Below, piece after piece: positions 1-64,000 of a stretch of DNA of 64,000 nt. Within the stretch, counting starts at the first letter, position 1, and each line of letters opens with the position of its first letter. The stretch spans positions 103,044,001 to 103,108,000 of the forward strand of contig CM075977.1 of the NCBI GenBank assembly GCA_038087875.1, in the 5' to 3' direction. A program made the translations under genes and the position numbers. Origin of the DNA: Malacoraja senta (lineage: Eukaryota). Below the pieces are notes generated by a model. It was not told where the DNA came from, did no database searches, and was given only the letters and a program-made list of their open reading frames with translations.

Positions 1-310
1 TATTACATTCAAGTCATGAGACTTTGTAGTGATATTAAAATGAAGACTTCCAGACATCAATTTGATCTTGATAGCAAAGAACTCTCTTTTATTGTGCAAT
101 GAAGTAAACAAACAGTGAGAATCAAACGGATCAGCAAAAAGCTTTTCAACACAACACAACACAACACAAATTTATATATAATCTTCAAGCAATTTTTTCT
201 TTTTCAACCCACTCTGTCACCTTATCAATACTTGCTTAACTTTGTTAAGCAGAATTTGTCTTTAAAAAGTCTAAGTAACTGATATTTCTGTCCCTGATTA
301 TTGTTTCTAA

Positions 311-617
311 AAAGAGTTCCCACGGTAGAATCACGAGTCACAAAGTTAAACGCACGGCCACTACGTTCTTACAACGAGTTTAAAATGTTTCAAATTTTAA
401 CCACAAGAGTACATTTTACTCGTGGAAAAGTTCAAACATGTTTGAACTTTTGCAAGAGTTAACAAGTTTCACGTGTATCTCCCGTTAGCACCAGAGTCGC
501 TAAGTTGCGTCCACGAGTTCAGACGTTTCCGCTACGTTAATTGTACGTGATTACCACGAGTTAAATTTGTTTTAAACTCGGGTCACTCGTGGGTCAACTC
601 GCACAGTGAGACAGCCC
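311..617. mobile_element. Right end of a non-autonomous TIR DNA transposon (PIF/Harbinger-like); may extend left to the window edge
   Basis: Ends in CAGTGAGACAGCCC. Closely matches 26648-26957, the right end of the 2.5-kb TIR element. Adjoins the broken end of the L1 remnant. Confidence 0.7.
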
Positions 618-620
618 TTT

Positions 621-3600
621 TACTAAGATTAGTTCATAACCAGAAAAATAAGCAGGCTGCAAAATCTGGAGTTCAAGATCATCTTTAATCTGTTCACATA
701 GTATAGCGGTACAACAGGTTGTTAGTTGTTAGTTCATCGTTACCGCTTCCAAGACTGACCAGTATAGGAAGTGGGTGTTAGTATAAAGCATGCAGTAAGG
801 TGGGGTTAGTGATGCTATTTCTACTATGATTGGTTCACATGCAAAAAACAATCTACATCCTTCCCCGTAAAGAGCGAATATAGTTAAACACACATGCGAC
901 TTAGAATTCAAACATACTCGCCATATCTGTCAGGTGGTCTACTAATATGGCCGAATGCGAATGGACCACCCTCTCCCTCTTCACCAGAAAAGTTAGTGGG
1001 AGAGGGAGGCAGTGAACCTGGAGTGGAAAAGCAGCAGGGGACGCTCGTGGTGACCGATAGGGAGAGCATGCGGGAGAGGCAGTGTTCGTAGTCAATTTTC
1101 AAAGAGTCTCCATCGTTCCCCGATGTCAGAATCGAAGATAAGCTGCGCAGGCTTTCTGCACGATGAGCCATCTTGATGCGAGTAAACTGATAAACAGAAA
1201 TAAAACCCGATAAACGGATGCAGTGGTTACTTCAAGCTTACTGACACCATGTAATAAGCAGGCTGCACAATCTGGAGTTCAAGATCATCTTTAATCTGTA
1301 CACATCGTATAGCGGTACAGCAGGTTGTTAGTTGTTAGTTCATCGTTACTGCTTCCAAGACTGACCAGTGTAGGAAGTGGGTGTTAGTATAAAACATACA
1401 GTAAGGTGGGGTTAGTGATGATATTTCTACTATGATTGGTTCACATGCAAAAACCAATCAACACTACTAAATGATTAAGTATAGCTACTATTGCCGGAAT
1501 AGATTTCTCAGGGTTAGAGATGAAAAATAACAGATCTGCATAAAGAGATAGCTTAATGTGTCTTATTCCCACGGACAATACCAGAAATATTAGGGGATTC
1601 CCTAATAGCGGTGGCCAAGTTTCCAAAGCGATATCAAACAGTAAAGGACTTAAAGGACAGCCTTGTCTAGTACCTCGAAAGAACCTGAAAAAAGGGGATG
1701 TCTGATTATTGGTAAGTACAGAAGCCTGAGGTATATGATATATCAGCTTGATCCAAGAAATACATTTTGGACCAATCTTATATTTTTCCAAGTGTATTGA
1801 ATAAGTATTCCCATTTTATTCTATCAAACGCCTTCTCAGCATCAAGTGAAATGACACGATCTGAAGTTTTATTTGACGCTGTATATATGATATTCATTAA
1901 TCTCCTAACCTTAAAGTATGAGTAACGCTTTTTTTTTTAAACTGTCTGATCTTCAGAAATAAATTGCGGTAAAATATTTTCCAATCTCATAGCTAAAATT
2001 TTGGAAATCTACATGTTGTAATCTACCTTTAAGAGTGATATAGGTCTATATGATGTCACTTCTATAGGATCTTTGTCTTTTTGAAGAATTAAAGAAATAG
2101 ATGCTTCATAAAAGGATTGCGGTAATCTATTCATTAAAAAAGCTTCTTTAAAAACCTGGCATAGCCAGGAGACGGTAAACTTGAGAAATACTTTAAAAAT
2201 TCCAATGTAAACCCATCTAAACCAGGAGACTTTAGCAGAATTCATCAAAAGGATTGCTTTCTGTATTTCTTCATCCGTGATGGGTCCGTCTACAACAGAG
2301 ACTCATTATGTGGTAAATTGGCAAGTTCAGTGTCTTTAAAGACTCATGCATTGTATTGGAATCAGTAGGAAATTCTGATTTGTAAAGGGGAGGTAGAGAT
2401 TCCGAAAGGAATTATTAATTTCATCATGATCTACAGTGATGGACCATTCTGTTTACTCACTTTAGTAATCTGATATTTGGCTGACACCGCTTTCAACTGA
2501 TTAGTGAGTAATTTACCAGATTTTGTGCTTGTATATAAAATTGACTTTTGTTTGTAAGTAACTGATTCTCAATCAGTGATACTAATAACAAATCATGTCT
2601 CAGTTGAAGTTCAACTCTATTCTTATAGAGCTCTGGACTTAGAGCTTTTGAATATGTTTTATCAATTTCTTTAATCTCATCAGCCAATATACATATTTCA
2701 TTTTGATTTTTTTTTTTAATCCCACGGAGTATGAAATAGTTTGTCCACGAATATATGCCTTAAAAGCATCCCAGACTACACCATTGGATATTTCTTCAGT
2801 AGAATTTATAAGAAGAAAAAAGCAATCTGATCTTTAATAAAATTAAACAAAATTTAGATCTTGAAGCAAAGTAGCATTAAATCGCCATTATTTAGCACAA
2901 ACTTGGAATCAGGTAGTTTGATTGATAGTTTCAATGGTGCATGATCAAAAATAGCAATTGCATCATACTCACATGCAGTGACCGATGAAACTAGCCGAGA
3001 ATCTATTATAAAGTAGTCAATCCTAGAGTAACTATGATATACATGAGGGAAAAAAGAAGATTCTTTGTCATTTGGGTACACAAATCTCCAGACCTAACAT
3101 TCCAGAGTCAAGTAAAAAAGAATTGATAAAACTAGCTGGTTTATTTGGAAGCGCATGATCAGATGCAGATTGTCCATCGGGTTCAAACAGCAGTTAAAAT
3201 CTCCACCCATTATTTTTAAATGTTCATTTAAATTAGGAAAGGATGCAATTAACTTTTAAAAACTCAGTGTGATCAATATTAGGTGCATAAACATTCAGCA
3301 TAGCAACTTTTTGGTTATGAAGAACACCAGTAATCACCAAAAATCTACCATATGGATCAGAAATTGTTTCATAATAATCAACGGAATTGAGGAGTCAATA
3401 AAAAATAGAGACTATGAATTTGAATGAGACTGCTGTCCTCTCCAAAACTGAAAAATCGTTGATTATCGTCTTTGCCTTACATGAGTTTCCCTGAACAAAG
3501 ATAATCTGAGCATTTAGTCTATGAAGAACTTAAAAACATATTTTCCTCTTAATGGGATGGTTCAAACCATTCACATTCCATGAAAGAAGTTAATAACTTT
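621..3600 (-). mobile_element. Degenerate L1-clade LINE ORF2 (endonuclease + RT), interrupted by the mini LTR element
   Basis: SWNVNGLNHPIKRK near 3580, YSRIDYF, SYRPISLL, RGTRQGCPLSPLLF, LSLYAD. The sequence resumes as FSGY at 621-646 beyond the LTR insert. Many stops and frameshifts. Confidence 0.9.
647..1463 (-). mobile_element. Miniature, internally deleted Gypsy LTR element (TRIM-like)
   Basis: Direct repeats at 1250-1463 (TG...CA on minus) and 647-857. PBS TGGTGTCAG next to the 5' LTR. PPT ACGGGGAAGGA at 858-868. The interior has a frameshifted gag start (CRKPAQLIFDSDIGERWRLF) joined to an integrase-like tail (RPPDRY). Confidence 0.88.
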
Positions 3601-4229
3601 ATCCATATTGTTTGTAAAAATCATGTGGAATGTAAAGGGTTAATTTCTTAAAGCATAATAGTTCATGATACTGGAAAGAGAAAAATCTAAGGTGGAGCCA
3701 GAAGTGATGACATTTCAGACATTTTTGTAGTTCAGATTCTGCCCAGATTGAAGAAACTAAGCTAGAAGCGAAAGACCCCCCACCACCCATGCAAAGCCCG
3801 AAACTGACCAGGTAGACAGTCAGTACACTACCTAATCCGTTACCTACCCCCATATCTCCTAATGACAGCACCCAACATAAGAAGAAAGCATATTTACCAC
3901 TCATTAGCCAAAACAAAATTAATGTTATGGTTAAGAAGTACATGTTAACTGGTGGAACACAAGAGCTAATTCATATTATTTATCCAAGGTCAAAATATGA
4001 AAAACAGAGCTGCTTCACTTTGTTTGTCTAAAGACAGGGAAAAAAAATTCCTTCAATTTAAAAAATAGAAAAGCTAACAAAGAAAATCTTTAAAATAATA
4101 ATAGAATACCATTACATTAAATTAACAGTATTTTAGAGAAGGTAAAAAGCTGTTGTTTGATACCATCATACTAAAATTCTAAAAAGTAATTAAAGAACAA
4201 CTCATCCAATTAAAATCATAATAATTTAC

Positions 4230-4754
4230 AAAATATGAGTAGTCTCCTCAAGTCGCCCAAAGAGTTGTAGCCTTTTTCTGGTCGCCTCTGGATTTTGAAA
4301 TGTTCAAAACGTTTCGGCGACAGTCGGCGACAGTGGGCTTGACGCCAATGATCATAGCTTGTCTTCTCCTGGCGCAGGTGCTGTCGTTGGTTGTCGCCCG
4401 GATGATGTAGCTTGTTGGCAGGTGACGTAAGTTGTTGCCGGTGCTGACTTCGGTGAATTCCATTGGCGACTACCATTGTCAACCTACGTCAACCGGCGAC
4501 AGGTATCTGCAACTGAATTATTTTACCTTGTCGTAGCTGTCGCGGTGGACGTAGGTTGTCGTAGTGTGGCCATAGGTAGACGTCCTAATGGGTCCGCCGG
4601 GTGTCGGTACCTGCCGTAGCTTGACATCGGCTAGGTGGTAAGTTGTTGTAGACATTGTCGAAGGGGGGTCCTGTTGCCGGTTTTTCGATGACCTGCTACG
4701 ACTATGAAAGTCACGCGCAGTCGCCCAAAAAAATCGCCTAAGTGGGACAGGCCC
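4230..4754. mobile_element. Partial MITE / non-autonomous DNA transposon rich in GTCG/CGAC motifs
   Basis: Ends in AGTGGGACAGGCCC, the same terminus as the complete MITE at 17884-18198. Left TIR not found. Confidence 0.65.
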
Positions 4755-5849
4755 ATAACTCTCTCACTTACACTACTTTCTCGTTTCCATGAATCTATCA
4801 CACACTCAGGTCTAGAGTTCCCACCAGATTCTCTAAAAATGATCTAAACTAGGAAAATATTGTGGAAAATCAAAAGCAGCTTATACCCAGCACAAAGTGA
4901 GTTTCAGTGATCTTTGCAGTGACGGAAGCCAGCCTCATCACAATGGAATAATCACCATTCTGATCTAATTCAACAAAGCTTTTAAAATTACATGTATTTT
5001 TAAACCAAGCCAACAGGAACTTTATAAAAGATGTTAGAGGTAACGATAGCCCATTTACTGAATATGACCAATGTACTGAGTATCACCATTATCAGTAATA
5101 GTTGTGTATAATTTAAGGCATGTTCGGTTAGAATACTATGAAATAGGAGATGTTGACAAATGTTAAAAATGCCATACCATTTTCAGCAATACAAGTTAAA
5201 CTGGACAGTTCACCAGTCATTATACTATCACGGTTTACATGGTATCACAAGAGAAGCATAAATGATTGTATCCTAGCACAGTGCCGGAATGTGCTGCTTT
5301 GTGGTAATATCAACCAAAATTTCTTATTGGAAAACAAATACGATTTTGTTTTAACCTCATTTGGTGACTGGATTGCCACTTGTGCCCAAAGTAGCAATTT
5401 CATCTCTATCCTCCTTGATTAGATGTCACATAACTCATGAAGATCAATGTATTGGGACTGTGGCAGGTTGATTGCTGATGTTGCTTATCCTGCCATTCCA
5501 GTAAAGAGATTAAGGATGACAATTGTAATGACAAATTACTAGCTAATTCAAAGTGTTTTTTAATGGGATTCGTCATCTGGACATTTTCACGCATTCTGGC
5601 TAAAACTGGGAGGGAAGGAATAAAAATAGCAAAAACGTCAGTGTGTGTCTGCCATTCTTTGCAATCTTTCTCATTTTATACTGTTAGAATTTTATAATCT
5701 TTTTCTCTGGCCAAGAATAATGGGCTGGGTGTCTGAGGAGAGGAGGGGTGATATCTCTTACAGGCAGGACATAGCAGGTCCTCAGCAGATTTGTTAAGTA
5801 TTTACTAATGGTATCCAAGGTGGTTTCACTGCTGAATTCCATAGCGTGG

Positions 5850-6487
5850 GCCTACTGTTGGCCTTCATAACAAGAGGATTTGAGTATAGGAGTAAAGAGG
5901 TCCTTTCTGCAGGTGTACAGGGCCCTGGTGAGACTACATCTGGAGTATTGTGTGCAGTTTTGGTCTCCTAATTTGGGAAAGGACATCCTTGCTATTGAGG
6001 CAGTGCAGCGTAGGTTCACAAGGTTAATCCCGGGGATGGCGTGACTGTCACATGAGGAAAGATTGGAAAGACTGGGCTTGTATTCAACGGAATTTAGAAA
6101 GGATGAGAGGGGATCTTATAGAGACATATAAAATTATAAAAGAACTGGACAAGCCAGATGCAGGAAAAATGATTCCCAATGTTGGGAGAGTCCAGAACAA
6201 GGGGCACAGTCTAAGAATAATGGGGAGGCCATTAAAACTGAAGATGAGAAAAAACTTTTTCACTCAGAGAGTTGTGAATTTGTGGAGTTCTCTGCTGCAG
6301 AAGGTAGTGTAGGCCAATTCACTGGTTGAATTTAAAAGCGAGTTAGATAGAGCTTGGGCTAGCGGAGAAGGCAGGAACAGGTTACTGATTGTGGATGATC
6401 AGCCATGATCACAATCAATGGCGGTGCAAGCTCGAAGGGCCAAATGGCCTCCTCCTGCACCTATTTTCTGGTGTTTTCTATGATTCT
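5850..6487 (+). mobile_element. CR1-clade (HER1-like) LINE 3' fragment
   Basis: LEYCVQFWSP, RMRGDLIETYKI and FFTQRVVNLW motifs. 3' UTR ends GGCCTCCTCCTGCACCTATTTTCT. Confidence 0.9.
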
Positions 6488-6879
6488 ATTACTTAGGCAT
6501 ATCCCCTCTCAGTCACACTGTGGCAGTCTGAAGGCGTACTTTTGCATGTGTCGTCCACAGATTGTGTTGGTCATGCATGGATAGACAGCAATCTCAAGAG
6601 AATGTATTTCACATCTCTGAGAATGTTTGAACTCCTTTGTGCATTGGAGTGTCAGACAGGAGCATCTGAAAGGAAAGTGTGATCTTTGGATATATTGCAG
6701 TAAGTCCCCGACTGTCCATATTTGCATCAGTTTGAATAAATTGAATCACAAGGAGCACAAAAGCACATTTCTCCACAATCCATTTTCTTAACATTGCCAA
6801 GGCTTCAAGTGCAAGATGTACGCATCGTGGAGCCAACACATGATTTTTTGTTGTTAGATTCACTCTGTTTATATAAGAA

Positions 6880-8150
6880 AATAGGTTTGAGTTCTATCAT
6901 GTCCAAAAATCTATCAAACTCAGGGTTGAAAACAATAACAGAGCCTCCACATCCTCTGAGAGAACGAATTCCAAAGATTCACCATTTGCAGATTGGAGAA
7001 ATACCTCCTAATTTTAGTGCTAAATGCTTGCCATTTCACTTGAGATGGCAATGCCAGATCTCAGGTCCTAAGTCAGTGGAAACAACCTCCCCAAGTTTAC
7101 CTTGCCGAGCCCATTAAGTATTTTGTCAGCTTCAACAAGGTCATTTTCCAAACTCTGTAGAATTTTGACATAGTCTATTCAGTCGTTCCTCATTTAATGG
7201 ACCCACCATCCCAGGGATCCATAAACTATGACCTATATACTGTCTTTCATTGCATAAAGGACTTCAAGCTTTTTTACTTGGAGTTATTAATTTATTGAAT
7301 TTGTTTGATTAATTTATGTTATCCATGAGTACTGTGTTTACAAGTCTGTGATGCTGCTGCAAGTAAGAATGTCATTGTTCTGTTGTCTGTACATCTAATA
7401 ATTAAAACACTCTAACTCTTGACTTGATTTGGTTGAACCTTTGCTGCACTCCCTCCATCACCAATATTTCATGATTCGATTTTCTTATTCCTTAGGAGTC
7501 CTTTCAGGCTACACCAGCTCCTGGAGTATTTCAATGTCCTTATGGTAATTGTTTTCTCTGGACTGTTCTCTTTCATATACCTATCAATTCTTGCCTTATT
7601 CTTGGGCCACCCACCTACCCGAGGATCAATTTACACCAGCTAATTAACGTATCAAAGCTTGTTTGATGCAGAATATGAGGGAAAACAGGAGCACTCAAGA
7701 GAAACCAATGCGGTCAAATGGAGCATGGTTAAATTCCACAGAGACGGCACCCAGTCAGGATTTCACTGGAAATTGGTGACAGCAGCACTAACCTGTGCGT
7801 CACAATGCGTCTTTCATGTAAGGAGACTAAAATTTACACAGTATTCTGCATACGGTCTGCCAAAGCATTGTAGAATTGCAGTGAATAATCTTTACCTTGT
7901 ATTCAGATGGTTTAGCAATAAAACCAACATGCCACTTGTCTTGCTGTTTTTCTGTTGCAACTGCCTATCAGCTGTCAATGACTGCCATACAAGGCCACCT
8001 AGGTCTCTTTGAATATTAACATTTCCCAATCGCTCATGATTTAAAACATATTTAGAATGTCTGTTTTTTCTCTACAAGTGGATAGGCTAACATTCTCCAC
8101 AGTACACTCTCCTACCATGTCCACTCACTCACCTTATCTATATCCCCATT
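6880..8150 (-). mobile_element. Old CR1 fragments with interspersed Rex1-tail and SINE remnants
   Basis: Diverged similarity to the other CR1 copies in the window. Rex1-like tail at ~7320-7425 and SINE remnant at ~7610-7800. Confidence 0.55.
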
Positions 8151-8479
8151 GCAGCTTTTTTCTTGCCCCTTGCAATCAGTCTGAAGAAGGTCTCGACCCA
8201 AAACATCACTGATCCATGTTTTCCAGAGATGCTGATTGACCTGTTGAGTTACTCCAGCAATTTGTATGTTTTTGAATAAAATACTGCAAGAGGCCAACAA
8301 CTGCCTAGGTCATGGGCTCATTGGTGTAATATGGGCCTCAGATGTTTAACCCAAAGGGCACTGCGCAGATTCAGTTTTGAAAACACTGGAGTGAGTGGAC
8401 TGGTGCTCAAAACCTTGTGCCCTGTTGTATATCCCCTTAAATCTGTTTTATTCTTCCCAATACTCATGCTCCCACTTAG

Positions 8480-9024
8480 TTCCGTGTCATCAATTCCAGC
8501 AGCATCAACCGACTCCAACTGGTCCAGAATGCAGCCGCTCGATTCATTACCCACACCAAATCCTGGCACCACATCACCCCAGTTCTCAAAGAACTTCACT
8601 GGCTTCCCATTTCCCACCGGATCACCTACAAAATCCTGGTCCTCACCTACAAAGCCCTCAACAACTTGGCCCCCCCTTATCTCATTGACCTCCTCTCCCC
8701 CTACCAATCCTCACGGTCCCTCAGATCCACATCAGCTGGTCTCCTCTCCACTCCGAAATCAAACCTCTGCACTTTTGGAGGCAGAGCCTTCTCCAGGGCA
8801 GCTCCCAGGCTGTGGAATTCCCTCCCACAACTGGTCCGAAATTCTGAGTCCCTCACCATCTTCCAGTCCCGCCTCAAGACCCATCTCTTCACCTCTGCAT
8901 ACCCTTAGTCCCATGTTCTCCTCCCCTTTGCATCTCTGTCTTACTGCTCTATTTTGTTTTGTTTATTCTTGACTCTCAATGTAAAGCGACTTTGAGTCCT
9001 GAAAAGCGCTATATAAATAAAATC

Positions 9025-9075
<51 letters not shown>
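8480..9075 (+). mobile_element. L2-clade LINE 3' fragment with (TTA)n tail
   Basis: LQLVQNAAA, LHWLP, AFSRAAPRLWNSLP and FQSRLKTHLF motifs. 3' UTR TGTAAAGCGACTTTGAG...AAAGCGCTATATAAATAAA followed by (TTA)n. Confidence 0.9.
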
Positions 9076-9249
9076 CCACTCAGACAAAGGAGATAATAAG
9101 CGAATGTCAGCTGTTCCCTGTTTCCTCTCTCCCGCCTTCCTGAAATAGAGGTCACATTAACTACCTTCCAACTTTTCTAAACATTCCAGCATCTTTTGAA
9201 TTTTTGGAAAATTACTACCAAGGTTTCCTCTATCTCCACCGCCACCTTT

Positions 9250-9558
9250 AGTTTTAGTTTAGTTTAGAGATACTGGGCGGAAACAGGCCCTTTGGCCCAC
9301 CGAGTCCGCGCTGACCAGTGATCCCCACACCGTCCTGCACATTAGGGACAATTTATATTTACACCAAGCCAATTAACCTACAAACTTGTACATCTTTGGA
9401 GTATGGGAGGAAAGTGAAGATCTCGGAGAAACCCACGCAGGTCATGGGGAGAACATACAAACTCCGTACAGACATCACCCGTAGTCAGATTTGAACCCGG
9501 GTCTCCGGTGCTGAAAGTGCTGTGAGGCAGCAATTCTACCACTGCGCCAGCGTGCTGC
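9250..9558 (-). mobile_element. tRNA-derived SINE (HE1/V-SINE-like)
   Basis: Minus strand has a tRNA-like head (TGGCGCAGTGG; GGTTCAAAT), a central TACGGAGTTTGTATGTTCTCC core and a (CTAAA)n tail. Confidence 0.85.
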
Positions 9559-9724
9559 CTTCTCTCAGAATAATATCAACCAGCAGGTCACTGAGATGTA
9601 TCGGCTTCAGGTTTGTTAAGTTCTCATAGAATTCTTCCTTATTAATATTAATTCCTTTACTTTTCTTATTTGCATTGGAATCTTGGTTCCCCGGCATTTC
9701 TGGGAAGTTTTTGGACATTAATCG

Positions 9725-10793
9725 TTAGAGATAGAGCATGAAAGCAGGCCGTTTAGCCAACGCCAATGGGCGACTTGATGGTCGCCGACAAGTCCGACCA
9801 ACACCAATCACCCCGTAGACTAAGACTTGCGGCAATTTACAGTTATACCAAAGCCAATTAACGTACATACCCGTAAGCCTTTGGAGTGTGGGAGGAAACC
9901 TGAGCATCCGGAGAAAACCATCGCAGTCACGGTGAGAACGTACAAATTCCGTACCAACAGCACATGTAGTCAGGATTGAACCCGGGTCTCTGACATGGCA
10001 AGACAGCAACTCTACAACTGTGCTGCCCAACTTTGATATGTTTTCTTCTGCATATACAGTATTGCACAAAGAAAATAGTTTAGAAACAAGGAACTACATG
10101 GATGGTTGTTTACAAAGGAAGATCCAGAGTGCCAGAGGAAGAGAGAGAATAAAATATGAGAGGACCTGCATTTTGTCCAGCATTTTGACGTGGAACACAC
10201 AAGATTCTGCCAAGTTCGTGTACATAGGATGCAGGTTATTCACACATCACCATTCCTTTGAAGATATTCAGGGGTTACTACCCAAATTTCCACTTCTTAT
10301 TTCACAGTTTGATATTTAGTTTAGTTTTAGGTTAGAGATACAGCGTGGGAACAGGCCTTCGGCCCACCAGGTCTGCACCACCCAGCGATCCCCGCACATA
10401 AACTCTACCCTACACACACTCGGGACAATTTTACATTTACACCAAGCCAATTAACCTACAAACCTGTACGTCTTTGGAGTGTGGGAGGAAAACGGAGATA
10501 TCGTTGAATGCCTACACAGGTCACAGGGAGAACATAGAAACTGCGTACAGACAAGCACCCGTAGTCAGGATCAATTCCGGGTCACTGGCGCTGAAAGGTA
10601 GTAGCTTTACTGCTGTGTTGAAGAATATTGTGGAAAACCTGTACCTCTTTAGAGCCTCTCTGGAGCTCCCAGGGAAAACCCACATGATCACAGGGAGAAT
10701 GTACAAACTCCGTACAGACAGCACCCGTAGTCAGGATCGAACCCCGGGTCTCTGGCGCTCGAAGGCAGCAAATCTAACGCTACGCCACTGTGC
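9725..10793 (-). mobile_element. Cluster of SINE copies (9725-10028, 10315-10620, 10635-10793)
   Basis: Same head, core and tail as the SINE at 9250-9558. Confidence 0.8.
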
Positions 10794-11844
10794 TATTCTT
10801 CAATCTGATTGGCTACAGAGCTTGGCTGATGATGGCATTGTGCGTGGAAACACGAGGGAACCATGCCATTAGGTTCAGTGAGTCTTTATGTGCCACTGGC
10901 TTGGAGATTAGAGGTAAGCATGTATGCTTCTTTCTGGAAATGCCGATCCATATGCATGAGTTGCAACCAGCCCAACACTTACTGTATGCATCCCAAAATC
11001 AACATGGCTGAAACATCATGCAAGACTGACAGCAAGTGAGTAAAACCATTTGTTTTATATGTTGCGGGTAGTTTAGATTATGAAAAGGGTGTACAGAGTA
11101 TGAGTGATGAATTAATTATGAATTTAAACAAAAAGACGATATGCTTGGTGTTCTACTGCAATTCATGTGATTAATTTATGAAAGGTCATCAAACCATAGG
11201 GGATTATGTGGCAGAGATTCAATGGGATAATGCCTGGAATTCCATTCTTCTTTCGTGAGGAGGGATGTGCAATAGCAGGATTATTAACAATGGAATCAAA
11301 AAGTCAAAGATTGAAAAGAGGCATTTTAAATTATCATGGGTTTTGACAGAACGATTAGGAATAGCCATTGCTTTTAGATGAAGGGGTCACGGTGTCAATT
11401 TAAAATGAATCATAGTGATGGAAGAGTATTTAAATAGACTGAGGCAGTAACTTCACACTGGTACTCAAGATGAAAACATGAACCAATGAACCAAACATAT
11501 TAAAATATATTTATAATAATATGTACACAATAGAATTAAATAAACTACCTAAAACACTGTTGTTAAAGATCATTAATCACTAAGTTTATTTTTCTGAATA
11601 CATTCTTTTTATTTAATCTTCCTTTAATTTCTGAGCATGATCTTTTACACCCTTTCCAAGCCAATGTACACATATATATTTTGAAATCTTTGCACATATT
11701 GTACCAGCTCATTCAGGTCCTTAACAAACTTTACCTAACTCACAGACCACTGAGAACTCAAAACTTGCTTTCTGACATCTGCAGTGTTCATATTTTGATG
11801 ACAACAAAGTTTGTCCAGAAGACCAGCCATACATACAGACAAAA

Positions 11845-12370
11845 GACAATAGACAATAGGTGCAGGAGTAGGCCATTTGGCCCTTCGAGCCAGCACCGCC
11901 ATTCAATGTGATCATGGCTGATCATCCCCCATCAGTACCCTGTTCCTGCCTTCTCCCCATATCCCCTGACTATTTTTAAGAGTCCTATCTAGCTCTCTCT
12001 TGAAAGCATCCAGAGAACCTGCCTCCACCGCCCTCTGAGGCGGAGAATTCCATAGACTCACCATTCTCTGTGAGAAAAAGTGTTTCCTCGTCTCCGTTCT
12101 AAATGGCTTACTCCTTATTCTTGAACTGTGGCCCCTGGTTCTGGACTCCCCCAACATCGGGAACATGTTTCCTGCCTCTAGCATGTCCAAACCCTTAACA
12201 ACCTTATATGTTTCAATGAGATGCCCTCTCATCCTTCTAAACTCCAGAGTGTACAAGCCCAGCTGCTCCATTCTCTCAGCATCTGACAGTCCCGCCATCC
12301 CGGGAATTAACCTTGTAAACCTACGCTGCACTCCCTCAATAGCAAGAATGTCGTTCCTCAAATTAGGGGA
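11845..12370 (-). mobile_element. CR1-clade LINE 3' fragment
   Basis: ORF 11912-12361 contains AIEGVQRRFTRLIPG and RRMRGHLIETYK. (TATTGTC)n tail. Confidence 0.9.
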
Positions 12371-12632
12371 ATTACATATAATGTACTATTATAACCACAC
12401 TGCTGGATGGTTCTTTTCTGGTCGTGCATAAGTATGAAAACAAAATCTAAACTGAATGTGATTGATGTTTAACTCAATGTGATGACTAAGCTGCAGATAT
12501 TTTCTGTGAAGATCATCATAGCGTTTAACTCCATACAATTCCAACTTTAGAGTTTTAACATTAAATTGACTGCCCCCTCAGAAAATGGATTTTGCAGCCA
12601 TTCTCAGTGTCCTCATGGAAAGATTGCAGGTA

Positions 12633-13085
12633 CAGAAACATAGAAAATAGGTGCAGGAGTAGGCCATTCGGTCCTTCGAGCCAGCACCGCCATTCAACTT
12701 GATCATGGCTGATCATCCAAATTCAATACCCCGTTCCTGCTTTTTCCCCATATCCCTTGATTCCCTTAACCCTAAGAGCTAAGTCGAACTCTCTCTTGAA
12801 AACATCCAGTGAATTGGCCTCCACTGCCTTCTGTGTCAGAGAATTCCACAGATTCACAGCTCTCTGGGTGAAAAGGTATTTTACTCATCTCCATCCTAAA
12901 TGGCCTACCCCTTATTCCTAAACTCTGTCCCCTGGTTCTGGACTACCCCAACATCAGGAACATTTGTCCTGCATCTACCCTGTACAATCCTCTAAGAATT
13001 TCATATGTTTCTATAAGATCCCCTCTCACCCTTCTAAATTCCAGCTAATACAAGCCCAGTTGACCCATTCTTTCATCATATGTTC
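12633..13085 (-). mobile_element. CR1-clade LINE 3' fragment
   Basis: Same 3' UTR and RT C-terminus as the neighbouring CR1 copies. Confidence 0.85.
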
Positions 13086-13559
13086 ATTCTTCACAACACC
13101 CATTGGAAAGCTTAGTCATCGAGGATGTTGAAACACAGACTATTGTTACCATTGAATTCAAATTGGATGCACAGTTGAAGCATAAATGGACGTGATGACA
13201 TGGGATAGAATGAGACATTGGGAATGTGTGGTGCAAAAGGCCTTCCCTGGTGCCATGAACATTCAATTATTTATCTATATTTTGCAGAAGACCATCGTTA
13301 TTTGACCAGCCTTTACAAAACCTATACAACTGGAGGCATAATGTAAATGGAATACTGCTTGAACTCACCAATCAACACACTGACCTTATGTTGGTGAAGT
13401 GCTATGATTCATGATTATATTGCAGAGGTTATATTTTCCAGCTGGCAGCCACTGAGCTTTCTAAACTACAGGTTGGAATGCAGCGAGGCTAAAACTAAAA
13501 CTAAAAAAACTAAAAACTAAAAAGACATTTGACCGATGGGTGTTTCTGCAAAAGCAGCA

Positions 13560-13900
13560 TTGGTTTTCATATCTCTGAACTGAAAATGACCTACCATCTA
13601 AGCATTAAGTTCTTTTGATTTGTGCATACAATGCCACTGTTCCAACCGACCATTTTCCTGCTTTTCCTCTCAACAACTCTGCTTTCCCCCTGACCATTTC
13701 ATCAACTGATTAATATCATTCTGTAACCAAGAAATGCACTCCGCTATATCAACAGCAGCACCAATCTTGGTGTCAGCCGTAAGTTTACTGGTCATGCCTC
13801 CGACAGTCACATTCAGATCATTAATGCAGATAATAAACAGCAAAGGTCCAACCACTCAGGCCACAGGCTTCCAATTTTAGAAATAATTTTTGGCATCACT
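13560..13900 (-). mobile_element. Degenerate CR1 RT fragment
   Basis: GPLLFIICINDL...KLTADTKIG, a decayed FADDTKIG motif. Confidence 0.7.
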
Positions 13901-14227
13901 CTTCTGAACTTCTGTGATGGTTTGGCATTCAACTAACTGTGTGGTCTGTAGAACTGGATACAGTTAATCACCTGAGATGTAACTCGTGATTTATTACAGT
14001 TTACCCTAGGGTCTATCTTTTCTCTTCTAGAGTGTAAGATGTAAAGCTAAGATCTTGTTTGCTTTTATGTCAACCAGTCAAGTTAGATTCCTACTTTCAA
14101 AGAACTGTGTATATACACTGCCATGTTTCTCTGTTTTTGCAAATTCTTATAAAACTCTATCATTTATGTGGTGTCAGAATAGCTTACTGATAGTTGTGCA
14201 TCTTCAGTCCTATCCAATGACGAATCA

Positions 14228-14540
14228 AGGCGGTGCAGCAATAGAGTTACTGCCTTACAACTCAGGAGAACCGGGTTCGATCCTGACTACGGGTGTTGCC
14301 TGTACAGAGTTTGTACGTTCTGCACGTGACCGCGTGGGTTTTTGTCAGGTGAACCGGCCACACTCCAAAAACGTACAGGTCTGTAAGTTAATTGGCTTCC
14401 GTAAAAATGTTAAAATGTCGTAGTTTGTCCTATAATGTTAGTGTTCAGTAATTATAATGTTAGTGCGCACGGACTCGATGGGCCAAAGGGCCTGTTTCCA
14501 CGCTGTATCTCTAAACTAAACTAAACTAAACTAAACCTAA
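14228..14540 (+). mobile_element. tRNA-derived SINE
   Basis: B-box GGTTCGATCC, conserved core and (CTAAA)n tail. Confidence 0.85.
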
Positions 14541-15451
14541 ATGAGCACTGCATAAATCAAAGCTGAATTATGTATACTTATCCTGAAGGTAAAGTTATTA
14601 TTGCTGTTTGCATTCCATCAAGAACTGGGCAGCATTGCACGTTGCCAAGAAAGGGTTTTAGGCCTGATGTGGAGTTTATGTGTCGTGGAAATGGATGTCA
14701 GTTGATAAGAAAGGCTACAATCAACTCCTCAGCCAAAGCATCATACCATCCATAGGAAGATCAACAGCAAAACGGTGTTTTCCCTCAGCATGTCTTGTGT
14801 AAAATAGCAGTTCATTGATCACTTCCAGGTAGCCGTAGGAGGCCCCGAAAGGTGGCAAAGTTACACTTTATTATGTTCTGCCCGATTCACCCCGATTGTC
14901 GAGCTGATAACTGACATGTGCAATGTTTTCAGCCACATCCATCTTGTCAATTCATACGCCTTCCAGGTAGTACCAGCGTTAGTTGCCTCATTCTCCCCTT
15001 TTGCCCATACCAACCCATCCCCAGCTTGTGGAAGTGTATCTGGAGTTTGGAGATACAGCGCGGAAACAGGCCCTTCAGCCCCCTGAGTCCGCACCGACCA
15101 GCCATCCCCACACATTAACGCTACAATATCTAGAAAGGAAATTGTATAAGCAGGATTGAGAGTGCAAGTTGGATAGATGGGGATATGAAATGTGTAGAGT
15201 TTGCAAGGTTAGTGGGACAGAAGAGTGATGTGAATACAGAAGTTTTTGAAAGCAGAGCAAAGGTGAGGTGACCATATAGGTTCTGTAGGTGAGTGTGCAA
15301 ATGGAACCACCATCCTGAGTTGAACAGGACATGATCCTAAACTAAATCTGCAATGTGGCTCATTGTTACTACTGACAATCACCTACACTATGTTCAGCCA
15401 ATCTTTCATTGTGGCAGCAAGCAATCTTACCTTCCCCTGCCCCTGCTACAG

Positions 15452-15830
15452 AGGAAGGAATCACATACAAGGAATTTGCCATGGTGCTCCACCCGCAAGT
15501 GACGACATGACATACAGTGACAGTTAGGAATGACACATAAAACATTAAACATTAATAATTAAACACTATCGATTAAACATGTGAATGAAATAAAATACCA
15601 GAACAAAAGGAGGCTACAGATTTTTGGTTATTGAGTAGAGCAACTACTCGTGGAAAAAAGCTTTTTTTTATGTCTGGCTGTGGCAGCTTTGACAGTCCAG
15701 AGTCGCCTTCCAGAGGGAAGTGATTCAAAGAGTTTGTGGCCAGGGTGAGAGGGGTCAGAGGTAATCTTACCCGCTCGCTTCCTGGCCCTTGCAGTGTACA
15801 TTTCGTCAATGGAGGGAAGGTTGCAGCCAA
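15452..15830 (-). mobile_element. Rex1/Babar LINE 3' fragment
   Basis: DPSHPGHKLFESLPSGRR and SFFPRVVALLN. Confidence 0.8.
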
Positions 15831-16096
15831 AGAACACCTTGCTGCAGCTGAACACAACCCCGGGGCAAGCAACAAGGAAGGGAACACTGAAACACACCAC
15901 AACCCTTGGCAATCGTTTTATTCAATATTTGATTTTTGTGATCTGAAGCTGTATCCATGATTTTGATTAAAGAAATAAAACAGAGAGTGGTGTTGGAACA
16001 TGGCGGCTCTCTGCATGCTGTTCCAGAAGAGGATCTGTTGTACCTAGGTACAGTAGGATTTGACTGGATTACACGCAAAACAAACATTTCACTGTA

Positions 16097-16282
16097 GATA
16101 GACACAAAAAAGCTGGAGTAACTCAGCGAGTCAGAAAGCATCTCTGGAGAAAAGGAATAGGCTACGTTTCTGGTCAAGACCCTATGTCACCTATTTCTTC
16201 TCTCCATAGATGCTGTCTGACCCATTGAGTTACTCCAGCTTTTTGCGTCTATCTACGGCATCTGCAGTTCCTTCCTAAACAC
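16097..16282. mobile_element. Penelope pLTR-derived fold-back insertion
   Basis: Inverted arms GCTGGAGTAACTCAG...CATCT and AGATG...TGAGTTACTCCAGC. TTCACTGTA duplicated at 16088-16096 and 16283-16291. Confidence 0.7.
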
Positions 16283-16414
16283 TTCACTGTACCTCTGTGC
16301 ACATGAGAATAAACAAACCAAACCAAAGAAAGTGCAGGTAAAGCAACCTCTGTGGAGTTAGCATTGCATCATATTGCGTTTTCATTTCGAATTTACAACA
16401 TCAGGAGATTTTTG

Positions 16415-16839
16415 TCCGTGGATTCTTCTCCGTGGATTGTCACCTTGTCGTGTTGGAGAAGCTTGTGAGATCGTGTGAGCGATGCCGTCTGGAGCTATGC
16501 TCCTGGTAGGGCCACCTATGGTTGTACGGTCGAGGGGTAAGTCCCTGACAAAGCATTCTAACCAAGATCTCAACAATGGAACAGGTGGAGGACGATGGCT
16601 GACCTTAGTGGAGCGTCACAACGGCTGGGAAGGCGGATGAAGGCTGCAGCAGAAAAGGGTCTCCGGTCGTCTTGAACTCCATGCCATTGGATCCTGACCC
16701 AGATCTGTCAAGGACCGTGGGGTGGCTGCCTGTGCACCAGTCTCCCCACGTTAAACAAAGTCACGCACAGGCGTCCTCCATATAGGGAATAACACCCTGG
16801 GGACACCCATGGTCAGCCACAACCAAGTGGGCCCTAAGA
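16415..16839. mobile_element. ~425-bp non-coding insert resembling an RTE-clade 5' UTR, with 12-bp TSD
   Basis: TSD AGGAGATTTTTG at 16403-16414 and 16840-16851. Near-identical to 46001-46402. The motifs CCTTGTCGTG...ATGCCGTC...GGGCCACC resemble RTE/BovB 5' ends (from recall). Confidence 0.75.
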
Positions 16840-17139
16840 AGGAGATTTTTGATTTTACTTTGTATTTTCAAAATGTGATTTGTCCAAATAGTAATTCCTC
16901 CAGTGCTTACAGCCATTTTATAGCCTGCATCACAATAGTTACATGTAGATTTTACATTTTTGAAATAATTTATCAGTGATTAACTTTTGACTTTCTGCTC
17001 CCTCTTAATTAGAATTCTTCCATTTGTCTGACAAACGTGTGTCAAAATGTGACTTTGCTTATCTCATGAGAAGTTTTATTGCCCTCAGCCTTACAACATT
17101 CTATGTTCATTCTTACTCCAGCTGGGTATGCCTTATGAT

Positions 17140-17460
17140 TTAAAAAAAAACTCTAAATCTCCCCACACCACCCAATCCGTGTCCACCTATATTCCTTCCT
17201 TTGGCTTTACAATTCACACTTCTTCTATCCTTATCCCACACTATTTGTCTTTCCTTCTCTGGCCTTTTCCACCCTTTCGCCCATCAAAAACTCCCCTCAC
17301 CTGTATCCACTCATCACTAACCAGGCTTTTTCCTACCACACCACAATTCCAGCTCTTCCCCAACCCCTTTCACTAATCAATGTGAAGAAGGGTCCCAACC
17401 CAGAATGTCATCTGTCCATTTGTCCGTGTTTTCCAAACAAGCTGCCTGACTCATTGAGTT
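17140..17460 (+). mobile_element. Penelope-like element 3' end / pLTR fragment
   Basis: Pyrimidine-rich CCCCTCACCTGTATCCAC region followed by a degenerate TGAAGAAGGGTCCCAACCC hammerhead-like motif. Confidence 0.6.
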
Positions 17461-17770
17461 TAGTTTAAAAATACAGCGCGGAATCAGGCCCTTCGGCCCA
17501 CCGAGTCCGCATCGACCAGCGATCCCCGCACATTAACACTATCCTACACAGAGTAGGGACAATTTACATTTTTACCAAGCCAATTAACCTACAAACCTAT
17601 ACTTCTTTGGGGTGTGGGAGACTACCGGAGTTCTCAGCAAAAACCCACACGGTCACAGGGAGAACGTACAAACTCCGTACAGACAGCGTCTGTAGCCAGA
17701 ATCGAACCCAGGTCTCTGGCGTTGTAAGCGCTGTAAGGCAGCAACTCTACTGCTGCACAACCGTGCCGCC
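17455..17770 (-). mobile_element. tRNA-derived SINE, full length
   Basis: Minus strand starts GGCGGCACGGTTGTGCAGC, has B-box GGTTCGATTC and the family tail. Confidence 0.88.
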
Positions 17771-17883
17771 CTACTCCACTGCATTGTGTCTTTGTTTTTG
17801 TATTAAACCAGCATCTCCAATTCCTTGTATCTCCAATTCCTAAAATCTACTTACTGCCTCTCCTAATGAGACCTTTAAGTTAA

Positions 17884-18198
17884 GGGCCTGTCCCACTCTA
17901 CGAGCTAATTCAAGAGTTCTCCCGAGTTTCCCCTGATTCGAACTCGGAGAATTACGGTAATAGCCGCTCGTAGGTACTCGGGGCTCTCGTGGACATTTTT
18001 CAACATGTTGAAAATTCTTCACAAGGCTTCACGATCTTACTGCGTTTCCCGAGTACCTGCCATTAGCGTTACGAGCCGCTAAGAAACGTCCCGAGCTCCG
18101 ACGTTCCCGCTACGTACATTCTACGTGCTTATCACGAGTTTTGTTTTGTTTTTAACTCGGTAGAGTTCTTGAATTACCTCGTACAGTGGGACAGGCCC
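17884..18198. mobile_element. Complete MITE with ~45-bp TIRs (GGGCCTGTCCCACT...)
   Basis: Left GGGCCTGTCCCACTCTACGAGCTAATTCAAGA, right TCTTGAATTACCTCGTACAGTGGGACAGGCCC, in a TA-rich target. PIF/Harbinger-like, but the superfamily is uncertain. Confidence 0.88.
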
Positions 18199-18785
18199 TT
18201 CACCTTCATTATGTTGGGTAGACAAAAATGCTGGAGAAACTCAGCTGGTGAGGCAGCATCTATGGAGCAGAGGAATAGGTGATGTTTCGGGTCGAGACCC
18301 TTCTTACGATGTTGGCCTCTTTTCCCATCTTGCTGTTCTAGTATGTAAACTCTTAGCTTAGCCGTATGTCAAGCTTGCCCGATTTTCTTATCATTTACAG
18401 AATTTCCTCTATCACCAGCCAATGCCGGGAAAAAATTCATGATATTACTGACATCAGTGAAGTTCACAAGAAAAGTGTGCTTCAACATCTGTGCAGCTGC
18501 TATGCAATTCACCGTGGAACAAACAACAAATCCTGATTGACCAGCTGTGAACTGCAATTAACAGTCATTAAATAGCTGAAAAGGGGGCTGGGGAGACTGG
18601 GTTTTATTAATTGAATCCATGTTATTGAGGATTATAACAAATAGTTTATTAAAATCCAGGTTCCAGCAAAGCACTGTGAAGAATTTGTGAACGAGGTGCC
18701 TCCTGAAAAAGAACAGGATGGTCACACTGCATGAAAATGACCCATCTAGGAAGTGAATGAAATGGCATAAACTGAAATGACTTTA

Positions 18786-21700
18786 ATAGACAATAGACAA
18801 TAGGTGCAGGAATAGGCCATTCGGCCCCTTGAGCCAGCACCGCCATTCACTGTGATCATGGCTGATCATCCCCAATCAGTACCCAGTTCCTGCCCTCTCC
18901 CCATATCCCTTGATTCCACTATCTTTAAGAGCTCTATCTAACTCTCTCTTGAAAGCATCCAGAGAATTGGCCTCCACTGCCTTCTGATGCAGAGAATTCA
19001 ACAGATTCACAACTCTCTGGGTGAAAAAGTTTTTCCTCATCTCTGTTCTAAATGACCTACCCCTTAAACTGTGGCCTCTGGTTCTGGACTCCCCCAACAT
19101 CGGGAACATGTTTCCTGCCTCTATCCCTTAATAATCGTATATGTTTCAATAAGATCCTCTCTCATCCTTCTAAATTCCAGTGTATACAAGCCCAGTCGCT
19201 CCATTCTTTCAACATGTGACAGTCCCACCATCTCGGAAATTAACCTCGTGAACCTACACTGCACTTCCTCAATAGCAAGAATGTCCTTCCTCCAATTTGG
19301 AGATCAAAACTGCACACAATACTCCAGGTGTGGTCTCACTAGGGCCCTGTACAACTGCAGAAGGTCCTCTTTGCTCCTATACTCAACTCCTCTTGTTAGG
19401 AAGGCCAACATAATGTTCCTCACTGCTGTTTACATACCACCGCAAGCTAACGCTAAGCTAGCACTGGTTAGTCTGCATGATGCTATCCACCAGCTGAAAA
19501 ACAACCACCCAGACGGCGTGTTTTTAATAGCAGGAGACTTCAATCACGCCAAGCTGAAGACTGTAATGCCAACATTTCACCAGTTTATAGATTTTCCTAC
19601 CAGAGGAAACAATATCTTGGACCAGGTCTACTGCAACATTGCCAAGGGCTACAAAGAGTCCCCCTGCCCCCATCTTGGCTGATCCGATCACATCAGTCTG
19701 TACTTAACACCTGCATACAGACCCCTCATTGCAAGGACAAAGCCAACAGTTCGCACCATCATGGTCTGGCCAGAAGGAGCCATGGACAGGCTACAGAACT
19801 GCTTTGAGTACACTGATTGGGACATCTTTAAACAGGCCGCCACTCACAACAACCACACAGACCTCAACACCTACACCTTATCAGTATTGGATTATATCAC
19901 CTTCTGTATGAACAGTGTCACCACACAGAGGACAATACTGACACTTCCCAACCATAAGCCATGGATGAATGGCGTTGTAACTGGTCTGCTGAAGGCCCGG
20001 ATGCAGCTTTCCATCCAGGTGATGCAGAGGCCTACAGAACAGCAAGGTCCAGTTTGAGGAAGGGCATCAGGGAAGCAAAGCACCGCTACATGAAGCGTAT
20101 CGAGGGGCATTTTAACAGCTCAGACTATCGATGCGTGTGGCAGGGCATCAGAACCATCACCGGCTACAACAGCTCCACACACGCACAAAGCGCATTCCTC
20201 CCTGACGACCTCAACTGTTTTTTTGCCAGGTTTGATTGCGCCGACAGCAGTGACAACATACGGGCACAGCAGGGACCCTCACCACCGGTGCTGACTGACT
20301 CTGAGCCCCCACGATGTGAGATGGTCCCTGCAGCACATCAACCCCAACAAGGCCACCGGACCTGACGGAGTACCAGGGCGGGTTCTGAAGCACTGCGCAG
20401 GGGAGCTGACCGCGGTGCTCACGGACCTGTTTAACACCTCCCTGCTGCAGGCCTCCGTCCCAACATGCCTCAAGACAGCCACAATCATCCCTGTGCCAAA
20501 ACAATCAGCCATCAGGTCCCTCAACGACTATAGGCCAGTGGCGTTGACACCGGTGGTGATGAAGTGCTTCGAACGTCTGGTACTGGGACACTTGAAGAAC
20601 AGCATCCCCCCCTCCTTAGACCACCACCAATTTGCCTATAGGGCAAACAGGTCGACGGAGGACGCAATGTCACTGGCCCTCCACTTCACCCTGACACACC
20701 TTGACCAGCAGGACAGTTATGTGTGGATGCTATTCATAGATTATAGCTCCGCCTTCAACACCATCCCCCCCCCCATAAACTAGTCACCAAGCTGGACCAC
20801 CTGGGTCTCAACACACAGCTGAGCAGCTGGGTCCTGGACTTTCTCACCGGCCGACCACAGACTGTGCGCATGGGGAGGCAGGTCTCCTCCAGCATCACCC
20901 TGAACATCGGTGCACCACAGGGCTGTGTGTTGAGCCCCTTTCTCTTCTCCCTCTACACTCTCGACTGCAAACCCACCCACGAGGCTAACACCATATTAAA
21001 GTTTGCAGACGACACCATCGTGGTAGGCAGGATCACGAGTAACAACGAGGCCGCCTACAGGACAGAGGTAGAGAACCTGGTGAGATGGAGCCGTGAGAAC
21101 AACATGATCCTCAACGCAGCAAAAACAAAGGGGATGATCCTGGACTTCAGGAGGAGACCGAAGACCTTCGTCCATCAGCCCATCACCATTAACGGCGAGA
21201 CAGTGGAGGCTGTGCAGAACATCAGGTACCTCGGGGTCAATATCAGCTACGACCTGACCTGGACCGTCAACATCACGGAGACGGCCAAGAAAGGACTTCA
21301 AAGGCTTCACTTCCTGAGGTGCTTGAAGAGGGCACGTCTCCCACAACATCTGCTGGTGAGCTTCTACAGGTCGGCCATCGAGTCAGTTCTCACATACTGC
21401 ATCACAGTATGGTACTCTGGCTGTACCGCAGACAACAGGAAAGCTCTCCAACGCGTTATTAAGACTGCTGAGAGGATCACTGGCACCCAGCTCCCCAGAC
21501 TGGAGGACATCTACCGGACCCGCTGCATCCGGAGGGTCAAGGGCATTATTAGAGACAGCACACACCCTGGACACTGCCTCTTCACCCGACTGCCCTCAGG
21601 AAGACGATACAGGACACTGAGAGCCCGCACGACAAGACTAAAAAACAGCTACTATCATAGAGCTGTGACACTACTGAACTCTATCCCCCTCCCACACTAA

Positions 21701-22240
21701 TTCCCCCCCTCTCTCTCATACACCCGCCTATACTCCCATATGTTTATAGTGTAATTTTTTTTTTTTTAATTATTATTATTTTTTTTATAGTTCTTTTTTT
21801 TAATGTATTTTTATAATCATATTCCTGTGCAACTGGAAGATTGAACCAACAAAATGTCGTTGTCTTGTACAATGACAATAAAGATTATTATTATTATTAT
21901 TATTATATGCCATTAACTTTCTTCACTGCCTGCTGTACCTGCATGTTTACCTTCAGTGACTGATGAACAAGGACACCCAGATCTCTTTGTACTTCCCCTT
22001 TTCCTAACTTGACACCATTCAAAAAATAATCTGCGTTCCTGTTTTTGCCACCAAAGTGGATAACCTCACATTTATCCACATTAAACTGCATCTGCCATGC
22101 ATCGGCCCACTCACCCAACCTGTCCAAGTCACCCTGCATCCTCGTAGCATCCTCCTCACAGTTCACACTGCCACCCAGCTTTGTGTCATCTGCAAATGTG
22201 CTATTGTTACCCCCAATCCCCTCATCTAAATCATCAATGT
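18786..22240 (-). mobile_element. CR1 LINE fragment split by a Rex1 insertion (parts 18786-19411 and 21907-22240)
   Basis: FADDTKLGG, WQMQFNVDKC and VKKVNG in the distal part. Removing the insert restores AAGGCCAACATGCCATT. Confidence 0.9.
19412..21906 (+). mobile_element. 5'-truncated Rex1/Babar LINE (APE C-terminus + RT, frameshifted)
   Basis: [73 protein letters not shown] plus (ATT)n tail. Confidence 0.95.
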
Positions 22241-22735
22241 ATGAAATATTGAAATAAATTTCCTTAAGGTAAGTCAATATATTTGCTAAATGGGCTGAAT
22301 CTCTTGCAGGAACATGATGAGAAATGTTTAATAACATTTATGGTAGTAGTTGACTCCATGTACCCTTAGATCTGTCAGAGAGTAGAACCGTTTTATATGG
22401 CAAGCATGTTGAACTTGCATTCATTCTCTGATGCTGGAAAATTACTGAGCAGTAGAGTTACCCAAGAACAGTCCTGCTGTGTTAGATGCAGGCCAATACA
22501 ATGCTTTGCAGTTGTATTGGCCTGCAGTGGATCTGGACAAGGTGTAAATAGAGAAAATGTGTGAAAATACAAACTAAATATAGGCAAAAAAAGGAGGTGC
22601 AAGTGACTGCAAATAATTTGCTTGATTGAATGATACAACATGGAAACACTCCCTTTGGCCCACCAAGTCCATGCCACCCATTCATACTAGTTATATATTC
22701 ATATAATTCATATATTATTATATTTATTCATATTA

Positions 22736-23571
22736 GTTCCTTCTCGGCCCCTCGGACTCAATCAAAATGATAGCAGGCAGCCTTGGAAGCCTTACCCCAC
22801 TACTCAAACCTCACGTCAAAAACCTTGGCGTGATATTTGACTCAGCACTGAAATTTGACAAACAAGTCAATGCCATGGTAAAAGCTAGCTTCTTTCAGCT
22901 TCGGACGATAGCTAAAATAAAACAATTCCTCCAGTTTGATGACCTGGAAAAGATCATCCACACATTCATCTCCTCCCGCCTCGATTACTGCAACTCCCTT
23001 TACACTGGCATCAGCCAATCTTCCCTGTCCCGCCTGCAACTGGTCCAAAACGCCGCAGCGAGACTCCTGACGGGCACCCGAAAAAGGGACCACATCACCC
23101 CGATCCTGGCCTCTCTCCACTGGCTCCCTGTGCGGTTCCGTATAAACTTCAAGATCCTCCTCCATGTCTACAAAGCCCTCAATGGGCTTGCCCCCACCTA
23201 CATAAAAAGTCTTCTCACCCACTACTTCACCTCCAGGCCCCTCAGATCGGCCGACTTGGGGTTGCTGAATATCCCACGGTCTAGGCATAAGCTCAGGGGC
23301 GACGGCGCCATTGCGGTTGCAGCCCCTAGACTGTGGAACAGCATCCCCTTTCCCATCAGAACCGCCCCCTCCATCGACTCCTTTAAGTCAAGACTAAAGA
23401 CTTAACTATACTCCCAAGCCTTTCCTGAAATCCTCTGAGTGAGGGCTACATGTATATATGTATGTAGTTTGTTTTGTTTGTGCTATTCTTATAACAAATG
23501 TAAAGCACTTTGGTCAACGAGAGTTGTTTTTTAAATGTGCTATATAAATAAATGTGACTTGACTTGACTTG
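22736..23571 (+). mobile_element. L2-clade LINE 3' fragment inserted in a SINE, with 15-bp TSD
   Basis: ORF 22767-23405 contains NLGVIFD, SSRLDYCNS, LQLVQNAAARLL and LHWLPV. (GACTT)n tail. ACTAGTTATATATTC at 22686-22700 and 23572-23586. Confidence 0.92.
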
Positions 23572-24418
23572 ACTAGTTATATATTCTCCCACTTTCTCAT
23601 CCACTCCATACATATTAAGGGTAATTTATAGAGGCCAATTAACCTTCACAACCGACATCGTTCGGGGATGTGGGAGGAAACTGAAGTACCCAGAGAAGAT
23701 CTACATGGCCACAGGGAGAATGAGCAAACTCTGCACAGATAGCACTCGATGTGAGGATTGAATGCAACTCTCCGATGTTGTGAGACACCAACTCAGCCAG
23801 CTGGTTGTGCTGCGTGCAATGAACAGTAAATGACAGATCCAGATAAGGTGAAAATAGGTGAAAATGTGTAAAAATACAAACACAAATTGAAGATGCAAGA
23901 CATTGCAAATGTTTGGAAACTGGAGATGTCTCTATGCTTAGTTCTTTGGCCTCTTTCCCTCTCCCCACCCACCCACCTCAGCTGAGTGATGGTCCTTTCT
24001 CACATTGCCAACACTCCTCCAGCTCTTGGACTATCACACTCCCTTGGCCCCATCATTTGTAATTGCCGACAGAGCATCAACCACCTTGACATCTCCAACT
24101 CTTCACCCACTCCAACCTCTGCCCCTCCAAATGCACAGCTTTCACTCACTCCTCATCAAATCCATGGACGAGGATGGTGTCAAAGTCTGCCAGACTTTAC
24201 TTCTACAATGTGGAGGCCAGTTGGCAGCTTATAAACCTCCTCATACCTCCCCTGGGACCACGACCCAACAATGAACATGCCACTGTTTCCCAGACTTGAC
24301 AAATAACAGATCTCCTCTCCTCAGCCTCCAGCAGGTTATTGCCCCAACTGTGCACTGTTCTTCCCTTGCAGAGTTATTATTTCTACCTGCTCTTATTCCC
24401 TTATCCATGAAGTCTTAA

Positions 24419-26957
24419 AGCCCTGTGTCATGGTGCGAGTTGACCCACGAGGTACCCCGATTGAAAGACTCATGGTTGTGTACGAGATTCCAAGTATGAT
24501 CAAGAGTTTAACCGAGTTCCCACGGGTATGTCTAAGTTTGCCGTTTACTTGTCATTTCTGCGATGTTCCAAGTTCGTCTCCCGAGTTACCAAGTTCCCCT
24601 CCCGAGTTACTCTTGAGCCAAACGTGAATGAAGGTCTGTTTTAATAAGCAACAGTGTTAAAGAAGACATCTCCATCCTGCGGCTTTGAGTTAAAGATAGA
24701 ATTTCAGCACGGCCGCATCTATTGATTTGACCTACAAAGGGAAAATGCGAACCGTCCAGTGCCAGAGCAGTTATACCGATGATTTGTTTGAAACACACAT
24801 CACGTAGTTAGAAGACCAGCGAGCGGAGGTTTGCTATATTTTAATTGAATTTACTGCCAGGTCTACACACTGCGGGAGATGAAATCTTTGAATGTGGACG
24901 GATGTCTCCGCGCCTGCTCGTTCTAAGCGGAATATATTTTTAGATGCCTTTCAAGCCAGGCTTTGGTTTTATTCCTTGTTTCTGTTATTCTCACACACTT
25001 TTCGTGTGTGAGGGTGTGAGAAGTCCATGCCGGGTGCCGGCGGGCCGCAGCTGCTGTTCTTTCACATCAGTTGCACATCAGATTGTTGGGAGACGGAGCT
25101 CAGGGTTCGCCTCCTGAGCTGCTTTGGTGCCCAGGCGTGAGTTGAGGTAGAGGGAGGTTGGGGGGGGGGGGGGGGGGATGCACGGGCGTCATTAATCTGT
25201 CTGGGGTGACAAGGCTCTTGGGTTAGGCTGGGATCATTCTCTGCGGGATGATCTTAGTGCGGGAGAGAAGTGTAGGAGAGGTGTACTGACTGTGTGGGCA
25301 GACACTTTGGTAGTGATTGCCCACCAATCTCAAAAGCCGCTGTGTCTCCCTGTCCCTGGGATAGCAGGGGGCGATCAAACAGCACAATACCCCCCTCCCC
25401 CTCCACGCCAACACGAAGGGCAACGATCCCAAGGCTTTAGCGTCAGAAACAGCGGGCAGGCGACAATCACCCGCCATAACGCGAGAGAGATCATGAACTA
25501 TTGTAGGTGTTTCTGTCTTTCTCCATCTCATTGTTGGCCCTGTCTGTCCCCACCCCCACCCCCACCCCCACCCTTCTGCTTCCCGGCCATGTGTGTGACC
25601 TCTTCCCTCCCCTCTCCAGCTCCCCGCCCATTGCACCGGGCGCGGGGGCTTTGCACTGTCTTCACGTCGGCGATGCCAACAGGTCAGTGCCCGTCGCCCC
25701 GGGGTAGATGCTCGGGGGCTCTCTCCCAGCGCGGCCCCGGACCAGTGGGGTGGGGATGGGAGTCAGCAGGCACGCCGGCTCTGCCACACCATGGGCCACC
25801 GCCAACCAAGCCACCCGTCCACGTCCACACGCTCGGTAGAACAGGAGCTGAGACTGGGAACTGTACCGCCCTTGCCCCCTCCCTCTGCAACTGCAAACAA
25901 CCCCACTCTCCTGCTCACCAAACCCGCCCATCCCTTCTCTCTGGGTATTGAAGGCACTTCTGGTCTGCAGTGTGCAATGGTCACCAAAATACACTGCATC
26001 TTTAGAAAGGAAAAATACAAAACATGTCAATCCCACTGGATAGGCTTTAGTCATGGTGCTGTACCACACGGAAACAGGTCCTTCGGCCCAGATAGGCCGT
26101 GCCGTCCAAGTTGGCATCTTGGGGTAGTCCTATTTCCCTGCATGTGGCCCATAGCCCTCTAAACCCTTCCCATCCATTTATCTGTCGTTAATAACTTCAA
26201 GAAAATTCCTGCAAATGGGTCCAACTCAGAGAGAAGTCTTCCCCCTTTCCTGGGTTAATCGCTCCACTGTTTATAATGCTTCCTGCATTATGAAGTCCTC
26301 GACATTGAAACCCCATGGGCAATCACTACCAAAGTGTCTGCCCACACAGTCAGTACACTTGTCTCCCGTACTAAGTCACCCCAACCCCCCCCCCGCCCTC
26401 CTCCCCACCCCCCCCACCCACACCTTTCCCTCCCAACTCCAGTCTCGTCCCGACCCTCTGGGAAACTGAAGGGAGCGACAATCAACTGCCACGGATACAA
26501 ATAATGTCATACACAAGAAAGGGCAGATGCTGGTTGACAAAAAGTGAACACACGGTGCTGGAGTAACACAAAGACACAGCAGAAATTTGGAAACGTCATC
26601 CCATCACCCATTCCTTCTCTCCAGAGATGCTGCCTGCCCGCTGAGTTAAAGAGTTCCCACGGTAGACTCACGAGTCACTAAGGTAAACGCACGGGCCACT
26701 ACGTTCTTACAACGTGTTTAAATGTTTCAAATTTTAACCTCAAGAGTACATATTACTCGTGGAAAAGTTTCAACATGTTTCAATTTTTCCAAGAGTTAAC
26801 AAGTTTCACGTGTACCTGCCGTTAGCGCTAAGAGTCGCTAAGTTGCATCCACGAGTTCCGACGTTCCCGCTACGTTAATCGTACGTGATTACCACGAGTT
26901 AAATTTGTTTTAAGCTCGGGGTACCTCGTGGGTCAGCTCGCACCGTGAGACAGGGGT
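24419..26957. mobile_element. 2.5-kb non-autonomous TIR DNA transposon with internal cargo
   Basis: Left AGCCCTGTGTCATGGTGCGAGTTGACCCACGAGGTACCCC, right GGGGTACCTCGTGGGTCAGCTCGCACCGTGAGACAGGGGT. TTAA on both flanks. The Penelope remnant continues on both sides. No transposase ORF. Confidence 0.8.
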
Positions 26958-27128
26958 TTAACCTGTCCCCTAGCAATCAATCCCTGCCCATATACAACTG
27001 GAACACCTCACATCCCATCTACCATTTTGCCAACTTCCAATTCCTTGTTCCCTCCCACCTCATCTTCACCATGTACGTACAGTCTTTATACATCTTTATC
27101 CATCTCTCTATCCCTTCAGGAGGTCTGT

Positions 27129-28155
27129 TGGTCGGTGGGGGTGCTGCAAGCCGGCAGCCCAGCATGTTAGTTTTTTCTACTTTTTGGTTTTTTTTAATCT
27201 GTCTCAATGTGTGTTTTTAATGTTATTCTGTTTGTCTTGTGTGGGGGGTGGTGTGGGGGGGGGGGTAAGGGGGAAACGGCTTCGGTCGCCTCCTCCACGG
27301 AGAGACGACTTTTTCTATGTCGCCTCCCCCGTGGCCTAACATCGAGGATCGGTGCGGCCTTTCCCGGAGAAGCGCCCGGGGCTTCCGCAGTGGGTGCAGT
27401 GCGGAGTCTCGTCGTGGAGCGGGCGAGCCCTCGCCGGGGGTCGCCGGAGGGGAGTGCTCCGTTCGCTGGCCCGCGGCAGCCTGAAGCCGCGGTCTGCGGA
27501 GCGCCAGCTGGCGGCGTCCGGAGCCTGGGGTCCCTCGTTGGGAACCTGGGAGGAGAAGAGCTCGGACCGCCGGCCCGCGGCCAACATCATCCAGAATCTG
27601 CGGACTGCGGTGCTTCTGGCTGGTGCGGCGTCCGGAGCCTGGGATCCCTCGTTGGGGACCCCGGAGGAGAAGAGCTCCGACCGCCGGCCTGCGGCCTACT
27701 TCTAACCGCGGGTGCAGCGGGGCTTACCATCCGGAGTGGGATCCCTCGCCGGGGATCCCTGGAGGGGAGCTCCAACCACCGGCCCTGCAGTCTGCGGTGC
27801 TTCTGGCTGCGGCGCGGCGGAGACTTTAAATCTTCGACCGCTGGCCTGCGGCCTACACCAACTTGAAGCCGTGGTCTCCGGTGGGGAGGCACCGATTCAG
27901 GACTTACCTGGACTTTACCTTGTCTACACATCTGGACGCCTGCAGCGGTGACTGCGGAGGGTTGAAGTCCCGACCACGGGGGAAAATGGAGGAGGACTGA
28001 CCAAATGTTGTGCCTTCCACCACAGTGATGAATGCTGTGGTGGATGTTTGGTTTAATTTTTTTATTGTGTGTTCTGTTTTTATTGTACCGCTGCTGGCAA
28101 ATTCATTTCACTGCACTTTATGTGCAAGTTACGAATAAAACTTGACTTGACTTGA
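27129..28155 (+). mobile_element. GC-rich composite non-autonomous retroelement with Rex1-type tail (element A)
   Basis: T-tract, G-tract, internally duplicated GC core, then ATTTCACTGCAC..GTGCAAGTTACGAATAAAA(CTTGA)n. Possible CTGT TSD. Confidence 0.7.
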
Positions 28156-28489
28156 CTGTGGGGCTTCTGCTTCTATTTGCAACAATGACTTTGTCTGTTC
28201 CCCTTCACTAACACTCTTTTCACCCTGGCTGAGGTTGTTCTTGCCCTCATGAACATCTTTTTTATGAATCTTCCCACTTTCCACCACTTAATGGTGTAAC
28301 TGAGAACAGTTTGGCCCCCAGCTGCGCCTGTTTCTTCGTTCATGAGTCAAGTAATGAGTGTTTTATTGTCATACGTCCCAGATAGAACAATGAAATTCTG
28401 ACTTGCAGCATCACAACAGAATATGTAAACATAGTCTACTGTAAACAATATAATAAATGAGAAAAAATAGTTCAGTGTGAGCAAAAAAG

Positions 28490-28930
28490 CTCACCCAGTC
28501 CGTACCGACCAGCGATCCCCGCACATTAACACTACGCCACGCAATAAGGACAATTGTACATTTATACATTTTTAACAAGCCAATTAACCTACAAACCTGT
28601 ACGTCTTTGGAGTTTCAGAGGAAAAAAACCGTGCCATATACTCAACAATAGTTTAGTTTAGAGAAACAGCGCGGAAACAGGCCCTCCGGCCCACCGAGTG
28701 CATCAAGCAGTGATCCCCGCACATTAACACGATCCTACACACACTGGGGCCAATTTAAATTTATACCAAGCCAATTAACCTACAAACCTGTACATCTGTG
28801 GAGTGTGGGAGGAAACTGAAGATCTTGGAGAAAACCCACGCAGGTCACGGGGCGAACGCACAAACTCCGTACAGACACGCACCTGTAGTCAAGATCGAAC
28901 TGTGAAGCAGTAACTCTACCACTGTGCCAT
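28490..28930 (-). mobile_element. Two SINE fragments
   Basis: GCCAATTAACCTACAAACCTGTAC core occurs twice. Confidence 0.8.
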
Positions 28931-29226
28931 CCTGTGCTGAAATATTGACTCTGTTTCTCCATCTGATGCTGCCTGACCTTCTGAAAAATCCCCCGCAGTT
29001 TCCCGATACATCTTCAGCTTGGCCTGNNNNNNNNNNNNNNNNNNNNNNNNNNNNNNNNNNNNNNNNNNNNNNNNNNNNNNNNNNNNNNNNNNNNNNNNNN
29101 NNNNNNNNNNNNNNNNNNNNNNNNNNNNNNNNNNNNNNNNNNNNNNNNNNNNNNNNNNNNNNNNNNNNNNNNNNNNNNNNNNNNNNNNNNNNNNNNNNNN
29201 NNNNNNNNNNNNNNNNNNNNNNNNNN

Positions 29227-29827
29227 CCATTCGGCCCTTCGAGCCAGCACCGCCATTCACTGTGATCATGGCTGGTCATCCACAATCAGTACCCTGTTCC
29301 TACCTTCTCCCCATATCCCCTGACTACGCAATTTTTAAGAGCCCTATCTAGCTCTCTCTTGAAAGTATCCAGAGAACCAGCCTCCACCGCCCTCCGAGGC
29401 AGAGAATTCCACAGACTCACAACTCTCTGTGTGCAAAAGTATTTCCTCATCTCCCTTCTAAATGGCTTACCCCTTAATCTTAAACTGTGGCCCCTGGTTC
29501 TGGACTCCCCCAACATAGGGAACATGTTTCCTGCCTCAAGCGTGTCCAAACCCTTAATAATCTTATATTTCAATAAGATCATCCTCTCATTCTTCTAAAT
29601 TTGAGAGTATACAAGCCCAGCCGCTCCATTCTATCAAGATATGATTGTCCCGCCATCCTGAGAATTAACCTTGTAAACCTACGCTGCACTCCCTCAATGG
29701 CAAGAATGTCCTTCCACAAATTTGGAGACCAAAACTGCACACTATACTCCAGGCAAGGTCTCACTAGTGCCCTGTACAACTGCAGGAGGACCTCTTTGCT
29801 CCTATACTCAACGCCTCGTGTTATGAA
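29227..29827 (-). mobile_element. CR1 LINE 3' fragment
   Basis: YRALVRPCLEYSVQFWSP and TQRVVSLWNSLP. Confidence 0.9.
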
Positions 29828-30055
29828 GTTTGCACGTTCTCCCTGTGATCACCTGTGTTTCCTCCGGGTTCTCTGGTTTCTTCCCACATATCAACAATGC
29901 GTGGGTTTGTTGGTTAATTGGGCCTCTTTAAATTACTCCCAGGTATAGATAATGGAGGGAAAAATGGGATAACATAGAACTAGTGCAAATGAGTGATCGA
30001 TGGTCAGTGTGGACTCAATGGGCCAAAAAGCCTGGTTCCAAGCTGAGTCTTGCAA
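29828..30055 (+). mobile_element. SINE fragment
   Basis: TTTGCACGTTCTCCCTGTGA core and tail region. Confidence 0.7.
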
Positions 30056-30266
30056 TCAAGAGGAGACTCCTGAGATGTGGAAATTAAGTATAAAGCCCAA
30101 TCTCTTTTATCTTCAGTGAATGAGTGGACAGTAATTTGGAACTAACCCTTCAAGTGTGTACTGAATGACAATTATAGAAGTTCAGGTGTCCTTGATTTTC
30201 GATTGTGATTGTCATAGGTTGAATGGCTTTCCACGAGTTCTGAAGACCAGCTACTACTCGCCTCCA

Positions 30267-30980
30267 CTAGGGGCGCCACATTGATGGCAGCCTCTGCCTC
30301 CAGTCTGTCTTTTTTTCTGTCTATTTTTTATTTTTAGTCAGTTTTAAAAGTTTGTTTTGAAGATTTCTTTAGCTTTTCTATGTGGGGGAGGGGGGTAGGG
30401 TAAGGGGAAAACCGTTTCCCAGTCACTTCCTGGCGAGGACGCGACTATTCTCCGAGTCACGTCCTCGCCCCCCTCCTCGCGGCCTACCACCTGGATTGGA
30501 GCGGCCTTTCCTGCCAGGGACCCGGAGCAGAGCTTCACCAACGGCGGCGCAGCGCTGGATACATCGCGGGGCAGGCGATTCCTTACCTGGATCACCGTTG
30601 AAGCTCCGGAGTGTTGAGCCTGCTGATTCAACTTCGGAGTTGTGGTTTGCGGAGCTCCCAGCGCGGGCGGCGCTGACCAACATTGTGGAGTCCTGGGGCC
30701 CTTTGCCGAGGGCCGCCAGCATTGAATCTCCGCCCAGCGCGGCCTGTGGACTTCGGGAGACGCGGACCACGGGAGGACAACAGAGGAGGATGACTGAATT
30801 TTGGAGCCTTCCCTCACAGTGGGAAACTTTGATCCCGCTGTGTGGGGTTGTCTGTGTTAAGACTATCGTGTTCTGTGCTCTTTATTATTTGTATGGCTGT
30901 ATGGCGACCACACATTTTACTGTACCAATTGGTACAAGTGACAAATAAGATGTATCTTGTATCTTGTATCTTGTATCTTT
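30267..30980 (+). mobile_element. GC-rich composite non-autonomous retroelement with Rex1-type tail (element B)
   Basis: Same architecture as element A. Tail TGTACCAATTGGTACAAGTGACAAATAA followed by (GTATCTT)n. Possible CCTCCA TSD at 30261-30266 and 30981-30986. Confidence 0.7.
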
Positions 30981-32329
30981 CCTCCATGGAGTGTGTTGGT
31001 GATGAGAAAGAGTTGGGAGTTATGATGTGTCCTTCTTTGACAGCAGTATTCACGGAGGTTGTCATCCTACTGGTTAGTGTAGTATCATGGATGAATTGTG
31101 GGATCAAGGAAAGAGCGTTCATGTCGCGGCCCTGTTTTCACCAAGCTTTCCACCACCACACACAAGAAATGCAAGACAGACACCATTGTATGCAGATGCA
31201 GAGAAGTGTGGTCAGCTCTGGCTGAACAACTTCTAATCTTGTGTGTGGACCCGATAAGAAGAAGATGGATCAATTGTACCAGGTTACCCAAGAGGACAGA
31301 GGAAATTATTCATTTCATTCTCAAGGTTACCTTGAAAACGTGAATTATCCCTGTTGACTCTTGGGAACCTGTGGCGTCTGACTACTCAAAGTGGATAGGG
31401 AACATTGGCTGCACTGAGAGTATTGAATCTCCTTGACAGGAGCACATGGTAATGCAGCAAAAGTGATGGGAAAACAATGCATCAGGCATACTGCCCACTA
31501 TGAAGCACCCCTTGCCCCAACTGTGGCAGAGTCTGCAGATCCCACCATGGCTTCATCTGCCATCTCAGAACCCAATTGAGTGGATGGAAGTAATTCACTG
31601 TCAAAGTCGAGGAAGGAAATTGAAGCAGAATAGCATATATACCCGAGAACAGAAAACAAAACACAGATAAAGTACGGAAAAAATGGAAACACAGCTAGAC
31701 TACACCTCCACATAGATGGAATGAGCAGAAATGTTAAGGGTTCAGTTTAATGCTCAAATATGCAATGCAACAAAGGGGATGAATACTTGACAGCATTATA
31801 TGCAGAGGTGGGAAATATGGGAAGGTAAATGGAAATTGAAAACTAAAATGCAAAGAAACATAAAGAAAGATAGGCAAATTCCGAGAGGAAAGTGACTACG
31901 TTTCGGTAAACAATTCATCAGTATTGTATGCATATGCCATGAATAGAAGCAGCAGAAGGATCGTAATATCAGACATAACTGTTTCCACTACAGTATTTTT
32001 GGATGATGCATATCCAATACTTCCATGAATTGAGGACGATCAGCCATGATCGCAATGAATGGCGGTGCTGGCTAGTAGGGCCGAATGGCCTCCTCCTGCA
32101 CCTATTTTCTATGTTTCAATGTTTCTATGAAGTGAATTACAATTACTGGAACATTCAAATAACATTAATATCTAGCTTTTCTTGTAAATTAAAATAAATT
32201 ATGAATAACAAAATCATTATTCATATAAGCATCACATCTGTGTATTAATGCATTAGATGTCCATAAGCAAGGTTTAGGCGACAAGAGAGTTTTAGGCACC
32301 TCGGGGAGAATTTACAGAAGATTGGTTAA

Positions 32330-32920
32330 TTGCAACAATAACCATAACACTAACTGTGTGAGCAATAAATGGAAGTTGAGACTCAAGGCAATCACACCAC
32401 AATACTACACCATCATCATGACTGAGGTTTACATTCTGCTCCAGGCAGATATTTGGCCAACACCAGAAGATATGCTCACCATGGTCAACAAACACCAGTC
32501 TGTGTACCCTGCGGGTAAGGAACTGTAGGCACGACAATTCACCTACCGCCACAATAGATCAACAGGAAATGTGAAGTCGCTGGTTCCCAATTTTGCATTG
32601 CACTCTTGGACAATAAGAACACATGTCAGGCTATTGTTCATCGACTATTGTTCATCAACATTGTCATCCCCTCTAAACTTGTCGTCAAACTTGGAGAACT
32701 AGTTCTTTGATCATCCCTATGCAATTGGATCCTCATAAGCAGACCACAAATACTATGCATTGGTAACAGCATTTTCTCCTCAATGATTATCAATAAAGCC
32801 TGTGTTTTCAGTCCTATTCTCTGCTCTCTATACCCATGACTGTGTGGACAGATAAAGCTTCAACACCATCTTTATATTCGCTGACGATACCACTGCTGTT
32901 GGATAAATAACTGGTAACTC
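32330..32920 (+). mobile_element. Highly degenerate Rex1/Babar fragments
   Basis: TEVYILLQAD (resembles TAVYIPPQAN), VRLLFIDY and FADDTTAVG. Confidence 0.7.
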
Positions 32921-33589
32921 TTGAATCAGTTTCTTGGACAGAATAAGAATATTTTGAAAAATAAACAATAACAAACCATCTAGCATTATGTAACTTTGGA
33001 CACTATTTTTCCTCCAAGGTGTACTTGCAGAAGATGAAATCAACTCTTGAACAAGGAATATGAAGACGTTTTACCTGTTCAATTTACCAGCTGATAATCG
33101 TGGTCTGTATGATGGCACATTATAATTCTTAGATGGCAATAATGTCAACATACCTTTTGGTCAACCAATTACTTATCATTGTTGGAATTGAATGAAACAA
33201 TAACTGAATTATTCTGAATAGATTCTCTTCTAATAACCATTCTCTGTCAAAAGATTCAGTTCCAATCAGGTTTCTTGGGGACAACTATCATCAGGTTATC
33301 TAGACAGAAGTGGGATTTTTTTTAACAATGTAAAATATTGTGTGATTTATAAAAAGCAATTTTGTCATCCTACAGTTGATCATTCTTTTTCACTGTGCAG
33401 TTTAATTAGCCTTCAAATCACAATTTGGTGTAAAAACCACAAAAAAAATAATGTTTCTGTTACCTAACATTCCTATGGCAATGCCATAAAATCACTCTGT
33501 TATTTGCAACAAATGATTATTTTCACAACATGTATTCAAACCCAACAGAAAATCTTGGTAAATTATAGTAATCAGTGCATCTGACGGCA

Positions 33590-34015
33590 CTGGCCCTGTA
33601 CTCACTGAAGTTTTAAACAATGAGAGGGAACCTCATTGAAACGTACCGAATAGTAAAAGCCTTGGATGTACTGGATATGGAAAGGATGTTTCCACTTGCG
33701 GGATAGTCTAGGACTGGAGGTCATAGCCTCAGAATTAAAGGACATTATTTTAAGAAGGAGATGAGGAGGAATTTCTTTAGTCAGAGGGTGGTGAATCAGT
33801 GGAATTCTTTGCCACAGAAGGCTCTGGAGGCCAAGTCAGTGGATATATTTAAGATAGAGATAGATAGATTCTTGATTAGTACTCGTGTCAGAGGTTACGG
33901 GGAGAAGGCAGGAGGAAGGAGTTAGGAGGGAGAGATGGATCAGCCATGATTGAATGGCGGAGTAGACTTGATGGGCTGAAGAGCCAAATTCTGCTCCTAT
34001 CACATGTTCTTATGA
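33590..34015 (+). mobile_element. CR1 LINE 3' fragment
   Basis: MRGNLIETY, FFSQRVVN and the family 3' UTR. Confidence 0.85.
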
Positions 34016-35634
34016 TCTGGAAATTATCAGATTAACTATCTTGTCGATTTTCCAATCCACTTGCATCAGATCTGCTCAAAGTTGGATGGAAAATGTTGGC
34101 TAGTGTCTGGTATTAAGTCATCAGTGTCTACAAATATTCATGTACATATAGAAACTAAATTAAAATGTTAATTTAGTCATACACTTACTAATTCTGGACA
34201 AAAATTCTGACCTGAATCATTTTGAAACAGAATAGATGAAAATAATAGAACATGACTTGGATCAATTGGCATTTTCAGAGGACATTTTAAAATGAATAGA
34301 ATCGCTTGAATAGAAAACATACTGTGAATAGAAAACAAAATGTCAATGGTCCCAAAGAGTTGGAGGTGAAACAGTAGAACTTGTGAAGGAATTGGATGCA
34401 TCAGCTGAAAATATGAATGCCATATTATATGGAAAAGATCTTCATGAAAATGAGAGTGGTAATAAGGGCAACATGGAGAAAAGATTTTAATTTCCCTTTA
34501 TTTATGGTAATTCATTTTGAGCTTGAGTTAGTCTGAAAATTGAGTTTGCAGATCTGCATATCAAAACAGGTGACATAGATTAAATTAAAAAAGATAATTG
34601 CTTCATTGATAAACCTACACGATGTTAGCCATGTTAATGTTTTAAGTACAATACATCAAATTCTGCTATAGGATTTATGAAGTCAATTAAGTGTACAGCT
34701 GAACACATTACATGATTAGAATGGAAATATATTCGGCGAGGTATTGCATTTTTGATAGTTGGTGGGAACTACCTCAATCCTTCAGTTCTAACGCATGCAA
34801 ATACCAATATGCAAGGAGCAGTGGGGGGTTTTCATATCAATATTCAAGGAGTATTTTATTTTAAAACCAGTTTGATATTAGATTGATGTGGTAACCAAAT
34901 GCTACTGGACATGTGGAAATGATCAAAGAGAGCATATGATGGGCAAAAGTTATTTGAATGCTGAGTGGAATAAAATTGTAAAGACATTCTATCAAAAGGC
35001 TGGTGCTAGTGTGCAAAGAAATCCTTTCCCCCCCCCCCCCCCCCCCCCACCTCCGCCCCATCGCACTCCGCAATAGTAAACCTATATGGTTGGCATTTTT
35101 GAAATTCCTTGGGCTGATCGATCAGTATTTAGCTGGCTGCACAGACGCATGGCTTTTAGTCCCATGTCTGCTGCCACTTACTTGTTTTGGGTGTGAGGAC
35201 CGAACAAGTAGTAATTTTCCCATCCTCATTGCACTTTAGAGGTTTAGAAAAGCTTCAGAGACAAGCAGACCTCTCCAGTACACCATAGTGCGCCACTGCC
35301 CCAGTACCAGCCTGGGTATCCTGACTGAAGTCAGAGCTGTACATAACCATGTAATGTGTTCAGCTGAACACCTAATTGAGCTGCACATAATTTAAACATG
35401 TAAACATTAAAAATAGTAAATTTAAATAAACATTGAAATGGGGAGAAGGCTGGAGAATGGGATTAGGAGGGAGAGATAGATCAGCCATGATTGAATGACG
35501 GAGTAGACTTGATGGGCCGAATGGCCTAATTCTACTCCTATCACTTATGATCTTAAATGCTAAAAAAATAACTGAAGCTTAAAATTATAATCTACAGTGC
35601 CAAGAATCTCCACTCGATTTGTTGGTATTTTTAT

Positions 35635-35937
35635 TCATTTCAGTGATACTGCATGGAAACTTTGACTGAATCCATGCAGACACTGGTCACCCATTCACTG
35701 TAGATCTATGTTATCCCACTTTCTCGTCCACTCCCTACACACTTGGGGAAATTTACAGATGCCAATTCACCTACAAGTCTGCACATCTTTGAGAAAGTGG
35801 GAGGGAACTGGTTCATCCAAAGAAAATCCACGTGGTGATTCCGAGAACGTACAAACTTCACACAGACAGCGGCCAAGGTCAAGATCAAACTTAGGTCTCT
35901 GACACTGTGAGGCAGCAGCTCTACAGATGCACCACTT
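35635..35937 (-). mobile_element. Diverged SINE
   Basis: GAGAACGTACAAACT core and head remnant. Confidence 0.7.
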
Positions 35938-36234
35938 TGTTGCAGTAGTTGAAGCCACATCTGCTTATGACAGGCATCTTGGGCTAAAATGGTCTCGTAT
36001 GTGACACCGCTACTAATTTTCTCACTCATCTATTATCTCCACATTCACATCTGACACTGACTGGTGCAAGCTAGAGGAAACACGTTCCCTGCTGTGATGC
36101 TGTGGAGATTCAAATGAAAAGCAGATGCTGTAAATCTGAAATAAAAAGTGAAAATGCTGGAAACACTCAGTGAGTCAAGCAGCATGTGTGGAAAGATAAA
36201 CTGAGTTCACATTTCAGGTCAAAGATCATATGTC

Positions 36235-36635
36235 AGAAACATAGAACCATAGAAAATTGGTGCAGGAGTAGGCCATTTGGCCCTTCGAGCCAGCAGATCC
36301 ATTCAATAACTTCATGGCTGATCATCCAACATCAGTATCCCGTTCCTGCTTTCTCCCCACATCCCTTGATTCCATTAGCCCTAAGAGCTAAATCCAACTC
36401 TCTCTTGAATACATCCAGTGAATTGGCCTCCACTGCCTTCTGTGGCAGAGAATTCCACAGATTCACAACTCTCTAGGTGAAAACGTTTATCCTCATCTCA
36501 GTCCTAAGTGACCTACTCCTGGTTCTGGACTCCCCCAACATCGGGAACATTTTTCCTGCATCTAGCCTGTCTAATCCCTTAAAATTTGTATATGTCTCTA
36601 TAAGATCCCCACTCATCCTTCTAAATTCCCGTGAA
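36235..36635 (-). mobile_element. CR1 LINE 3' fragment
   Basis: RRMSGDLIETY and the family 3' UTR. Confidence 0.85.
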
Positions 36636-37204
36636 TAGAGCACCAAGATAATGGTGGCAATCCTTGCATGACCCACTGCCACAACTACACTGTTATTTGT
36701 ATGATTGGGTCTGTTATTTGAACTATCGACCAGACCAGTTTCGTGAATGAATTTGTGATTCTTCCCTGTATGAAGACAGAAAATAGGTGCTTATTTTTTA
36801 TCATGACACCACTTATATAAAACAAATAAGAACCAACTATTTTCCCTCGCAAGTTGGAAAAAATAATTCAATACAATTGACAGGTCACTAATACTGAAGA
36901 ATGATTTCTTAATAAATTATGCTCCATGCCTGAACTGCTTTAGTAACAAATTAAAATTATTTGTCAGTGACGCTGAAAGTTCCACGTTGCTTAAAACAAG
37001 GAAAATGTCAAGGGCAAACTCGGCAGAGGTCATGAATTAGGTAGTCAATGTTGTTTTAACTAAATTAAAACCAACAGCTATTGATATTACTAATCAATAA
37101 ACAGGCCTTGTATGGGGTCTACTGCATATTTTTTTTACCTCAATTAATGAATAGGTTCCATGGCATGGTGTATTGCTGACACCCACAATCAGATTTCACT
37201 TTTA

Positions 37205-37507
37205 AGTAGTTTAGTTTAGAAATACAGCGTGGAAACAGGTCCTTCAGCCCACAGAGTCCACACCGATCAGCGATCCCCACACATTAACACTGTCCTACAT
37301 GCACTAGGGATAATTTACATTCATACCAAGCCAATTAATCCACAAAACTATACGTCTTTGGAGAGTGGGAGGAAAGCGAAGATCCCGGAGAAAACCCATG
37401 CAGGTCACGGGGAGAAGGTACGAACTCCGTGCAGATAGCACCCGTAGTCAGGATCGAACCCAGGTCTCTGGCGTTGTAAGGCAGCAACTCTATTGCATTG
37501 CCACCGT
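37205..37507 (-). mobile_element. tRNA-derived SINE
   Basis: Head, B-box GGTTCGATCC, core and tail. Confidence 0.85.
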
Positions 37508-37914
37508 TATTAGCTATCATGAACTCCCTCTGCATAATATCAAAATTTAAGCAGACTTTCTCCAAAAATACATCATGGCAAAGGCACTTTTTGACTACAG
37601 TGAGAGGAGTAATGTGTTGAAATACCTGAGCCTATATTACCACGTAATGAGTTCAGGCTGATCCACAGCCTCTTCTATGTACCATCTTCATTCTATGTGC
37701 CTTAGTTCCTTCTTGATGCAGTGGAATTATTTCCAATTTTTCTCTGCATAAAAGATTACCTCCTAATATGATCTTTGTACTCCTAATTTCTAAAGGTACG
37801 AATGTGTCCCTTTTGCTCTTGTCTCACTGACTGCAGTTTGTCTCTCTCAACCCTGTACAATCTTTCACTCTTAAAACACCTCAATCAGAGCACCATTTCA
37901 AAACCTAATTCAGG

Positions 37915-38107
37915 ACCATTTTTACTCGTGGACATTTTTCATCAGGCTAGAAAAACGCCCCGACTTACTTGATGCCACGAGTACCTACGACTAGCATCAT
38001 GACCTACCTATGATCTCCTACGACCTCGTGACAACCATGCTGCAAGTATGAGTCAAGGGCAAACTCAGCAGAGGTCGTGAATTAGGTCGTGAAAGTGGGA
38101 CAGGCCC
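37915..38107. mobile_element. MITE right half
   Basis: Ends in AGTGGGACAGGCCC. Internal ACTCGTGGACATTTTTCA is shared with the MITE at 17884-18198. Confidence 0.75.
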
Positions 38108-38431
38108 TTTAATATTCAATAGAGAGAGAAACACTTGAGGGAGGCACGCTGGTGTAGCTAGTGGAGCCGCGGCTTCAACGTCCAACTGCCCCAGGTTCAA
38201 TGCTAACGTTTGGTGCTCTCTGTGTGCAGCTTGTACATCCTCCCTACGACCATGTAGATTTCCTCAATGTTCTCCAGTTTCCTTCCACATGCCAAAAACA
38301 TGCAGATTTGTACGTTAGTTGGTCACTGCAATACCATATAGGTAAGTGACAGAAACTATAGGGAACCGATGGGAATGTGGAGATAATAAATTAGAGGGAA
38401 AATGAGTAGGGGTATCACCTTGATGGAGATA

Positions 38432-38432
38432 T

Positions 38433-38484
<52 letters not shown>
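38432..38484. repeat. (CA)n(TA)n microsatellite
   Basis: Visible directly. Confidence 0.95.
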
Positions 38485-38487
<3 letters not shown>

Positions 38488-39576
38488 CTTATTTGTGTGT
38501 CCTGTATGCATGTTCTATGCTGTATGTATTATATTTATATATTGTTTTACATAAATCTCTGTTCCTCTACCTTCCTAACTTACTACATTTAAAAAATCCA
38601 AAATATTTGACTCCCATCTACCTGAATCTGCCGTGCCCACTTCATCTATCCACAATCCTCGACAACGTTGTCCTATTCTACACTATTCACTATGCCATGA
38701 ATGCCCTAAGAATAAACAACAAGCCTTGTGCAACTAATTCATAAATATAATGGGCAGCTGAGGTTCGGCAATGGATCTCCATGCACAGGGTTCTCTGGAG
38801 CATTTGGCAGTTCTAGCAAATGTTCAAGTCCAGTGCACTCAAGGGCTGGTCTTCATGAACAATTTAAATTAGACAGCAAATGTGGACAATGTCAAAGTGA
38901 CAAAAACATTACCCATTCCTTGTTTTTTATTTATTTGTAGTGATCCTGAGTTATAGCATTGCATATATCACAGTAAACCCTCATTTTAATGGACCTCTTT
39001 ATAACAGATTTTGGTAATAGTGGACGGACCTACCGATCACAGCCAACGCCATCCCCGACTCGCACCGCCTGCCCTGCTGCCAGCACCACTAGCGACTTAC
39101 CTGCACTCCAGCCACCCACAGGCCATGACCATTGACTCCGCCGATCCCCGCCTCTCCCCCGGCAGCCAGCAGGTTGGGACCATCAACTCACCTGGATTCC
39201 TGCCCAGTTCCGGACCAAGAGTCTGAAGAAGGATCTCAACCGGAAATGTCACCTATCTATGTTCTCCAGAGATGCTGCCTGATCTGCTGAGTTACTTCAG
39301 CACTTTGTACCCTTTTGCATATTAACCAGCAACTGCAGTTATTAATTTCTACTACTTATGAAATGATAATACCATACATGGTTACAGCTCATCTTTGGCA
39401 ATAATACACACCATCCCCTCTACACCCCCATGGTCAGTTATCACAAAGGTTTACGGTGCTGTACGATTAAATCAAGTGAAGCCTGGTGCTTTGAAAATAC
39501 TTTATCTGTGATCTCTTGAAAAGCGTAATTCCTAGTTCAAACATGAGAAGGAAAAAAAACATCCCAAAATGGTTAA

Positions 39577-39785
39577 TGTAGAGCCGTGCATGTTCCTTTA
39601 ACATAATGACCTCACCACTACTAACCACTCCCCATTATCTTCAGTATAATTGTAATCTTCCCACCCCTAGCTCGCTCTCTAGCTCCGGTAACGGACCACG
39701 AACAGCTAGGGCAATATGTGTGTATACGACTACAATGTATGCAATAAACTAAGAGTGAAGACTACGTGTTTGACAAGTCTTTACA
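39577..39785 (+). repeat. 5' LTR (209 bp) of the Gypsy element
   Basis: TGTAGAG...CTTTACA termini, TATAA near 39646, AATAAA at 39743. Followed immediately by PBS TGGTGTCA (tRNA-Leu type). Confidence 0.88.
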
Positions 39786-42700
39786 TGGTGTCAAAAAGTT
39801 GAACCCTGCGTCTCCTGTTTATCGGGTTTGTTTTCTTTTCTCCAAGTTTTTATTTTTCCTTTCAAACCCTTTATGTACTATGGCCAGCTCGTGTCGTAAG
39901 CCTGACATTCTGGTGTTTGACTCCGACATCGTTCACCGGTGGACTGTCTTCCGGCGCGACTTCCAGCACTATGTCGCCATCGCTCATCCTAATGTTACCC
40001 CTGCGGTTACAGCACATCTGCTCCTCAACCTGGCTGGCCCGGAGGCCATGGAACATTTTGAATCTTTCGAGTACGCCGATGGTGAGCATGCAGAGGACCC
40101 GATATGTCTCACCAATAAATTTGCCGCGCTGTGTGACATTCCCACCAATTGCATTATAGAGCGGTTCAAGTTTTTCAGCAGGCGCCAGAAACCCGGGGAG
40201 CACATCGACACTTTCATTGCCTCGTTGCGTCACCTGGCTCGGCGTTGCCGCCTGGACACGTTGACCCCCGACCAAATGGTCAGAGATGTCCTAGTTCACG
40301 GTCTACAGGACGTGAAGCTACGGGCAGAGCTTCTGAGAAAGCCGGACCTCACTTTAAACGACGCTTTGCATGCCTCTCGCATGGCTGCTGCTGTCGACTC
40401 CGTATCTCCCCCTGAGGCTCAAGACATTAACTATGCCGGTGCTGCTGAACGCCCGCGGCGCGATGGCCCGCCACGCCAGCGTAGCACTCCCGCGCCCGCG
40501 AGGGCTAACCCTCGTCGATGCCCAAACTGCAACTTTGTCAGTCATCAATTTAATGTTTGCCCTGCGCTGGGTAAGACTTGTAATTTTTGTAAGAAGCTTA
40601 ATCACTTCTCCGCAGTGTGCCGTTCCAGGGGCCAGCCTGTCTCTGCTCAGAGAAAGAGTCTACACAACCTGACTGCTACTGATAGTGTTTATGGCTCCGA
40701 ATACCTTTCAGTCGAACTCCCTGATTCTGATAACAGCTCCTCCCATGATGAATCGCTTGTTTTTTCAGTCTTGGGTGCACATGCTTTGATAGCTGATCCA
40801 TCAGTTAGAGTTACTGTGAATGGAATGACCTTTACTGCCAAGGTAGACACGGGGGCGTTTGCGAACGTTATGTCGTTAAGCCTCTTTCAGCAGATAAGAT
40901 CTGGTGAGAACATTACTGCTGATGACTCCCGCCTCCATGCATATGGGGGGAGCATGCTATTCCCGGTCGGCAAGGCCACCCTTATCTGCACAGTTCTGAA
41001 GGCCTCTCGGCTCCTCTCTTTCCTCCTGCTGGAATCTGAGAATGTTACTCTGTTGGGCGCCAGTGCGTGCCAGGACCTCGGTTTGGTTTCCTTCCACCGC
41101 GATATCCACCTGGTGCAGACCCCCATGGATCCCATGTGCGAATACCCCGACCGTTTTGACGATGTATTGGGCAAACTACCCTGCAAGTACGAAATCGAGG
41201 TGGACCCGGAGGTCCATCCGGTCGTCCGCCCGGCTCACCGCGTCTCCTTTGCTATGAAGGACAGTGTGGAGTCGACTCTGCGCCAGATGGTGGCCATGGG
41301 CATCATCAAGGAGGTGAGCGATGCCACCCGGTGGGTCTCCACCATGGTCGTTGCTGCTAAGAAGGACAAGAGTGAGATTCGGATCTGTATAAACCCCAAG
41401 GACCTAAACCTTGCCATCAAGCGCCGGCACTACCCCATGCGAACGGTGGAGGATGTCACTGCAAAGGTTGGCCCAGCCACCGTATTCTCTGTCCTCGATG
41501 CCAAGAGCTCTTTCTGGCAGATTCCGCTGGATGAACGTTCATCTTTCTTGACCACATTTGGTACACCTTTCGGCAGGTTCCGTTTCCTCCGCATGCCTTT
41601 CGGGATCAATTCTGCCAGCGAGGTTTTCCAGCGCACCATGGAGCAGCTATTTGCAGGTCTGCCGTGTGCTATCATCGTCGATGACATCTTGGTGTACGGG
41701 AGGGACGTCGCTGAGCACGACCTCCACCTCCGCCAAGTCCTGGATCGGGCTCGGGAGATCAACCTCAAACTGAACCCCAAGAAGTGCCGCTTCCGCGTCC
41801 CAGAGGTCACCTACGTGGGCCACGTTTTTACGGCTGAGGGTCTGAAACCAGACCCGCAGAAGACAGCTGCGGTCTCTGGGATGCCAGCTCCGGTCAACGT
41901 GCCCAGCCTGCAGCGCTTCTTGGGCATGGTGAACTACCTGGGGAAATTCATTCCTGACCTCAGCGAGCTGAGTGCGCCCCTGGGGGAACTGACCAAGAAG
42001 GACACTGCCTGGGTTTGGTACCCGCTGCATCAGGCAGCCTTCGATGACTTGAAATCCCGGCTGGTTCGCACCCCCACTCTCAAGTTCTTCGACTTAAAGC
42101 GCCCCATCGTCCTCACCTGCGATGCCTCAAGTTTCGGTCTCGGTGCCGCCTGCCTGCAACTCTACGACCGCCTGCAACTACCTGTCTCCTACGCCTCCCG
42201 CACCATGACTCCAACCGAGCAACGCTACGCTCAGATCGAGAAGGAGCTCCTTGCCGTGGTGTTTGCCTGCTCGAAGTTCAAGGACTACATTCTGGGTAAC
42301 ACTTTCACTATTGAAACCGACCACCAGCCGCTGGTCACGATCTTGAACAAACCGATCCACGTGGCTTCTTCCCGTTTGCAGCGTATGATGCTGCAACTCC
42401 AACGCTTCACGTTTCAAATCGTTTACCAAAAGGGCAAGGACATGTTTGTGGCCGACACGCTGTCCCGCGCACCGCTGGCTTCTACTGCCCGCCACCCGTA
42501 CGAGTCATCCGACCTGATGGTGCTAAACGTCAACTTCGTGCCTTCCCGGCAGATGCAGTCCCTGATTCAGCACACTGCCAATGATCCTGCCCTGCAACAG
42601 CTTATAGACGTCATCCGTCGTGGCTGCCCTGACCGTCGCTCATCCTTGCCGGCTGGTGCTGCGCCCTACTTCCTAGTCCGGGATGAACTTGTGCTGCATG

Positions 42701-43307
42701 ACGGCGTGGTGGTGAAGGGCCACAAGGTTGTGGTGCCCGCTGCGCTGCGGGACCACTATTTCCAAACTGCCCACTGCGGCCATCCCGGATCCGATGCCAC
42801 CCTGTCCCAGGCCCAGAGCCAGTTTTATTGGCCCGGCATGGCACAGGACATCCGGGAGAGGGTCTCTGCCTGCTCAACCTGCAATACCCTCTCTCCACAT
42901 CAGCAACGCCAGCCACTCCTGCAACAGCCTGCCCCCGCCCTGGCGTGGATGGCGGTCGCTACGGACATATTTGAGTGGCGTGGCAAACATTTCCTGGTCC
43001 TTGTCGACTCCTACTCCAGCTGGTTCGAGATTGAGCGTCTGCGCTCCCTCACTTCTGCTGCGGTCATTGGAAAGCTTAAACGCCTCTTTGGGACCTTTGG
43101 CATTCCTGTGACTGTGCAGTCTGACAACGGGGGCCAGTTCTCGAGTGCTGAGTTCCGCGCCTTCGCCGCCGCCTACAACTTTCGCCACATCACCAGCAGC
43201 CCTGAATACCCGCAGAGCAACGGCCTTGCTGAGCGCGCTGTCCGCAGTGCCAAGGAACTGCTGGAACATTGTAGACTTTCGCATTCTGATTTTTATCTGG
43301 CTCTACA
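39577..43307 (+). mobile_element. Young Ty3/Gypsy retrotransposon lacking its 3' LTR, flanked by a GTTAA TSD
   Basis: LTR, PBS and an uninterrupted gag-pol. GTTAA at 39572-39576 and 43308-43312. Confidence 0.92.
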
Positions 43308-43332
43308 GTTAATGCTCTACGGTCAGCACTAA
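39880..43332 (+). CDS. Gypsy Gag-Pol polyprotein (Gag with two Cys/His knuckles, aspartic protease, RT, RNase H, C-terminally truncated integrase), about 1150 aa
   Basis: CPNCNFVSHQFNVC and CNFCKKLNHFSAVC; VDTGA; LDAKSSFWQ, RMPFG, IVDDIL; CDAS, EKE, TDH; HCGH..CSTC; DIF, SDNG, SNGLAER. Domain order PR-RT-RH-IN is Gypsy. First plausible ATG after the PBS. The last ~8 codons come from flanking DNA. Confidence 0.93.
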   Translation: MASSCRKPDILVFDSDIVHRWTVFRRDFQHYVAIAHPNVTPAVTAHLLLNLAGPEAMEHFESFEYADGEHAEDPICLTNKFAALCDIPTNCIIERFKFFSRRQKPGEHIDTFIASLRHLARRCRLDTLTPDQMVRDVLVHGLQDVKLRAELLRKPDLTLNDALHASRMAAAVDSVSPPEAQDINYAGAAERPRRDGPPRQRSTPAPARANPRRCPNCNFVSHQFNVCPALGKTCNFCKKLNHFSAVCRSRGQPVSAQRKSLHNLTATDSVYGSEYLSVELPDSDNSSSHDESLVFSVLGAHALIADPSVRVTVNGMTFTAKVDTGAFANVMSLSLFQQIRSGENITADDSRLHAYGGSMLFPVGKATLICTVLKASRLLSFLLLESENVTLLGASACQDLGLVSFHRDIHLVQTPMDPMCEYPDRFDDVLGKLPCKYEIEVDPEVHPVVRPAHRVSFAMKDSVESTLRQMVAMGIIKEVSDATRWVSTMVVAAKKDKSEIRICINPKDLNLAIKRRHYPMRTVEDVTAKVGPATVFSVLDAKSSFWQIPLDERSSFLTTFGTPFGRFRFLRMPFGINSASEVFQRTMEQLFAGLPCAIIVDDILVYGRDVAEHDLHLRQVLDRAREINLKLNPKKCRFRVPEVTYVGHVFTAEGLKPDPQKTAAVSGMPAPVNVPSLQRFLGMVNYLGKFIPDLSELSAPLGELTKKDTAWVWYPLHQAAFDDLKSRLVRTPTLKFFDLKRPIVLTCDASSFGLGAACLQLYDRLQLPVSYASRTMTPTEQRYAQIEKELLAVVFACSKFKDYILGNTFTIETDHQPLVTILNKPIHVASSRLQRMMLQLQRFTFQIVYQKGKDMFVADTLSRAPLASTARHPYESSDLMVLNVNFVPSRQMQSLIQHTANDPALQQLIDVIRRGCPDRRSSLPAGAAPYFLVRDELVLHDGVVVKGHKVVVPAALRDHYFQTAHCGHPGSDATLSQAQSQFYWPGMAQDIRERVSACSTCNTLSPHQQRQPLLQQPAPALAWMAVATDIFEWRGKHFLVLVDSYSSWFEIERLRSLTSAAVIGKLKRLFGTFGIPVTVQSDNGGQFSSAEFRAFAAAYNFRHITSSPEYPQSNGLAERAVRSAKELLEHCRLSHSDFYLALQLMLYGQH

Positions 43333-43799
43333 TTAACAGCCTAAAATAAAACCTAAAAGGGTGTGAGAAGAAAACTCAATGTCACTAAATCTGAAAATAA
43401 TTGTCCCAATCCGAGAAGGACTGTTCCTTAACTGAACCCAGGCATGTGTTCTGCTATTCCTTGTAAATAGGTTTGTAAAGAGTGCAGAGACACTGAGGAA
43501 AAAGCTCCTGGACTAACAATGATCAGCAAGAGGTGAATGCACTGGTTGAGGTAAACAAGCCAGAGTAGGAGGGGAAGCCATGTCATGAGAATCTAAAACT
43601 AGCAATGTGCAAAAGTGGATCTCTATTCAATTATTATTACCTATTTTTGATTCCGTTTTTAAAAATCAATAATAATGTAAAATATATATTTTCAGATAGA
43701 CCAGTGTATCATGACATAAATAATTTATTTGTCCATCTATTTTAGTTAACTATTTACAGTTGTTAATGTTATTAAATACAATCTGGCAGGCAAAACGTA

Positions 43800-44100
43800 T
43801 AGAAGTGTGAAAACGCACACCTCCAGATTCAGGGACAGTTTCTTCCCAGCTGTTATCAGGCAACAGAATCACCCTACCACAAACAGAGAGCAGTGATGAA
43901 CTACTATCTATTGGTGACCCTCAGACTCTCCCTGACCGGACTTTGCTGGTTCTACCTTGCACTAAACGTTATTCCCTTATCATGTATCTGTACACTGTAA
44001 ATGGCACGATTGTAATGGTATTGTCTTTCCGCTGACTGGATAGCACACAACACATGTTTTTCACTGTACCTTGATACACGCGACAATAAACTAAACTGAA
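43800..44100 (+). mobile_element. Rex1/Babar 3' end
   Basis: KTHTSRFRDSFFPAVIR, then TTTCACTGTACC..GACAATAAACTAAACT. Confidence 0.8.
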
Positions 44101-44489
44101 ATACTGCATATCAATTAAGCTCAGAGGAATATATTTTAGCAGTAAACCCGCAGCTTGGATATGGATCGATGTGCTTGAAAACCCAGGATCGATGTTTCTG
44201 ATGTCTGATGTCTCTGACTCTGCTCTTATTACCAGCGCCAGAAGCAGCGGAAAAGATTGGAGCATCATCGGAATGAATCCAGTATTGTATAACTTCTCTT
44301 GACAAGTATACAAACGTTCTCGGAAAGCGGTTACCGAATCTAAAGCTGTATCTGAGAGTGCTCATGATATCTGTTCCGCTGCTCCACAAAAGGTTGCCTT
44401 CCGTGTTTCAACAGCTTGCTTTTCCGTGCGCCACCTATTCACACAGTTGCACAGAGCAGAATCAAATGCAACCAACTTAATATTGAAGA

Positions 44490-44660
44490 TATTGAAGACG
44501 CAAGAGGCTGGAGTAACTCAGCGGGACAGGCGGCACCTCTGGAGAGAAGGAATGGGTGACGTTTCGGGTCGAGGCCCTTCATCCGCCTGTCCCGCTGAGT
44601 TACTCCAGCGTTGTGTGTCTATCTTCGGATTAAACCAGCATGTGCAGTTCCTTCCTACGC
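44490..44660. mobile_element. Penelope pLTR fold-back
   Basis: GCTGGAGTAACTCAGCGGGACAGGC is inverted as GCCTGTCCCGCTGAGTTACTCCAGC. Confidence 0.75.
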
Positions 44661-45194
44661 AACCAACATTTGTGTGTATCCACTACTGGGAAGCGCTTGC
44701 AGTCTCTCGCATACCGGGAGGAGCCACGTCAACTCTGGCCGCGGAGATCATTCAACTCGAGTTGGTCTGACCCTTGCCACGCAAAGAGGAAATTGGCTCA
44801 GACTGTGAGTGTGTCGAAAGCAACAGGTCAGAGAGGTTGCCAGATGTCCGCCGCAGTTTATCTGAAGCAGTGCGGCCGGATAAAATGTCACCCCGTCGGC
44901 AGGGAGCATTATATGAGCCCTGCGTTGTTGTGAAAATACTATTGTCCGATGAACAGAAACATTCCGTAATCAACGTCTCGACTCGAGTTGGTCTGACTCT
45001 TGCCACTTGTAGACGCAAGGTGCTGGTTTTCAAAAATAAAAGCCACAAAGTGCTGGAGTAACTCAACGGGCCTTATACTGCTTGTCTGGAGAATGTTATA
45101 GTAGAGAACGGCAGGAGCGAGTCAGGCGGGTCAGGCAGCATCTCCGGATAAAAGGGACGTGACGTTTTGGGTCAGTTATCTTCTTCAGTGATTG

Positions 45195-45307
45195 CAGTAG
45201 GGGAGAGTGGGAGGGGGGTGGGGTGGGGTGGTCAGTAGGGGAGAGTGGGAGGGGGTGGGGTGGGGTGGTCAGTAGGGGAGAGTGGGAGGGGGGTGGGGTG
45301 GGGTGGT
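45195..45307 (+). repeat. G-rich minisatellite, 3 x ~37 bp
   Basis: CAGTAGGGGAGAGTGGGAGGGGGTGGGGTGGGGTGGT repeated three times. Confidence 0.9.
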
Positions 45308-45474
45308 TCTCTGTACAACATGGATAGACAACGTTTTGGGCCAGACTGGTTGTAGCAGGGGGCAGAAAGTTGGATTTTACAACTTACCAAATCCAAGTAA
45401 TCTACAAACCTGTATATCTTTGGGGTGTGCGAGGAAACCGGTGCGCCCGGAGAAAACCCACGCGGTCACAGGGA

Positions 45475-45600
45475 GGTGGGAAGGCGGGTTAAAATGATCA
45501 ACAACTGGGAGATGCACTGGGCCTCAGTGGACCCAGCACAAGTGTTCGGCGAAACGGTCGCCAGCCTACGCTTGGTCTCGCCGATGTGCAGGAGGCTACA
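45475..45600 (-). mobile_element. Penelope GIY-YIG endonuclease fragment
   Basis: Minus strand reads CSLLHIGETKRRL, then DRFAEHL after a frameshift. Confidence 0.75.
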
Positions 45601-45842
45601 GATACAGTTACGTGAGGGGGCATTCCTTCATAACTTAGGCGACCATCAGCTACTTCCCGGTGACATTTATAAAAGACAGGCCAGAATAAGATGCAGGGTT
45701 ACCGTAGAGGGAGAAAATAAACCTCATAATCCATTTGGTGCAACTGCACAATTCAGCAATACTGTGGGGACCTGTTCATTGACTACAAGTAATACAATGA
45801 AGGGCGATACATAGATCTGCAAATATGAATGAACTGAAGATT

Positions 45843-45975
45843 GTCTGAAGAACGGTCTCGACCCGAAACGTCACCTATTACTTTTTCCCAGAGATACTGT
45901 CTGACCCGCTGAGTTACTCCAGCTTTTTGCGTCTATCTTCAGTTTAAACCAGCATCTGCAGTTCCTTCCTACACG
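45843..45975 (+). mobile_element. Penelope pLTR fragment with a hammerhead-like core
   Basis: GTCTGAAGAACGGTCTCGACCCGAAACGTCACC followed by the family tail CCAGCATCTGCAGTTCCTTCCTACAC. Confidence 0.75.
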
Positions 45976-46000
45976 TTATCAATGAACTATTGGGTTGGGA

Positions 46001-46402
46001 CTTCTCCGTGGATTGTCCCCTTGTCGTGGTGGAGAAGCTTGTGTGGACCTGAGATCCTGAGAGCGATGCCGTCTGGAGCTGTGCTCCTGGTAGGGCCACC
46101 CATGGCGGTAAGGTCGAGGGGGAATTCCCTGACAAAGAGCAATCCAACCAAGACCTCAACGGTGGAACCGGCGGAGGACGATGGTTGACCTTAGTGGAGC
46201 GTCACAACGGCTAGGAAGGCGGATGAAGGCTGCAGCAGAAAAGGGTCTCCGGTCGTTTTGGGCTCCATGCCACTGGATCCTGACCCAGATCTGTCAAGGA
46301 CCGTGGGGTGGCTGTCTGTGCACCAGTCTCCCCACGTTAAACAGTCACGCACAGACGTCCCCATAAAGGGAATAGCACCCTGTAGACACCCATGGTCAGC
46401 AG
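46001..46402. mobile_element. ~400-bp RTE-5'UTR-like insert, second copy, with 12-bp TSD
   Basis: ATTGGGTTGGGA at 45989-46000 and 46403-46414. Homologous to 16415-16839. Confidence 0.78.
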
Positions 46403-47437
46403 ATTGGGTTGGGACACAAGCACGAACTTGGGTGAGTGGCAACGCGCGTCAAAGGATGGCGAGGAGGTACTTCACAGAACTGTCTGCACAATAATCACTC
46501 CTTTTAAGACAATCAGCACACAAGGCCGTCGAATAATGGACGATGGTTGCTCAGAATGCGCTGCTTCATTTGAAAAGACCATTTATCGAACCAATAGATG
46601 AGAGGATGAGGGAAAAGTGATAATTGTACCAAATCATCGACTCCTCCGGCAAATTCAAACTTCAACACAATACGTTTGTTTGTTCACCACTTGCTAGTCC
46701 CGAGTATGAGATTTCCGTGTGTAATGACAGTGGGCTTGATGGCTTCCCTGAACTGGCATTAGATCCATTCATATCAATGTATGAGAGAGGCTCATGTTAC
46801 GATGCCGACCACTTTAGTTGGGCGCATTTAAACATAATTTGGCCCCACATCTTTCTGCGTGGTACCTGATGCACTACATCAAAAGGGATCTGTTTGATGG
46901 CACGTTTTTGCTTACATGCTGTTTTCAAGCCATAAGCCATCTGTTGAAAACAGCGGGAATAGGAGGGCATTCTTCCCGTCATATCCAGAATAAGCAGGTT
47001 GGTTCTTTAATGTTACCTCCGGCTGACTTCCCAATGCCCGACGTCTGCAGGACTCCTGAATGAAGATGGGTCTTGTATTTATGAGCACGCCTGCTCACCA
47101 AAGGCGATCAAGGATGATCAGAGAATGAAACCATGTGGATTTTACTAAGAGCCTCATCAAGGTGCGCGTCAAACATGAAACGGGACTGTTCCCTTCATCT
47201 CCTGGATGTAATGCAAACTGTACAACATTGCTGGCGTTTCCCGCCAGCGAAAGTCGACATTAAACAGCAGCGGGCTTTTAGAAATAAATCTAAGGCAGCA
47301 AACATTATTACATTTTTTAGCTCTGCTCCTTAATGTAGGATGCAGTAATATGCATCTCACCCCCTGTTCCTTCCTCTAATATTCACCCAATACACTGATG
47401 TGGAGACATGGATTAAGTGTCCCGGCTTGTACCATCG

Positions 47438-47750
47438 TTTAGTTTAGTTTACAGATACAGCGCGGAAACGGGACATTCAGCCCATCCGCACCGACCAGCG
47501 ATCCCCGCACATTAACACTATCCACACACACACACACACACACACAAACGGGACAATTTACAATGTTACCAAGCCAATCAGCGTACAAACCTTTGCGTCT
47601 TTGGAGTGTAGGAGGAAACCGGAGCACCCGGAGAAAACCCACGCAGGCCACGGGGAGAACGTACGAACTCCGTACACCCGTAGCCAGGATGGAACCTGGG
47701 TCTCTGGCGCTGTGAGGCAGCAACTCTACCGCTGCGCCACCGTGCCACCC
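47438..47750 (-). mobile_element. tRNA-derived SINE, well preserved, with internal (CA)n
   Basis: Head GTGGCACGGTGGCGCAGCGGTAGAG. CpGs retained. Confidence 0.88.
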
Positions 47751-48967
47751 CCGTTTGCTTTGAGAAATCTGAATTGCGTATCTTCAAATAAATTTAATGA
47801 AATGATAATGTAACTAACCCCCCTGGTTAAGCGACAAGTTGATGGATTCAGAGGCAGAGGTTAGCTCTTCATTTAATCTGTCCCATCATTCGAATGCAGC
47901 AATAAACTAGGCAGATCAAATGAGGACCCCTGTAGATAATCACCAACCTTATATAAAAATATAACGCCGGATTAATATACAATTAAAAAAATGGCAACAA
48001 CTTTAACCAAACCGATGTAACATTGGTTACTGATATCCCAAAACTGTCAAATATGTCAGGAACAAGAGGTCGCCAAGGAAATGAGATGGGGAGTAGTATA
48101 GTTAGGTTCAGAGATGCTACATGGAAACTGAGACTTCGGCCCACCGTCCGACCAACGATCACCCTTACACAGGTCCTGTCCTCCACGCTCGGGACAATTT
48201 ACAGAAGCCAATTAACCTACAAACATGCACATCTTTTGAAATATGGGTGGAAACCAGAGCACTTGTAGAAAACCCACGCGGTCACAGAGAGGAGGTATAA
48301 ACCTCGTACAGACAGCACCCGTAGTCAAATTTCTAACTCGGGTCTCTGGCGCTGTATCGCTGCGCCAACTGGAAACATCTTGGTGGACATGACGCGTATT
48401 TGGCGAAACGGTAGCCCAGTCTACGCTTGGTCTGGCCAATGCAAAATAGACCACAGTTGGAGGACCGAAAGGAATAAGCAAGGTTGGAAGAAATGCAACT
48501 GGACTTACGTCCCAGATGGTCTGGTTGCTGAGATCCCTAGATGGAAGTGAGAGAGAAGGCAAATGCAGGGGAATATGACGCGGTTGCAGGGGAAAGTGAC
48601 AAAAATAGGGATTGGAGGGAAGGGATTTGCGAGCCAAGAAGTTGTGGAGAGAATGATCTCTTATGGAAAGTCGAAAAGGGTGGGAATAGAAGATGTGATT
48701 AGTGACGTGACTAGTGATAACAGATGAGGACCAGGGAAACGATCCTTATTCTATCGGGGGAGAGCGAGCAAGAACAGAACTACGCGATATCCAGGGGGGC
48801 ATGGGTGGGGACTCCATCTACATCAGCAGGAAGTGAAATCGTATTTACTGAAAAAAAGAGAACATCTCATATGTTTTAAGGTGACAAGCCTCATCTGAGA
48901 GAAAATGGCACAAAGACAGATATTTGAGAGCAAGTAATATTGTCCTTGCAGGAGATGGGATGATTTA

Positions 48968-49163
48968 AGGTGGACCCAAAATGCTGGAATAACTCAGTGG
49001 GACAAGCAGCATCTCTGGAGAGAAGGAATGGGTGACGTTTCAGGTCGAGACCCTTCTTCAGACCAATTCCTTCTCTCCAGAGATGCTGCCTGTTCCGCTG
49101 AGTTACTCCAGCATTTTGGGTCTACCTTCGATTTAAACCAGAATCTGCAGTTCTTTCCTGCAC
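48968..49163. mobile_element. Penelope pLTR fold-back with 15-bp TSD
   Basis: About 60-bp inverted arms. AGATGGG(A/G)TGATTTA at 48953-48967 and 49164-49178. Confidence 0.8.
49032..49063 (-). ncRNA. Minimal hammerhead ribozyme motif (Penelope type)
   Basis: Minus strand GU-CUGAAGA-A-GGGU-CUCG-ACCU-GAAA-CGUC-AC: conserved core boxes, stem II and a palindromic ACGU stem III. Activity untested. Confidence 0.65.
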
Positions 49164-49642
49164 AGATGGGGTGATTTAGTCAAGTTAGCTGTAGGAGTCC
49201 ATGGGTTTATATCATATGTCAGTCTGTCCCCAGTGGTGGAGAATGAGAGATAAGGAAAGGGAGAGAGTTGTCAGAATTTGAGGGCAGGGTGGAAATTAGT
49301 ACTAAAGTTGATGAAATCAATTAATTGTGCACGGGTGTAGGAGGCAGCCCTGATGCAGTAATTGTCTCGGTGGAGAAATAGTTGGGAAATGGTGCTAGGG
49401 TATATTTGGCATAAAAGTTTTCAACGTAACCAATGGAAAGACAGGCGTAGCTGGGGCCCATGTGAATGTCCATGCCTGCACCATTGACATGAAGAAAGTT
49501 AGTAGTCAAAATAGAAAAAAAATGAGGATTGAAGTTATGGAAAGTGATAACCAAAATAAGTAAAAATCAATGACAGTTCAGAAGATGGTGGCTTGAGTTT
49601 CGTCCATGGATTGTTGCCAAGGGGTAGGCATGAAGAGGTATC

Positions 49643-49724
49643 TAAAAGCTGATGCCTGGCCTCAGCACGGTAAAAGCTGATGCCTGGCTTCAGCACGGTA
49701 AAAGCTGATGCCTGGCCTCAGCAA
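49643..49724. repeat. 28-bp tandem triplication
   Basis: TAAAAGCTGATGCCTGGCCTCAGCACGG repeated about three times. Confidence 0.9.
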
Positions 49725-49899
49725 GGTAGAGTTCAATTCTCCAGACTACAAGGTCACCTCCTTTCTCAGCGGGTTTTAATGACAATTTGGGATTGTTACC
49801 GAGTGAACGAGCATATGGCTGCTCGTTCAGAGGGGATGGGATTGGAGTGGGGAAGTTAGGTGGAGAAGTTGAGATGGTCGATGTTGTGGTAGCAAAATA

Positions 49900-50290
49900 A
49901 GATCGAAACATATAAGATCATCAAGGGTTTCACACGCTAGAGGCAGGAAACATGTTCCCAATGTTGGGGGGGGGGGGGGTGTCCAGAACCAGGGGCCACA
50001 GTTTAAGAATAATGGGTACGCCATTTAGAACGGAGATGAGGAAAAACTTTTTCACACAGAGAGTTGTGAGTCTGTGGAATTCTCTGCCTCAGAAGGCGGT
50101 GGAGGCCGGTTCTCTGGATACTTTCAAGAGAGAGATAGATAGAGTTAAAGATAGCGGAGTCAGGGGATATGGGGAGAAGGCAGGAACGGGGTACTGATTG
50201 GGGATGATCAGCCATGATCATATTGAATGGCGGAGCTGGCTCGAAAGGCCGAATGGCCTACTCCTGCACCTATTGTCTATTATCTATAAT
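49900..50290 (+). mobile_element. CR1 3' fragment nested in the Penelope element
   Basis: FFTQRVVSLWNSLPQ and the family 3' UTR. Confidence 0.9.
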
Positions 50291-51646
50291 TGGAGATGAA
50301 AATGTCAAGAGAAGTTGGCCAGCAGGGAGTCCAGGAAAAGGAGGAGTGTTGGAGACGGGAAGAAGTTTTGTCACAGGGGGTGCAAGACCTCCTTGCCAGA
50401 GAAATAGGCATGGAGATGGAAAAGAAGGAAGAAGCGGTTCAGAAACATCAACGATGGGCTGCTCTGCTGTTCATTTTTGACAAATCACTTTATGCTTCAC
50501 TCTCACATACGATGGATTTCGACACCCATGCTGCAGGTGCATAGAAAGCAATTCAGAAACTTGCGTTCATAATTTCAGTCTCAGTGCAGTTTGGCAAAGA
50601 TTCATAAAGCATCCTGTCCTGCTGAGTCACTGTATTTTCACGTGGAAGCTAATAGGATTGTTGCCCAGGTGTTGGTTTTAGAAGAATGTTGTTATCATTA
50701 AATGAGTATGAGTATGTAAAGTCGGCGGGTGTTAACTTTAAACTTTCTAGGTGGCGTAAACATGGGAAACCCTTTTTGTTCATGAGTTGATCAAGTTCAA
50801 AATGACATAAACGCAATGTTGTAACTTTAGATTAAATGTTATGTATTTTGGGAAATACTTTAACAAGATGCTTGGGTGCAGGAATAAGGAGATGTTGAGA
50901 AGGCAGCATATACACACATTCCAGACTTCAAAAATGGCAGGTTGTCTCAAGAAAGATCTGTGATATTTGACTTAATCATTAAAGTAGAATAAGAGAAAGT
51001 AAGTTAGCTTGTCATAAACTACATGTTGGTTCTCAGCAGGAGGCTCGTTGTGTCCAATTCTGAGTAACACACTTTATAATAAGTGTTATAAGAACACACA
51101 AAGTGCTGAGAGTACCTTAGAAGACCAGTCAGCATTTCTGGAGAACATGGACAATTGACGTTTCTGGTCGAGACCTTTCTTCTTACATTGTGTTTTGATG
51201 GCTTGGATGCCAAACAGATTCATTCCAATTTTCNNNNNNNNNNNNNNNNNNNNNNNNNNNNNNNNNNNNNNNNNNNNNNNNNNNNNNNNNNNNNNNNNNN
51301 NNNNNNNNNNNNNNNNNNNNNNNNNNNNNNNNNNNNNNNNNNNNNNNNNNNNNNNNNNNNNNNNNNNNNNNNNNNNNNNNNNNNNNNNNNNNNNNNNNNN
51401 NNNNNNNNNNNNNNNNNNNNNTATATACTATAAGTTGATACCCTGAAACAGGCAAGCCCATGGGCAGTGGACACTTTTATCTGGTAAGGACGATATCGGA
51501 GCCTGGTTAAGGGAACGGCCAACACAGTCAACACAACATCGGTAATGTTAGAGATACTACCACATGTTAAGAAACGTAAATCAATTCATTCCTGCTAAGG
51601 TGCCATTAGCAGAACATGGAGCCGAGTCTCTGTTTTTGCGAGGAAT

Positions 51647-51681
51647 AGTCTGAAGAAGGGTTTCGGCCCGAAACGTTGCCT
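51647..51681 (+). ncRNA. Minimal hammerhead ribozyme motif (Penelope type)
   Basis: CUGAAGA-A-GGGU-UUCG-GCCC-GAAA-CGUU: stem II capped by UUCG and an AACGUU palindrome. Activity untested. Confidence 0.65.
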
Positions 51682-53199
51682 ATTTCCTTCGCTCCATAGA
51701 TGCTGCTGCACCCACGGAGTTTCTCCAACATTTTTGTGTACCTTAGGTTTCAGGACATAATGTGCAGCCAAAGTATATTAAGTTTATTTCCTGGAGAATC
51801 TGTTAAAACTCCTTTGCGTATCAACAAATACATAATCTACCAAGAACCAGTACAATTTCGTCGCCTGCTAAAATTATGTATTTAAATAGTTTTGCTAGAA
51901 ACTATCCCCCCTGGTAACTTTATGAAGATGAACTTTGTGTAATTTGATTAACACCTAAGAATGCGTTGAACACAAGAAACTAATTTTAATTAGAGCATCC
52001 ATTCCATCACTTTAAACAATTCAGATTTAACCGACTGAGAGAAGAATTACTGAGGGATATAATCGGTATTTTCTTACTTTTTATTTTAATTGATGACCCT
52101 TTAAACGAAGAGAACTTTGTGGTGACACAAGGAACTATAGACGCTGGAATCTTCCGTAGAACGCAAAATGCTGGAGTAACTCTGCGAGTCAGGCAGCATC
52201 TTTGGATAACATGAAGAGGCAATGTTTCAGGTCAGGACTTTTCTTTAGATTGATTGTAGCAAGGTGCAGAAAACTGGAAAAGAGTATTGTCCTGGAGTTT
52301 ACAATTACTTATTGGTACCGTCCTGAAGTTCGTTGGTGAAAATCCATGACATGCCTTGGAGTAGGCAAGACACACCGGTAGACATAACATTATTTACAGT
52401 AGGGCCAACGATCATAGGAAATCGATTTACGTTGAATGTAATTAGCAAAATCGTCATCCTTTGCATAGCTTTCAGCAATGTAGACAGCAGCACAACCAAG
52501 TGGGGGTACCAATCCCATATGTTTAAATGAATGCTAATGATGAGATGTAATTGAAAATGGAGAACAAGATAATCAGGATAATTGGCCAAATAAATTGAGG
52601 ATAAGTGACGTTTTCCAGATATAGTACTAACATTCAAAATTTTAATTTACTGTATGTAAAGCTCAGCAAATACATGTATTACATTGAGAATTCTTTGACA
52701 TAGTGGACGGATGATTTCCCATGCTGATCTATTGAACGCATGTTACTAATAGTCGGTGTGCACGTTGACTCTGCGTTTTCGCTGGTATTATGAGGAATGT
52801 ATTTTCAATGTCACCAGAAACACATGTTAACAGTAACCTCTGACATGCGCGCTACGATACGATACAATACTGCCGTATCGTAAAAACCTCTGAGATAGGT
52901 GTGAATTTCACGATACGATACAATAGTATCGTAAATCCCAGCATCTGCAATCTTTTGTGTCTCGAATTTCGAATGAGGATTGTACGTCGCAAGGCAGCAA
53001 AGGCGCAGAAATTTGAGCAGAGCTAGGAGAGAAGTGCATTTTTTATTTTAGAGGAAGAAAGGATATTCGGATAAAACGTTTTAAAAAGTTTAAAGTTTAA
53101 AAATAAACTACAATAGAGACAATATATTAATCAAGAAGCCAACTTTATAAATTTCTAACAGGCAGCTCTTCACTTGAATAGCGGTCAAAAGATGGAATG

Positions 53200-53390
53200 G
53201 ATTCAAGTTCAAGTTCAAGTTCACATTTATTGTCACATGCACCTATTGAAGTACAGTGATATTTGAGTTACCATACAGCCATACAATTAAAAGAACACAA
53301 TACACGATAGAACATAACATGAATATCCACCACATTGATCACTGTGATGAAAGGCAATACAGTTCAGTCAGTCTTCCTCCTTTTCGTGGG
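53200..53390 (-). mobile_element. 3' end of a third GC-rich composite-family element
   Basis: Minus strand has GGAGGAAGACTGACTGAA..GCCTT..CACAGTGA..GTATGGCTGTATGG..GTGACAATAAA(CTTGAA)n, as in elements A and B. Confidence 0.7.
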
Positions 53391-53499
53391 TGATAAATGG
53401 GAGACTTGGACAGTTTGAAAACACCTGGTCACGGGTAAAAAGAAAAACATGTTTTGTTCGTGGTGTGGATGTGTTTAAGGTTACCAAGATTTTAACAAA

Positions 53500-54040
53500 G
53501 AACATAGACGGGTACAGAACATCCTCTACATCCCTCCATCGCTTCACATCGATCGATGTGCCTATCCAAGAGTCTCTTAAATACCACTATCCTATCTGCC
53601 TCCACAACCACCGTATCCCGGCACCCCCTGCCCTCTGTGTAAAAAAAAAACCTGGCCTGCACATCTTTGCCTCTCTTGCCTTAAAGCTATGCCCTCTAGT
53701 ATTTGATGTTTCACAACCTTCCTGCACTCCAAATGCGGATTAACCAACGACCTACAACGCTTCCCCATGACTTCCTGCCTCTTATACTTCGGCTTCGACT
53801 AAATGAAGGCAAACATACCGTCCGGCTTCTGTGTGTTGCCACTTTCATCGGGATTTGGACTTGGATCTCAAGATCCCTCCATTCATCAAGGCCGTTGAGT
53901 GTCAGAGCGTCATGGAGTCTTACAGCGTGGAATCAGGCCATTCAGCCCAATCTGCCCACATCGCCCAACACGTCCCATCTACACTAGTCCCACCTGCCAG
54001 CGTTTGGCACGTATCCCTCTAAACCTGTCCTATCCATGCA
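53500..54040 (-). mobile_element. CR1 and SINE-tail fragments
   Basis: Diverged similarity to other copies in the window. Confidence 0.6.
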
Positions 54041-55700
54041 ACTTCTTATCATTAGTTCTATATTTTCCCTAGTATAATCACTAAACTGGAAGTTTTTGAG
54101 ATTGCTAGGACTAGGTGGAATTTTGACATTGCGGTTGATGAGGAACACAATCAATGCTCTCCTTTTCAATGGAATATCAGCGTGAAATGCACGTTTTCCC
54201 GCACGCTACATTGTGCTCAGCAGCGGCGCCTCGGGCCAAAGAGTGAACAATGGTTCGCCAATTAAAGAGCAGACGTGCGCGTAGCGTACTGGACAACAAT
54301 GCCAGCAGAATTCAACATAGATTGTCATTTCATTTTCTAATATTCACATTTTATGAAATACATCGGGGAGTCCATATAATCATAATTATACGTTATCTGA
54401 TGTCACATGTTGTCGGCTTCAGACTTTCAAATCATTCGATTTAGTGTGAGATAAAACAATAGGGTATTATTCTTTCTTAACTCGTGCGTTTGGACAGATT
54501 CATCGCTAAAAAAATCGATGTTGACACTTTATTCCCCAGAGCTGCGACCATCCAGCAATGGATATTTGTTATTTTCCTCCTGCATTTCCCTCTCATGGCT
54601 CTGAGTCCGAGCAATATATGTACCACGAAGTGGCGAACCTATATATATATATATATATATTGGCGCCAGTTGCGGAAGAATGCTTATTCTGTGTCTGCTT
54701 CTGGGATAGAGAAGTGTGTGCTTGCGAAAGAGTGACGAGGGAAAAGGAATAAGGGGTTCTCTTTGAGCAGAAATGAATAACTTCATTCGATGGTCGAGGA
54801 AAACCCCGCCCCCTGTGATACAACAAAACAGTTGGCCTGAAGGACAGATACGTGGATTTATGATAGAGAGCGAGGTGTGTGGATGTCACGGACAGGGGAG
54901 GGGCAGAGACATTGGACACCTTGTAAAGGAAGTCGAGAGTTGACGCGCTGCTGAAGAACGAAACGCAAAGGCAGCACTGGGCGATTTAGCGGGTAGTGTA
55001 CATCACAGAACGCGCGTCACAACAGTCGTGTTTCACCATCATTGATTACACAACTGATTTGTTTGGATATCAACATTATCAGTTAGTTCCATGTAAACTT
55101 TTCCACTGATGCAGCACGTTAACAAGTTAATGGGAATGGGATCAAGTTGAAGAAAAAAAATCATATCATATCGCAGAATCGTTTCTCTAAATCACACGTG
55201 GGCCAAAGTTTCCGAAGCAATGCAGATTCCGGGATCTAAACGTGTCTCCGCAATCACTGTCAAGTTAAACAAGAGGGGGAGGGGAGGGGGCGCTGTCCAA
55301 TGTAACAGATATTATTGCTCTTTAGTAAATCAGCGTGAACAAGGTGTATCGGGAAATGTTCAAAATGACCAAATCATGTGCCCATCATACCATCCAGTGA
55401 AGCTGTGGGTTAATACGCACGGACACAAACGCCTGTTGAAAGTAAGATAATCGGAGATAATGCAGAGATCTTTTTGTTCCAATAATGACTACACATTAAG
55501 CAGAGGGCTGGGCAGACACTTGTAAAGCTAGACGGCAGCCAGGAGTTATAATGAAGGAGGCCATTTAAAGATCCAACACACAGACCGGATGGGTCAAATG
55601 ATCCATCGTTCCCAGATTAAACCATGCTCCACTGCTGACTGGCTGTCACTCTTCCGTTTCTACAGAATAACGTTAGGCAAACCTACTCCCATTAAATATT

Positions 55701-55925
55701 AGATACAGGGAACTGCAGATGCTGATTTACAATAAAAAAAAGGCACAGAGTGCTGGAGTAACTCAGCGGCCTGGCAGCATTCCTGGATAACACGGATAGG
55801 TGGCATTTCGGGTCGGGAAATTTGGGACTCTTCCTCAGATTCTGAAGAAATGTCCCGACTCGAAACGTCACCTATGCATATTCTCCAGAGATAGTGCCTG
55901 ACCCGTTGAGTTACTCCAGTACGTT
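55701..55925. mobile_element. Penelope pLTR fold-back
   Basis: Inverted arms meeting at two opposed, degenerate hammerhead cores (~55800-55875). Confidence 0.75.
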
Positions 55926-56399
55926 GTCCCCCCCCCCCCCCCCATGCTACCTCCTCAAAGAAAAAAACATTAAAGAGCAAAATGGGAATAAACATTGAAT
56001 GTGAAAAGCCCAGACGCCCCTTCCCCGGACAGCGTGCGTGTGTGTGCATGCTTTAAGGATATTGGAACAGGGAATTGTGAATCGTGTCCGGGCGATTGCT
56101 CAGCAGGAGGATTGCTATCAGGTCATCTCTTCACAGCCTGTAGGTGGCACAAGTGTTCTTCCGCTGAGCTCCTTTAACCCATTCCCACAATTGAGTCGCA
56201 GCTCATCAGAGGGTGTTTTTTTTTTAATTTCCGAGCGGCAAGACCTACACTGGATAGGCATCGCGATGGTGTTTTTTTTGCCAACTGCAAGAAAGCGATT
56301 AGGCAACAACTGAAACCAATACTCATAATCATTGCAAGACTACTCTCAGATGTATGTTGCTTCTTCCCCTGCTAAATAAACTTGATAAAAGAGTGTTGT

Positions 56400-56787
56400 T
56401 GACTGTTGGCAGGCGTACTAACAAATTGATGGTGCTATTAACTGAAGGTGTTATAATTCATACATAATAGTGTGATGGACACAGCATTCCCCCCTTCTCC
56501 CTTCTCCTCGTTATGGACAGAAGCAGAATTAAAGTGCACCGCCCCCACCCCCTTTAATCTGTAGCATCTCATTCCCCGCAATGGTTAAACTGTATCTGTG
56601 TGTTAGTTGAAGCTGCTGGCACGATGCGAGGGCAAAATCGACCCGCAGAGTGTCTGAATTTAAACATCTTTCTGCTTTTCACGTTGCCGCTTGGAAATTA
56701 AATGTTTAATTACACCCCATTATTTTCCCCTGGTCCAGCCCTTTTGGATTCTCTTGGCTCGTCACCAACGGGATTTTTTTTCACAAT

Positions 56788-56862
<75 letters not shown>

Positions 56863-57222
56863 GTGCACTTTAGGATTTAGACAGACAAGCAACTGGAAGG
56901 AGCCTGGAGTTTGTGCCCCCGTAGGTTGAGATGGTTGAGTCCTCGTTCAAGGTTGCTGTGGTATCCCAGAACACATTCATTCGCAGTAGTGTTGGAGCGC
57001 CGCGGACCAACAAGCAAAACTGATCGGCGACAAACACACCACCACCATCACCACCACACTACAGCACACACACTCACCACACACACACACACGCAAAATT
57101 GCAATCGATATGAAATCGAACTGCAAAATACAGGAGATTTCGACTCAAGATTCGCTGACAACCATTTTTCGACAGGATGCTCTAAATGCTGCAGACACGG
57201 GCTCTCTTTCCTCGGGAAGGCA
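56400..57222 (+). promoter_or_regulatory. Putative promoter and 5' UTR of a host gene
   Basis: TE-free, CpG-retaining DNA with a GC/CACCC box (CCGCCCCCACCCC, ~56540) and (CT)n and (CA)n tracts, directly upstream of the signal-peptide exon. Confidence 0.45.
56792..56862. repeat. (CT)n microsatellite in the putative promoter/5' UTR
   Basis: Visible directly. Confidence 0.95.
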
Positions 57223-57289
57223 ATGGGAACGCAAAGTGGAGTTATATTTTCATATCTTGTCTTTTTATTGACGATCACATGTGTGGAAG
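57223..57289 (+). CDS. Probable first coding exon (signal peptide MGTQSGVIFSYLVFLLTITCVE-G, phase-1 intron) of an unidentified secreted or membrane protein
   Basis: Kozak GCAATGG, hydrophobic core, small residues at the likely cleavage site, strong donor AAG|GTAGGT after 67 nt. Next exon not identified. Confidence 0.65.
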
Positions 57290-58689
57290 GTAGGTTTTCT
57301 CTTTCACTTCTCTACCCCCCCCCCTCCCTTCCCATCCTATATCCCAAATACCGTTATCCCTCAGAACCACCTGCGCTGAGTAAGAGGGAAAAATATTTAA
57401 TCGGGAGATGTGTATGATTTTTTTTTTCGAGATGCTAAGAAACTGGTAGAATGCATTCGACTTGCTTGGGCTGGCGTTCAATGCAGTAATCGGCTTAGGC
57501 TCAATAAATATTCTTGCAGAATGCTCAGTCGGATACGTGAGTTGCCTCATATATCCCTTAACTATTTGAATTTCGTGCAGTCTCTTATTAGAACCCAGCT
57601 AACATAGATTTAAGGGGAGGGAGGGAATAAGGGGATATCCTGGGTTAAAATGCTTAATGACGGTTTACTGTGATGATGCTTCATNNNNNNNNNNNNNNNN
57701 NNNNNNNNNNNNNNNNNNNNNNNNNNNNNNNNNNNNNNNNNNNNNNNNNNNNNNNNNNNNNNNNNNNNNNNNNNNNNNNNNNNNNNNNNNNNNNNNNNNN
57801 NNNNNNNNNNNNNNNNNNNNNNNNNNNNNNNNNNNNNNNNNNNNNNNNNNNNNNNNNNNNNNNNNNNNNNNNNNNNNNNNNNNNATTTTGCCTTGGGTAC
57901 AATCCGAACTGCAGCAGACTGAATAGGACCCACGGGTCTGTGCCTGGTTGACTTTAAGTTGTATTTTCTTGGTGGTTTTAAACACGCTTCTTGTTCTCCC
58001 ACTTGTGTTCTCCCACTCTACATTTTTTGCACACGCCTCAAGTTTGACTTTGCCAAGGAGCGCCACGTTATAGGACACACGAGGTTTGCTTGGAGGTGCA
58101 AATGTAACTCGGCCCGTCCCTTATAATTATGTGAGAATGGAAGCCATTCCACCTCATGTACCGGTCTTCAGAACCAGCATACTCACCCCCAACCCAGCCA
58201 CCCCCACCCAACACAACACTTATAGCTGTAGAATGGAAGCAAGGTTCAACTTTTGCTGTACCATAAAGTTTCCCCCGAAGACAGCTTCGAATAGGAAAGG
58301 CTAGAATTAAAGGTGAACACAGTAATTATTTATACAGCCATTTAACGCTGGTGACGGATTAGTTTAAACCGATGCCTTTGAGATCGCTATTCTCATCAAT
58401 GTGTTGTTGCGTGGAAGCGCTTATAATCTTGCCATCTCACTCTGGAGAGAGTAATCAAATTGCTGTTTTACAACCAATGCAACTAATTTCCTGACAAATT
58501 ATGATCACGGGGTTGACTATTAACTATTTCAGCATTGTTCTTAGTTCCCAGCCGTCTCACATATCCCCACGTACTCAAATCCCCAGTGCAAATACACACA
58601 GACCCTGACTGTTTATCACACAGATTTTCAGCACATACCGATAAACACAAAGCGTGCACATGTACATACGTCACAGCCCACGCAGCCAG

Positions 58690-60815
58690 AAACAAAACCC
58701 CACACACACACTCAACCCCCCCCCACACACCCACCCCCCCACACACACACCCCACACCCCCCCCCCACACACACACACACCCAACCCCACACACACACCA
58801 ACCCCCCCCACACACACACCCACCCCCCCCCCCCCCACACACACACACCCAACACCCCCCCCACACCACACCCACCCCCCCACACACACCCAACCCTCCA
58901 CATACACACCCAACCCCCCCCACACACACCCACCCCCCCCACACACCCACCCCCCCACACACACACCCAACCCCCCCCCCACACACACACCCAACCCCCC
59001 CCACACACCCCACCCTCCCACACACACCCAACCCCCCCACACACACCCAACCCCCCCCCCACACCCACCCCCCCCCGCACCACACACACCCACCCCCCCA
59101 CACACACCCAACCCCTCCACATACACACCCAACCCCCCCCCCACACACACCCACCCCCCCCACCACCCACCCCCCCACACACACACCCAACCCCCCCCCA
59201 CACACACACCCAACCCCCCCCACACACACCCACCCTCCCACACACACCCAACCCCCCCACACACACCCAACCCCCCCCCCACACCCCCCCCCCCGCACCA
59301 CACACACCCAACCCCCCCCACACACACCCAACCCTCCACATACACACCCAACCCCCCCCCCACACACCCCCCCCCCACACACACACCCAACCCCCCCACA
59401 CACCCCCCCCCCACNNNNNNNNNNNNNNNNNNNNNNNNNNNNNNNNNNNNNNNNNNNNNNNNNNNNNNNNNNNNNNNNNNNNNNNNNNNNNNNNNNNNNN
59501 NNNNNNNNNNNNNNNNNNNNNNNNNNNNNNNNNNNNNNNNNNNNNNNNNNNNNNNNCACACACACACCCAACCCCACACACACACCCAACCCCCCACACA
59601 CACACCCAACACCCCCCCACACACACACACACACCCCCACACACACACACCCAACCCCACACACACACCCAACCCCCCCCCCACACACACACCCCACCCC
59701 CCCCCACACACACACACACACCCAACACCCCCCCCACACACACACCCACCCCCCCACACACACCCAACCCTCCACATACACACCCAACCCCCCCCCACAC
59801 ACACCCAACCCCCCCCACACACACACCCAACCCTCCACACACACACCCAACCCTCCACACACACCCCAACCCCCCCCCCCACACACACACACCCAACCCC
59901 CCCAACCCCCCCAACCCCCCCACACACACACACCCAACACCCTCCCACACACACACAACCCTCCACACACACACCCAACCCCCCCCACACACACACACAC
60001 CTAACCCCACACACACACTCAACCCCACACANNNNNNNNNNNNNNNNNNNNNNNNNNNNNNNNNNNNNNNNNNNNNNNNNNNNNNNNNNNNNNNNNNNNN
60101 NNNNNNNNNNNNNNNNNNNNNNNNNNNNNNNNNNNNNNNNNNNNNNNNNNNNNNNNNNNNNNNNNNNNNNNNNNNCACACTCAACGCCCCCCCCCACACA
60201 CACACCCAACCCCCACACACACTCAACCACACACACACACACACCCACACACACAACCCCCCCACACACACACCCAAACCCACACACACACACCCAACCC
60301 CCCCCACACACCCCCCCCCCCACACACACCCAACCCTCCACACACACACCCAACCCCCCCCCCACACACACACCCAACCCCCCCACACACACCCAACCCT
60401 CCACACACTCACCCAACCCCCCCACACACACACACCCAACCCCCCCACACACACCCAACCCTCCACACACTCACCCAACCCTCCCACACACACACACACC
60501 CAACCCCCCAACCCCCCCACACACACACACCCAACCCTCCACACACACACTCAACCCCACACATACACCCAACCCCCCCACACACACACACACCCCCCCC
60601 CACACACACGCCAACCTCCCCCCCCACACACACACACACCCAACCCCACACACACACTCAACGCCCCCCCCCCACACACACACCCACCCCACACACACTC
60701 AACCACACACACACACAAAACCCCCCCACACACATACCCAACCCCACATGCACACACACATATAACCCCCCACACACACAGTCAACCCCACATACACACA
60801 CCCAACTCCACACAC
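58690..60815. repeat. C/A-rich degenerate satellite (CACACACCCAACCCCCC-type units) containing two assembly gaps
   Basis: Visible directly. N runs at 59415-59556 and 60032-60175. Confidence 0.95.
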
Positions 60816-63009
60816 AAGAGCACACGCAGACAGACTCTCATAACAACCATGCAAACATAAGAACAAGGCTCCAGGCACCAGGCTGCCTAATTATGAGGAG
60901 ACACACACCTAGACGATCTCAAGTAAAATCACGAAACGGGGGAAGGACATCAGGGTTTAAACTTAAAACAATGTATGAATGGATATCTATAGGCTTGAAC
61001 AGGTAGCACTGGAGATAAGTCTACGGCACACTGATTGAACCGGTGATGCGCTCTGCCAGTGAAGGCAGCGACGGATGTTGCTGACACTGTTTATGCTGCC
61101 TTTGAGAGAACATCGATTCGGATTTCAGGTACAATCTGATTTAGCGACAAGTGCTTGTTTCAGACATTCGTGCCGCTTGAATTGGGGGATAAACGCACTC
61201 CACATTCTGAGTCGTGGTGTTATCGCCTTGACCGGTCCCAGGTGTATTAAAGATGTCCTGGCTCTAGCATACCAATGGCACACACTCATATATTGGCCCC
61301 TGCAGCGAAGCCACCAGCTCTTCTAACATTCCGAAACTGCCCACTGAAAATGGATTACAATTTTAAGGAAAGAGAACAAGAATACCAGGCGCCGACTAAC
61401 AAAGTTTTTGCATCAACCCTCGCCTGGCTTTCAATTAATTGCCTTCAATGAGAGATTTCAATGGTTTTGCCTGTCCAGGGAAAGACGCACTGGAGGAATG
61501 TAAAACAGGATCGAACTTCACTTCACAGTGCACGGGGTCTGACTGATTGTTTGACAATCTGGGGAGCGGCATGTGCAAGAACGCCTCCCTCACATACCCT
61601 GTCCCCGACTGGAAGGGGAGAGGGAGCATCTGCTTCAAGACTGGTCCAAATGAGAGAGACCGGCAAAGGGAGCAGATCCAGCGAGCGAAAGCCAAGTTCC
61701 ACCGATCCACTCGGCACCTGGGAAGCTCACACCGCTCAACGTGACTGGGTTCAAATCACCTGGCCGTCCGCACTCGAAGCTACCGCAGTCATTAGCAATT
61801 TTCACTAATAGCACTGGGATGTGTCTTCTTCAATCAACACCAACGCCGTGGTTTCCAAAAACGGAAATATAATTTTGGCTGCAAGCTGCAATTTCTTTCA
61901 CAAGCTCGGGTTTGCTTCGCATCTGCTGGGGTTTCCGCTCAAGCAGCAGATCACTTGGTGGAAGGAGGAAGGATGGATACATCAAAGAATGGCAAACTGG
62001 CGGGAGCTTCGCTGCTACCGAGCCAATGGGCTTTTGACGCATTTTGTAACCGAGACGGTTGTGACCCCGGACAGCTTGCATCTCCTTCACCAGGAGGCGT
62101 CTGGACTCGGGCATATTACAATTTCTGCTCCAAATATCCGCGTTGTTCGTCGATCTGGCGGGAGATTTATACACAGTCGACTGTTAATCATTTTACAAAC
62201 GTACCGCAGCGAGAGGGGGCCTGAAGAATCGACTTCAATTGGTGGTGCGCTTGCAAGTCTCGGGAGTCGTTCGGCAATGCTGCTCAACGATATAGCCCAC
62301 AGCCGTGAAAAATACCAATGGATAAACCTTCCGTATCCCTGCCTATCGCAGATAGCAGTCGCTGCATGCTTAGTTACATAAGCCGGCAGATATTAACCGA
62401 TAGTGCATTGCATCTCGAGATTGGCCACTGATTTCCAACAATTAAAAGTGCACAGCCAGATATCCAACTTTTCATTAAAAATTATTTCCCAAAAGTATTG
62501 TTGCTATTTGCTTCCATTAACTCCTCCCCTGCCGTCTTCGAGTAGTATTTCACTGCACACTGCAAATTCGTAGCCAAATGCTTTGAGAATGTACAATTAA
62601 CATTTACTGAAAAATATTTCCAATTTTTAAACGAGAGCTAGCACAAAACATTTTATAAAATTAATTTTTTCTAGCGTTAGGTTTCGAAAAAAATATATAT
62701 CTAAACATTGCTAGTTTTCCATTTAGGACAATTAATTGTTTAGAAATTAAAATTAAAGATAATTTTACAGTTACGAAACACATTACAAAATGCCCCCAGG
62801 CTCTTTGTAATAATTAAATAACCAATCGACCTTTTAAATGCGTTGATGTGGTCAAAGTATGTTTCTGTCTTCTACAGCTTGGTGGACAGGCCAGTTTGTC
62901 AATGAAACCAACTAAATTAATCCCATTTATGAAAGGTTACCTTTTAAGAGTAATTGGAAGTATTGGTAGTATTGGAAGGAACTGCAGATGCTGATTTACA
63001 CCTAAGATG

Positions 63010-63447
63010 CATCTCAATATCTACCATCAGATACCCACTGAGAATCGAATATGTTTAAATAAGGTCACTCGTCATTCTTCTAATACTCAATGGAGTATAA
63101 AGTCAAACTGTCTAGCCTCTCCTGACAAGGCAACATTCTCATCCCAGGAATTATCCTTCAGTCTGAAAAACTCACCCGTTCCTTCTCTCCAGCGATGCTA
63201 CCTGAAAAAGTCACCCGTTCCTTCTCTCCAACGATGCTACCTGTCCCGCTGAGTTACTCCAGCTTTTTGTGTCTACCTTCAGTGGTATTGGAAGTCATCC
63301 ATAGAAAATTCACCAGGATAATTCTTGGGATGAGAATGTTGCCTTGTCAGGAGAGGCTTTATACTCCATAGAGTATTAGAAGAATGACGACTGACCCTAT
63401 TTAAACATCTACGATTGTCAGTGGGCTTGTTAGGGTAGATATTGTGA
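63010..63447. repeat. ~145-bp inverted duplication of a CR1 fragment around a Penelope pLTR piece
   Basis: 63010-63158 matches the reverse complement of 63314-63447. The spacer holds pLTR sequence with a 39-bp tandem duplication. Confidence 0.8.
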
Positions 63448-63770
63448 TGTTTCCACTCGTGGGAGAGTTTATAGAGGGGACACAACTACAAAGCAAGCGA
63501 CCAGTCATTTAATACTGAGGTGCATAGAAATGTAGTCTCTCAGAGGATGTTTAATCTGCAGAATACTCTGCCCACAAGGGTGGTGGCCAGATTATTAGAT
63601 ACATTTAGGTGGATAAGAAAATATTTCAAAGATTGAGGAAGTCAGGGTTATGGGAAACTGAGATAGAAGAGGAGATGAGGCCAGTGTAGATCAGCCATGG
63701 GCATATTAAATGACAGGGCAGGTTTGAGGCCCAGTTGCCTATACCTGCTCCTGTTTTCTTGTGTTCTTAT
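63314..63770 (+). mobile_element. Old CR1 3' fragment
   Basis: Diverged AGAGGGGGACACA..CTCTCAGAGG..GATCAGCCATG..CCTGCTCCTGTT. Confidence 0.7.
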
Positions 63771-63854
63771 CATTCTGCTAGGGATAGAAAGGAAAGACTT
63801 GGTTATTTTGAATTTTACTTTCTCCGTCTCTTCAGTTTTTCTTCTGCTGCTACC

Positions 63855-64000
63855 TTTAGAGTTTAGAGATACCGCCTGGAAACAGGTCCTTCGGCTCACC
63901 GAGTCCGCGCCGACCAGCGATCACTAGCACTATCTTATACACCAGGGACAATTTTACAATTCATACCAAAGCCAAGGAACCTACAAACCTGCACGTATTT
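63855..64000 (-). mobile_element. SINE 3' part, running off the window
   Basis: TTTAGAGATAC..GGAAACAGG..CCTACAAACCTG. Confidence 0.8.

Follow-up and report, generated by a model that had tools for sequence, protein, structure and literature searches.

The locus analysed here raises the question of how a Gypsy copy with a single LTR came to end inside its own integrase gene, in an exact reversed copy of its LTR start and between two intact copies of its target site. Two answers had been offered by the earlier note, namely that the integrase used an internal att-like end of its own gene, or that a later microhomology deletion removed the rest of the element. Comparison with other copies in the genome supported the deletion and went against a native internal att, as no CA occurs at this position in other copies; a weaker form of the att reading survives.

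Structure of the truncated copy and its insertion site

In the window (the whole stretch of 64 kb that was analysed), the sequence showed a truncated Gypsy copy of 3,731 bp at 39577-43307, between two GTTAA. The positions reported before for the TSDs, the LTR start and the right end were all correct by sequence. The parts of the copy and its immediate flanks were the following.

39572..39576, + strand: left TSD GTTAA (sequence; single copy in the empty site)
39577..39785, + strand: 5' LTR of 209 bp, TG...CA, starting TGTAGAGCC and ending AGTCTTTACA
39786..39793, + strand: start of the PBS, TGGTGTCA, directly 3' of the LTR
39880..43332, + strand: gag-pol frame of 1,150 aa, from the ATG at 39880 to the TAA at 43330-43332, with no internal stop
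41359..41826, + strand: reverse transcriptase (RT) PF00078, aa 494-649 (Pfam)
42016..42408, + strand: RNase H PF17919/PF17917, aa 713-843 (Pfam)
42733..43212, + strand: integrase zinc finger PF17921 and core PF00665 (profile 11-102 of 102; Pfam)
43299..43306, + strand: GGCTCTAC inside the coding part of the integrase, native in the young subfamily and matching the reverse-complemented LTR start at 8/8 (family comparison)
43307..43307, + strand: terminal A, at this position in no other copy (family comparison)
43308..43312, + strand: right TSD GTTAA (sequence, empty site)
43314..43320, + strand: flank GCTCTAC, direct repeat of 43300-43306 (sequence)

The gag-pol frame was indeed free of stops and retained the integrase core, as had been stated earlier; its last codons are host DNA and the C-terminal part of the integrase is missing. 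The order of RT, RNase H and integrase found by Pfam in pol is that of Ty3/Gypsy elements, and the family presented the features of this group (TG...CA LTRs, PBS, PPT and TSD of 4-6 bp), with a look that we take to be Mag-like. The window copy shares with Ty3/Gypsy (Metaviridae) the TG...CA LTR, the tRNA PBS, the gag-PR-RT-RNaseH-IN order and the 5-bp TSD, whereas it differs in having no PPT and a 3' LTR cut to 1 to 4 derivable bases (A to TACA), with the TSD kept. Neither a second LTR copy in the 64-kb window nor a purine run of at least 10 between 40659 and the break was found, in agreement with the one-LTR structure described earlier. Having neither two LTRs nor a PPT, the copy is a truncated member of its family, and it is predicted to be immobile. 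Elsewhere in the window, a long C/A-rich low-complexity tract with a GC skew near -1 and N stretches occupied 58677-60600.

The right end GGCTCTACA at 43299-43307 mirrored the LTR start TGTAGAGCC at 39577-39585, each 9-mer occurring once in the window; as noticed before, it is the exact reverse complement of the LTR start (9/9 to the U3 tip) and ends in CA. The LTR tips themselves form an imperfect terminal inverted repeat (TGTAGAGCC vs. the reverse-complemented end TGTAAAGAC, 7/9).

The site was checked with contigs of public runs aligned over the window, X10 and X11 having the same organism label and X3, X6, and X8 other labels. Contigs of four runs (X3, X6, X8, and X11) crossed the site without the element, and that of X11 joined 39571 to 43308, leaving one GTTAA. 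This indicated that the insertion is polymorphic, that no host DNA was lost and that the GTTAA at both ends is a true duplication; the empty allele with a single GTTAA that the earlier note had proposed to look for is thus present in X11. Run X1 yielded only scattered element pieces, none of them informative on this locus. The window copy is a young, insertion-polymorphic Ty3/Gypsy member, and its family is active. In such a young repeat family, with the nearest copies 97-99% identical to the window copy, an assembly error might have made the junction, whose letters all readings but this one predict identically. Misassembly is nevertheless extremely improbable: an independently assembled contig of X10, which may be the source sample of the assembly, bridged the junction with 0 differences (540 nt at a depth of 2.3, spanning 43277-43816 and reaching 31 letters into the element), the right flank was single-copy in an assembly search, with no flank paralogue or haplotig found in the assembly, and the empty alleles agree with the TSD.

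The break site in other copies of the family

As an exact pattern, the LTR start occurred at 524 genomic places, part of which (160 loci) were fetched. Among 101 distinct copies with both termini, the TSD measured 5 bp in 89, 6 bp in 2 and 4 bp in 1, and there was none in 9. Two-LTR copies were of about 4.75 kb, and the window copy aligned to the first 3,727 of the 4,749 bases of one of them; thus, about 1.02 kb is missing, comprising the integrase tail, the 3' untranslated part, the PPT and the 3' LTR. In two-LTR copies, the PPT and a 3' LTR ending AGTCTTTACA were located ~0.82-1.02 kb beyond the break point. Five loci (L155, L157, L159, L161, and L178) represented a more distant sister family, with the PBS shared and a different and longer LTR.

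The base following an exact 19-nt anchor at the break was scored genome-wide. All the 99 other places with this pattern read T (CTCTACT), and another base was found at the window only, so that the CA that the native reading asks of other copies was not there. Likewise, none of the 126 fetched loci that cover the break had CA, and the nearest copies read CTACT (28/29) or CTGCT (1/29). The family therefore offers the integrase no internal CA at this position. Recurrence of the junction at independent loci, the other sign proposed earlier, failed too: as an exact 20-nt pattern, the GGCTCTACA junction had a single place in 1.94 Gb and none elsewhere in the genome. Locus L082, which ends 5 nt further on, was discarded as a recurrence, having neither TSD nor CA.

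These results bear on the headline of the earlier note, that a native att mimic within the gene, with CA at its end, had been cut and used by the integrase. A perfect 9-bp inverted end with CA and an exact TSD would agree with it, but a private point change plus an internal cleavage would be required, and the 8-mer is not conserved across subfamilies (GGCTCTAC in 46 of 126 copies vs. CGCTCTAC in the larger subfamily of 57). With CA in no other copy and a unique junction, this reading is already largely refuted, and we rate it as highly improbable. The 8/8 match of internal GGCTCTAC to the reversed LTR start is, as far as the letters tell, chance. Several copies sharing the inverted ends and differing in their TSDs, as expected of a TIR transposon, were not found in the genome, where the junction occurs once, and nothing suggests cut-and-paste movement of the window copy. 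Ginger DNA transposons also have a Gypsy-like integrase between TG...CA inverted ends (accessible text of PMC3601003 and PMC2836005), whereas the window copy has RT and an LTR, an accidental 9-bp inverted end, a cut integrase and a single copy. In the literature covered, which was incomplete, we found no description of an element with one LTR and an intact TSD in which an internal att forms the other end.

Probable deletion after integration and its alternatives

The copy probably integrated normally and then lost ~1.02 kb by a short-homology join of an internal TAC to the 3' LTR tip TAC(A). The TSD, the empty allele, the junction, the letters of other copies, the missing size and the homology are what was observed, and the order of events and the pathway are reconstructed from them. 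The final TAC of GGCTCTAC (43299-43306) is shared by both breakpoints as microhomology with the LTR end, the break matching the U5 tip exactly over 3 nt and at 6/8 overall (LTR end TTTACA). As two-LTR copies run ~1.02 kb on to this LTR end, the final A would come most simply from the true LTR tip, the lost 3' LTR having presumably ended with 43307. The deletion reading of the earlier note (internal CTAC joined to the LTR end TTAC(A)) was thus sustained by the shared TAC and by the donor A in two-LTR copies, which supply a 3' LTR ending AGTCTTTACA; the T at 99 places as against the window alone, the absence of CA from 126 copies and the single junction also speak for it. Against it, no undeleted allele with the whole 3' LTR before GTTAATGC was seen in the contigs of the two same-label runs, X10 and X11, and contigs drop rare variants.

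With one real copy as ruler, 4,311 internal sites were compared with the LTR tips, and the break alone had a run of at least 6 to the reversed U3 tip (8/8). Against the U5 tip, 50 of these sites, including the break, had a 3-nt run and 10 had longer runs, and 3 sites combined the 3-nt run with 6/8; thus, plain microhomology would pick the break with a chance of ~1 in 50 to 1 in 3 and does not single it out, which counts against the deletion. This oddity is to be read as that of a finding chosen for its look from many windows. LTR tips are generally short inverted repeats (accessible text of PMC3601003), and with tips that are 7/9 inverted repeats a resemblance to the U5 tip brings with it a resemblance to the reversed U3 tip. 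Judged from the letters, the mirror look would follow partly from this end symmetry of the LTR itself.

As no other of these sites matches U3 at 8/8, the integrase may instead have accepted a hybrid end made beforehand. In that case, the deletion would have arisen in the cDNA, by a reverse-transcription slip from the internal TAC to the U5 tip, and the hybrid end GGCTCTACA, equal to a U3 att, would have been accepted by the integrase. Integrase specificity is set by the terminal 8-15 bp (accessible text of PMC3601003), a stretch over which the window right end is att-like (9/9 to the U3 tip), and selection by the integrase would explain the perfect inverted repeat; the window TSD has exactly the family length (5 bp), and 11 of 45 internal deletions in the family begin at the PBS and seem to have arisen during reverse transcription; several of them carry extra tRNA-like bases, and their TSDs are normal. 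However, the slip would have to hit the terminal 4 nt of the cDNA, a second locus with the junction is absent from the genome, and a change in the host flank, if real, would go unexplained. Moreover, another copy (L088, below) shows the same geometry with a 4-nt match only, so that a long att mimic is unnecessary. We regard a slip in the cDNA as possible but unlikely. If true, a one-LTR unit with identical inverted ends would be a snapshot of a Gypsy gaining transposon-like termini, and this step would connect Gypsy with Ginger-type elements.

The integrase could also have joined the U3 end alone, a host polymerase then trimming to GGCTCTAC, priming on the 5' tip (with addition of A) and copying host DNA. 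Aberrant HIV-1 and ASLV proviruses are precedents with one normal end and a second end truncated with short homology, either viral strand being copied (accessible part of PMC5041404). The 8/8 U3 match agrees with such an event, as do two family copies (L069 and L077) in which the left TSD is absent and 2-3 host bases are lost (16 and 20 host-repeat comparisons). In those proviruses, as far as the same source goes, host-made junctions give duplications or deletions unlike the normal short repeat, whereas the duplication in the window has exactly the normal length of 5 bp, which points to the integrase joining both ends; we consider one-ended integration quite improbable.

For normal integration followed by deletion, the following course may be proposed. 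The copy would integrate at both ends, giving the 5-bp TSD, and the break would most likely arise where the right LTR meets the host, either during integration or shortly afterwards. Repair would then proceed by a polymerase priming on short matches, perhaps with more than one template switch, copying A-GTTAA-TGCT, re-priming on GCT, copying CTAC and returning to host DNA at AC; the 7/9 inverted symmetry of the tips would then yield the perfect 9-bp inverted end as a by-product. Polymerase theta-type repair shares with the window copy a microhomology of 2-6 nt and a short direct repeat adjoining the junction (accessible text of PMC7165422 and PMC2943611), but the window deletion is of ~1 kb, whereas the reported class enriched for this polymerase is of deletions <30 bp (PMC7165422, in the part available), so that a loss of 1 kb would call for extensive resection or a different pathway. 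Two other schemes were rejected: fold-back copying of the 5' junction predicts TTAAC after the element, where GTTAA was observed, and joining the element straight to the flank GCTCTAC over the 7 shared nt would have lost the right TSD.

The element-end 7-mer GCTCTAC (43300-43306) recurs at 43314-43320, 6 nt into the flank, a repeat that was noticed after the fact; the 7-mer is present in 24 of 59,051 host 30-mers of the window. X8, of another organism label, reads GCTGAAC at 43314-43320, with GA at two of the positions, which also favours the deletion. The empty allele of X11 had 4 differences over 43308-43700, of which 2 were listed, both shared with other species, and 2 unlisted. As single-contig differences were listed only at least 31 letters from the piece end, the two unlisted ones are likely in 43308-43337; they may lie elsewhere in that stretch or in 43671-43700 (chance of two there ~0.04). 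If they are the two bases at which X8 differs, element sequence has overwritten the host flank, a hint of templated repair, and the event would have taken place in the chromosome. Templated insertions are described for polymerase-theta repair (accessible part of PMC7165422). Were the overwriting true, a same-species empty allele would read TGCTGAAC after GTTAA, and otherwise TGCTCTAC.

Deletions and one-ended copies in the family

The family is deletion-prone, which is a further point for loss after integration: the 160 loci contained 45 distinct internal deletions of at least 50 bp (54 rows minus 9 LTR-to-LTR artefact rows). In the 26 deletions without insertion, microhomology was of 0 (8 cases), 1 (6), 2 (7), 3 (2), 4, 6, and 7 nt (1 each), these lengths being approximate, as they were measured against a copy other than the parent. 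Locus L200 lost its 3' LTR and 873-881 bp of host, with CGG at the join, and three sibling loci with the same insertion retain the 3' LTR; deletion after insertion therefore occurs in the window copy's family. The insertion concerned (TSD GTATC; L188, L200, L025, L026, L029, and L250-L256) has been multiplied inside a large host repeat, with filled, empty, and deleted versions all occurring.

Fifteen copies that appeared one-ended were examined, of which 6 were scorable, 8 unscorable and 1 a nested insertion (L096). Four of the six scorable copies (L069, L077, L088, and L209) break within ~11 nt of the LTR end, which suggests the fresh integration junction as a fragile point and favours the deletion; on the opposite side, the other two are unanchored at the insertion site, and 8 of 15 were unscorable. 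L209 lost ~6 host bases (one comparison) and L078 ~714. L088 (4781-5063; G000:C1 about 303,921,400) is the mirror image of the window copy and counts for the same reading, with TSD CCGTG on both sides and a 5' LTR of which only TGTA is left, fused to a TGTA that is native to the interior and lies ~80 nt before the PPT. As an observation in its own right, L088 is a stronger candidate than the window copy for an internal TG/CA end that was truly used. When the one-ended copies were extended by 10 kb, 15 of 16 extensions contained no remainder, L096 being the nested insertion, and flank searches for the empty sites of L075 and L064 gave a short repeat or duplicates of the loci themselves, and nothing else.

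Deletion can give rise to a copy that has one LTR, TG...CA ends and an intact TSD, a trap for terminal-repeat annotation of which this locus is a clean, dated example. Its significance is modest, as the copy is real but an ordinary truncated member of an active Gypsy family. The family, active and polymorphic between samples, is more useful than the locus, and with several one-ended copies breaking at the insertion site, integration-junction repair in the vertebrate germ line becomes testable from genome data.

Other rearrangements were also present. L070 (4893-5115) consists of two LTR 5' halves joined in opposite orientations (1-135 and 96-1), with the rest of the element absent, and L063, L099, L147, and L158 carry internal inversions or inverted duplications with termini and TSD intact. 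In L104, L107-L110, L118, L121, L027, and L257-L268, a tRNA-like complement of 25 to ~50 nt follows the LTR instead of the usual short PBS. The primer tRNA of these copies is presumably Leu, and ARAGORN found no whole tRNA gene in 14 of the long-PBS loci. Such long tRNA-like PBS occurred at 182 places genome-wide, often joined directly to an internal deletion, and all 12 sampled places lay after an LTR-like CA end, in several different families. Apparently, copying ran on into the primer tRNA ahead of plus-strand transfer, and the products became fixed in the germ line.
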